The notes beneath the pieces were generated by a model that was not told where the DNA came from, did not search any database, and saw only the letters and a program-made list of their open reading frames with translations. A DNA stretch of 64,000 nt, taken from the human T2T-CHM13v2.0 reference genome, Homo sapiens. How positions within the stretch are numbered: position 1 is the stretch's first letter; the number at the start of each line of letters is the position of its first letter. A program made the position numbers and the translations under genes. The stretch is taken from NCBI RefSeq assembly GCF_009914755.1, contig NC_060926.1; one strand, written 5' to 3'. Positions 1 to 64,000 of this stretch are shown here, one piece after another.

Positions 1-73
1 GCCCTGCAGTTAGATATGACTAGTCTCACTTTACCGAGGGAGACACTGAAGTCCAGAGGTGTTCTTGGCATAG

Positions 74-723
74 TGAAGTGGCCTCATTGTCTGGGGTAAT
101 ACCTGTGGTTCGTTGTCTCATGGTCATGGAGATTAAAGACGTGGACCCACGAAGAGTTAGGTTAAGAGCGGAAGTTTAATAGATGAAAGAGAGAGAATAG
201 CTCTCTGTTATAGAAGGGGGTCCCGGAAAAATGGGTTGTTGATCTGTGGTTAAATGTGGGGTGTTTTATAGATGAGTCGCTGGGGAGGTGGTGTCTGATC
301 TACAGAGGGCATGAAAAATTGATTAGGACCAGGTGTGTCATTTGTATAAGGTGTACATTTCTGGCAACCCCCACCCCAGTATTTTATTACAGGTGTGTTT
401 TCAGTCTAAATTGTCATGTTGCCCATTTCTTTTTTACTGTACACGTGTTAACAAAGAAGGGGAAGATGGAGCTTCCATGGTGGACATGTCCAGCCCCCAG
501 GTAGCCTCGTTTCTATAGATGTCATCGTTGGCATTCCCCTGTGTAAGTTTCTAGTTTTTCTAGTTGTCTTTGTTTATCTGTGTCTGTAGTTTGATTTTTC
601 AGGCTATTCTTCGTTAGGAAAAAAATAATTTCTTGAGCTGTTTTTTGTTAGAAGGGAAGTTCTGTCGAGGACTCTTTTGTCCTCACTATCTGTCTAAATA
701 ATTTCTTTCTACCTCCTGTATCA
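74..723 (-). mobile_element. ERV1-class solo LTR, LTR9-like (HUERS-P3 group)
   Basis: The minus strand starts TGATACAGGAGGTAGAAAGAAATTATTTAGACAGATAGTGAGG and ends ...GAGGCCACTTCA, giving TG...CA termini over 650 bp. It matches the recalled LTR9-type consensus. Confidence 0.75.
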
Positions 724-1085
724 GCGGCACCAGCTGGGGTGGCCCGAAGCCAGGGAGCTGGGCCAGTTCACTCACATGGCTGGAAGTCGGAGCTGATGTT
801 GGCTGGGACCTCAACTGGGGCCAGTGGTCGGCACACCCACACAAGCTTCTCCCGGAGGTCTCTTCTCATGGATGCTGGGGGTATCTTCTCTCCTCTGGAA
901 GCTGTGCTCTGAGAGTGAGCGTCCTAAGAGTCAGGAAGAGGAAGCTGCCACTTCAGGACCTGGGTTTGGAAACTGACCCTGGTTAAGCAGGTCGTTGGGC
1001 CCAGGACGAAGGGGAGGGGGGTGGATTCTACCTCCCAGTGAGGAGATGGCCACAGAATTTTCAGGTCGTGTTTTAAAACAGCCTT
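724..1085 (-). mobile_element. Old MaLR LTR fragment (MLT1 family)
   Basis: Degenerate MLT1-type motifs such as CACTCACATGGCTGG and GTTGGCTGGGACCTCA. Confidence 0.5.
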
Positions 1086-1635
1086 CGGAGATTTGGAATG
1101 CCCTCTTCTCACTTTTCTGTTGTTGAAATATTGCCCATCCTTTATGGCCCAGCTGAAATCCACCTCCTTCCTTCCCCCTCTCTTACCTCTCAGTTGAAAT
1201 TAATCATGGCCTCATCAGCTCTTCCAAAGCTCACCCTCGTCTGTTGCTTCCAGTCTCTACCGTTGCACAGTAAGCCAGTGGAGGGCAAGATTCGGTTAAT
1301 CAATTTTACCTGTGTGTAGGGAGTAACAGCGTGCCCCGACATAGGCAACAGGTACCCAGCATTTGAGTGTTAAAAAATGAATAATTGCTGTGAAGCCAAG
1401 GGGTAGAGGCAGGAGAAAGAGGGGTCAGAGGAGAGCAGTCCCCGATTTACCCAGGAGGCCTCTGGCTGTGTGGTTGGGTGTTGCCTTCTATTCAGCGGTA
1501 TCTGAATTGATGCTGAGCAAACATCTAGAAAGAGGAAGCATTGTTGGAGAATTCGACAATTCAGCACTTCTCCTTCTATAGGGTTGTAAGTGTTTCTGTG
1601 AATTTAAAGATTCTATCCAAGGGCAATAATAAATG

Positions 1636-1944
<309 letters not shown>

Positions 1945-1961
1945 TAAAATTAAAAAAAAAA

Positions 1962-2243
1962 TTTTTTTGAGACAGAGTCTGTTGCCCAGGCTGGAGTGCA
2001 GTGGTATGATCACGGCTTACTACAGCCTCAACCTCCTGGGCTCAAGTGATCCTCACACCTCAGCCTCCCGAGTAGCTGGGACTGCAAGCATGCACCACCA
2101 TGCCTGGCTAATTTTTGTATTTTTGTAGAGATGGGGTTTCACCATGTTGTCCAGGCTTGTCTTGAACTCTTGGGCTCAAGTGATCAGCCTACCTCGGCCT
2201 GCTAGAGTGTTGAGATTACAGGCATGAGCTACTGCACCCAGCC
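1962..2243 (-). mobile_element. Alu (AluJ-like)
   Basis: Full reverse-complement Alu dimer with J-type diagnostics. Confidence 0.95.
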
Positions 2244-2256
2244 ATAAATGATTTTT

Positions 2257-2566
<310 letters not shown>

Positions 2567-3716
2567 TCATAAATGATTTTTAATGTAGCACTGCAAACAG
2601 GGATAAGTGGGCTCGTGCTCCTTAGTGGGACTCATTGATAAGGAGGCACTTAGTAGAGTGATAATATCTTCACCCTCTATACCATCTAATAAGTCAAACA
2701 GGTAGCTTGGGATCGGTGCAGTAGCATTTGGGTATATGTTCTGGCCTGGCTTTACTAAACAATTTGCAAGGCAAAGCTAAAACCAAAACATATGGTGGCC
2801 ACTCCAAAAGTGAGGTCTGAGCCTTTGTTATGGCTGTTGCCTCTCTAGCAAGTCTGAGGAGACAAGCTGTGAGCGCAGCTTCCTGCGGACAAGACAAGGC
2901 CTCCCCTTTGTGAACCTCCCATGATGCCTGGTCTCCAGCTGCATCTTTGATATTGGCCATGGACAGTTTTTCTGTGCTGTATCCCCATGGCTTATCTGGG
3001 GCCAATCTTAGAGTACCCCAGTGTCTTCGGGGTGGTTTGTATAAATCCACTCAGGGACTAGATAGTGGTGGATCATTTGCTATGACTCCTTTCTCCAGAA
3101 GTAGAGGTGGCCTGGACAAATCACCTTGCTCATTTTTTCTTGTGTTTCAGAGGTTAGAGCTCAGATGCTAAAGAATCCAAGGGACAAATCCCAAGGGTGC
3201 AGTCTCATTGTCAGCAGCCAAGCTTTCCTGCCACAGAATGAAGCTCTCTCTTCTCCATCCACACTGGCATTTGCCACTTGGGATATAGCAGCTGCTTCTC
3301 AATTCTTTGTCAGGCCTCTAGCCTCTCACTGCTGCTAATTCATGGACTCCCAGGAGGTTACTTCTAAAACTTCTTCCAATCCTTGTTATGGCTCATATGA
3401 ACTTCTGAATAAAGTGGGAGAGGGTTAAGAAGAAGGAAATAAATCTCTATTCAGTGCCTAGGTGCTCAGCGAACACTTTGTCATCTGTATCAATGACACC
3501 ACCAATCCAATTGCTCAAGCCCCAAATCTCATTGGGTTCTCTTTCCATCACCAGCTCCCAACATTCTTTGGCAATTTCTGATAATTCGAGCACCAAAACA
3601 TATTCAAAATCTGCTGACATTTTTCCCACTTTCTCACAATTGCCACCACCTTGGTTCCAAATGGCTATGTGGACTTTTGCAGTAGCCCCTTAGAGTCAAC
3701 AATGTTAGTGCTGTAC

Positions 3717-4135
3717 TGTAGTGGATGTTGTGGTGTGTAGCCCAGACCCACTTCAGGAGGGGACACTCACACCTCCAGTCATAGGGAGTGTTGACTGCTG
3801 TTGCTTCATGGCTCTGTCCTTCCATTGGCTAAAAAGAGCTGCTGTGCCCAAGGTTATACTCCCTCCCTGGGGGCAGCTTACATTCCATGACTGATAGATT
3901 TGGGGATACAAAGGACTGCCCTCCTTTTCTCAATTCGGGACAACCCTGAAGGCCCTTCCCAGCTTTAAGCTTCCCATGGGGGTCCACTGAGGCCCTTGTA
4001 AGCACCCACATCATGATTCAGCTTTATGATTTAGCTTCTCTTACCCAACCTTATTTTTGCCACCTCCTTGTTGGTGTCATTGCCAAGAGCACACTCCAGT
4101 AAACCTCCTGTAGGCAGATAGCCATCTCAGAGTCA
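3717..4135 (+). mobile_element. ERVL LTR16-family LTR (LTR16C-like), first copy
   Basis: Starts TGTAGTGGATG and contains CAATTCGGGACAACCCTGAAGG and CCAGTAAACCTCCTG...TCTCAGAGTC, typical of LTR16. Confidence 0.75.
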
Positions 4136-4153
4136 AAAATGTTGGTTCCATAC

Positions 4154-4330
4154 TGTAGTGGATGCTGTGGTATGTAGCCCAGACTCTGCTTCAGGAGGAG
4201 ACACTCACACCTCCAGTCATGGGGAGTGTTGACTGCTGTTGCTTCATGGCTGTGTCCTTCCATTGGCTAAAAAGAGCTGCTGTGCCCAAGGTTATGCCCC
4301 ATCCCTGGGGGCAGCTTACATTCCGTGATT
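4154..4330 (+). repeat. Second, partial LTR16 copy from a local tandem duplication
   Basis: Near-identical to 3717-3893 at a 437-bp offset, including the non-LTR 5' flank. Confidence 0.85.
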
Positions 4331-4334
4331 ACAT

Positions 4335-4832
4335 GTCTGTGGCCGATGACACCTGTCGAGTGTTCTGCTGCCCCTCCCCATTGTGTAGCAACCCTGGGTG
4401 GATTCTAGCAGCGTTGTCCAGCTGGCAGAACTCTATCCCCCTTGCCACAGTTATTGGCTCAGGAAGGGGTTTGTCACCACAATAGCCACTAAGCCAAGTG
4501 GCCAGTGGCATTCACATGGCCACAGTGATTGTTCCAGGGTGAGCATGTGACATAAACCAATCAGAGTGAAGCTCTGGACTTTGGTCAATGGCTAGAAGAG
4601 TGGCATTTGCTTGGGCAGAAGCATGGATCCCTGTTGTCCCTGGAAACTACCCCACAAGATGAGGAAAACCCACGTGGGGATGAAGCTGAAGCGGGGCAGA
4701 GCTGAAACAGTCACGGAGAAATGGAGACAATACCTGATCAGTGTCTGAAGACTGTCCTTCAGCTGAACATTCCAGTTATTGAAATATGAAATCATCTTTA
4801 TTGTTTAAGCAAGTTTGATTTGGGTTTCTAAT
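4335..4832 (+). mobile_element. Old MaLR LTR (MLT1J/K-like)
   Basis: Contains GGCCACAGTGATTG...CATGTGAC...CCAATCAGAG and a 3' end TTGTTTAAGCAAGTTTGATTTGGGTTTC. Confidence 0.6.
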
Positions 4833-4860
4833 TGGTCTTTCTATTTTCACTCTTGGTATC

Positions 4861-5362
4861 TGTGATGGTTAATATAGAGTGTCAACTTGATTGGATTGGA
4901 GGATGCAAAGTATTGATCCTGGGTGTGTCTGTGAGGGTGTTGCCAAAGGAGATTAACATTTGAGTCAGTGGGTTGGGAAAGGCAGACCCACCCTTAATCT
5001 GGGTGGGCACCAGCTAATCAGCTGCCAATACAGCTAGAATATGAAGCAGGTGGAAAAAAACGTGAAAAGGCCAGGCTGGCCTAGCCTCCTAGCCTACATC
5101 TTTCTCCCATGCTGGATGCTTCCTGCCCTCAAACATCAGACTCCAAGTTCTTCAGTTTTGGGACTTGGACTGGCTCTCCTTACTCCTCAGCCTGCAGATG
5201 GCCTATTTTTGGACCTTGCGATCATGTGAGTTAATATTTTAAAAACTCCTCTCTCTCTCTGTCTCTCTCTGTCTCTCTCTCTGTCTCTCTCTCTGTCTCT
5301 CTCTCTCTCTGTATATATATATCCTATTAGTTCTGTCCCTCTAGAGAATCCTGACTAATACG
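4861..5362 (+). mobile_element. MLT2A (HERV-L) solo LTR with internal (CT)n/(TA)n tract
   Basis: Starts TGTGATGGTTAATATAGAGTGTCAACTTGATTGG and ends CCTGACTAATACG. 5-bp TSD GTATC at 4856-4860 and 5363-5367. Confidence 0.92.
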
Positions 5363-5461
5363 GTATCTTAAAATTCTTTTTCCACAAAGCAGACTCTTAT
5401 GGATTCTTGAAAAAGTTTAAATTAGTTCACACTCCTCTCCCCTACTTAAAACTTTCCAATG

Positions 5462-6730
<1,269 letters not shown>

Positions 6731-7065
6731 AGACAGAACCTTTCCCAGTGGCTTCTTATAAGACATAGAAGAAAAATCTGCCCTCCTGAGCAGACCTTTA
6801 AGAGCCTGCCTCTGACGTCACCTCAAACCCCTCCCTCTTTCCCTCTGTTCATGGCAGTATTCTTTCATTTCCTCAGACACAACAGGCTGGTTCCCGCCTT
6901 CGGGCCTTGGCACGACCTGCTGCCTCCATCACTGCAGTCTCAGCTTATGTACCACCTCTTCAGGCTCTTCTCACACCAGGTGATCTGAAGTGACAGTGCC
7001 CCCGGGTGAGCAGTTCATCAAACTTGGTGTTTAGTTTCTCCTCAGAACTGATCAGAATTCATATG

Positions 7066-7404
<339 letters not shown>

Positions 7405-7533
7405 TAGGATGAAGCCTCCATGAGGGAACAGAGGAGAACCTTCCTATGTGCTGGCAACATCTGTCTACAACAGTGTCTGCCACATACTAATAAAGTTTAG
7501 TGATTGAAAATTTAATGAAAGTGTAGGTTTTCA

Positions 7534-7841
<308 letters not shown>

Positions 7842-7939
7842 TTTTTTTTTTCTTGCAATTCTTTAGAACTAGAGTAAAAAAAAAGTTTGTGAAAGTTTAA
7901 TCTTTTTATTTTTATTTTTTTAATGCAATGTAATAAAAT

Positions 7940-8285
7940 TAATAGACTTCATTTAGTCTATTAGAGCAGTTTTAGGTTTACAGCAAAGTTGAGGGGGACA
8001 GTGAATTCCCCATAAAACCCCTCCCCCTGCCACACACACAGCCTTCCCCACTATCAACATCCCACACCGCAGCAGCCCGCATGTTTGTTACAATGAACCT
8101 ACATTGACACCTCATTATCCCCCAGAGCCCACAGTTTACATTAGGGTTCACACTTGGTGTTGTGCATTCTATGGGTCTGGACAGATGGAGATGACACACA
8201 TCTACTCTTATAGTATCAGACACAGTAGTTTCACTGTCCTAAAAATCCTCTGTGCTCCAACTATTCATTCCAACCTACCCCCAAT
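7940..8285 (-). mobile_element. L1MC/MD 3' UTR fragment
   Basis: Contains AGAGCAGTTTTAGGTTTACAGCAAA, TTTACATTAGGGTTCACACTTGGTGTTGT and CCTAAAAATCCTCTGTGCTCC. Confidence 0.8.
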
Positions 8286-11200
8286 TTGCTTTATCTGTAT
8301 ATCAATTTTTCAATTAAAATGTATCAGAAATTCAATGGGCAGGAAGTAGTTTCAGAGGGTGAGGAAGAGAAATAACAGGCTGCCGTTTGTCATTTCCCCT
8401 TTAAGAAGTGCAGAGTGTCGAGGCCATGGGCACAGCCTGGAGCACCCTGTTCCAGTAGGGTGTGTGCCCCCTCCACCCAGGCCCACGACCCTGAGACCAG
8501 AGGAATGCGAGGGTCTGTCTCCCGCCCTCCTTGCACCACCAGGGCCCAGGGCACTCTTCCGCCCATGCAGATGGCAGCTGGGACGAAGGGGCAGCACAGT
8601 GCCAGTCTCCTGCTAGCCTGTGCGGGGCAGGCGACACTGGGCATGGTGCAGCCTTGCTGTCTCAGTGTCCCCTACCAGCCCCCTTTGGATCATGTCTGAT
8701 TCTTCTGAGGACAGGCGCTGCGAATAAAACACCTCTGAGAATTTGGGGCACAAATGTGCTACACTGGAAACCCCTGCTTTGGAGGGGGCACAAAGCCAAA
8801 TGACCCCTGGCTCTGGCCCCCGGGTCACAAGTGCATGGATGTGTTCGGAAATTCCCAGGGGCACTCCGGAAGCCTGGGATGCATGACCAGCAAAGCAGGG
8901 CTTCCTCCTTGCCTGCTAGGGTGCCCGCTTCATTCACTCCAGATGCTGGTGTGGTCTGGGGACAGCTGATGTATCATCACGTTAACAGTGTTATCCCCCA
9001 CCCCGTCTTCAGTGACCCAGGTCACCCTCTCTTCTGGGGTGCTGTCCAGGCACTTTCCAGGATTGCACTGGCTTCAACAGTTCTTCGTGCCCTTCTCATT
9101 CCCCAAGAGAGAATCTGCTTACCCGGTGTTGTGAAAAGGGCGATATCTGGCCTGAGCTTTTGGAGAGGCTCTGGGCTGGGAGAAGGGTTTGTGTCATGCC
9201 CACCTCCTCAGCTGTTTGTTCCCCTGATGTCCTCTCTCCCAGGGTCTCTTTTGGGCCACTCATACCCAGAATCCTGGCTCATGGACACCTCCCGCCCCCA
9301 GGCAGCTCCCAGCGCTGTTGGCTTCTTCAGCTTCAGGAGCACCCGTGCCTCACAGCCCTGTCCCCTCTCTTAGTTGAGCAGGTGGGCTCTGCCCTGCTTC
9401 TCCAGACTCTCATTTTCCTCCTTCCATTGCCTGCTATTGCCTATAATTTGGCCAAAAGCCATAATAACCAAGGGTGTTGACTTTTTGCTCTCCAATCAAA
9501 AGATCCTGTCCTTACCAGGAACTGCCCTTGTTAGAAGGCACGGTGTTGGGGGGTGGAGATTAGAAACAATTTTTCTGCCTTTCACTGAGTCAATCACCAA
9601 ATCCTGCCAAATTTGAAACCTAAGTGGCATGTTCTCCTCTCCACACAAATCCTAGTTCAGGTCCCAGAATTTCTGGCCTGGGCTATTGCAACAGCCTCTT
9701 TTTTTAATTATTATTTTTAATTTTTTGTGGGTACATAGTAGGTGTACATATTGACACTGTACGTGATTACATTTCCAATCTCTTTTGGAGGTGAGCTCTG
9801 AAGTCCATCCCTGGATTCCTCTAAGGATGAGAAGTCGGGTCAAACAGTCCCTCTGACCACCTAAAAGTGGCATAAATCAAACCTCAGCTTCTCCGTGGCG
9901 GCACTGTGAAGTCCACATGCCTTCGCGAGGTGGCAGGGCTTGTCCTCTGTGCTCCCGCCATGCCCAAGTTCTTCAAGCGTGTTGCATGGAAGACTTTGCT
10001 CTTTGGCTGTCTCTGCCTAGGATGCTTCTCTGCCCCCTGCTACCTTGGCTGACACTCAACCCTTAAGCCATGGTAGCCCTTCTAGGAAGCTTCCTCACCC
10101 CAGGCCCTGGGAGGTAGAGGGGCCGCTCCTGCTCCACACTGCCTCCTTGCACCCGCATGTAGAAGCAGTGCCTGTGTCTGCCCCTCCAGTGTGGGTGCGC
10201 AGCTTCAAGACAGGGGCCAGGACTGGGCTGTGTCCCAGCTCCTAGCACGGCCTGGGAAAATGAATGAATGAATGTTGGAATGAATGAACGCATCCGTGAA
10301 TAATATGCTGTGGACCTCCGTGCCTATCAGTTCTCCATTTGTTTTGGCTGAATGCTTGTGTTTGAACTGGTGGAACTCAGTGAGTTTGCAAGCCTGCCTG
10401 GTTCTGGCCAGAGGGTCAAGGTTCTCTCGGGCACCTTTTCCTGCGGGCACAGCTATGGGGCAGGAGTGCGTCTGCAGGGACATGGGGTGGCACCCAGAGC
10501 CTTTGCAGGAAGCAGCAGGGCCTTTCCTCCCTGGCGGCCTGGGGAGTGCAGCCAAGGGACAAAAGAGGATTCTAAGTTGTTTTCTGGAGCTCACTCTCTC
10601 AAAAATAAAATCCAAAACCCAGCCCATGAGGGCAAAGCAATTTTGTAGGAGATACTTAAGTCTTCAGTTAAAGTGAGAAATTAGTTCAAGGAAATAGGGA
10701 GAATGTGGCCTCAGACTTAGAGCTGAACTGAACTGCCCCTCCAGGCCCTCGGGTCACCCCCTGCGCGGGCGTGGCTGTGCCCCTGGACACACGGGGACTC
10801 CACCTGCGCAGAGTGGGCTGGAGCTGAGGTCTGCCTGGTGCCACCCCCGCCGGCTGGTGGCTCAGGAGGCACACGGGGCACTTCTGTGGTCTCCTTGGGC
10901 GCTTGGCCACGTCAGCTTTTCAGAACATTCAGTTCCTCCCCACTTAGCCTCTCTGTCTCCCTCCTAGGGAGAAATGAGCTCCCTCCTGCACCGGCCCAGC
11001 CCCTCACTGTCCCTGAGCCACAGGGGCTGGCGGGGAGGGCCCTTGTGGGAGCGCAGCGGACTCCGCTCTGCTTCCAGCCGCTGGTGAGACCCCCCTTCTC
11101 TCTTTCCGGGATTCCTTGACTGCAGTGGGTTTGGGTTGGCCTCACCCTTGGCACTTGGAGCCGCAGATGAGTCTACTGTGATAGGGCGGGCGTTGATGAG

Positions 11201-11964
11201 CGCTGTGACCACTTGCCCCCACCTACTTAGCCTTCCCCTTGACCCCGTGGCCAGGGCTGTGGCGCTGCCCTCCTCCCGGGCCCGTGCACATTGTAGTCTA
11301 CGGCACTCTCTTGACTCGGGGAAACGCAGGCTGGCTTGTTTCTGAGGGTGGCCCCCACCTGACAAAACTGCTCAGCTCACTAAGAATCAGCGGCACTGGT
11401 CACATTACTTCTCCGGCTCCTTCTCCCTGTAAGCCTCTTCCGGCATGGTGGCTGGAGCCCTCCCTTGCAGCTGCTAAGACTGCGTTTCACCCGGCAGCCC
11501 CACATCCTGGGGCAGGGGCAGGTCATCGGTCAGACCTCTGGGTAGCCTGAATGGGAGGTGTCGTCAGCTGCTGATTTGGGTGCAATAAGCAGCTTTCAGA
11601 TCCAGCTACGATGTGCCCCTCGCCTCCACACCCTGCCTGGCAGACACAAGTAATCTGCTCACTGGACAGGATTGGCCTTCACTGAACACGAGTTAATTGA
11701 TACCAACGTCTCCTTCATCGCGTGATTGTGTGTCTGACAGATTCTAGGGCCTGACAGGATGCAGTTTCCAAGCGGAACCCAGCTCCCGGCCGTAGTCATC
11801 CTCCTCCTCCCAGCCACCTTCCTGGACCCCTGCTGTCCTGCCTTGGGCAGCCAGTCATGGGGTGTGAATGTCCTCTCCTTCCTCTCCCCTCAAACCTCTC
11901 TCTCCTCATGTGCCAGGCTCTCTGCTGGGCGCTGAGGGCAGAGGCGGGCAAGCCAGGGTCCCCT

Positions 11965-12046
11965 GGAGCTATGATGGTGCCACTGCACTCCAGCCTGGGT
12001 GACAGAGCAAGACCCTGTCTCAAAAAAAAAAAAAAAAAAAAAAAAA
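11965..12046 (+). mobile_element. 5'-truncated Alu 3' end with poly-A
   Basis: GTGCCACTGCACTCCAGCCTGGGTGACAGAGCAAGACCCTGTCTC followed by a long A run. Confidence 0.9.
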
Positions 12047-12164
12047 GAGGAGAGAATTCATTTCAACAGATATTTACTGAGCACCTATGATATTCCAGGC
12101 ACAATTCGAGGTGGTGGAATATGGCGGGGAGTGAAATAGACAACAATCCTGCCAGCAATGTTGA

Positions 12165-12645
12165 ACTGGAACACACCCACCCAGCATCCCAACCCCAGGC
12201 ACATACTCACCCCACGGGCGTGTGAATTCACCGAAAGGCAGGCTTAAGAATGCTCACAACAGCAGGACTGGCCAGATCCCAAACTGCAAACCGCCCAAAT
12301 GCCCATCAGCAGTGGAAGGATAAATTGTGTTCTGCTCACACAGTGCAATGCAGTGCAGCCGTGAGAATGAGCAAACTGCAGCTGCAGATATCCTCGCCAT
12401 CTACGCCTCACAAACACCACCTGGTGGGATTCTATTAATTCCTGTTTGAAGCACGAGGCCAGGAGACCTAACCTTGCAGCGGGCACCCTCGGTTGAGTAG
12501 TGACAGGATGTGACCGCAAGGGGGCGCTCTGCCCTTGCTCTGCGCAGGCTGCTGCGGGGATGCGTGTGGGATTTGAGCTGTGCGCTCAGGACTCGTGCGC
12601 TTTTCTCTGTATGTGCTGTACTTAGATACAATATTTACACTAAAA
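12165..12645 (+). mobile_element. L1ME-like 3' end
   Basis: AAGAATGCTCACAACAGCA...CCCAAATGCCCATCAGCAGTGGAAGGATAAATTGTG, plus a degenerate terminal TTTTCTCTGTATGTGCTGTACTT. Confidence 0.7.
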
Positions 12646-14697
12646 AATCGGGGCTGTGGTGGACCGAAGGGCCCAGGCTCAGGCCCTGGGCTGGCTGAAT
12701 CCTGCAGTCAGCATCTCCCGCCTCGGTCTTCCTTCCAGGAGGTCGGGTCCAGGGCAGAAGAGGGCGACCCCAGATGAGGCATCTCCTGAGGGGAGGGGCA
12801 GCTGGCTTGGAGGCCAGGCTGTGGCTTGCCACAGGAACAGGGAAAGGAGGCGGTGAGGATCACCTGGGCCCCCAGGGACATTTGGCGGACGCAGAAAAGG
12901 CAAGGTCGAGGCCAGCGCTGGTCTCACCCCCCGCCCCCCCAGCCACTGAGACCCGCAGAAGCCGGGACTCTGGAGGCTCCCAGAACTCCAGCCCTCTGGG
13001 GTCACTCTCCTTAAAAGGCCAAGTGATGGGTGGGAGGGAGCTCACAGATGATATTGGGGCATGGAGAAAGGCCAGGAGTCCCCATTTCCCAGAGGCAGAG
13101 CAGTCAGAAAGCATCCCCTCCCCTGCCTGGACAGGTGTCCATGTAGAGCCCAGGCTCTGTGTCAGGGACAGCCCCGCTCCCTCGACAGGCCAGTTCCGCG
13201 GAAGGGGCCCATGTCTGTGTGGCCTCTAGTCTCACTTTGGCCAGGCTGGCTCCTGCCCTCGGGCAGGCCCAGGATCTGGGGTCTTTTTCCCTGTCCGGTC
13301 CCTCTCCTCTCCCCTCCTCCGGCTCCCGCAGTTGTTAATCATCCTTTCCCGTTTGGAATTTCCCGATCAGCAGGCCTGGGAGGCAGCTTTCTCAGGCCCC
13401 CACTTTGCTGCTGTGTCTCTGAGCTTGGTGTGTCCCCACCCCCTCTGGGGGTTTTCAGTCCATCACCACAGTGGGGTAATAAGCCTCACAGCCAAGGGGA
13501 GTGGCCCCCAGAACCTCAAAAACCCACAGCGGGCTCATTCCCTGACTTCTGCCAGGTAGAGGCGGCTGGGCCCTCTCCTCAGAACATGTTTGAGCCCCTT
13601 CTCAGAAGTTTCCAGAGTGCCAGTATGGTTGGCACCAGCCTTGTAAGCCCCTATGAATAGAGACACATCCCTCTTATACCCATACACAGATTGGAACTCC
13701 CGGAGGCAGGGCCTGGATTCCAGGGCATGTACTTGCTGTATAGTGGGCTCTGCAGGGAGATGTATGAAGTTAAGTGGATGTGGACATCGAGCCTGGAAAG
13801 GTTAAATGACATCCCCAGGGCTGGAAGCCATCAAGTGTCTGGAAGTGGAGCTTGGAGCTCGAGGTGCCAAGACCCTGAAGTGGCAGCCAGTGTCTGGTTA
13901 TTGGAAGCCCCAGACGCTTGTTTAGAGAAATCTTTGCCTCCTCCCAGGTCCCACCAGTGCTCTCTGTGTTTCTCTTATCTTTGGATGTTGCCACACGGAA
14001 GCGGAATTCTAAAATAATTTCCTCTCCCTTCCCCCATCCCCAGACTTCTGAAGAAGATTTAAACTGGGCATTAGGTGTTTTCTAAATACTGTTGCAAAGT
14101 CCCAACAGCTTCTACAGTGAGAGCAACGCAGATCTGGGGAAAGATCCCAGTGAATTTGTATCTTTCTTTGGGGCCTCAGCAGCAGTTGCATGATTTCAAA
14201 AGGAGGCAGTGCCTCACTCTCCTTTCAGGCTGCGCTTCTGAGCAGAGACAAAAAAGGGAACCTCTCAGGCTGGATCAAAGGCGAGCCTCTTTCTATGTGG
14301 GCCACGGATGCTGCCTGCAGCAGTGTGCTTTGGAGAGAAAGACCCTCTCTGTGGAGAGGGAACATTCTGGACACGTGTGCCCTTCTCCTGTGAGGCTTCC
14401 CTCCCTCCCTGGGGCTGGCCACCCTCCCTCCCTCCTTCCACGGAGGCCTGGCCTCTCTGTGGCACTGCCCCTCACCCCTCTGGGCTGCAGTGACTCCCAG
14501 AGGTGGGATCTCATTGGTCCCTGAGCGCCTGGCAGGACTGACAGGGTGCTTAGTAAACCCTTGTGGCCTGGATGCAGGCCGAGGCTCCTGTGGCCTGGGA
14601 GGGTCCAGGTCCTTCTTTGTTATGAACACTAAGAGGCAGGTCTCCTCCCTTCCCTGCCTCAGACACACAAGGGACACTTGATGTGTTTGTGGAGTGA

Positions 14698-15074
<377 letters not shown>

Positions 15075-15099
15075 TAATTTCATAGCGTGGGTTGATGAA

Positions 15100-15620
15100 C
15101 ATGAACAGGTGGGGCGGGCCTACAGCAAGGAGCAGCACCAGCGCCTGTGTGTGTACTGTGGCCGCTGCTCGGCCCCGGGCGGTGCACTTTACCTGAACCG
15201 TCCTTCCAGGCCTCCCAAGCCATCTGCAGGAAGTGCTGTTTCCATCCCAGGCCTGAGATGGTGGAAAGGCTGGGGACTCCAGGGACACAGGGCTGGCAGG
15301 CGGGTGAGGTGGGCAAGTACCCCCGGCAGTCGGGCTCCGGAGCCCGCCTTCTTGACCAGGCCGCTGGCAGTGAGCCAGCCGGGTTCCGTTTCCATCGCGG
15401 GCCTTATCCGGGGCGTATTCCTTCCAGGTGCGGCCTCCGGGGAAGCCCAGTCCCCAGCCTGGAGGTGACGAGGCCGGCGCACCCACCAGGGGTCGCTGCA
15501 GGCAAGAGCTGGAGGCCTGAAGGCAGGTGGGGCCCAGGGAGCCGGCCCGGCACACTCGGATACACAGCTTTAGGTGTGCCAGATCGGGACGATGTTTTAA
15601 TAAAAGTAAAGCAGACATCT
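15100..15620. promoter_or_regulatory. CpG-island-like unique segment with CTCF-like motif
   Basis: Visibly high GC and CpG density. GC box GGGGCGGG near 15111 and CCACCAGGGGTCGCTG at 15483-15498. Confidence 0.5.
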
Positions 15621-15766
15621 CCGACCCACGAGGAAACCCAGCCTGGGTTTGGATCCACCTCTGAGCTCCACCTTCACTCAGCTGCCAAATGGGGACAGTG
15701 GCTGTGGCCCTGTCTCCCTCATGGGACCGCCAGGGGATCCTATGAAATCACAATACTTAGAGAGGG

Positions 15767-16063
15767 GGCCGGGCGCGGTGGCTCACGCCTGTAACCCAGC
15801 ACTTTAGGAGACCGAGGCGGGCGGATCATTTGAGGTCAGGAGTTCGAGACCTGCCTGGGCAACATAGTGAAATCCCGTCTCTACTAAAAATACAATAATT
15901 AGCTGGGCCTGGTGGCGGGCGCCTGTAATCCCAGCTACTCGGGAGGCTGAGTCAAGAGAATCACTTGAACCCGGGAAGCAGAGTTTGTAGTGAGCCAAGA
16001 TCGAGCCACACTGCACTCCATCCTGGACAACAGGGCAAGACTCTGTCTCAAAAAAAAAAAAAA
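15767..16063 (+). mobile_element. Alu (AluS) with many retained CpGs
   Basis: GGCCGGGCGCGGTGGCTCACGCCTGTAA... through to poly-A. Confidence 0.95.
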
Positions 16064-16354
16064 TACTTTCAGACCGTGGAGTACCTTGGTGCCTGAGATG
16101 ATCCTATTGGCCTCACTAGGTGCCCGTGGGGGTGCCACCACCAGTGATGAAGGGGAAGGGAGATCAACCCCTACTTTTCCGAGGGTCTTTCCCATGTAAG
16201 AAATACAAGCTGAATCTTCCTGAAATTCAGCCACAGATCCCACACTCCCTTAAGGCACACTCAGGTCCTACGATGGCCTGCTGCAGACACTGGCAACGTC
16301 AGGCCTGGAGCATCCTTGTCTAGGATGGGTCTGGGGCTTTGGGCTCTGTGGTGT

Positions 16355-16510
16355 TATTTTATTATTTATTTATTTATTTATGTATCTATTTTTAGAGACG
16401 GAGTCTCACAAAGTTGCCCAGGCTGATCTCGAATTCCTGAACTCAAGCAGTCAGCCCGCTGTGGCCTCTCAAAGTGCTGAGATTAAAGGCATGAGCCACT
16501 GTGCCCGGCC
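16355..16510 (-). mobile_element. Alu left monomer (FLAM-like)
   Basis: (TTTA)n tail followed by a single Alu arm. Confidence 0.85.
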
Positions 16511-17897
16511 TTCTGTGGTTTTAAATGAAACTTTTGCAGGCTTTTTTTTTTTTTTTAATTAAGAGATCATTCGCATGCCATAGAATTCACTCTTTTAAAT
16601 TGTCCAATTTGGTTGTTTTTAGCGTATTCACAAGTTTGTGTAACCCCCCCAGCAATTCCAGAGCACTTCATCAGTCACCTCAAAAAGAAACCTGTGCCAG
16701 TCTTCCCCTTCGCTTACCCCTGGCAACCACTGATCTACTTAACCTTTTCTTTATATTGTGTCTTTTCATTGCCGCTTGTGTTCTATGGGGATTAAAAAAA
16801 AATAGATGGCTTACTTCATGTGAGCAAGAAGGGACCTGTGTCTCAGGGTAGCAGACAGGGTTATGGGGACTCCTTGGGGTTAGAACGTGGGGTCCCATGC
16901 CTCAACCCTCTCTGATGAGCTGTGTGAGCACAGAGGAATGAGAACATCTTTCTGGCTTTTTGTCTTCTCATTCTGTTTCATTCTCATTCATGATGGTTAA
17001 CAGTGATGATACTTGTCCCACTTACAGCAAGGAAATCCCACGTCTCCTAAACAACAGAACCCCAAATCTGCCTGGGCTTGATGCTGGGAGGAGAAGCTTC
17101 CAGGGGCAGCAGGATCAAGGAGCTGGCTCTGTCCCTGCCTCTGTTCTCACTGTCACCCCTCTCTGTTTCCCATGAGTGCGGCCCCCAGCAAGCTGGGCCT
17201 GTGTGCTGCTCCCATGGCGGCCACGGCCCCCTTACCCAGGACACCACCAGCCCAGCAGGGAGGGGCTGACGTCCTCACAAAGACTTACTAAATATTCAAG
17301 GAGGCGACGGGGAAAAGAGAGCACGAAACACAGCATTTAGTTCCCTGAAGAATTAGAAGCAGTTTGCAAAGATGCACTCAATATGACAAGATTAAAAAAC
17401 ATACGTGAGGAAATCAGAGAGGAATAAAAATGAGGGGGAGAAAAAAATAAGATGAAGCCAGGGAGAGGTTGGTATGGAAACTCCAGATGGTGATTTAAGG
17501 AGCACTTATGCAGCACACTTACCACGATCCGAGCGCCGTGCAAGTATCATCAACTCATTTGATCCTCGGGACACTTTGGAGGCAGGGGCTGTGATTATCC
17601 TCATTTTGCAGTCAGAAAAGCCCAGGCACAGAATTGCAGCTTGTTCAGGGGCTCCAAGCTTCTAGGTGGCAGAGCTGGGTCTCAAGCCTGGGCAGCCTGG
17701 TGTGCAAGTTCATGCCACCCCTGCTGCTTTTTCATGATATCACATGAACGCACTGGGGGTGGGCAGGGGAGCCCGGGCATGAGCAGAATAAGCAGGGAAT
17801 ATCTTTGTCATCTTGGATCTTGTTCCAGAAATCATAGGTATTTTGCATTTTTCCCCATGATGTTTCTATATTTGTGCAAGTGTGTTGAAAATTAGGT

Positions 17898-17929
<32 letters not shown>

Positions 17930-17935
17930 CACGCA
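17898..17935. repeat. (TG)n(CG)n alternating purine-pyrimidine microsatellite
   Basis: Read directly as TGTG...TGCGCGCGCACGCA. Confidence 0.95.
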
Positions 17936-19231
17936 GGCACTCTGTCTGAGCTTCAGCTGAGGCCCTGAGGGGTTCTGAAGAAAGCACAAGGTGTCAGGTA
18001 GCCCATCTCTGCCTGGGCGGTTGAGAGCTGTTCTACCAGCATGGGCCCTCACCCACTCCAGGGAGAATAAGGCAGGGTGAGAGTTTGGGGAGCTTGAGGA
18101 GGCTGGTGCAGGGACTGCTCTGGAGAGGCTGCCTGTGCACTAGTCTCTCCCAAGTCTGGGGGAGGCATTTGAGGGAACTGTCTGGATAGTTGTGTGTGTC
18201 TTTGGAATTGGAGGGACCCAGGGACTGGTGTCTGAGCCCCTAGAAAATTCTCGTGATGAGAGAATGTTGGCTAAAAGGCTGGCGTTGGGCGCTTCCTTCA
18301 TTCATTCATTCATATGACCCTCAACAAACATTTACTGAATGTTTGATTGTGTGTTCTAGGTGCCAGGGATGCACCTGTGGACCACACAGATTGCCCCGTG
18401 ACCTTACATTCTAGTAATGAGGGTAACAGCTTCAGAGGGACCCTGCCCATGAGTTGGGGGCAAGGGGCCTGCAGGTGAGGAGTGGGCTGCAGCGGGCTCT
18501 GATTGGGCAGCTGGAAGAGGGCCCGGGTCTGTGGCCGGATCCCTGCACTCCGCATGCCCCAAGATGGTGGACGTTTGACACCATTCATTGGTTACCTACT
18601 GTGTACATATAGTATCTGTAATCTGCGTTCTCCCTGAAGGTAGAGATTATAGCCCCACTTTGCAGAGGAAAGCAGTGGCTCAGAAAGTGCCGGGGGTGGG
18701 TGTTGAGGTCCACCCAGGGGTTCTTTTCCTCAGAGCTGGCCACTCTCTTGCCACTCTGATGAGTTTCTCTTGGTTTTCAAAAATGGAGCAGGCAGGAATG
18801 GAACCTCTCTGAGCTCCATCTTTGCTGCAATCTGACACACGTCGTGAGTTATGTCAATTTTCCAGAGGCTCCAGGCAAGAACAGCTCCTCGTGGAGACTT
18901 CTCAGGCTTATTAAGGAGTCAGATCTGGGTGGCAGCAGCAAGGAAGCAGCTCTAAGCATGTTCTGGAATCATTCATAGGCTTTTATTTTCTGAGCTGTTC
19001 CCAAGAGTGTAACCAAATGCTAATACCATTGACATTGTTTTCTTAATGATTACTTTGGCTTGTATTAGGAAACAGCTTAATTAGCATTAATTAGAGTGTT
19101 CTCTCTACAGGACACATCTCCCTCAAAGCAAGGTCTCCTTAGTTTACTCATTTGCAGGGGGAGAACTGTCACTGACTGAGGTTAAGGGTGTGGCCCAAGG
19201 ACACAGGAGGTGACAAACTGGGGAACAAAGC

Positions 19232-19558
19232 TGTCAGTCTGTTCAGGCTGCTGTAAAAAAATCACCACAGATTGGGTGGCTTAAAAACAGCAAAAATTTA
19301 TTTCTCATAGTCTGGAGGCTGGGAAATCCAAAGATGAGAGCGCCTGCGGATCTGGTGTCTGGTGAGGACCCATTTCTTGGGTCTTCTCAATGCATGCTCA
19401 CACAGTGGAAGCGGCAAGGCAGCTCTCCATGGCCTCTTGTGTAAGGGCACGGATCCCGTCAACCACTTCTCAAAGACCCCACCTCCCAATACCATCACAC
19501 TGGGCATTAGGATCTAATGCATGGATTTTGGGGAGACACAAACACTCAGTCTATGGCA
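19232..19558 (-). mobile_element. MaLR LTR (MLT1A/MSTC-like)
   Basis: AGTCTGTTCAGGCTGCTGTAA...TCTGGAGGCTGGGAAATCCAAAGAT...GACACAAACACTCAGTCTATGGCA. Confidence 0.85.
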
Positions 19559-20702
19559 AAAGCTCTAACCACAGCCCCTAGTCCTGTGTTCTCTACATTT
19601 GACTGTGCTGCTTCTCAGAGAGCAGGACTTATCATCAGAGAACCTTCCAGTTTCTTGCTCTTCTGCTGGAGAGGCCTGTGTGGACGTTCCCCTTGCCAGG
19701 GCCAGCCTTGTCCATCGGAGGAGTCGCACAGGGCCACCCCAGGGTTCAGTAGGAAGTGACTTCATTCAGCGGCAGGCCTGACCGTACAGCATTTTCCACA
19801 GCGTTGATGAGAAAGGACAAAGGTGCTGAAGTTTATGAAGAAAACCCACAAGATCCAGGGTTTCTTTCAGGTGGTTGTTATTTCTGAAAATCTGAATTTT
19901 TAAAATGCTGGGTATGTAATTACCGTATTCTGTAGATTTGTACTCGAATAAAGGCTGCAACATCAACAGTCAGTCAACAAATACTCGCTGAGCCCCTCCT
20001 GTGTGCCGGGCACTGTCCTTGGTGCTGGAGATGCTAGGCAGTGCCTGGTCCTGGTCTCAGGGTTTAACGCTGCCGAGGGTGGAGTGGGGAGCAGACACAG
20101 AACAGACAGCCATGACAATTCTAGGTACAGGTGCATGCGGGGAGGATAACAACAGGAGGCCATGTGACAGCGGGTGACCAGGAGGGGGCCTTAGCCAGTA
20201 GTTGGTCAGGGAACGCCTCCCCGAGGGGAGAGGCAGAGCAGAGGCTCACATGATGAGGTGGTGGCAGCAGATGCCCTGGGGGATTCAGGCCAGGTCCAAA
20301 GAGTGGCCCAAAAAAGGCCCTGGGGCGGGGATGCTGTTGGGCTCGGAGCCTAGCGAGCAAGGGGAGACGCAGGTCCAGGGTGAGTGTGGGAAGGGGCAGG
20401 GCAGAGCACCACGGGGCAGAGCGTGGATTTCACCCTGGCTGAGAAGTCTCTGGAGGGTTTTAAGCAGGGTGCTGTGGAAGGAGACTGTAGATGGATGGGC
20501 GTGGAGGCAGTGAGATGGCTTAGGGGTTGCTCTGTTGCAAAAAAAATCAGGAGGACAAGAGAGACCTCGGGGTAAAGCAGGAGATCACAGGCAGCTTGTT
20601 TCCCCCCCCCCTTTTAATTTCTATTTCTCTTTTCTTTCTTTAATATCCCACCTCAGCTGGACTGGGACAGATGAGAGTTATGGTGAGTTAAATTAGGGCC
20701 AT

Positions 20703-21818
20703 GTGTTAGTCAGGGACTAGGCAGGAGACAGAAACCACACCGGTACTTTGAACAGGGAAAAGGTAACAGGGAAAATGACTCATCAACAAGCACAAAGGGT
20801 CTGGTATTATGGGTTGAATTGTGTCCCTGAGAAAGACATGTTGAAGTCCTAACCCCGATACCTGTGAATGTGACCTTATTTGAAAATAGGATCTTTGCAG
20901 ATGTAATCAAAGGCAGGCTTTGTCCAATATGACCAGTGTCCTTGTAGGAAGAGGGACATTTGCATGCAGACACACAGGGAGAAGATGGCCATGGAATGCA
21001 GAGGGAGAGAGTGGAGTGAAGCCACTGCAAGCCATCAGTGGAAGAGGCCAGGAGGATCCCCGGGGTCTTAGAGGGAGCAGGGCACTGCTGACACCTTGAT
21101 TTCAAATTTCCATCCTCCAGAACTGTGAAGAACATGTTCCTGCTGTTTTTAAGCCACTGGTTTTTAGCACTTTTGTTACAGCAGCCTCAGGACACTACTA
21201 ACAGGTGAAATCTGGTGGCTGAGTGCTACAAAGGGTAGAAGAGGACTCCAGGGATCTCAGGAACAGCAGCTGCAGGAAGCGGCTGCTACCTTTAGGGCTG
21301 AGAGGGAGTCAACAATGAAGGAACTAAGACTTCCGCCCCCTCGAGTGGAGCCCCAGACCTTCAGGAGGGGATGCAGCTGCTGCTGGAACACCAAAAACTG
21401 CTGCTGGTGGGGAGATTTGCCAGCGTGGGAGCCAGAGAAGTCTAGAGGACCAGCCCAGACGGCGGCCTGAAAACTCAGAGAGAGAGAGAGAGAGAGAGTG
21501 GGCCAGAGCTACTCCACAAAAGTGGCTCGTAGGGTGTAGGGTGTGAAGTTTGCTGGAGAATGAGTGCCATCACTGCTCCTGCACACCAGCCCCACTGGCA
21601 GCTGTGCCACAGGAGGAAACGCCATGTTCTGGCAGCAGGAAGAGAAGCCCCTTCTTCTGCTGTCTTTGGGGCATCCCTCCAGAGCCCCCTGTGACAAAGC
21701 CTAACATTGCACCAGCTGACAAAGGGGAAATGTTTACAGGGCCCAGCTCCAGTATTTCAAAGCAGGGCAAAGAAGGGTGACTTCAGAGCTGGGACATAAT
21801 AACATGATGACTGGCATA
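20703..21818 (-). mobile_element. Ancient ERV LTR (subfamily uncertain), interrupted by MLT1
   Basis: Starts TGTGTTAGTCAGGG...AGAAACCACAC. The distal part, GACAAAGCCTAACATTG...GGAAATGTTTACAGGGCCCAGCTCCAGTAT, is typical of old mammalian LTRs. Confidence 0.5.
20805..21203 (+). mobile_element. MaLR LTR (MLT1B/C)
   Basis: TATGGGTTGAATTGTGTCCC...GAATGTGACCTTATTTG...CCTCCAGAACTGTGA...GCAGCC...CTAACA. Confidence 0.9.
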
Positions 21819-22910
21819 GCTGGTAGCAAGAAAGGGGTGGGGGAGCTTGTGTGAGCAAACAAGGCTTGGGCCTCCTCTGCAGTTGTTCATAGTTCTGTGA
21901 CATTACAAAATTGCATTTAAAAAATTGTGATAGGGAGGACACCCTGCCCTGATTAATCACATAACCTGGGTTTCCCTGTTGTCATCTGTCTTGTCAATCC
22001 ACATAGTGATCATCATCTTGGCTGCACAGATGAGTCAATAGAGGCGTGGAGATGTTGAATAATGAGCTTAAAGTCATGCCATTAATCAGTGGTGTCCATC
22101 TGCCTCCCAGGCCTGTGTATTTTCTATTCATCCTGCCGTCTCTCTTGTGGGGAACCAGAATGCCTGGAGGATTCTGCTCCTGAGAGCTCAGTGCTGGCTC
22201 TCACTTTGTCCTTCTTTGATGACTTGGCCCCTCTGCTGTCTCTGTGGGTCCTGGCCACAGGAGACACTGACCTCTACACTCCCAGGCCCAGGGTATACAC
22301 TGGCTTGAGCACAGGTCCCTGGACCATGAATGCCCTGCCCAGCTCCAGTTTAGGAACAGCATACTGGAGCCCAAGCACACAAGGCATGCAAAAGCTCAAA
22401 AGTAGATCTCACCTCTAGGAGGGTACAGTCAGGTTTTCAATGGATTCTCTTGATTACCACTTACAAGGATTTCTACCCCTTAAACATGGAAGGATTTCTC
22501 CTTTGACGGGAAGTGAGCTTGGAGGCATTCCTGAGCACCCATTCCTGCAGAATGCCTCCTCCTTTGGCTTCTTGATAGCAGGCTAAGAAAGTATCTGGCA
22601 GGTGCAGAGACAAGCCTGCCCAATGTGGACAGGATCCAGCCAAGTGCCAGCTTGGATCAAATGTCCCATGCCCTGGGCAGGAAGAAAGATGATCTTCCTA
22701 GAGGAACCAGAACTCTCTGGCAAAAGCTCGTGAGTGTTGTAGGCCAGCTCCAGTATTCGAGGTTACAATCAGGCATCCTCTGGGGAACTTACTTCTCTTG
22801 TCAACACTAGGGCGAGAGGTGGCTGGATTTCTTTGGAGGAGCTTTGAGGATGCTTTCAGATTCTGTATTCATCAGTTCCTGTGTTTATCAATATCTACTG
22901 AACCTACTGA

Positions 22911-23253
<343 letters not shown>

Positions 23254-24574
23254 TTTTCATGAGTTATTTAATCTTCATGACAACTCTGTGAAGTCACCAT
23301 TCTTGTCCCCCTTTTACAAATAAAGAAACTGAGGCTCTGGGAGGTTAAATAAGCACACGGCACTAGCATGGGGAGACTTGGTTCTAGCAATTTCTGGCAG
23401 TTGGCTTTTGATGGCCATTTCCTATAGGACAGGCCCTTCTCTTACCGTCCCCATGCCCTTAGAGGTTTGGCCTGTTTGTTAGGGTGTCTGTGTGCATAGG
23501 TATCCTCCTGGCCTCATTCCCAAAAGGGCTTGAGATAGTGTGTCCAAATACAAATGGGAGGAAGACCGCATACATGGACAGATCAGGGCTAAGAAAAATA
23601 CAGGTAAAGTGAAAGACAAGGTCTGCAGGAACGTTCGTATGTGCATATTCAGTACAGTCAGGGCAGAGATTCCTCATCAGTTACAGTCAGGGCAGAGATT
23701 CCTCAGAGCGAAAATAGAGAAACTGATTAGTTAATGTGTTTTCTACTTTACTAGTACACGTCACTAGTACACGTCAGGTAAAATAAACCAACTAGTCCTG
23801 TATGTACACGCGTTCGTAGATCTCAAACAAAACAAAAACAAAACAAAACAGGAGGTTGAGTGGAAAGGCAGCTGAAAGGAAAGCTCAGAGAGGTGAAGTA
23901 ACAGCTCGAGGTTGCAGCCATCCCTGCATTCCTTCAGGCTGCAGAGCTCCAGTAGCAGACCCAGGATTCAAATCCAAGTGTTTCTGGCTCTGGAGCTGGG
24001 CTCAAATTTAGGGCATTACTTTTTTCTTCCATTTCAAACAGGACACATATCCGACCCTCAAGAATAGGAGATAAAGCAGGCGCATAAATAGCTCCTTGTG
24101 TTCTGTCTTTCTAAGGACACAGGAGGGTGAGGCAGGCTGTGGGCAGGGCTTCAGAGCCGCGCAGGCAGGGGCATGGGTGGGCGTGGCTGCGTCTTATAGG
24201 CTGAGCCACTGGCTGTGCCCCTGAGCTGAGCTGGGTGAGTACTCTAGGCATTCCTGGCAGAGGATACAGCAGGAGCAAAGGCCTGGAGGCTAAAAATAGC
24301 TTGCGGGCAGGGGAGCTACCAGCAGTTCAGTGCTTCTGGAGTTTAAAGAGCCCGGCGAGGGTCATGTCAGATGACGCCGGTCCACGAGAAGGAGGGTGGA
24401 TTATATCCTTAGAGACGCCATAGAGTGAGGATATAATGGCTCTGTAACAAGCATAAACTGTGATGGTCTGGGATGCCCTCGTCATAGACAGCCCCTGGAG
24501 AGTCGTAAGTAGAGTGTGACATAACCAGATTTGTGCTTTAGAAAGGTTGCTGGTTGCAGAGCTGGTGGGATGCG

Positions 24575-25470
<896 letters not shown>

Positions 25471-25873
25471 TTGCAGCAGAAATGCTTTGAGTCCTGGATG
25501 ATGGGGCCAGGTGGATTATTGGATTGGAGGTAGGGAGAGTAAACAGTGATTACTACAAGAGTCTGGGGGAGAGATGGTGAGGGTCTTGCCTAAGGCATTC
25601 CTGGTGGTGAGTAGCCAGGAGGCGAGGATTTGGAGAACTGTATCAGGAAGGAAGGTTGCTTTGAGGTATGGGATGGGGCTGGCGGGGGGCTAGGTAGAAT
25701 AGTGTGAGTGGGGAGTGGCAGGGGCAGTTGGAGGAGAGCTGGGTGGAGACACCAGCAGTTGGAGGCATGGCCTGAAGCTGGGGAGAAGCTCTAGGCTGGG
25801 GGAGCTTGGGAGGAGGTAGGAGGTGTGGCCTTGAGCTCCAAGGGGCCACCTGGTAGAGCAGCGCCGAGGGAGA

Positions 25874-26018
25874 GGGCTGACTGGGACTGAGCCAGGGCAA
25901 GCCAGGTGCCCGGGATGCAAACTGGGAGCAGGCCCTGCCCTGCACACCCTGGGAGCCAGGGCCTCCTGACATTTTGTTGCCTGGTTGCCTCTCTTGCCTC
26001 ACCCTTGTCCCAGCCCTG
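25874..26018. mobile_element. MER96-like hAT MITE (degenerate palindrome)
   Basis: Ends CTCTTGCCTCACCCTTGTCCCAGCCCTG, with a mirror arm GGGACTGAGCCAGGGCAAGCCAGGTGCC. Confidence 0.6.
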
Positions 26019-26384
26019 GGGGAGGCAGCCTTGGGACCAGCCATGGATTAAAGGGGCTGGCTGAGGGCAGAGGCTTGAAGGGAAGGAACAAAGAGGTAAA
26101 AGAATGTGTTGAGGGGAAAGTGTCCTGGAGGGCCAGGGCATGCACTCCCAAGTTCATGGGAGAGAGGCAGGGAAGGACTAGAAAGTGTCCTCCATTAGAT
26201 GTACTGATTAGGCGCCACTGACACCCTTAGTGAAGCCGTTCTAATAATGCAACAGAGGCTTGGATAGTCTCTGACTCTATGAAACAATAATAGAAAGTCA
26301 GGGTGTTTACTCATTGGTCGTATCCTAGCAACAGCGTGTTCTCAGCAAGGGTAAGTGTTCTAGAACGCGAGACCAAATTATACG

Positions 26385-26399
26385 AGAACATAATGTTCT
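26385..26399. promoter_or_regulatory. Perfect palindromic GR/AR/PR/MR response element
   Basis: AGAACA-TAA-TGTTCT in unique sequence, with a forkhead motif TGTTTAC at 26304-26310 and extra TGTTCT half-sites at 26337 and 26356. Confidence 0.6.
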
Positions 26400-29224
26400 A
26401 GAATGTCTGCATGCATTTGCCAGCCGATTTCTTCTCAGAGGTACTCAGGAGATGCTTGAAAATTACCCCCCTTTCCTCTGAATTTGAAGGTAGTTGATAA
26501 CAAGCATTTATTATGTTAACAGAACTTAAATGCTTGGCCAGGGTCACCTCCCAGAATTCAAAGTTAGCATGAGGGGGAAGAGGATTAAGAGCAGCGTCCC
26601 CGCAGGGAAAATGAGCTGTGAGTTGTACCTTGCCACTCTTAAATCAAACATCGCTGACTGTTCTTCAGAATCACTGTGGGATTATTTGTTCTCCAGAGAA
26701 TATGTGAACAATGCATTCCTTTCCCCGCTCTTTGGATCCTGCCCGTCAGTGGTGGCTGACTGGAGCAGCTTTTATGGATGCACAGAAAATTGGAGGAGGT
26801 CTTATTAGGCTTCTTCCTCCAATGCTGCCATTCCCATTCAGGACCCTTCTGGGAATCCTGCACACTCATGGGGAGCCCTTGGCACTCCGTGCATGGCATT
26901 TGTTCTGTTCTACCATCCCCCCAATAGCTGGGCGTGATCTGGTCTCTGAGTGAGGTTGGGCGGTTCCCTCAGTGGTGCTCTCTTGAACCCCAGAGCCCTT
27001 TGGACCCATCCTTCTGTCCAAGTCCTCCTAGCCAGCCCCCTTGGCCCAGCCAAAAGGCTCCCCTGAAGCAGCCCCCAAGCATGAGCTGGTCCGGACTGCC
27101 CTGAGGTCCTCCTGCTGCCAGCTTCCTCGTAGGACACCCTGCTCTGTCTCTAGTCCCACTTCTGCCCAGCCCAAGGCCTGATACCCAGTGACTTCCTGAG
27201 GACATGTGAGTGTCTGATCCTGGGCTGCTGGCCTGGGCCCCACGTGTCCACACCACTGGCTGCCACCCTAACTGCTCAGAGCTCCCTTACTGGGTGGCAC
27301 TCTTCCCAGCGCACTCAGGGAGGGGTTGAGCTCGCTTATCAGAGCCCAGCTCGTTGAGCAGGCATACAGTAGGCGCTTAAAAAAAAGTCAATGGATTAAA
27401 ATATTGGCAGAATAGAAATGTTCTGCCTGTTTTAATGTGAAACTTTTTTTTTTTAAATCATTTTCTTTGCTCTGCTGGAAGGATGGCATGTAATTATCCC
27501 CTGCCTCATAACATAGGAAGTTAAGCTCTCCTTGTCCTGGAGGGAAGAGGAACCGATACAGAATTTCAGTGGCTCTGGACTCAAGGGCCACTAAGGTCAA
27601 CTGTGAAAGGGTAAGATTTGTTTTGGGGAGCGAGTAAACTGGCATGGAGGAATAAAGAAGGGCAAGAGAGAGGGGTGACTAGAGGAGCTCGCCTGCATTC
27701 AGGGGGCTCTCAGAGGAGCCCTGGAAGCCTGGGTGTGGGCTTAGGAAGTCACTCAAGGATGGAGAGGCAGTGGCGGAGCCAGCGGAGTCCCCCCACGAGG
27801 GCCTTGTTCAGGTGCGGAAGACAGCCTGTGGATGCCTCCAGTTCTGCAAGAGCCTTCCCTGGCTGGCACCTGGGCTGATGCAGCAGATCCTCCTGTGGGT
27901 GCCGGAGGGTCTTCAGCCCTGATGTTGAAGCATCACAGAAGCTGCACTCTGGGACCTGAGACCAGGCCGGCTCTGTCTGATGACTCAGTCAACATTCAGG
28001 GCCTACAACCACTGACCTCCCACCAAGACACACACAAGGAACTCGCGCTCTGACCCAGGGGTACAGCTCACCCTTTCACGCGTGCAGGCCTGGGCTTCCA
28101 GAGGCTTCCCAGTGTGCCTGCCCGAGGTCACATCTCCAGCAGGGGCAGCCCTGGGTTGGGAACACGGGCCTCTGATTCCAAGCGAGCTCCTCCATTCCTG
28201 GCGGCTTCAGGAGAGCTCCTGGGGGTGCTCCGAGGCTTGTTCTCCTCTTCTGTCTGGATGAATAAGATTCTGGAGAATCAAAGACAAGAGGCCTGCAATT
28301 AAATTCTATTTTAAACAAGAAATGAAGACACTGCTTAAAATAAGTTCTGTGGAGATATGTGAAATGTAATGTTAATGAAGGTATTGGGTATTTACTGAGA
28401 GCCAAATACTGTTGTAAGCTTGTTACAAGGTCCTGTATCCTCAATCCTTAAAACAACTCCCTTACATTGGCTCTGGAGAGGAAGCCAGATGGCTGCTGGC
28501 TTTTTCCTTACAAAGCAACACCTCCAGACACCTGGTTTGTGGCTCGGGATGCCAGAAAATGGTGCTCCTTTTGCACATTGGTAACTATTTCCATGTAGAA
28601 TACTTCTGGAAACTGGAGATCATCAACAGGTTCTGCAAACAAAGCCCAGAGAACAATTGTGACCCTGCTCAGGGTGTTTTCTTCCCACTGCATTAGCCTG
28701 AGAACAGTCTTCCGTGTTCCTGTTGGAGGCTCAAGGGAGAACTAAGTTAGACATAACCATGGTAACTAACATGCAATTAACTCCAATCACTGCTAATCGC
28801 TGGGTTAGAATTTCCTCCTTAGAGTCTTAGAAGAGTACTGTGAGACACATACGTCCTACCATGCAGGGGCTGTTCCTGTGGCTTTGAGACTGTGGCAACA
28901 GTGGCAGGTACTGTGGGGTGACCCCAGTCTCCATTCAAGATCCCTGGGCTCCGGGCCCAGCCTCCTACCCGGCCTGTGTGATCTCAGGCAAGTCACTTCC
29001 CTCCTGATCCCTCGGAGTTCCCTTATGAAAGGGGAATGATACTTCACGGCTGCCTTGACTTCTTATAAGAATACAAAGAGTTAAAGCTTAGGAAACATAT
29101 ATTGTAAGCAATATGTCAATGTCAGGGTTCCCTGCCTTACTCTTCAGCCCCAGGAAGTGACTTGTGGGTGGTAGAAGTTGGATGATACATCTTTTGAATT
29201 TTTTTTCAAGCTTTTTTATGATGG

Positions 29225-30302
<1,078 letters not shown>

Positions 30303-30502
30303 TAAAACAGTTCTGTTGAATTTCACCCTGGCAATGTAAACTGTTAGCTCGCCTTCACAGGTGTGGGACAGAAAGTTATCCCTCTGCTTACCTGAGACAA
30401 ATGCCTATCTGTTGCTTCCTCTGCCCTGTTGTTTATGTGAAACTGCAGATTCCCTGAGCCAGAGTAAACTGTGTATTCAGTGAAAGGCTAATCAAGGACT
30501 CA

Positions 30503-30826
<324 letters not shown>

Positions 30827-30959
30827 CAATGCGACCTTTGTCTGTTGTCTGCTTATGACCTGGAAGCCCCTTGCTTCTAGTTGTCCTGCCTTTCCGGGCC
30901 AAACCAATGAATATCTTACACGTATTGACTGATGTGTCATGTCTCCCTAAAAGGTGTTA

Positions 30960-31265
<306 letters not shown>

Positions 31266-31619
31266 GCAAGCTGTGCCCCTACCATCACCATCTTGGGCAC
31301 ATGTCTTGAGGACCTCCTGAGACTGTGTCAGGGCACAGCCTTAACCTTGGCAAAATAAACTTTCTAAATTGATTGAGATCTGTCTCGGATACTTTTGGGT
31401 GCACAGTTACAGCGGCATATAAGCCCTCAGGTCTACCTGTCTCTTTGGATCCTCATTTCTTTTCTGTGAAGGCCTCCATGTGCACATGAAAATGAAAATT
31501 ACATCAAGTAAAATCTATATGCCTTTCCCCCTGTTAATCTGTCTTTTTTCAGCTTAATTCACAGACCCTCACTATAGAATGTAAGACAGTAGAGGAAAGC
31601 ATTTTTCCCTCCCTTATAG

Positions 31620-33330
31620 CAGTAAGGATATTCACATCGTGCAACTATCACCACCCTTCCTCTCCAGAACTCTTTCATTATCCCAAACTGAAACTCTATG
31701 TCCATTAAACAATAACTCACCACTCCTCCTTCCCTCCAGCCCCTGGCAATCACCGTTGTATCATCTGTCCTTTTGAATCTGACTGCCTTAGGTACCTCAT
31801 ACAAGTGGAATCATTCAGTACTTATTCTTTTGTGACTGGCTCTCTTCACTTAGCATGTTTTCAAGGTTCATTCATGTGGGCGCATGCATCAGGATTTCTT
31901 TCTTTTTAAGACTGTGTGATATTGTGATATTATATACATACATACTTGGTTTATGTCCTGGCAGCGAGCTCCTAAAACCCTTGCAATTTCCTGACTGATG
32001 GGGTGATAGAAAGATCTTTTGTTAGGATATTTGGTCTTAGTCTTTGGTTCCTGACGTAAGAGCATCTAAGGCCCTTGTATCACCAGATGAGTGTCTTTCT
32101 GTAGGCTAATGAGATGATTGGTGGATGGGCGCCCCTAGATACCTTTAGGAGGAGGGCTGGCCTCCAGAAAGACCAAGGTATTACTAGAGGGTTGGAACTT
32201 TCAGCTTCAATCCCCAATCTCCAGAGAGGAGAGAGGGACTGGAAATTAATCAGTCACCTAGAACCAACGATTTAATCAGTCATACCTTCATAACGGAACC
32301 TCCATGAAAATCCTAAACAATGGGGTTCAGCGAGATTCTGAGTTGGTGAACACGTTGAGGTACTGGGAAGGGAATCCACTCAGAGAAGGCGTGGAAGCTT
32401 CTCCCCCTTCCCGGATACCATGCTCTGTGCATCTCTTCCATTTAGCTGCTTTTGAGTCATATCCTTTATGAGAAGGTGGTAATAGTAGGTATGTGCCTTC
32501 CTGAGTTCTGTGACCTCTTCTAGCAGATTATTGAACCAGAGGAGGGCATTGTGAGGACCACTGATTTACAGCTTGTTGGTCATAAGTACAGGAGGCCCAC
32601 CCTTGGGATTGGTGTCTGAAGTGGGAGCAGTCTTGTGGGACTGAGCCCATAGCCTGTCTGATGCTAACTCCAGAAAATAGTGTCAGAATTGAATTGAGTC
32701 ATTGTATATCCAGTTGGTTTCTGGAGAGTTAGAGAATTGGTGGTTGATGTGGAAAAAAACCCATTCATTTGGTGTCATAAGTGTCGGGAATAGAAACAGA
32801 TCATGGCAATAGGCTGAGTGATTTTTCATTGTGTGTATATAGCACAACTTGCTTATCCATTCATTCACTGATGGACACATAGGTTGTTTCCACCCTTTGG
32901 TGAAAACAATATTCCTTATTGTGAATAATGCTGCTATCACATGGGTGTACAAATATCTGTTCAAGTCCCTTCAGTTCTTTTGAGAATATATACCCAGAAG
33001 TGGAATTGCTGGGTGAAATGGTAATTTTATGTTCAAGTTTTTGAGGAACTGTCATACTATTTTTCACATGGCTATACCATTTTATATTTCCACCAGTTAT
33101 GCACAAGGGTTCTAATGTCTCAACATCCTCACCAACACTTGCTATGCTCTGTTGTTGTTGTTGTGGTTGTTTTCTATAATAGCCATTCTAGTGAGTGTGA
33201 AATTGTATTTCATTGTGGGTTTGATGTGTGTATCCCTAATGACTAAGGATCTTGAGCATTTTTTCATGTGCTTATTGGCTACCTGTGTATTTTCCTTGGA
33301 GAAATGTCTATTCAAATCCTTTGCCCTTTC
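31620..33330 (-). mobile_element. L1MB-like 3' region split by MER21
   Basis: CAGCCCCTGGCAATCACC, GTACCTCATACAAGTGGAATCAT and TCCTTGGAGAAATGTCTATTCAAATCC. The ORFs at 32683-33357 translate as degenerate L1 ORF2. Confidence 0.88.
31915..32810 (+). mobile_element. MER21-family ERVL LTR
   Basis: TGTGATATTGTGATAT...GAGCTCCTAAAACCCTTG...GTGTCAGAATTGAATTG. Confidence 0.82.
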
Positions 33331-33998
33331 TCTTTTTTTAAGAAAATATTTTCTCATTCTTGCAAATAATTTTTGCCATTTCTTTCTTTATCTTATGTAT
33401 ATATACTACTATGCTCTTTAAAATTTTTGTCCTCCTCTTCCAATATTTCTGCTTCAGACACGAAATGATGCTTACCTAGCTGGCTTTGTTTCATGGTAGT
33501 TGTCCTCAGGAATCTGGTTACATTGGCCTATGAGCTCAGAACCCCATGAGAATGGGGTTTTGGTTACTCCCTCTGGAAATGTGTTCTTGGGAAGGGTCAA
33601 AGGCCATGCCCATGTCCATCCCTGCGTTTAATGGAAGGAGAGAAATGGACCCTAGGTTGAAGACCTCCAGATCTCAGATTCACTGGATTTTTGTCTCTTC
33701 ACCTGGCAACTGCATTCTTCAGAGTTGTACCACCAACCCCCCAGGGAAAAGCAGTCTTGGGCAGAGCCGGTCTCCTCAGATCCCAGGGCTGTGGGTGTCT
33801 GTGGGTGAGTGACTGGGGTTGAGTGCTCTGTCCTCACCTGTTTTTATCAAATCCTCACCCTGGCAGGAATCATGGATTGCCGTGACATTATTTCAGACAC
33901 CAGGAGCAGCTGCCTGTCCTGAAGGGCCAGGCAATGGCTGCACCAAGCCTTGCAGAACGGGGACCAGAGTGGAACTTAGAAATGCCTTCTTGCCTACC

Positions 33999-34301
<303 letters not shown>

Positions 34302-36299
34302 TCGCCTACCCTCTTATTGCCCCCTCTGGCTGTCTTCCAGGCTGTAGCTCCCTATGCCACCACCTCGATGCCAGTCCCACTCCAACCAGTAAGAACCAGA
34401 GCATCTACCCCACACTGGGCATGGACACTGAAAGCCAAAACACCCTACTGTGTGTATGAACCTCACTTGATGTTATTCCTGTCTTCATCAGCACGACTTT
34501 ATTTTCCCAGGAGTCACCATCAAGCCCAGGCAGATGGCTTGATAGTTCTTATAGGAACTTCTGGAAAGACTCATCTACTCTCTGATGGAAAACATCAACA
34601 GGTAGTCTTTGAATTCTTTGCCTCAAAATCCTCACCTTCCTCTGTCTACCATGTCCAGACTGACTGTTGCATCATGGCTGTTACCCAGTGCTGATCAGAT
34701 TTCCTCATTTGAAACGCCCCCCCCTTAAATCAAACTTCCAGTTCTCAATAAATTGTGGCCGTGCCTTCTCCTTCCCGTCTGAAACACACCAAACTTCGGG
34801 AGGTGGCCTCCCTTTCCATAAGGGGACACACCCAGACACACACCTGCTCTGTTTTCTCAACAGGTGCTGGTGATGCTGGTGGCAGCTGTTGACACCAGGC
34901 ACCACTTCTGATAGCTGTCGGCTGTCCAGATTTCAAAAATCTCATTGTTCTTGTCATTTGTTCCTCTGGTCTGTTTCTCTTGCTCTGTAATTTCTCCAGG
35001 TGGATTCTAGGGAAGGAGGCACTAGGGCAGCAACCGTTTCCATCTCAGCTCATCCTGCCTTCTAGTGGAACTCACATTGTTACCTCGTAGATGGTCCAGG
35101 ATAGCGTGCCAATTTCTGAGTTGGTTTAATCAACCCCCTACCTTCATTTTGTATTTTCCTGTGATTGACCCTGAAATCCAACTAATCTTGATGGGCATTT
35201 CAGTTTCAATCAGGAAGGAAATTTGTTAATCATGTGACTCAAACACAGTGGTGATCTAATAATGGAGTAATAATATCAGCTTAATTATCCCTGCTCCTTG
35301 TGACTATTTTTAAAATATAAAGTCTGAAGGCAGTGAATAATTACATACCAGTAGATGTTTCAGTGGTTTAAAAATTTCTTATTTTCGAATTCTAGGTATC
35401 TTGTTAGTGTAATGGGCATTTTAATTCGTATGCAATAAAAAGCCATGTATTTACAAAAATTAAATACGGTATCGAAGTCCTGGCTGTTTCAGCTGTAATT
35501 ACTGACTGTGATAGTACTGGCAATATCCCTCCCGCCGAGTTCCTGTGGTAACTTAGTTGCCTCTGACATTGTTGAAAAGACAATGAGGGGAAAGGAGCAC
35601 ACTCAGGATTTGAAGCCAGACAGACCCAGGTTCAAGTCCTGGCTGTGCCACTTACTAGGTGGGATGTAGATCAGAGTTGGTGACCTTTCTGATCCTTGGT
35701 TTCCTTAGATATAAATAAAAATATTTTTATCTCATAGGATTCTCAGAATGATGTTTACTGTTATTGTTTGTTTGAGTGAAGCAGATACCATCTTAGGTTT
35801 TCAAAGTTATCATATCACACCCGACACCACCAAGGACTTGGATACCTTTCCTCACCCAGCATATCCCATAATCTACAAAGATGAACAGATCCTTCAAAAT
35901 AGGAAGAAGGGCATGTATTCATTAAAAAATGACCGTGATGGGGAAAGGTTGGTGGAATCTGAATATGGATAAAACCTCAGCTTCTGCAGAAATCCCTAAA
36001 AAGAGACGAGGGGTCCCTTGCCTGGCTGACTAAGGATACAGGCTAACTGTGACCTGAATGTTAACACGAGAGAGAGCCGAGTGTGTCAGACCACCGGAGG
36101 AGCTTGGCAGAAAAGTTTAGAACTGCAGGTGTGTGTGTTGGGGGTGGGTGGTGGGGGGGCATTGCCCAAGGGCGGAACCCTGACTTAGGGGCTCCACCAG
36201 CAGGCCTGCCCCATGGTGGAGGTGGGGTGGGGGCTGGGCTGCCATTTCTCCAACACCACTTCTTCTCATTCCGAGGGGCTCTGAGCTCTCTCTCCCTAC

Positions 36300-36606
36300 C
36301 CCCATTATCATTAGACTTTTTGTGTCATGCTCTCCGGGCTTGCAGGGGTCCAGATGCAGTCTCCGGAGTGGGTGTGCACAAGATGGTTCACTGGGGACAA
36401 ATATTATAACTTCCGTTTGTCTCTGTCTCTCTTCTTGTCCTAGCAGCCTATTTTTGGCTTATTTGTTAAGAGTATAATAATGGGTCGTATAATCATGTTC
36501 AATACTTAGAACGTTTATAAAAAATGAATGTGCACTTATTGAGGGTGCATGCTTTATTTTACCAATGGGCTGCATGTAAAAACAATTGGGAGATCACTAC
36601 TCTAGA
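36300..36606. mobile_element. Possible hAT-Charlie DNA transposon fragment
   Basis: Terminal-like AAACAATTGGGAGATCACTACTCTAG, preceded by GCACTTATTGAGGGTGCATGC. Confidence 0.35.
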
Positions 36607-37098
36607 CTGTCTGATCCGTGTGGTCATTCTATTTTGAGTTGCAAATTAATTCTCTGAAATCCTTTCTTATGCTCCCAATCAGCTTCTTGGGAGCTTGAGT
36701 GTTAGCAGTTGGACTCCCCGATCAGAGAAGTGGATCAGAAAGGTGATCAGAAAGGTGGAGCTTCTGGGTGTGGGAAAGCTGAGTACCAGCCTCTTAACTT
36801 TCACACCTTCCCTCCAACAGATGCATAGCTCTGCAGGCCAACCTGACTCCCTGAGTGATGTTTCTGACATTGGGCTCCTTTATTTCAGTCCTCTGCTGCT
36901 AGTTCTGACAGAACTTAGACCTAACTTAGCCATTTCTCCATTGATCCTTTATTATAAAGAGAAAGAAATTTCATTCTTGAAAATGCATTCTCACCTCTCA
37001 CTCCCTTGTAAGTCTTAACCTCTCTGAGTCTTGGCTTCTGAATCTTTCAAGTGATACAATAGCCATCTAGTTTGCCTCACAGGGTTGTTGTAAAGAAT

Positions 37099-37402
37099 AG
37101 GCCAGGTGTGGTGGCTCATGCCTGTGATCCCAGCACTTTGGGAGGCCGAGGCGGGTGATCACCTGAGGTCAGGAGTTCGAGACCAGCCTGGCCAACATGG
37201 TGAAACCTTGGCTCTACTAAAAATACAAAAAATTAGCTGGGTATGGTGGTGCACACCTGTAATCCCAGCTACTCAAGAGGCTGAGGCAAGAGAATCGCTT
37301 GAACCCAGGAGGCAGAGGTTGTAGGGATCCGAGGTAGAGCCATTTTACTCCAGCCTAGGGTGATAAGAGTGAAACTTCGTTTCATTAAAAAAAAAAAAAA
37401 AA
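37099..37402 (+). mobile_element. Alu (AluSq/Sx) inserted in a MIR
   Basis: Dimer with poly-A. TSD AAAGAAT. Confidence 0.95.
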
Positions 37403-37663
37403 GAATGTGTGAGAGATCATATCGTACTGAAACTACAGAACACCAAAGATAAGAAGACATTAAAAGTGGTGAGAGAAGACAGATTACTTTCAAAGGAATG
37501 ACAATTTATATGAACAGATTTGTCCCCCTCCTCCTCTTCCTTCGTCTCTTCCCCCTTCTTATCCTCCTCCCCAACACCTCCTCCCTCTCTTTCTTCTTCC
37601 TTTTGTAGATGGTGGAAGAGCCTATTCTATTTAGAGTTCACCAGTTCTCCTCTGTTTAAGTAG

Positions 37664-38137
<474 letters not shown>

Positions 38138-38139
38138 AC

Positions 38140-38970
38140 TCATGTTTCTTTAATGAACAAAAATTCTTAATTTTAATGTTATCAAATTTATCCATCTTTC
38201 CCTTTATGATTTGTACTTCTTTGTGTCTTCAGAGTTTCTTAACCCGAAGTCATAAAGATAAAAACTACATTATCTTCTTAAAGTGTTACAATTTTGCTTT
38301 TCATAAACAGGTCTTTAACCTGCCTAGAATTGATTTTGGTAAATGGCATGAGGAAGAATCCCATTTTATTTTTTTTTCTGTATGATTATTTTTATTTCAA
38401 TATCATTCATAAAAAGTACTTTCCCCCACTAGTCCACACAGACTGTTTTGTCATAAATCAAGTTTCTGTGTATGCCTCGTCTGTTTCTGGGCCTATATTT
38501 TGTTCCACTGGTTTATTTTTATATCCCTTCCCAATACCAAAGTATCTTAATTACTGTAACTTGTTACTAAGTACTGCTCCCCTGCAGGGCTAGTTCCCCG
38601 ACCTGGTTCTTCTGTAGTATTTTGGCTATACGTGGCCAATTGCTCTTCCAGATCCATTTGCTTATCAGCTTGTCAGATTCCACACACACACACACAACAT
38701 TGTTGGGGCTTTGAATAGTGTCGAATTGTATGTGTAGGTTGGTTTGGAAAGAATTAACATCTACATGACTTAGAATATTTTGAATTAGGGAACCTGATAT
38801 ACCTTGCCACTTACTTAGGTCTTCTTTCATGTTTTTCAGTAAAAATTGAGTCATTTTATCTACCTTGGGGTTGCATACTTTTAAATATGTATCTATCACT
38901 ACGCATATATTTATGATACTATAAATGGCATTTTAAATATTTTTAAATTGACTGCTGCTGGAGTATTACT
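38140..38970 (-). mobile_element. Old L1M fragment
   Basis: AT-rich L1 ORF2 antisense motifs (TGTTCCACTGGTTTATTT, TTAATTACTGTAAC). Confidence 0.7.
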
Positions 38971-38984
38971 GCACATTTTACTTT

Positions 38985-39116
38985 AAAAACAAAAGATAGA
39001 GATGGGGTCTCACTCTCTGTTGCCCATGCTGGTCTCAAACTCCTAGGCTCAAGTAATCCTCCTGCCTCAGCCTCCCAAAGTACTGGGATTATAGGTGTGA
39101 GTGACCACACCCGGCC
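38985..39116 (-). mobile_element. FLAM/Alu monomer
   Basis: Single arm with TSD GCACATTTTACTTT at 38971 and 39119. Confidence 0.88.
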
Positions 39117-39164
39117 CAGCACATTTTACTTTTGTCCTGTTTTTCCTCCCAACTGTATTCTCAG

Positions 39165-39266
39165 GGAGAATCACCTGAGCCCAGGAAGCTGAGACTGTGG
39201 TGAGATGTGATCGTGCCACTGCACTCCAGCCTGGGTGAAGGCGTGAAACCCTGTTTCAAAAAAAAA
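39165..39266 (+). mobile_element. Alu right-arm fragment
   Basis: GAATCACCTGAGCCCAGGA...CACTGCACTCCAGCCTGGG followed by an A run. Confidence 0.85.
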
Positions 39267-39289
39267 GAGACATGAAGAGACTCTGTGAA

Positions 39290-39960
39290 TCTGTCCATTG
39301 CTGGTGGGAATGTAAATGGGCACAAATACTCTGGCATTACCTAGTAAAGCTTAAGATGCCCGTATCTTAGTACCTAGCAGTTCCACTCCTCGGTATGGAG
39401 CCTAGAGAGAAAGTCTTACGAAGAATGCTCATAGCAGCATTGCTCCTGGTGGCCTAAGATTGGAAACCACCCAAATGTTCATTGGCAGCGAAGGGATAAA
39501 TAAGTTCCTGTATAGTTACATATTTACATAGTAAGTACTGATATTTACATAATGGAATGCTACAAAGCAGTGAAATCAAAGCCACTCCAAATACGTGCAC
39601 GAAGAAGAATAAACCCAGAATATACAGTTGAGCAAAAAAAAAAAAAAAAAAAAAAGCAGTAGGAGAAGAATGAGTCTATATCATTTGTGTAAAGTTCAAA
39701 ACTCTGCAAAACTAAATACATCTTCAGTGGTACAAACATGATAAAACTATGAAGTACAGCAAGGAAATGTAATCACACGACTTATGAAATTCATGATCAA
39801 GGCATAGAGGTGGCTGCAAAGGTACCTGCTGTGTCCTGGTTCTTAAGCAGGGCCGTGGGGCTGTCGGTATTTGTAGCACTAGTGGTCTTGACACCCTACG
39901 CACTGCTTATAAATATCCTGTATCTATCTATATCTACTAATTTCTTCTATATCTGCTCAA
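39290..39960 (+). mobile_element. L1ME-like 3' end
   Basis: CATTGCTGGTGGGAATGTAAATGG, AAGAATGCTCATAGCAGCATTG and GGAAACCACCCAAATG. Confidence 0.78.
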
Positions 39961-40059
39961 TAGAAACAACGGTTTAAACACTTTGAGTTTATAAGGGAAT
40001 ATCATTATTGCGTCTTCCTGGGCAGACCTGCCTTGCTTGTAACTGCTTTTGTGCTTGTA

Positions 40060-40603
40060 CAGAGGTCCCCGCTTATCTGAGCTTTTGCTTTCTGCAGGTT
40101 CAGTTACCCCTGGTCAACTGAGGCTTGAAATATTCAATGCGTAATTCCGGAAATGAATAGTTCATAAGTTTTGAATTGCACACGGTCTGAGGAGTGTGGT
40201 GAAGTCTTGTGCCTTCCCGCTATGGCTCCCTAGGGTGGGATTCCTCCCCGTGTCCAGCGTCTCCACACCGTAGACACTCCCTGCCCGTGAGTCACTTAGT
40301 AGCTCTCTGGGTGATGGAGGTGCTGTCGTGGGATTGCAGAGCTTGTGTTCAAATAACCCCGATTTTACTTACTAGTGTCAAGTGCAAGAGTAGTGATGCC
40401 ACATGTGGCCATCCTTGTTCTATTTTATTATTAGTTATTGTTGTTAGTTCTCTTGCTGTGCCTAATTTATGAATTAAATCTTATCATAGCTATGTATGTA
40501 TATATGTATAAGAAAAAACATATAGAGGATTCAGTGCAGTCTGCAGTTTCAGGCATCCTGGGGGTCTTAGAAGGTAGCCCCCAGGGATAAGAGGGGCCCA
40601 CTG
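40060..40603 (+). mobile_element. MER44 (Tigger7-derived TcMar DNA transposon)
   Basis: Terminal inverted repeats CAGAGGTCCCCGCTTATC / GATAAGAGGGGCCCACTG, flanked by TA at both ends. Confidence 0.85.
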
Positions 40604-41894
40604 TAATTGCTAACTAGACTCTACTGAATACAAGCCTGATTTCTGTATGCGGTGTTTGTACCTTGGACAGCAGGAGTGAGGAGGCTGCCATGTTGCCAAG
40701 GGCCAAGACAGGAGGAAGGCAGAAAGCGGGTTCCTGAGGAGGCCACCCTGCACTTTCCCATGGCGACATCAGAGGCAAGGAGCTGCCTGTCCCTTGGAGC
40801 CTGTGCAGACCTTTTCGTCCAAGAGTTTAGCCAGGCCAACACCAGGCGTTCCTGGGCCCTAGGAGATGCCATGCCTGACAAATCACCAGAGAGTGAGCCT
40901 TTAGATTTGGAGATAAGAGTGGAATACAGAAAGCCGGGGCACCGGGATCCTGCCTTACCTATGGTTGCCAAGGTTACCAGTGCCTCATGTTTCTTAGTTA
41001 CCACTCATCCCAAAATAGCCTCCATTGGTGCCAGCCAGCAAACTGCATTCCATATCACAATCATTTTTTTTTACCCTGTTTTGAGGGGAGGAAAAGGAAG
41101 TCACTTTACACCCAATAAGGTTATACAAAGCACACACAACTTGTTTCCTCATCTGATCTTTACCGTAGGTGGGTGAAAGATTACAATCTCCATTTTACAG
41201 GTGAGAAAACAGACCCGGGCAAGTGACCGGCCAACGTCAGATGACTGGCAGGTATCAGAACTAGAAGGAGCACCCAGACTTTCTGAGGCATCAGTCAGAA
41301 CCCCTCCTACACTGGGACATTGCCTCTCACCGCTGGCATTTTGTTCCAGCCTGGGAGAGGCTGTGCTGGCCCCACAGTCCTCTATGGCAAGTGGAGGGTG
41401 TGGGGCAAAGGGTGTCCCTTGGTAGCTGCCACGGCCACTGCCCTCCACCCTATTCCTTCCCAACAGAACCCCAATTCTCTTCAGTTGTGGGGGGTCTAGA
41501 TGATGCTTGAGACCTTCTCCTGCCCTAGGGTGTGCAGGTTGATTAGTCATAATGGTAATTCTATGCCTTTTGCTAGTGGTTGTCAAAATGTCGATATGTG
41601 ACCTAATTCCAGCCAATAGAGGTTGGAGTAAATCTGCAGAGGCCATTACTTCTGGGAAAGATGTTTCTCTGTAAGAAAAGTAATTATCAGGAGGAAATGC
41701 CCCCCCCAACTGGTGTCTTTTTGTGTGATATCAACTATTCGATGGTATGTGGCTGATGATGGTTAAGTGCAAGGATGCAAAGCTCTGGGGCTCAGCTCTG
41801 AAAGGTCACCTCCCCATCAAAGCCAGGCCGCCTCCATCCAGCACATCTGCATGGGGCCCCTTGGATTTTGCCTGTGGGCTTGTGCTTGTGGCAG

Positions 41895-42020
41895 GCCTCT
41901 GCTTGCCTGTCTCTCTCTGTATTGTTGGGCTGTGAGCTCTGTTTTCCTGTGTCCCCCTATCCTGTTGGGCTGTGAGCTCTGCCTCCCTGTGTCCCCCTGT
42001 CCTGTTGGGCTGTGAGCTCC
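41895..42020. repeat. 40-bp minisatellite, about 3 copies
   Basis: TGTTGGGCTGTGAGCTC recurs at 41923, 41963 and 42003. Confidence 0.9.
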
Positions 42021-42379
42021 CTGGTGCTGCACACTTGTCCCTTACTGCCCCTCCCCAGTGCAGTCTTTACATGGTCGGGGGCATGGTGGGGAAGTCCCTG
42101 AAAGCAGGGCCGTTTCATGAATTCTTCGTAGTCCCTATGGGAGGTATTCGTACCCCTATTTGTGAGGGACCCTGATGACTCTCTTTAGAAGGTCCTTAGC
42201 TTCGGTTCTTATAGTCAAAGAGCAAGTACCGCTCCTCTCAGCATCTTCAGAGACCAGGCTTGTTTTGGAACTCTGTCAACGGAAAGCCTCCATGGTATAG
42301 ACAACGATCATTGCCACCATTTGGGGGGTTTTGTTAATGTGCTCTAAAAAGGAGGACCGCCTCATTCTCTCCCTCCACC

Positions 42380-43570
42380 TTTCCTAAGGGCCTGGTGCAT
42401 GCTAAGCACTGGGCTCGGAGGGAAAGCTCACTCGATGGGTCTCCCACCCGCAGAGCCCCAAGCCCAGCAGAGCCCACACAGCCAGAGAGAGCCCTGGCGG
42501 CCTAGGGCCCGGTGCTGTGGACAGGAGCCCACACTGTGCCATGGGAGAGGAGCGGCCCCTGTGTGTGGGAGGGGACAGAGGGCAGGCAGACGCTGACTGG
42601 CTAGTGGAATAGAAAGGACCTCAGACCAGAGGAGGCAAGAAGCAGGTGGGCCCCAGCGTCCCTGTGCAGCCCGTTTGGAAGTTTATGTGGGAAGCTGTGG
42701 GAGGATAGAGTGACTGTGGCTCCTGAGGGCCCGGGCCGGGAGAAGATGGGGGTCTCTGTGTGACCTGCAGTGACTGGGAAGACACTGATGGCTTCAGACT
42801 GGGGAGTGAGCTGTGCTGCTGGCCGCGGGAGGCAGGTGGCTAAAGGAGAGTGGAGCAGGGAGGCCGGCTGGGAGGTGGCTGCGGTGTCCATGAGGGTCCT
42901 GAGGGATGCAGGAGGCGCTGCCTGGCGGGGAAGAGGAAGGCAGCTTGAACACACGGGGCCAGTCCTGGCTTGGTCTCCCCCAGTGGATGGACCCAGGTCA
43001 TGTTATCACTCCTCTCTGGGTTTTTAGTTTCTCAGTGCAAGCAAAACGAAGAGCCACCATGATCTCCCGCCCTGGGCCTCTGCATTCCCGGCTTCTCTTG
43101 GCATGAGCTGTGCCTGTAGAAATCGATGCGGGTCATGGTGCTGACTGGATGTGCAGGCCAGAGGGAGGGAGACTCCGGGGTGGCACCCCTGCTTCTGGTC
43201 CTTCAGGGTCTGGGAGGGCAGGCTGTGAGCAGGGACGAGGGGGTCAGGTGCAGTCAGCTCTGTGCGGGGAGGTGACAGGCTTGGTGTGACTGCTGACGCT
43301 GACATGCTGGCAGGACACCGGGGTTAGGGAGCAGGTGTCCAGCAGGTGGCTGGAAGAGGTCAGGGCTGGAGCCCTGGTGTGGAAGTTCTTCACATGGAAG
43401 GGAGAGGATAAGATAGGCAGGGATGAAGTAACTGAGGGAGACGATGTACAGAGAAAAACCAAGAGCAGAAACCTGCAGGTGCTCTCCTTTGGGGATCAGA
43501 GAAGCATCAAGAAGAGGATTACGTGCAGGAAAGTGGCAGAGACGTAGTTCAGGAAAGCCTACCAGGAGAG
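42380..43570 (-). mobile_element. Degenerate L2
   Basis: L2-like motif order is recognisable but heavily diverged and GC-shifted. Confidence 0.45.
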
Positions 43571-43685
43571 GAGGCGTTTAGAGGGATGATAATGTGGTTC
43601 ATTATAGACATGAAAATAATCTCACTATCGTCATAATAGGTGTGAGACTCCATTACAAAAAGCATGTATGAAATCCCTTCTGGAT

Positions 43686-43990
43686 TGGGCACCATGGCTT
43701 ATGTCTGTAATTCCAGCACTTTGGGAGGCCGAGGTGGGAGGATCACTTGAGTCCAGGAATTTGAGACCAACCTGGGCAACATGACACTACCCCATCTCTA
43801 CAAAAAACCAAAAAATTGGCTGGGTGGGTGTGGTGGTGCGTGTCTATAGTTCCAGCTACTTGGGAGGCTGAGGTGGGAGGATCGCTTGAGCCTGAGAGGT
43901 GGTGGTTGCAGTGAGTCAGCTGTGTTAACGACACTGCACTTCAGCCTGGATACAGAGCGAGACCCTGTGTCAAAAAAAAAAAAGAAGAAG
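43686..43990 (+). mobile_element. Alu (AluJ-like) followed by (CA)n
   Basis: Dimer with poly-A, and a CA-rich tract at ~43998-44049. Confidence 0.93.
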
Positions 43991-46904
43991 TAAAGAAAAC
44001 ACATACACACACCCACACAAACACACACACACACGCGCACACACACACGAAACCCCTTCTGTAAACAAATGAGGATGTGGTCAGTGCCCTTCAGCTCAAG
44101 CCACAGACCAGCATCTGAACAACCCTGGGCTCATTGCAACCAGGAAGGGAGCACACTGCGCAAGGCCCTGGGGTGTCTCAGGAGAGGGGTTCAGGAAGGA
44201 CCTGCTCACTTGGGCTGCATTAGGGGATTTGGAAGAGGTTTTAAGGATGCGGAGCTTTCCTCCTTGGATTGGATTCTATCGGAAAGCAGGACTAATTCTG
44301 TGAATTGTGGTCTTAAATCTTTTCCAGAAGGAGAGAGGAATGAAGTGAAGCTAGAGCTATTCTTGGTGAATAAACTGCAGTCCCTCATAGTAGCCAGGCC
44401 AGGGAGTGTTTGAAACAGCAGGAGGGACGCCTGAACTCTTAGGGGAAGAAAGCAGGAGATAGTGGGTGCGGTGACGGGAGGGAGTGGAGGATGGCCTTTC
44501 TGTAGGGAAGGAGGGGGCTGGCTTGGGAGGAGCAGAGAAGTTAGGACGATCCTTCTGTGACCCACACAGACAAAGAGCTCCCGGTCATGGCTTTTTGATA
44601 TAAAATCTCAGCCGCTGAGCTCGCTAGCATTTAGGACTCAGGAGCGCACACGGCTGCGGTTGCTTGTTTTTCCAGCCGTCTCTTCATTTCTTTGCTTGAT
44701 TCCCAAGCATGTGTCAGAGTTAATGGAGCGGTTCTATTATTAAACCACTTAGAAATTTAAAAGGCAATGTACTCAGGTTTGAATGGGACCATTAGTTATT
44801 GGGAAAACAACATTTGTAAGAGAATTCCTTATAAAGCTCAATGTTACCCCTTGGAACCACATCCCTGAAAAAAACAGGATCACCTCCAGAGCTTAGAAAC
44901 CGGCTACTCTGTGCATTTGGTAAAAAGCAAAGGCATCTCTATTTCCAGTGGAGTGCTTCACGAAACACTTCAAAATATAGATCTGAAACTCGCTTTCTGG
45001 TTTAGTGTCTACCGAGAAGGTGAGATTCAGTTTTCACTTTTGAAGAAGTGTGCAATGCTGCTGAAAGCCACAAGGGCTTCCTTTGGCAGAACCTACACCT
45101 GCTAAGATGCCAGGGCGCCATGCGCCGTTCTGTTCTTTACTGAGAGTCATCAAATGTATTTTAAACTATATTTTTGTTGATGGAGGCATGGTGGCTTTAG
45201 GATATGGTGAAGATGTGGAAGGGGCCGGGGTGGGGGACTGTCAGCTGGGCAGTCTGGAGAGAGTCCTAGGAGGTCTTGTGGCATTATCTGTGCCCCAGTT
45301 CTATTTCCTGCTGGCTAGCAGACACAGAGCAGCCTCGACCTTGGCATTAACCCATGTTTGCGTGGCTCAGCAATTTACAAGTCTCATCCATAGGCATTAC
45401 TTCACCCATTTCAGATCTCTCTCGGAAACAGGTGCAAATAGTTTCCTTCAAAGGGCACACATTGCTCACACAGTCAGAGTCAAGGCGAATTTGAATTGTA
45501 CCCACGAATTTGAATTGTACCCAGTTCCAAATTTGTCTGGCCTCTATGTGCCAAGTTAGACATATGTATGTGTGCATAAATGAGGTGTCTGGCACGGGAC
45601 CTAGAGGCAACTGGGAAGGGTGAAAAGCTAGATTTGGAGCTATGAAGACCTGAGTTCAGGTCTTGGCTTGGTCTCTTATTAGTTACTTGACGTTGGGCAA
45701 GTTATTTGCCCCTCTGAGGGTAAATTTACCTCTTCTACAAGATGGAGCTGGTTACAGTACCTTCTTCTCAGAGGGATTTCGAGGCACATATGAGACATGG
45801 AATGTGGAAGCATCTTATAAATGATGAAGCACCCTGCATTGGAGATCACCGGCAAACTCAGCGTGTCTCACGGAGGGTGTGATCAGAACGCTGGAAGACC
45901 TTGGAGTCCTATCGTGTGTGATGGTGAAAAAACCAGCATGGCTTAGCCCCAGAGACAAGTTCATCCCTCACTGCCAGTTTCTGGCAGGTCGACACGGTGT
46001 AGAGGAGCTATGACAAAGCGAGTGGGTCCCTGGGGGACTTCTGCTGAGTCACCTCTGAGTCTCAGTGCCCAGCCCGGTGCCCAGCACATGATGGGGAAGT
46101 AGAATCTAATCGAACAGTGACCACTAGGAACCACAGGTGCACTTCTTCTCTCCTTTGTTCCTCCCTCTTCCCTCTCCTCCTCCTGTTTATTTTTGTGTTA
46201 GTTCTCTCTGGCTGATGTTCAAATAGCTCTAATTATTGAGTTGTCATTTTGCATTTAATTGTTTGCCCATGAGTTGATTCACTTATTTAACACAATTTAT
46301 TCCAATGCACACACTTATTGTGCAAAATGAGAGCATTTAGCTGTGACATTGACAGGGGATCAGAGACCAGGAACAGAGTTCAAGAACGCTCTTCCTGAGC
46401 AAGTCAGCTGAACACTACTCCCGCCCCAAAGCCTCCTTAGTCAGGTAACACTGCCCCCACCCCAAAGCTTCCCTATCCGTGAAACTGGGAAGAAGACAAC
46501 TCTGTCCTCAGTATTGTGGAGCAGATCACATATGTGTGAACACTCTGTATTAACTGAGAAGATATGAGGTCTTTTTCGCAGAACAGATGCTTCCCAGAGA
46601 AAACCAGACAGTTGCCATCCAGAAAGAGGGGTGATGACGGTCAGCGAATTTATAAGGTAGAGTCTTCAGACCAGGGAAAAATCACTTTCAGGGATTCTGG
46701 AAGCTCCTGGGGAGCACTCATGGGGTCATCAATTCTTGCTGAGGAAGTTAAATCAATCAGCAGTAGTTCCCAGTTCTCTGCAAATGCTATAATGTCCTTG
46801 GGGGATATTAAAGCTACTTTTTCTCTAAAAGAATGAGGAATGGGGAAAGGAGTTCATAAAAGCTTGTTCCATTCAATGCTGAGCTATTTGGTGTTTGAAA
46901 AAAA

Positions 46905-47582
<678 letters not shown>

Positions 47583-49737
47583 AATTTCAAGTGTGGAGTC
47601 TGCAGAGGTGGAAGGGGCTAGGGTTTAGGAGTCAGACCGACCCAGGTTCTAACCCTTCCCTGCTGCCCATAGCTGAGAGACTTGGAGCAAGTTTTTAACC
47701 TCTCTGAGCCTGTTTCCTCTTCTGTAATGGTGATAACAAGGTCATGCCTCCCAGGCTCTGTGTAAGAATTACACCAGGTAACGACTATGAAGCACCAGGA
47801 ACTCCACCTAACATGTTGCAGCACTCAAGATGAGTTAATGCCTTCCTTTCCCGGCCTCTCCTGAGATGCCACCTCTTGGCATTTTGCCTTTTACAGGCTG
47901 GGGAGGTGAAGCTGCCTTTAGGATCTGCTTCTGCTCCTTCATTCTGGAATTCTGTCATATGGAGACTATAGGATAGTTCCTAGTAGGGCACCTGGGCTCC
48001 ATCCTTGGCCCCAGTGAGGATAATAATCCCTAACTTTCACAGTTATGAAGATTAACGAAGATACCACATGGGGAAATCCTCAGTTCACTTGTTGGCATGC
48101 AGTAGATAATCAACATTCTTGCCCTGTGGCCCCGATGAGCCCTGAGTTGGGAGGATGTCAGTAGGCAAAGATTTATAGAGCATCTGCCACATGCTGGATG
48201 CCAGGGGTATAAGAGAGGAAGAGATAAGCACAGTCTCTGCTCCTGTGGAACCAAGAGTGCTCGGGAAGAAGGGAGACATTAAACAGATTGTTATGAAGAA
48301 TGATAAGAGCAGGGCTGTGTTTTGGAAAACCTGTGTGCAGAATCAGAAAATGTTGTCTACAGGGGCTGTCAGCCACCATTGTGTTCACCAGAGCGGGGAG
48401 GGGTTTTTCCCAGGCTCACACAGCGAGGCAGTGGCAGAGGGGTTGACCATACCCTTCAATATGCCCTTGATCCAGCAAAAGGGTCGCTTGAGGAAATAGA
48501 AAACTGACAAAATAGGGCAACTGGGTGTGTGGCTGGGCAGAGGGGTACCTATTGTGGGGGCTCAGGAATACTAGCTCTGGCCTACTGTTCCCTCAGCCAT
48601 CCCTGCAAGGCTGTGGCACAGGCCAGGCCCAGCTAAGGGCCTGCCTCTGGCACTGGGCCTGCTGTGTGCCTGGAAAGCTCTGAAAGGAGCGAGCTGGGGA
48701 CTCAGCATTCCCATCTACCACCTCCAATCAGCCACAGAGAGACGATGCTGCTCCCCCTGGCCCTGGCTCAGGGCTTTAATGCTCGATCTCATTTAGTTTA
48801 TCCCCCAAACCAAAGCCCGTGAGGGATCCTTGATCCCTGTCTCTGGGCTGGAATGTGCCCAGCAGCACAAAGCTGGCAGATGCCTGAGCCAAGGTCCAAA
48901 CCACTCCTGTGGGTTTCCAGGCCCTGGTTCAGCCCACCCCATGCCACGGCCTAGGGGCCTGCGGGACACAGGAAGCTCGGGGCTCAGGCCCACCTGACTG
49001 GGGCCTCTGAGGCTCTTGTTGCTGCATAGAAGCCATCCCCCAGAGGGGCCATCCTCGGGCTCGCCAGCTCATTCCTTCTGGGAGAGGTGCCCTGAGAGAG
49101 GGGTGCTGAATTCCTGCCCTAAGTGCCTGGCGCCTCATCACATGCCAGCTCAGCTTCCAGCTATGCATCTCCTCTAGACCATCTCCTGTTTTGGTGTCCT
49201 CCGGGCAGCCACTCAGGTCTCCGTGAGTCACGGAGCCACTTCTTAACCCCTGGTCCTGCTCGCAGTGGGAAACAGAATTCCACTTGTCACAAACACGCTC
49301 ACAGGAATTGAGGAGCCTCTTCTGTGGATACTATCTAGGCACAGTGATCGAACGTGCTTTGGACCGGGGCTTGGGAGATGCAACTTCTGGCCTTAGCTTT
49401 GCCAGAGACTTGCTGGGAGACAAGGGCATGCATTTGCCCTTCTCAGGGGTGTTAAGAGCTCTGTAGTCTGCAGAATGCATGGGTGGGCTGGGTGATATGA
49501 GACAGCCAGATTGGGTGTAAGTGTCATCCAGATTTGGAAGAAGGCAGGTTTGGGGTGGAATCTTATTTATGCCACTTACAAGTTGCGTGACTTGAGATGA
49601 TCACTCGACCTCTTTAAGGCTCGATTTCCTCATCTATCAATCAAAGATGATAATCCCTATGCCATGGAGGATTTCATACGAAAATGCATGTAACAGTGAA
49701 TGTTCAGTTAAAGATCACCGCTCTTTCACTCTCCTGC

Positions 49738-50195
49738 TGCTGGTGAGTTAAATGGTGTTCCTCCAAAAGATATGTTGAAATCCTAACCCCCTGTACCTGT
49801 GAATGTGACCTTATTTGGAAATAGAATCTTTGCAGGTAGAACAAAATTGAGATGGGGTCATACTGAATTCGGTGGGCCCTAATTCAATGATCGGTGTCCT
49901 CTTAAGAACAGAGAGATTTTGAGACACACAGGCAGATCCCCATGTGAAGACAGAGGTGGAGACTGGAGTGAGGAGTGGTTGCAGCTACAAGCTAAGAAAC
50001 ACTAAGCATTGATGGCCAGCAGTGGAAACTAGGAAAAGGCAAGAAGGGCTCTATTCTGAGTGTTGGGGGACATGGACCTGCGAACAGCTTCATTTCAGAC
50101 GTCTGGGCCCCAGGACTGTGAGAGAATACATTGCTGTTGTTTTAAACCACTCAGTTTGTGGTGATTTGTTGTGGCAGCCTTAGGCAACTAATACA
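49738..50195 (+). mobile_element. MaLR LTR (MLT1C-like)
   Basis: CCAAAAGATATGTTGAAATCCTAACCCC...GGCAGCCTTAGGCAACTAATACA. Confidence 0.88.
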
Positions 50196-51656
50196 CTGTC
50201 CTTAGTCTCATTCCAAATAGGAAATTTTAGAATTTTATCCATTTAATTGCTCAGTTGTAAAAGAAATATGGAGTTGTGGGGGAGATACTCAATGAATATG
50301 TGTTGGCTCATAAATGAGGTAAGGTGGGGGTAGCACAAGAGAAATGTGATAGAAAAAATGTGGAAGTCCTGTTTCTGCATTCCTCAAGAGAGAATTTTAG
50401 AGGTCAGAACTGAAAGGTCTCTACCCCTGCCTTCCTCTCTCTGGCCCATTTTAATGACAAGGAATATATTGGCTTAGGCAATGGATGGACAGTGACTGAT
50501 GCTATCAACGTCTGCGCTAATCCAACATATAACACCCTAGAAGACATCCACTTTAAACCCTTGAAACCTGTCAATGTCACCTTATATGGCAAAAGATGTG
50601 GTGAAGGATATTGAGAGGAACCAAGGTGGAGGCAGCCTGTTTCTCTGGGTTTCTCTGCTTACCAGGCAGCAAATGCTTTCAACCATTTCTATCTTTGTGT
50701 CTAGAGTGTGTCTTCTGCAGGCAGCATGTAGTTGGATCCTGTTTTTAAAATCCAGTTTGACAATTTCTACATTTTGATTGGATTGTTTAATCCATTAACA
50801 CATAATATTACTATTGATATAGTTAGTTTTACATCTATTATTTTACTTAAAAAAATTTTTTTTTACAAATTTTCCTAGGAGCTGGAATTACTTTTTGTTG
50901 TCTATATGTCTTATGTCTTTTTCTATCTTCTATCCCTCCTTTACTTCTTTCTTTTACATTAAGCGAATATGTTCCAATGCAACATTTTAATTACTTTAAT
51001 AATATTCCCTCTAATTTTTGGAGGGTTTTTCTCCGGGGCTATTCTAGGGCTCACCATATACATCTTCATGTATCAGAATCTGCTTTAGACTTACACTGAC
51101 TTAATTCCAGTGAGATTTAATTAAGTTCCAGTAAACTTAGTCCTGTATAGTTCTATTCTCTTTCCCACCTTTTTGTGGTATTATTGTCAGACATATTACA
51201 TTTATATGTTATAAACCCAGGAATACATTGTTATATTATTACTTTATGTAATTTTATGTCTTTTAAAGAAGCCAAGGAAAGAAAGGAGGGCAAGTATATA
51301 TTTATAGCTTATGTTATACTAACCTCCATATTTCCTATTTCTGGCTCTCTCCATTTGTTCCTGTAAATTGAGTTACCATAGGGAGTTATTGCCTTAGCTC
51401 AATACAGCTGTTTTCCCACCCACTTCCTTTGTGCTGTTATTTATGAATATGTTCCATTTCTACATGGTTAGGCTCAACAGTACAAGTAAGTACATATTGT
51501 TTTATATAATTGCTTTTTAAATCAGTTAAGAAAGGAAAAGAAATATGTCTTTATAATGTCTTTTATAATTATATAATTATCTATACTCATGGTCTTTGTT
51601 TATCATGTGGATTTGAACTATGGTATTGACTTACCTACTTTCAGTCATAAGAATTT

Positions 51657-51962
<306 letters not shown>

Positions 51963-53211
51963 CAGTCATAAGAATTTATATTGGCATTTCTTCTAAGACA
52001 TGTCTGCTAGCAATGGATTCTCTGTTCTTGTTGATCTGAGAATGTCTTTATTTTTGAAAGACAGCTTTAATGAACACAGGATTCTTTGCTGACAGCTGTT
52101 TTCTTTCAGTACTTTGAATGTTGTCCACTGTGTTCTGGCCTCCATTGTTTCTGATGAGAAGTCAGCTGTTGATCATGTTGTGACTTCCTTTGATGCGTCT
52201 GTTTGTGGATGTCTTTGTGTTCATCCTATGTGGAATTTGTTGAACTTCTTGGATGTGTAGATTAATGTTTTTCATAAAATTTAGGAAGTTTTCAGCTATT
52301 ATGTCTTTGAATAATTTTTCTGCTTTTTTCTTTTTCTTTTCTCCTTCTGGGACTCTCATTATGCATATGTTGATGCATTTAATGGTGTTCCACATTTTCC
52401 TGAGATTCTGTTCATTTTTCTTCATTCTTTCTTTTTCTCTTTTCTTCAAATTGCATAATCTCTATTGATCCATCTTCAAGTTTGGTAATTCTTTCTTTTG
52501 CCAGTTCAAATAAATCTTTTGAGCCCATCTAGTGAAAATGTCATTCCAGTTATTACTTTTCAACTCCAGGATTTCCATTTGGTTCTTTTTAAGAATTTCC
52601 ATCTCTTTAGTCTATATCAATAGTCTCTGTTTAGTTCAACATTGTCATCACACCTTCCTTTACCCTACTTTAATCATGGTTTACTTTACTATAATCATGA
52701 TTTCCTTTAGTTATTTGAATATATTTATAATAACTACTTTGAAGTCTTTGTCAAATTTGATAGCTGGTTGCTCTCAGTTTGTGTTTCCTGCTTTTCCACT
52801 CATATATGGGTCAGATTTTCCTGTTTCTTTACATGTCATAATTTTTTGTTGGAAATGGGACATTGTAAATAATACAGCAACTGTAGAGATGGGTTCTCTT
52901 CTCCTCTGGGGCTTGTTAGTAATACTTGATTGTTTATTTGTTTAGTGACTGGCTGTGAAGTCCACCCTCCAGTCCCCACAAGTTAAAGCCTCTGATGTTG
53001 CTCCTCAGAGGCACAGCCTTGGGCATATGCACAGTTACCCTGGGTTAGCAGCAGATTTGACAGGGCTCTCTTTGATTGTCTTTTTCCCTGACCACAGCCA
53101 TATGTTGTTAAACTCCACAAATTGCTGGCTGATTTCCCTGTTGTTTTCAACAATGCCCTAGGTTGCTCTATTGACTGATTCAATTAAATTTGGGCTTCTC
53201 TAAGGAATAGC

Positions 53212-54653
53212 TTTTTGTTGTTGTTGTTTCATTCATTAAATCATTTAGAAAATCTTTATTGACTACCAGCTCTGTGCCAGCCCCGTGGGAGGCACCAGGG
53301 ATATGAGTGTTAACATGACAGCCCCAGTGCCTGCTGTTGGGCTGAACTGCCTCTGACCAGCACTGCAGACTCAGACGTATCACTGATGTGGAGACATGCT
53401 TGTGTGATATTTAAAACCTGCTGGGTAGCATTTTGGCAGAAAATGCCATTGGTACTTTCCAGATACAGACTGTGAGAGCCATTTCAGGGACCAGTTTTTT
53501 TTTTCTCCCTTCTTTCCCCCAACCAACAACCTCAACTTCTCTGGTGTGAGGGGCGGGTGCATAAAATTAGCCAGGCCAGCAAGAAAAGTGGTCATCCTGA
53601 GGCTGGCAGAAGCAGCTGAAGCTGCCCCTTCTGTGGCTTCACCCCCATCCTCCAGCTCACTGGCTCCCCGTGCCCTGTAGAGAAATCCATCCTTGAGAGG
53701 ATTAGGGGCTGTGCCAAGAGCTTCACCCCACCCACCCACCCACCCACCCATCATAGTCCATTTTAGAGTGACAGCAAGGCCTTCACTGGGTAAGAGCCGT
53801 CTGACTCGTCTGCCTTCTGAGTGCCTCCATTTGGTGAGATGATAAAGTCACTGATGAGAAAAGGTGGGGCCAGGAACAGAGGCAACTGTGGCTTCCCAAG
53901 AGAAGTTTCTCAGGGGATTTCTCAAGCAGAATAAATTAGAGCTTCTTAGAATGACTCGATCCTGGCTGTGCATCAGGCAAACGTTCTCTTCATGGCTCAT
54001 TTCCGGTTCTCCTGGCCTGACAGGTGTTTCCAGATTATAGGTGAAAAGCAGTCACTTGGTCCCATACCGCATGAGGCCCACAGTTATCTTTGACAGCTGA
54101 TAAGAAGTGATGATGATAAAGTCAATTCTGTTTCCTTAGATGTCTCCTCTCACAAACAAACAAGCAACCTTCACACTCCTTCCTGTGCCCTCCTGGCACC
54201 AGCACAAGCTACGTTCCAGCACAGAGCTCACTCCAAGGATAGGCAGTGCCAGCTCTTGAGCGTGGTGTGGCCTCTGCTGTCCTTAACTCTGTTGCACTTC
54301 AGCAGCACTTCCATCTCCCTGACATTGTAGACCAGGAACTTCTGTAAGCCACTAGGCCCCAGGTGCTTTGTGTTTTTGTTGCTCCCATAACCAATGTTGG
54401 GCATCAAGATCTGGCCCTTGCACCTTCTACAAACCCTGTTATCAATACCTCTGGGTTTCCACCTGTTATGCTTCATTTTGACATACGTCTGACTGGTGCT
54501 GGATGAACTTCTTGGTCCTCTTTTTTATGATCTTGAGTTTCACAAGGGGTCTGAGGGTGGCCATGATGCCGAGTAAGAGATGGCTGCCACCACTCTAGGT
54601 AGCACCTAGAAAGAGGGGGATGGTGGCACACAAAGACTGATAGGGTGTAACCT
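53212..54653 (-). pseudogene. RPL32: Processed pseudogene of an RPL32-family transcript: 5' UTR, codons 1-92, then a non-RPL32 3' segment
   Basis: The minus strand reads the RPL32 5' UTR (...GGTGGCAGCCATCTCTTACTCGGCATC) and ATG at 54564 ([26 protein letters not shown]). After a 2-nt deletion it continues [45 protein letters not shown] to 54290, with no introns. AATAAA lies at 53255-53260 (minus), the A-rich tail at 53212-53229, and the TSD CTCTRAGGRATAGCTTTT at 53198 and 54654. Confidence 0.93.
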
Positions 54654-54671
54654 CTCTGAGGGATAGCTTTT

Positions 54672-54976
54672 TGTTGTTGTTTGTGTTTTCTTTGAGACGG
54701 AGTCTTGCTCTGTCATCCAGGCTGGAGTGCAGTGGCGCGATCTCGGCTCACTATAGCTTCTGCCTCTTGGGTTCCAGTGAATTCTCCTGCTTCAGCCTCC
54801 CGAGTAGCTGGGATTACAGGCATAAGCCACCATGCCTGGCTAATTTTTGTATTTTTGGTAGAGACGGGATTTTACTATGTTGGCCCAGCTAGTCTCAAAC
54901 TCCTGACCTCAGATGATCTGCCCACCTCGTCCTCCCAAAGTGCTAGGATTACAGGCATGAGCCACCACACCCGGCC
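54672..54976 (-). mobile_element. Alu (AluS) inserted at the retrocopy's target site
   Basis: Dimer with TSD TCTGAGGGATAGYTTTT at 54655 and 54977. Confidence 0.95.
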
Positions 54977-55752
54977 TCTGAGGGATAGTTTTTAAGGTCA
55001 GTGTTTCAGATTTGTTCTTACTCTAGGAGAGATCTTTTTATCTGCTTCTTTTCCTGGTTCTTGCTGGAAAACTAGCCAACCTATGGCTTAGCTTATATCT
55101 TTAATGAATCTACTAGTCTTCTCCTAATTGCTTTTCACCACAGCCTCCATTGTGTTTGGCATTGCCTCAGCTTGGAGGAAGCCTCCTCCTTTCAGCTGTA
55201 CTGGCCCAGAGCTTTGCCTCTGCCGCAAGGGATTGGGGGCAGAATGAGAAATGCTGACATCTTGTTCCTTCCAGGCAAGCAGGAAGACACCATAGCTCTC
55301 CAACCAAGAGCTGTGTGTTGCGGGTGGGTGAGCCAGACAGAGCTCTGTGTTCTTGGCTGCACCTGTCTGGAGTGGAATTTCAGTCACTCTGAGGTGGAAC
55401 TAGGGGAGGAGAGAGTAAGTCGTGGTTCAAATACCACAAATTTTCACTCTTCTTACTGAGTTCTTGCAGATTTTCTTGAGTAAATGTTTCATTTGCTCTA
55501 TGCCCTTGGGACTATTACCAGAGAATTTAAATTGTTGGTTTTTTAAAAAAATAATGTTCACCAGTTTCACTGGGGAGCAGGTCCAGGAGCTACTCATGTC
55601 ACCATACTGGAAGTCGAAACTTAACAGAAATTTTTATACAAACTTCAATTGTTTCTGAATTGCTCTGCTACAGAACGTAAGGCTATTATGTCTATGCTAA
55701 TGGCTTAAGTATTCTTAGATATAGGTGTCTCAACTGAAACTTTCTGTTAATT

Positions 55753-56351
<599 letters not shown>

Positions 56352-56820
56352 TTTCTGTTAATTTAAAGACAAGTGTTAGGAAACTAACTCTGGGATCAGA
56401 CAAACTTTGGTTTATAATTCAGTTCAGCTAAAGCAAACCACTTCATCTCTCCGATCTTCAGATTCTTCATCTATAAAATGGAAATAACACCTACTTCCTC
56501 TTTGTAATAAAAACTCAAGAATTTATTTGGCTTATGTGGTTGCCCAACTAGAGGCAATTTTCCCCAGCTACGCTTATAGCTCGTATAGTCATAAGACTAA
56601 GAATTAGCTAATAGAGTGTGACAGAAGCAATCTCTGCAACTTCCAGATCACCGTTTGTTTTTTAAATTAGGAAATTACATGCCTTCCTCCTTTTTCTCTC
56701 TCTTTCCTGTGGGTTGAAATGTAGAGGTGATAAAATGAGTGAGTTTTTGTTGTGGAATGAAGATAACACCATAGGGTATTACAAAGCAATAAGACAGGAG
56801 GAACTTGAATGTTGGAAGCA

Positions 56821-57150
<330 letters not shown>

Positions 57151-59162
57151 TGAGTGCTGGAAAAGTTCTGTACTTTGACTTGGGTGGTGGTTACACAGGT
57201 GTATACACACATAAAAATTGATTGAGCTATTCTTTTAAGATTTATGTGCCTATTGCATGTAAGTTATACCTCAGCAAGAAAAAAAAGATAGAAGGAAGCT
57301 GATTCCTGGAATGCCCTTGTGGAGTGGAAGTCACCTTGGGACTGTTACAAAAGAGAAAAACAAACTCTTATAGGGTTTGGGTCATTGTCTGTAGGGGCGT
57401 TTTTTGTTCTAGCCATTTAATGTGTACCTTAATCAATATATTTATTAAGGGTAGGAATTTTTAATTTTAATTTTGACTCCATTACCCCATTACAGAGCTT
57501 GGTGAATAGAAGGTACCCAATATCTGTTTAATGAATGCATGTTTTTTGTAGATGGCTTTTATCAGCATGTTAGAACATCCAGTATAAATAAATTTAGAAA
57601 ACAGAAAAAATTACGACATGTAAAGGGAGGGACCTTCTTCCCCGACTTCCCAACCCACCTGACTTCTGAGTACTTCCTTTCAGTGGGATCTGGCGCAGCA
57701 GTTTTCAACTTGCTTAAACAAATGACAAGAACGTTCTGAGACAGGAAATGCTATCTGCTCGGCTGATGGTGCCAGCGTGGGGGTGAATGTTAAATGGAGT
57801 GCTTGGGGGAGACCCCTGATGCTCATGTCCCCACGACTCAGAATCAGACGCAGAATCACAGTGCTCTAGGTGCTGTTAGACTCTAGGAACTGGGGGGAAC
57901 GATCCCATCGCCAACCCTGCAGCAAGGCAGTGTGTTGTAAGAGGGGATGCTGCCGGGAGTGCTCCTGAGTCATTAAGGGAAGGCTGTGAACAGGAGGAGG
58001 AAGGGCTGACAACACAGCCCACACCCTGCTGAGCCTCCAAGGGGATGGCTCCCTCGTGCAGTCAGCAAACATTCACTCTGGGAGGACTGGGGGCTCGGCT
58101 GCAGAGAGGAGCGGCACACCCACCGCCTCTGTCCTCAAGGAGCTCCCGGTCCAGCTGCCCCCGGACAAATCCTATGTTACCAACAGTATAACAACGCAAT
58201 TTTATTTACACCGACTAGATGTCCAGCACCTATCAGTAATACGCTATTTTATTTTCACAAACATCTGGCTCATAGATAATGTTTATCGATGAGAAAACAG
58301 AAATTTGAAGAGGCAAAGCAAGTTGCCCAAGGCCAAGGGAGAAGGTCAGCGTGAACTGCTACCGCCATGTTGAAGTTCATCTTCTCTTCACTGCGAGAAG
58401 CTGCCTGGACACCAGGGTGGAGGAGCTGTCAGGGCCCTCACTGTGGAAGGTGCTGGCAGAGGGTGGGGAGGTGTGGCCTGAGAGGGGCGTCCATAGTCCC
58501 TGAACTTGGCCTTCATGAATGAGTGGCAATCCAGTCAGCAGACAAAAGGTGGAATTGGGGTGAGAGTAGGGGGTCATTCTAGACAGCAGGAACAATGTGT
58601 GAGAAGGCCCAGAGCAGAGAAGGCAAGGCATGTGGCAGCTTGGTGTCACGGAAGCCTGGGGTGGGCAAGGGGCTGGGGAGGCCTGGGAGATGAGGCCAGG
58701 GAGGCGAGCAAATGTCTGGTGGGGCCTCCCTTTGGGGCGAACCCCTACACTGGTCCAGAGGCAGAGGGTCGGTTGTCTGTCAATAGGATGAAATTCCTGT
58801 TAGTCGGGGTGCCCACTCATTCACTGAGCACGAGCAGGGGTCTCTGCGGGGCCTGGTGTTGGCCTGTGGCTTGGTGGGACACCCTCTCTGGAGGGGCACC
58901 CAGACTCTGTGGTCCCTGCCTGGCCTCTCCTTCTATGTCACCTTCCTGGGGTACCACAGATGCATGCCAAAGACCCCCACTTCTCAAAGTACGTTTCATG
59001 GCACACTGAGTTTTTTTGAGGAAAAAGGTTTGTGGTAAAATAAATGGAGACAAGGGGGTGATTGCCTCCTCCTTCTTGGAACTTCTTGCAGGTTAGCTTG
59101 TTCAAGTCTCTGAAAAGTAAAATGGTTACGGACGTTGTGTGTGTGAGTGTCCCAGTGTCCCA

Positions 59163-60220
59163 GTGTCCTGGGGCTGCTGTAAGAAAGCACCACGCTGGGG
59201 CTTGAGCAACAGACATCGATTCTCTCACAGTTCTGGAGGCCGGAAGTCTGAGATCCAGGAGTCGGCAGGGCCGTGCCCCATCTGGAGGCCTAGGGACGGT
59301 CCTTCCTGCTCCTCCAGCTGCTGGTGGCTGACAGTCCATAGTGTCTGTGACGTCTGTGGCATCCGTGGCACCTCAGGCTTGCTTCTGTCCTCATGTGTCT
59401 CTGTGTGTCTCTCTCCTAAGGACACAGTCACACTGGATTAAGGGCACACCCTAGTGCAGCAGGACATCTTATTTTAACTAATTACATCTTCAGCAAACCT
59501 GTTTCCAGTGAAGGTCACCTTCTGAGGTGCTGGTGAGGCAGGAGAATAGGGTTTGGAGGCAGGGAACCTAAGGCCGTTTCAAGCCGACTTCCTAGAACTA
59601 AATTGAAAGGAAAAACCTAACTTTCCAGGACTAAGTAACAAAAGGACCAGAGGCTACTCCCTTTGCAAAACCCCCACCTTTTCTGCACCACAGATGGGAA
59701 ATTGGTTTTCCGCAACCAGTCAGACTGATTGCCGGGCCGCTGAGTCTTCATTTGCATAGAAATGCAACTTTGCAACTTCATCTTAGCCTCTGATTGGTTG
59801 CTTTTTGCAGCCAATCAGATGTTTGCACAGGAGCGTGATCTTGGTAACTTCATTTCAGCTTCTGATTGGTTGCAGAAAGCAACCAATTGTGGGCCAGCAC
59901 TTCCTTTACATAATATGATCACCAAGTGGCCAATGGGAAACCTGTAGAGAGTATTTGGACCCTAGAAGATTCCAGATCTGGGCTCTTGAGTTGCTGCTCA
60001 GTCCACTCTCACACTGTGGAGTGTACTTTCATTTTCAATAAATCCCTCCTTTCGTTCTCTTGTTGTTTCATTCTTTCTTTGCTTTGCTGGGAGTTTTGTC
60101 CAATTCTTCGTTCAAAAAGCCAAGAACCTGGACAGCTTGCAGTCACGACCCTCTAGTGGTAACACTGGGGGTTAGAATCTCAACAAAGCTTTCGGAGGGG
60201 GCACGATTCAACCCATGACG
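59163..60220 (-). mobile_element. MaLR LTR (MLT1B/C) split by MER51
   Basis: TCTCACAGTTCTGGAGGCCGGAAGTCTGAGATC...GGTCACCTTCTGAGGTGCTGG, resuming as GGGTTAGAATCTCAACA...GATTCAACCCAT after the MER51. Confidence 0.85.
59534..60164 (+). mobile_element. MER51 ERV1 solo LTR
   Basis: Starts TGAGGCAGGAGAATAGGGTTTGGAGGCAGGGAACCTAAGGCC and ends GGTAACA. TSD CTGG, several CCAAT/ATTGG boxes and an AATAAA. Confidence 0.9.
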
Positions 60221-61384
60221 CTTCAACCTGGAATTTCCCACAGAAGTCATTTTTTTCCTCAGAACTCTTTCTGAAAATGCCCCCTCCCCACCCGCCCCAC
60301 CCACCATCCCTCAGACCTGGTGGCTGGAGCAGCTCCCTTTGGGAAATGCTTCCTGTGGTGAACAGGATGGAGCTCCCCATGGGGACAGGGCCGTAGAGGA
60401 GGCCTCTAGGGCAGGAAGGGGAGTCCGGCGCCACCTGGGGCCCTGGCAAAGGAGGCGGCCGCAGAACGGGGACACAGGAGGGAGGAGGGTGGGGACCTGT
60501 TCATCAAGCCCTCCCTTCCCAGGCCGTCCTGGGCCCAGGGGCTGCCTGGTGGCTTCAAAATGCAGCCAGTGTGGGTTGGGCCGGGTTGGGTCCAGGACGT
60601 CAAACTCCCAGGAACTCTGTCTGCCTCATGACCTGGTGTGGAGGCCACCGCTGAGCAACGTCCAGTGTGTCCTGGTCACATCTGGGCCCGCACCACCTCA
60701 CAGGCTCCCGGTGCGAAGGAGTGGGCGGCCTTTTCAGATTCGCCAGAGCTGGTTTGCGGAAGCTCCCAGAACAGACCACGGTCTGTAACAAGCTTACTTC
60801 CTGCCCATGAATTTTTCCCTCGACAGGGCTTACAATTAAGTCCATACCCCCGCCTCCCGCCTGGCTTTCACATCCTTGCTTTTGGAGAGAAGATGAATGG
60901 AAATGTATGACTTTGTCTGTGGTATAAAGACATGGATTCAAGTTCAGGGTTTGCCATGGACCTGCCGTGTGACCTTTGGTAAGATCTTTCACTTCATTTT
61001 CACATTTATAAAACAGAAGCAATGATAATACTGGCCCTGCCGGCCTTCCGCATGTGTCTGTGGCTGTGGCGAGTGACACGAGCATGAGAAACAGCATCAT
61101 GAGCATGATAACAGCCACTTTCCTCATCTCCATTCTGTGCCAGCGACTGTCATAGAGGCAGGGGCTCTAAAAGTTCCTCATCAGGTACAGTGCACGCATG
61201 CACCGTGTGTGTGACAGAAATCTTTATTTATAGCCCTCCATACAAAAATATGGCATTTAGTCATGGATTAATCAGCAGAAATTGGTATATATAGTGCTCT
61301 TTTTCTCTCATTTTAGTGATAAGCTTTTGCTAAAAAAAAAAAAAGGAGGAAACCATCACTGAATATGGTAATGATAATACTTAA

Positions 61385-62165
61385 AAAATTTTAAAGTCAG
61401 GTTTGTTGAGGTGTAATTTGCATACTGTGAAGTTTAGTTGGACAGTTTTGTAAGATTTGCAAAATGTATAGAGTTGTGTCAACACCACCACAATCCACAA
61501 TCCAGACAGAATATTTTCATCACCCCCAAGCGATCACTCTCATCCCGTTTGAACTCAATCACTCTTCCCATCCCCAGCTCCTGGCAACAGTGGCTTAGAT
61601 TTCTGTCCTTAATGGTTTTGCCTTTTTCTGAGTGGCACATAAAGGCAATCATACAACAGCCTTTTGTATCTGACCTCTTTCACTTAGATTATACCTCTGA
61701 GTGTGATCCATGTTGTTGACTGTGTCCGCCATTCCCTCTTTTTCCTTGCCGAGTGGTATTCCCTGGTGTGGATATGCCAGTGTGTTCATTCTTTCACCTG
61801 CTGAAGGACATCTGGGCTGTTTCCAACTTGGGTCTATTACAAATACAGCTCTTCTGAACATCTATGCACAAGTCTTTACATGGACATCTATCTATACATT
61901 GTTAACATTTAATTTAATTTAATTTTAAGTTCCAGGATACATGTGCAGGATGTGCAGGTTTGTTACACAGGTAAACATGTGCCATGGTGGTTTGCTGCAC
62001 CTATCAACCCGTCATCTAGGTTTTAAGACCCGCATGCATTAGCTATTTGTCCTAAGGCTCTCCCTCCTCCTGCCCCCACAACAGGCCCAGTGTGTGTTGT
62101 TCCCCTCCCTGACATGGACATCTATATTTTTTCCTCTAGGAGTAGAATGGCTGGATCTTATGGAT
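61385..62165 (-). mobile_element. L1MB/MC 3' fragment
   Basis: TTGAGGTGTAATTTGCATAC, ATTTTCATCACCCCCAAG and GAAGGACATCTGGGCTGTTTCC. Confidence 0.8.
61892..62111 (-). mobile_element. 5'-truncated L1PA 3' end nested in the older L1
   Basis: TAAGTTCCAGGATACATGTGCAGG...GGTGGTTTGCTGCACCTATCAACCCGTCATCTAGG. TSD ACATGGACATCTAT at 61878 and 62112. Confidence 0.92.
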
Positions 62166-62171
62166 CTTAAC

Positions 62172-62469
<298 letters not shown>

Positions 62470-64000
62470 TAGTTGTCATCTCTTCCATCATCATTAGGAA
62501 AACTAAGCTGGAAACTGCATATAACTTTGAACACAAGGCCTAGCAGAAACTGAGTTCCCTCATAACAGATCACTCCCTCCCTGGGTTGTCTGCGTGATAG
62601 AAGTTTATTTCTCTCTTGTTTTTGGATCTTTCCAAAACAAAATAATGCACAGGATTGCTGAGATGGGAACACAGCAATGCAGGGTACAGAGCTGCTTTTG
62701 ACTTGGGAAACACCAGGAGAACCTCATTTAATGAAATACCCACTAATGTCCACCATGTGTCTAGGTGCTAGGAACACATGGTTATGACATCGGGAGAAGA
62801 GGGAGGCTACACTACAATGCTTTGGGCAGGAGTGGGCCAGCAGCTTCCTTTCCATAATAGAATAAAATTCTTAGGTGAGGCAGAAAATGTCTTTCCCAAT
62901 TCTGTCATGCTTTGCTCTGTCTTAATCTCCATTTTCAGTCCTGTAGGCCAGTCTTAGGTAATCGTTTAATCCTCTCCTGGGAAGGAGAATGGGGATTAAC
63001 ATTTATTGAGTATCTACTGTGTGCTCAGGCAGGGTCATTTCAGTTTCACTTACTTGACTGGGACGTTGGCCAATGAGGAATCTGAGGCCCCAGGAAACAA
63101 AGCTATTGTATGGTAGAGTTAAGATTTGAACCTGGATCTGTCTAACTGCACAGTGCTTCAGACCAGTGAGCAGGCCTTATGTTTTCCACAGGCAACTCTG
63201 TGGCCTTGACAGCAGGGACCTTATCAGATTCATGTCTGTCTTCTCAGCAGCATCCAGCATAGCACAGCACGCATGGGTTGGGGCAGGGGACTTATCTGAT
63301 GTCTGGTGGGGCGACAAGGGAGTGGGCAGGTAGATGGATGATCGGATAGAGTGATCAGCATCCTGCACATGAGAGTCCTGCCAACAGCCCCCCAAGAGTC
63401 CCCAGGCCGCAGACTGGAACCCGCTGCTCTAAGAACTCAATCCTTTTCCTTTATGTGTGCAAGAGTAAGTGGGAAGGAGAGGAGATGACAGCAGCAGGTG
63501 GGGAAATGGTTCTCTCAACATTCCCCTCCTCTAAATCAGAAGCTCCTGTCCCACCTCCTCAGCCCCTGAGCCTGCTGACCCCAGGCTTTGGCTCTACGGG
63601 CTCTGTTCTGCTGGCTGGGGCTGGAAAGGGCTATGTACTATGGTCCGAGAGAAAGTGCTTTCTGAAATTGATGTGGCTTGTGTAGGAAGGAGGTGCACTT
63701 TTTAGCCTTTGTCCTGGTTACAGAGACTTGGGTATTTAACTGTGTTCATTTAAAAGTCAATTTACCCCAGGAGATGGGGGAACAGAGTGCTCGAAAGCTC
63801 AAATGGCATGATTTTTGCAAAAGCCAGACGCTGGGTAAATCAACCCCGCTCCCATTTTCAAACTATCAAAATCAAGGTCTCTTTGTTAAGTTGTTTATTT
63901 GGTACAGACAAGCTGCCAAGACTGCAAATGAGACGGCGCTTGGTTGTTGTTCATTCCTGCTGATGGCTTGGCGAGGCCAATCTTCCTTCTGTGTTGCGAA

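What the first reader, a model, noticed from the sequence alone, without database searches (positions are those of the whole stretch)
53212..54653. Full-length retrocopy of a non-canonical RPL32-family transcript with a foreign ~1 kb 3' end
Seen: the RPL32 match is only the 5' quarter of a single insertion. The TSD (53198-53215 and 54654-54671) brackets 1.44 kb, and the host L1 is continuous outside it. On the minus strand the insert begins in the extended RPL32 5' UTR and runs intronless through codon 92. At 54290 it switches to unrelated sequence, which in the RPL32 frame gives the tail [24 protein letters not shown]. It ends with an L2-derived AATAAA 25 nt before an A-rich tail. As I recall (needs checking), codon 93 is where the last RPL32 intron falls, so the switch looks like a splice to an alternative terminal exon. 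Inference: this is a fossil of a germline-expressed RPL32 isoform, or of the transcribed duplicate RPL32P3 (SNORA7B host), which would make it a processed copy of a pseudogene lncRNA. Annotation by protein homology would miss the 3' kilobase.
Basis: partly seen in the sequence, partly recalled or inferred. Interest (0 to 1): 0.8.

Follow-up and report, generated by a model that had tools for sequence, protein, structure and literature searches.

The report
Retrocopy of an ancestral RPL32P3 transcript
This is an old, dead, reverse-transcribed copy of an RNA from RPL32P3 (a partial duplicate of the ribosomal protein gene RPL32), and it preserves two end exons that the RPL32P3 locus has since lost by deletion.

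Summary
Window 54652-53226 (minus strand) is one intronless insert. It lies between a 29-nt target-site duplication (27/29 identical) inside an L1, just downstream of an older Alu.

The insert carries RPL32 exons 1-3 and starts at least 33 nt upstream of where 40 other genomic RPL32 matches start. It leaves RPL32 at the exon-3 donor, inside codon 93.

The "foreign" 1.06 kb matches only chr3 3q21.3, as two exons 10 kb apart that lie antisense in introns of IFT122. These exons sit 105-117 kb upstream of today's RPL32P3, so they cannot be spliced to it now.

However, the RPL32P3 locus is the RPL32 5' segment fused to a partial, antisense duplicate of that IFT122 region. That duplicate has a clean 12.9-kb deletion which removes exactly the two exons.

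Best reading (confidence 0.75): this is a processed copy of the early RPL32P3 transcript, made soon after the locus formed. The parent later lost those exons.

Rivals are trans-splicing and reverse-transcriptase template switching.

It is an ordinary kind of element with an instructive history. It has no intact reading frame and no sign of function.

The parts
54653..54681 (-). 5' copy of the 29-nt target-site duplication. It consists of 15 nt of the neighbouring Alu's A-rich tail plus 14 nt of L1.
   Evidence: 27/29 identical to 53197-53225; sequence
54570..54652 (-). RPL32-type exon 1 with about 40 nt of sequence upstream of the usual transcription start. It ends at the exon-1 donor (..CTCG).
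   Evidence: matches chr3:12843091-12843002, 75.6%; none of the 40 other matches starts before query position 34; three-way alignment
54471..54569 (-). RPL32-type exon 2, with the ATG at 54564-54562 and a private 2-nt deletion in codon 27
   Evidence: 89% to chr3:12841651-12841752; frame broken
54289..54470 (-). RPL32-type exon 3, ending at the exon-3 donor inside codon 93
   Evidence: 88.5% to chr3:12840859-12841041; the genomic donor is AA|gtgagt
54147..54288 (-). Exon 'srcA'. Its only genomic relative is chr3:132258712-132258858 (minus strand), in an IFT122 intron.
   Evidence: 82% identity; acceptor ..tattttcctgccgtgaacag| and donor GAGAG|gtgagt in the source; flanking IFT122 exons
53228..54146 (-). 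Terminal exon 'srcB'. Its only genomic relative is chr3:132247554-132248460 (minus strand), in another IFT122 intron 10 kb away.
   Evidence: 83% identity, E 9e-269
53255..53260 (-). AATAAA polyadenylation signal, 27 nt before homology to the source ends. The present chr3 copy reads AGTAAC here.
53226..53227 (-). 2-nt remnant between the end of source homology and the TSD. This is all that is left of a tail.
53197..53225 (-). 3' copy of the 29-nt target-site duplication
54682..54975 (-). Older Alu immediately upstream of the insert, with its own TSD (54976-54993 and 54654-54672). It is context and an age bound, not part of the retrocopy.
51993..52458 (-). ORF1 remnants of the host L1, in the same orientation as the insert. 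This is context.
   Evidence: PF02994 E 3.6e-9; PF17490 E 1.8e-4; flank continuity

Best explanation
The insert is an L1-mediated processed pseudogene of the early transcript of the RPL32P3 locus.

How the locus arose (inferred). A duplication in an anthropoid ancestor placed about 4 kb of RPL32 directly upstream of a partial, antisense-oriented duplicate of the 3' part of IFT122. The RPL32 piece ran from the promoter through exons 1-3 to about 0.9 kb into intron 3.

The transcript (inferred from the retrocopy). Transcription from the copied RPL32 promoter could not reach exon 4. Exon 3 was therefore spliced across a chimeric intron of about 4 kb to two exon-like segments in the IFT122 duplicate. 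The RNA was polyadenylated after the second segment.

Retroposition (shown by anatomy). One such RNA was reverse-transcribed into a T-rich site at the tail of an Alu in an L1 on chr2.

Later changes at the parent (deletion shown, order inferred). RPL32P3 lost the 12.9 kb that held both exons and now splices into sequence just beyond the deletion.

The retrocopy is non-coding and shows no sign of function.
For: 1. Retrocopy anatomy. There are three RPL32 exon joins and one further join without introns, a 29-nt TSD, AATAAA, and a location on another chromosome.

2. Source of the 3' part. The 3' 1.06 kb has exactly two relatives in the genome, both on the chr3 minus strand and 10 kb apart (E 9e-269 and 5e-30; 3 matches in all including self). 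Splice-site contexts sit at the edges. Both lie inside IFT122 introns.

3. Structure of the RPL32P3 locus (P). P is identified by SNORA7 in intron 1 and by the paper's statement that SNORA7B lies in an RPL32P3 intron at 3q21 (PMC6509762, passages read). Below its RPL32-like part, P continues as a colinear paralogue of the IFT122 region (Q). P 132138638-132139860 matches Q 132259759-132260970, which is 0.9-2.1 kb upstream of srcA. It abuts P 132138407-132138640, which matches Q 132246629-132246848, 0.7 kb downstream of srcB. Paralogy then continues for at least 14 kb.

4. The deletion. The junction in P is clean, with 2-3 nt of microhomology. P lacks exactly Q 132246849-132259759, the stretch that holds srcA and srcB.

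5. Today's RPL32P3 RNA runs into this duplicate. The published RPL32P3 reverse primer maps at P 132138510-529, about 110 nt below the deletion junction. Its forward partner maps in exon 2.

6. Dates agree (K2P, Kimura two-parameter distance). The non-CpG distance from the retrocopy to Q is 0.164-0.173. RPL32 to P in apparently unconverted flanks is about 0.13-0.21 (0.205 over 716 non-CpG sites upstream; 0.207 in the 5' part of intron 1). The retrocopy's one-lineage distance to the RPL32 exons is 0.085, about half of those values, as expected.
Against: - The exons are absent from P, so their former presence there is inferred from the flanks and cannot be compared directly.
- The retrocopy shares no non-CpG substitution specific to P. 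In exons 2-3 it agrees with P against RPL32 at 4 sites. Two are CpG sites. At the other two, 21 of 28 and 26 of 28 other RPL32 processed pseudogenes carry the same base, so RPL32 itself changed. In exon 1, 9 sites have the retrocopy equal to RPL32 and not P. Only 3 have it equal to P and not RPL32: 2 are CpG sites and 1 lies in the TSD. The copy must therefore have been made early in P's history, or before P existed.
- Q to Q' distances are a mosaic of 0.010-0.122, all below the retrocopy-to-Q distance of 0.18. This forces me to assume later gene conversion.
- The distal intron-3 RPL32-to-P distance (0.28-0.38, n=379) is higher than expected.
- At the exon 3 / srcA join the copy reads ..AACAGAGTT.. 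where donor plus acceptor predict ..AACAAGGTT.., so two adjacent substitutions are needed.
- In today's Q the srcB acceptor reads GG and the polyadenylation signal reads AGTAAC.
Confidence: 0.75

Rival explanations
1. Retrocopy of a trans-spliced or otherwise non-colinear chimeric RNA. The RNA would join RPL32 pre-mRNA at its ancestral site next to EFCAB12-MBD4-IFT122 to an IFT122-antisense RNA transcribed about 110 kb upstream on the same strand. It would have been made before, or independently of, the RPL32P3 fusion.
For: - Cattle keep the order IFT122, MBD4, EFCAB12, RPL32, SNORA7, CAND2 (PMC6345487, one table passage read). In human, RPL32P3, MBD4, IFT122 and RHO keep that order. The two sources were therefore neighbours.
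- The retrocopy shares no P-specific non-CpG change.
- Every measured Q-Q' distance is smaller than the retrocopy-Q distance.
Against: It leaves unexplained why RPL32P3 today has exactly the matching DNA architecture: an RPL32 piece cut in intron 3, followed by the sequence upstream of srcA and then the sequence downstream of srcB. Trans-splicing in mammals is rare (established knowledge). The donor exons lie downstream of the acceptor exons on the strand, so no linear cis transcript can give this order.
Confidence: 0.15
2. Chimeric retrocopy made by L1 reverse-transcriptase template switching, from an IFT122-antisense RNA to RPL32 mRNA during insertion.
For: The source DNA just upstream of srcA reads AACAG, the same as the copy at the join. 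A microhomology-guided switch would therefore need one substitution fewer than splicing does.
Against: - The RPL32 part stops within 1 nt of the exon-3 donor, not at a random place and not at the mRNA's 3' end.
- The other part starts at a pyrimidine tract plus AG.
- The two templates come from loci about 110 kb apart in a 3.1-Gb genome and from the same strand. Unlinked templates would do this by chance about 4 times in 100,000.
- The RPL32P3 architecture gives a direct cis explanation.
Confidence: 0.04
3. Retrocopy of an isoform of RPL32 proper that uses an alternative terminal exon downstream of RPL32.
For: The break is at the exon-3 donor. The RPL32 part is closer to RPL32 (89%) than to RPL32P3 (77-86%).
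Against: The whole-genome search found no match to the 3' kilobase near RPL32 at 3p25. In the ancestral gene order the source exons lie upstream of RPL32, not downstream. The greater identity to RPL32 is expected in any case, because RPL32 exons are conserved while RPL32P3 drifts.
Confidence: 0.03

Closest known systems
Ribosomal-protein processed pseudogenes (canonical RPL32 retrocopies)
   Same: L1-type insertion, loss of introns, TSD, decay of the reading frame. At least 28 such RPL32 copies were seen in this genome.
   Different: It lacks RPL32 exon 4 and the RPL32 3' UTR, and carries 1.06 kb from another locus instead. It also starts at least 33 nt further upstream than any of the 40 other matches.
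Retrocopies as fossils of past transcripts, and 'orphan' retrocopies whose parent was lost
   Same: A retrocopy preserves a transcript structure that the parent locus no longer has.
   Different: Here the parent is a non-coding, unprocessed partial duplicate (a snoRNA host). Only its two terminal exons were lost. Paralogues of those exons survive in IFT122 introns.
RPL32P3 (SNORA7B host lncRNA, 3q21.3)
   Same: RPL32-type exons 1-3 are spliced onto sequence of an antisense IFT122 duplicate. The promoter type is the same.
   Different: Today's RPL32P3 lacks the two exons carried by the retrocopy. Its present downstream exon lies just beyond the deletion.
Template-switch chimeric retrogenes (U6/L1 type) and circRNA-derived pseudogenes (recalled)
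   Same: One insert is built from two unrelated genomic sources. Relative to today's gene order, the exon order is non-colinear.
   Different: The join sits at a donor/acceptor pair. The 3' end is a polyadenylation site, not a back-splice. A DNA-level fusion explains the exon order.

Membership tests
L1-mediated processed pseudogene (retrocopy) | Parental introns precisely absent | tested here: met
   Exon 1/2, 2/3 and srcA/srcB joins coincide with the genomic exon ends.
L1-mediated processed pseudogene (retrocopy) | Flanking target-site duplication at a T-rich/A-rich site | tested here: met
   29 nt, 27/29 identical, starting in an Alu A-tail. The host L1 flanks are contiguous in 6 of 29 other copies where both alignments reach the site.
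L1-mediated processed pseudogene (retrocopy) | 3' end at a polyadenylation site with a poly(A) tail | tested here: inconclusive
   AATAAA lies 27 nt before the end of source homology. Only 2 nt separate that point from the TSD, so a tail of the insert's own is not visible.
Canonical RPL32 mRNA retrocopy | Contains exon 4 and the RPL32 3' UTR | tested here: not met
   The RPL32 match ends at the exon-3 donor.
Copy of an RPL32P3 transcript | The 3' exons lie downstream of RPL32P3's RPL32-like exons | tested here: not met
   They are absent from today's locus. Their two flanks are present and abut at a clean deletion junction, which supports former presence by inference only.
Copy of an RPL32P3 transcript | Substitutions shared with RPL32P3 against RPL32 | tested here: inconclusive
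   Only CpG sites or sites where RPL32 itself changed are shared. This fits an early copy or a copy that predates the locus.
Copy of an RPL32P3 transcript | RPL32P3 RNA is transcribed from the RPL32-like exons into the IFT122 duplicate | tested here: met
   The published primer pair maps to exon 2 and to P 132138510-529, inside the duplicate.
Template-switch chimeric retrogene | Join unrelated to splice sites; 5' partner usually ends at its own 3' end | tested here: not met
   The join is at the exon-3 donor and at a pyrimidine tract plus AG acceptor.

The most novel reading that the evidence does not exclude
The retrocopy is a dated witness of the first step of a primate chromosome-3 rearrangement.

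Proposed sequence of events:
1. A local complex duplication at the ancestral RPL32 site duplicated about 4 kb of RPL32 and copied in at least 30 kb of the IFT122 3' region.
2. This created a strongly expressed chimeric gene.
3. Only later did large rearrangements split the duplicated block. Intact RPL32 went to 3p25, and RPL32P3 stayed beside EFCAB12-MBD4-IFT122 at 3q21.3.

Pieces similar to IFT122 introns lie 2-13 kb upstream of RPL32 at 3p25, which fits a break inside the duplicate.

If this is true, the insert carries the only surviving sequence of the lost RPL32P3 exons. Its divergence would date the duplication independently of gene conversion.
Probability: 0.3. Interest if true: 0.55.

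Novelty: new member of a known kind. Interest (0 to 1): 0.4.

Why it matters
Annotation by RPL32 homology would call only the first 360 nt and miss three quarters of the insert. RefSeq lists no gene here at all, according to the hub table.

The case shows how a retrocopy can record a parent gene's earlier exon structure. Here the record is the original 3' end of a snoRNA host lncRNA that is now studied in cancer papers.

It also exposes the mosaic make-up of RPL32P3: an RPL32 5' piece, an antisense IFT122 partial duplicate, and patches that look like gene conversion. This sits at a place where human gene order differs from cattle. That may interest people working on segmental duplications and on primate chromosome 3 evolution.

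The insert has no open frame, and nothing suggests present function.

Tried and rejected
- Literature. A search for RPL32P3 found 41 papers. From the listing, none appeared to deal with its origin. I read passages of one (PMC6509762). A search for RPL32 + chromosome 3 + inversion + breakpoint + 3q21 found 0 papers. A search for IFT122P symbols found 1 gene-list paper, which I did not read. These four searches found no printed description of this retrocopy or of the RPL32P3/IFT122 duplication. Subscription papers are not covered.
- First working idea: the RPL32P3 origin was excluded. The source exons lie upstream of RPL32P3, and the central RPL32/RPL32P3 block is only 7% diverged. I dropped this after one search showed the IFT122 paralogue in RPL32P3 and one search showed that the low divergence is local, around SNORA7.
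- circRNA/back-splice origin. Rejected because homology ends at a polyadenylation-type site without a GT donor.
- Simple 121-kb tandem duplication. Not supported: 3 kb upstream of RPL32 has no paralogue upstream of RPL32P3, so the shared RPL32 segment is only about 4 kb.
- Relative-rate test on exons 2-3. The retrocopy has 28 changes against 16 for RPL32P3, after removing 2 RPL32-lineage changes. This is not decisive.
- Alu subfamily. It looks S-type, but only by diagnostic positions that I recall; not tested.
- 'L2-derived' polyadenylation signal. No repeat library was available; not tested.
- Absolute ages. Not given, because they would rest on recalled rates.

Full report
WHAT IS IN THE WINDOW

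Read on the minus strand, window 54652-53226 is one insert. It is flanked by a 29-nt direct repeat, 54653-54681 and 53197-53225, identical at 27 of 29 positions.

The repeat's first 15 nt are the end of the A-rich tail of an Alu (54682-54975). That Alu has its own target-site duplication (TSD) at 54976-54993 and 54654-54672. The L1 target motif is therefore present three times. The order of events was L1, then Alu, then this insert.

The host is an L1 in the same orientation. ORF1 domains lie at 52162-52458 and 51993-52169 on the minus strand. I compared both flanks with 29 other genomic copies of this repeat. In 6 of them both flank alignments reach the insertion point and abut once the TSD is counted a single time.

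THE RPL32 PART

The insert matches the RPL32 gene (chr3:12.84 Mb, minus strand) exon by exon, without introns:
- Exon 1 plus upstream sequence: window 54652-54570, 75.6% identity, rich in CpG.
- Exon 2: window 54569-54471, 89%.
- Exon 3: window 54470-54289, 88.5%.

Genomic exon 3 ends ..TGCAACAA|gtgagt, which is after the second base of codon 93.

None of the 40 other genomic matches to this part starts before query position 34, and 16 start exactly at 38. The RNA copied here thus began at least 33 nt upstream of the usual start. The 5' end may also be hidden in TSD microhomology, so 'full-length' cannot be claimed.

A private 2-nt deletion in codon 27 and several stop codons show that the copy is dead.

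THE 'FOREIGN' KILOBASE

A search of the whole assembly with 53230-54289 gave three matches: the window itself and two places on the chr3 minus strand.
- 132258712-132258857 (82% identity, E 5e-30). I call this srcA.
- 132247554-132248460 (83% identity, E 9e-269). I call this srcB.

In the source, srcA is preceded by ..tattttcctgccgtgaacag| and followed by |gtgagt. Homology of srcB ends exactly where the insert's TSD region begins, 27 nt after the insert's AATAAA. The 3' part is therefore spliced, polyadenylated RNA.

Pfam scans of plus-strand open frames place IFT122 coding exons on both sides of srcA and of srcB (TPR_IFT122 and Zn_ribbon_IFT122). Both exons are thus intronic and antisense to IFT122. 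RHO exon 1 lies 14 kb further up.

WHY THIS IS NOT A SIMPLE SPLICE TODAY

The intron-containing RPL32 duplicate lies at chr3:132141042-132141966. It carries SNORA7 in intron 1, so it is RPL32P3, the SNORA7B host at 3q21 (PMC6509762, passages read). It is on the same strand as srcA and srcB, but 105-117 kb downstream of them. No linear transcript of today's chromosome can join RPL32P3 exon 3 to srcA.

Cattle keep the order IFT122, MBD4, EFCAB12, RPL32, SNORA7, CAND2 (PMC6345487, one table passage read). Human keeps RPL32P3, MBD4, IFT122 and RHO in that order. RPL32P3 therefore sits where RPL32 once was, and the source exons were RPL32's neighbours. By chance, two unlinked loci would be this close and on the same strand about 4 times in 100,000.

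THE KEY RESULT

The sequence below RPL32P3's RPL32-like part is a colinear paralogue (Q') of the IFT122 region (Q):
- P 132138638-132139860 matches Q 132259759-132260970, which is 0.9-2.1 kb upstream of srcA.
- It abuts P 132138407-132138640, which matches Q 132246629-132246848, 0.7 kb downstream of srcB.
- Paralogy continues down to at least P 132124394, which matches Q 132231494.

The junction in P is clean, with 2-3 nt of microhomology. P lacks exactly Q 132246849-132259759: 12.9 kb holding srcA, srcB and five IFT122 exons.

The upper limit of Q' lies in a minisatellite.

The RPL32 segment shared with RPL32P3 is about 4 kb. It runs from about 0.8 kb upstream of exon 1 to about 0.9 kb into intron 3 and does not extend further upstream.

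The published RPL32P3 reverse primer maps about 110 nt below the deletion junction, and its forward partner maps in exon 2. Today's RNA does therefore run from the RPL32-like exons into Q'.

Before the deletion, exon 3 would have faced a chimeric intron of about 4 kb, then srcA', a 10-kb intron, srcB' and its polyadenylation site. That is exactly the structure of the insert.

DATING (K2P, Kimura two-parameter distance)

- Insert to Q: 0.207 for srcA and 0.179 for srcB (non-CpG 0.173 and 0.164).
- Insert to RPL32 exons 2-3, essentially one lineage: 0.116 (non-CpG 0.085).
- RPL32 to RPL32P3 outside the central block: 0.233 upstream (non-CpG 0.205; 200-column windows 0.13-0.31) and 0.27 (non-CpG 0.207) in the 5' part of intron 1.
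- RPL32 to RPL32P3 in the central 1.85 kb: 0.069 overall, with a minimum of 0.005-0.02 around SNORA7, rising to 0.11-0.16 at exon 3. I read this as conservation and/or gene conversion.
- Q to Q': a mosaic of 0.010-0.122, again suggesting conversion.

The unconverted RPL32-RPL32P3 distance thus roughly equals the insert-Q distance and is about twice the insert's one-lineage distance. This is what is expected if the insert's lineage left both RPL32 and Q at the time of the duplication.

RESULTS AGAINST THIS READING

- The insert shares no informative RPL32P3-specific change. In exons 2-3 it agrees with RPL32P3 against RPL32 at 4 sites. Two are CpG sites. At the other two, 21 of 28 and 26 of 28 other processed pseudogenes carry the same base, so RPL32 itself changed.
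- In exon 1, 9 sites have the insert equal to RPL32 and not RPL32P3. Only 3 have it equal to RPL32P3 and not RPL32: 2 are CpG sites and 1 lies in the TSD.
- The copy must therefore have been made in the earliest part of RPL32P3's history. That is plausible while the copied promoter was still intact. Today exon 1 has a 19-nt deletion and an Alu sits at +6 of intron 1. The alternative is that the copy predates the fusion.
- All Q-Q' distances are below the insert-Q distance. The distal intron-3 distance (0.28-0.38, n=379) is above expectation.
- The exon 3 / srcA join needs two adjacent substitutions. Today's Q has GG at the srcB acceptor and AGTAAC at the polyadenylation signal.

RIVALS

- Trans-splicing between neighbouring pre-mRNAs (0.15). 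This fits the lack of shared changes, but leaves the matching DNA architecture of RPL32P3 as a coincidence.
- Reverse-transcriptase template switching (0.04). This is favoured only by a 5-nt identity at the join. It is contradicted by the donor/acceptor positions and by the linkage of the two sources.
- An RPL32 isoform with a downstream exon (0.03). This is contradicted.
- A circRNA origin. Excluded by the polyadenylation-type 3' end.

COMPARISON AND VERDICT

By its anatomy the insert is a member of the L1-mediated processed-pseudogene class; only the poly(A) tail is not visible. It is not a canonical RPL32 retrocopy.

It works like the known 'fossil' retrocopies that preserve lost parental structures (literature recalled, not read here). 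The parent in this case is a non-coding partial duplicate, and the loss concerns two terminal exons.

I rate it a new member of a known kind, with interest 0.4.

The boldest reading still open (probability 0.3) is that it time-stamps a local complex duplication that preceded the separation of RPL32 (3p25) from RPL32P3 (3q21.3). Pieces resembling IFT122 introns lie 2-13 kb upstream of RPL32.

Gene positions in hg38, absolute ages and Alu subfamily features are recalled, not computed.

Noticed in passing
window 54654-54672, 54976-54993 and 53197-53211: The same 14-nt L1 target motif (CTATYCCTYAGAG) occurs three times, because an Alu and then the retrocopy used overlapping target sites. The retrocopy's TSD copies 15 nt of the Alu tail.
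   Followed up: yes
L036/L071, chr3:132143906-132144300 (RPL32P3 exon 1 region): RPL32P3 keeps a homologue of the RPL32 promoter and exon 1, but with a 19-nt deletion in exon 1 and an antisense Alu inserted at +6 of intron 1. This may explain weak or altered transcription starts today.
   Followed up: partly
L034 vs L036, chr3:12840687-12842509 vs 132140878-132142731: Divergence between RPL32 and RPL32P3 is as low as 0.005-0.02 around SNORA7A/SNORA7B and about 0.2 in the flanks. This points to gene conversion or selection centred on the snoRNA.
   Followed up: partly
chr3:132124394-132139860 vs chr3:132231494-132260970 (L035, L036, L070, L037, L038): This is a partial unprocessed duplicate of the IFT122 3' part, with copies of coding exons. 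Its identity to IFT122 is a mosaic (K2P 0.010-0.122), including a 700-bp patch at 99% that holds the zinc-ribbon exon.
   Followed up: partly
chr3:12855239-12856419 (-), 12856458-12856694 (+) and 12845587-12846099 (+), upstream of RPL32: Further pieces 81-91% identical to the IFT122-intron / RPL32P3-side sequence lie 2-13 kb upstream of RPL32 at 3p25. Another relative is at chr3:131608813-131609628. Segmental duplicates may therefore flank both sides of the place where human gene order departs from cattle.
   Followed up: no
L038, chr3:132260462-132261783: A minisatellite of about 1.3 kb lies in an IFT122 intron. Similar arrays (65-70% identity) occur at many loci. The upper edge of the duplicate in RPL32P3 falls inside it.
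   Followed up: no
RPL32 exons 2-3, positions 150 and 189 of the joined exons (chr3:12.84 Mb): At two synonymous sites the functional gene has A. At the same sites 21 of 28 and 26 of 28 processed pseudogenes, RPL32P3 and this retrocopy have G. The changes are therefore recent in RPL32, or the site is polymorphic.
   Followed up: no
window 53380-53847 (-): The longest stop-free stretch in the insert (155 codons, inside srcB) has no Pfam match. I take it as chance.
   Followed up: yes
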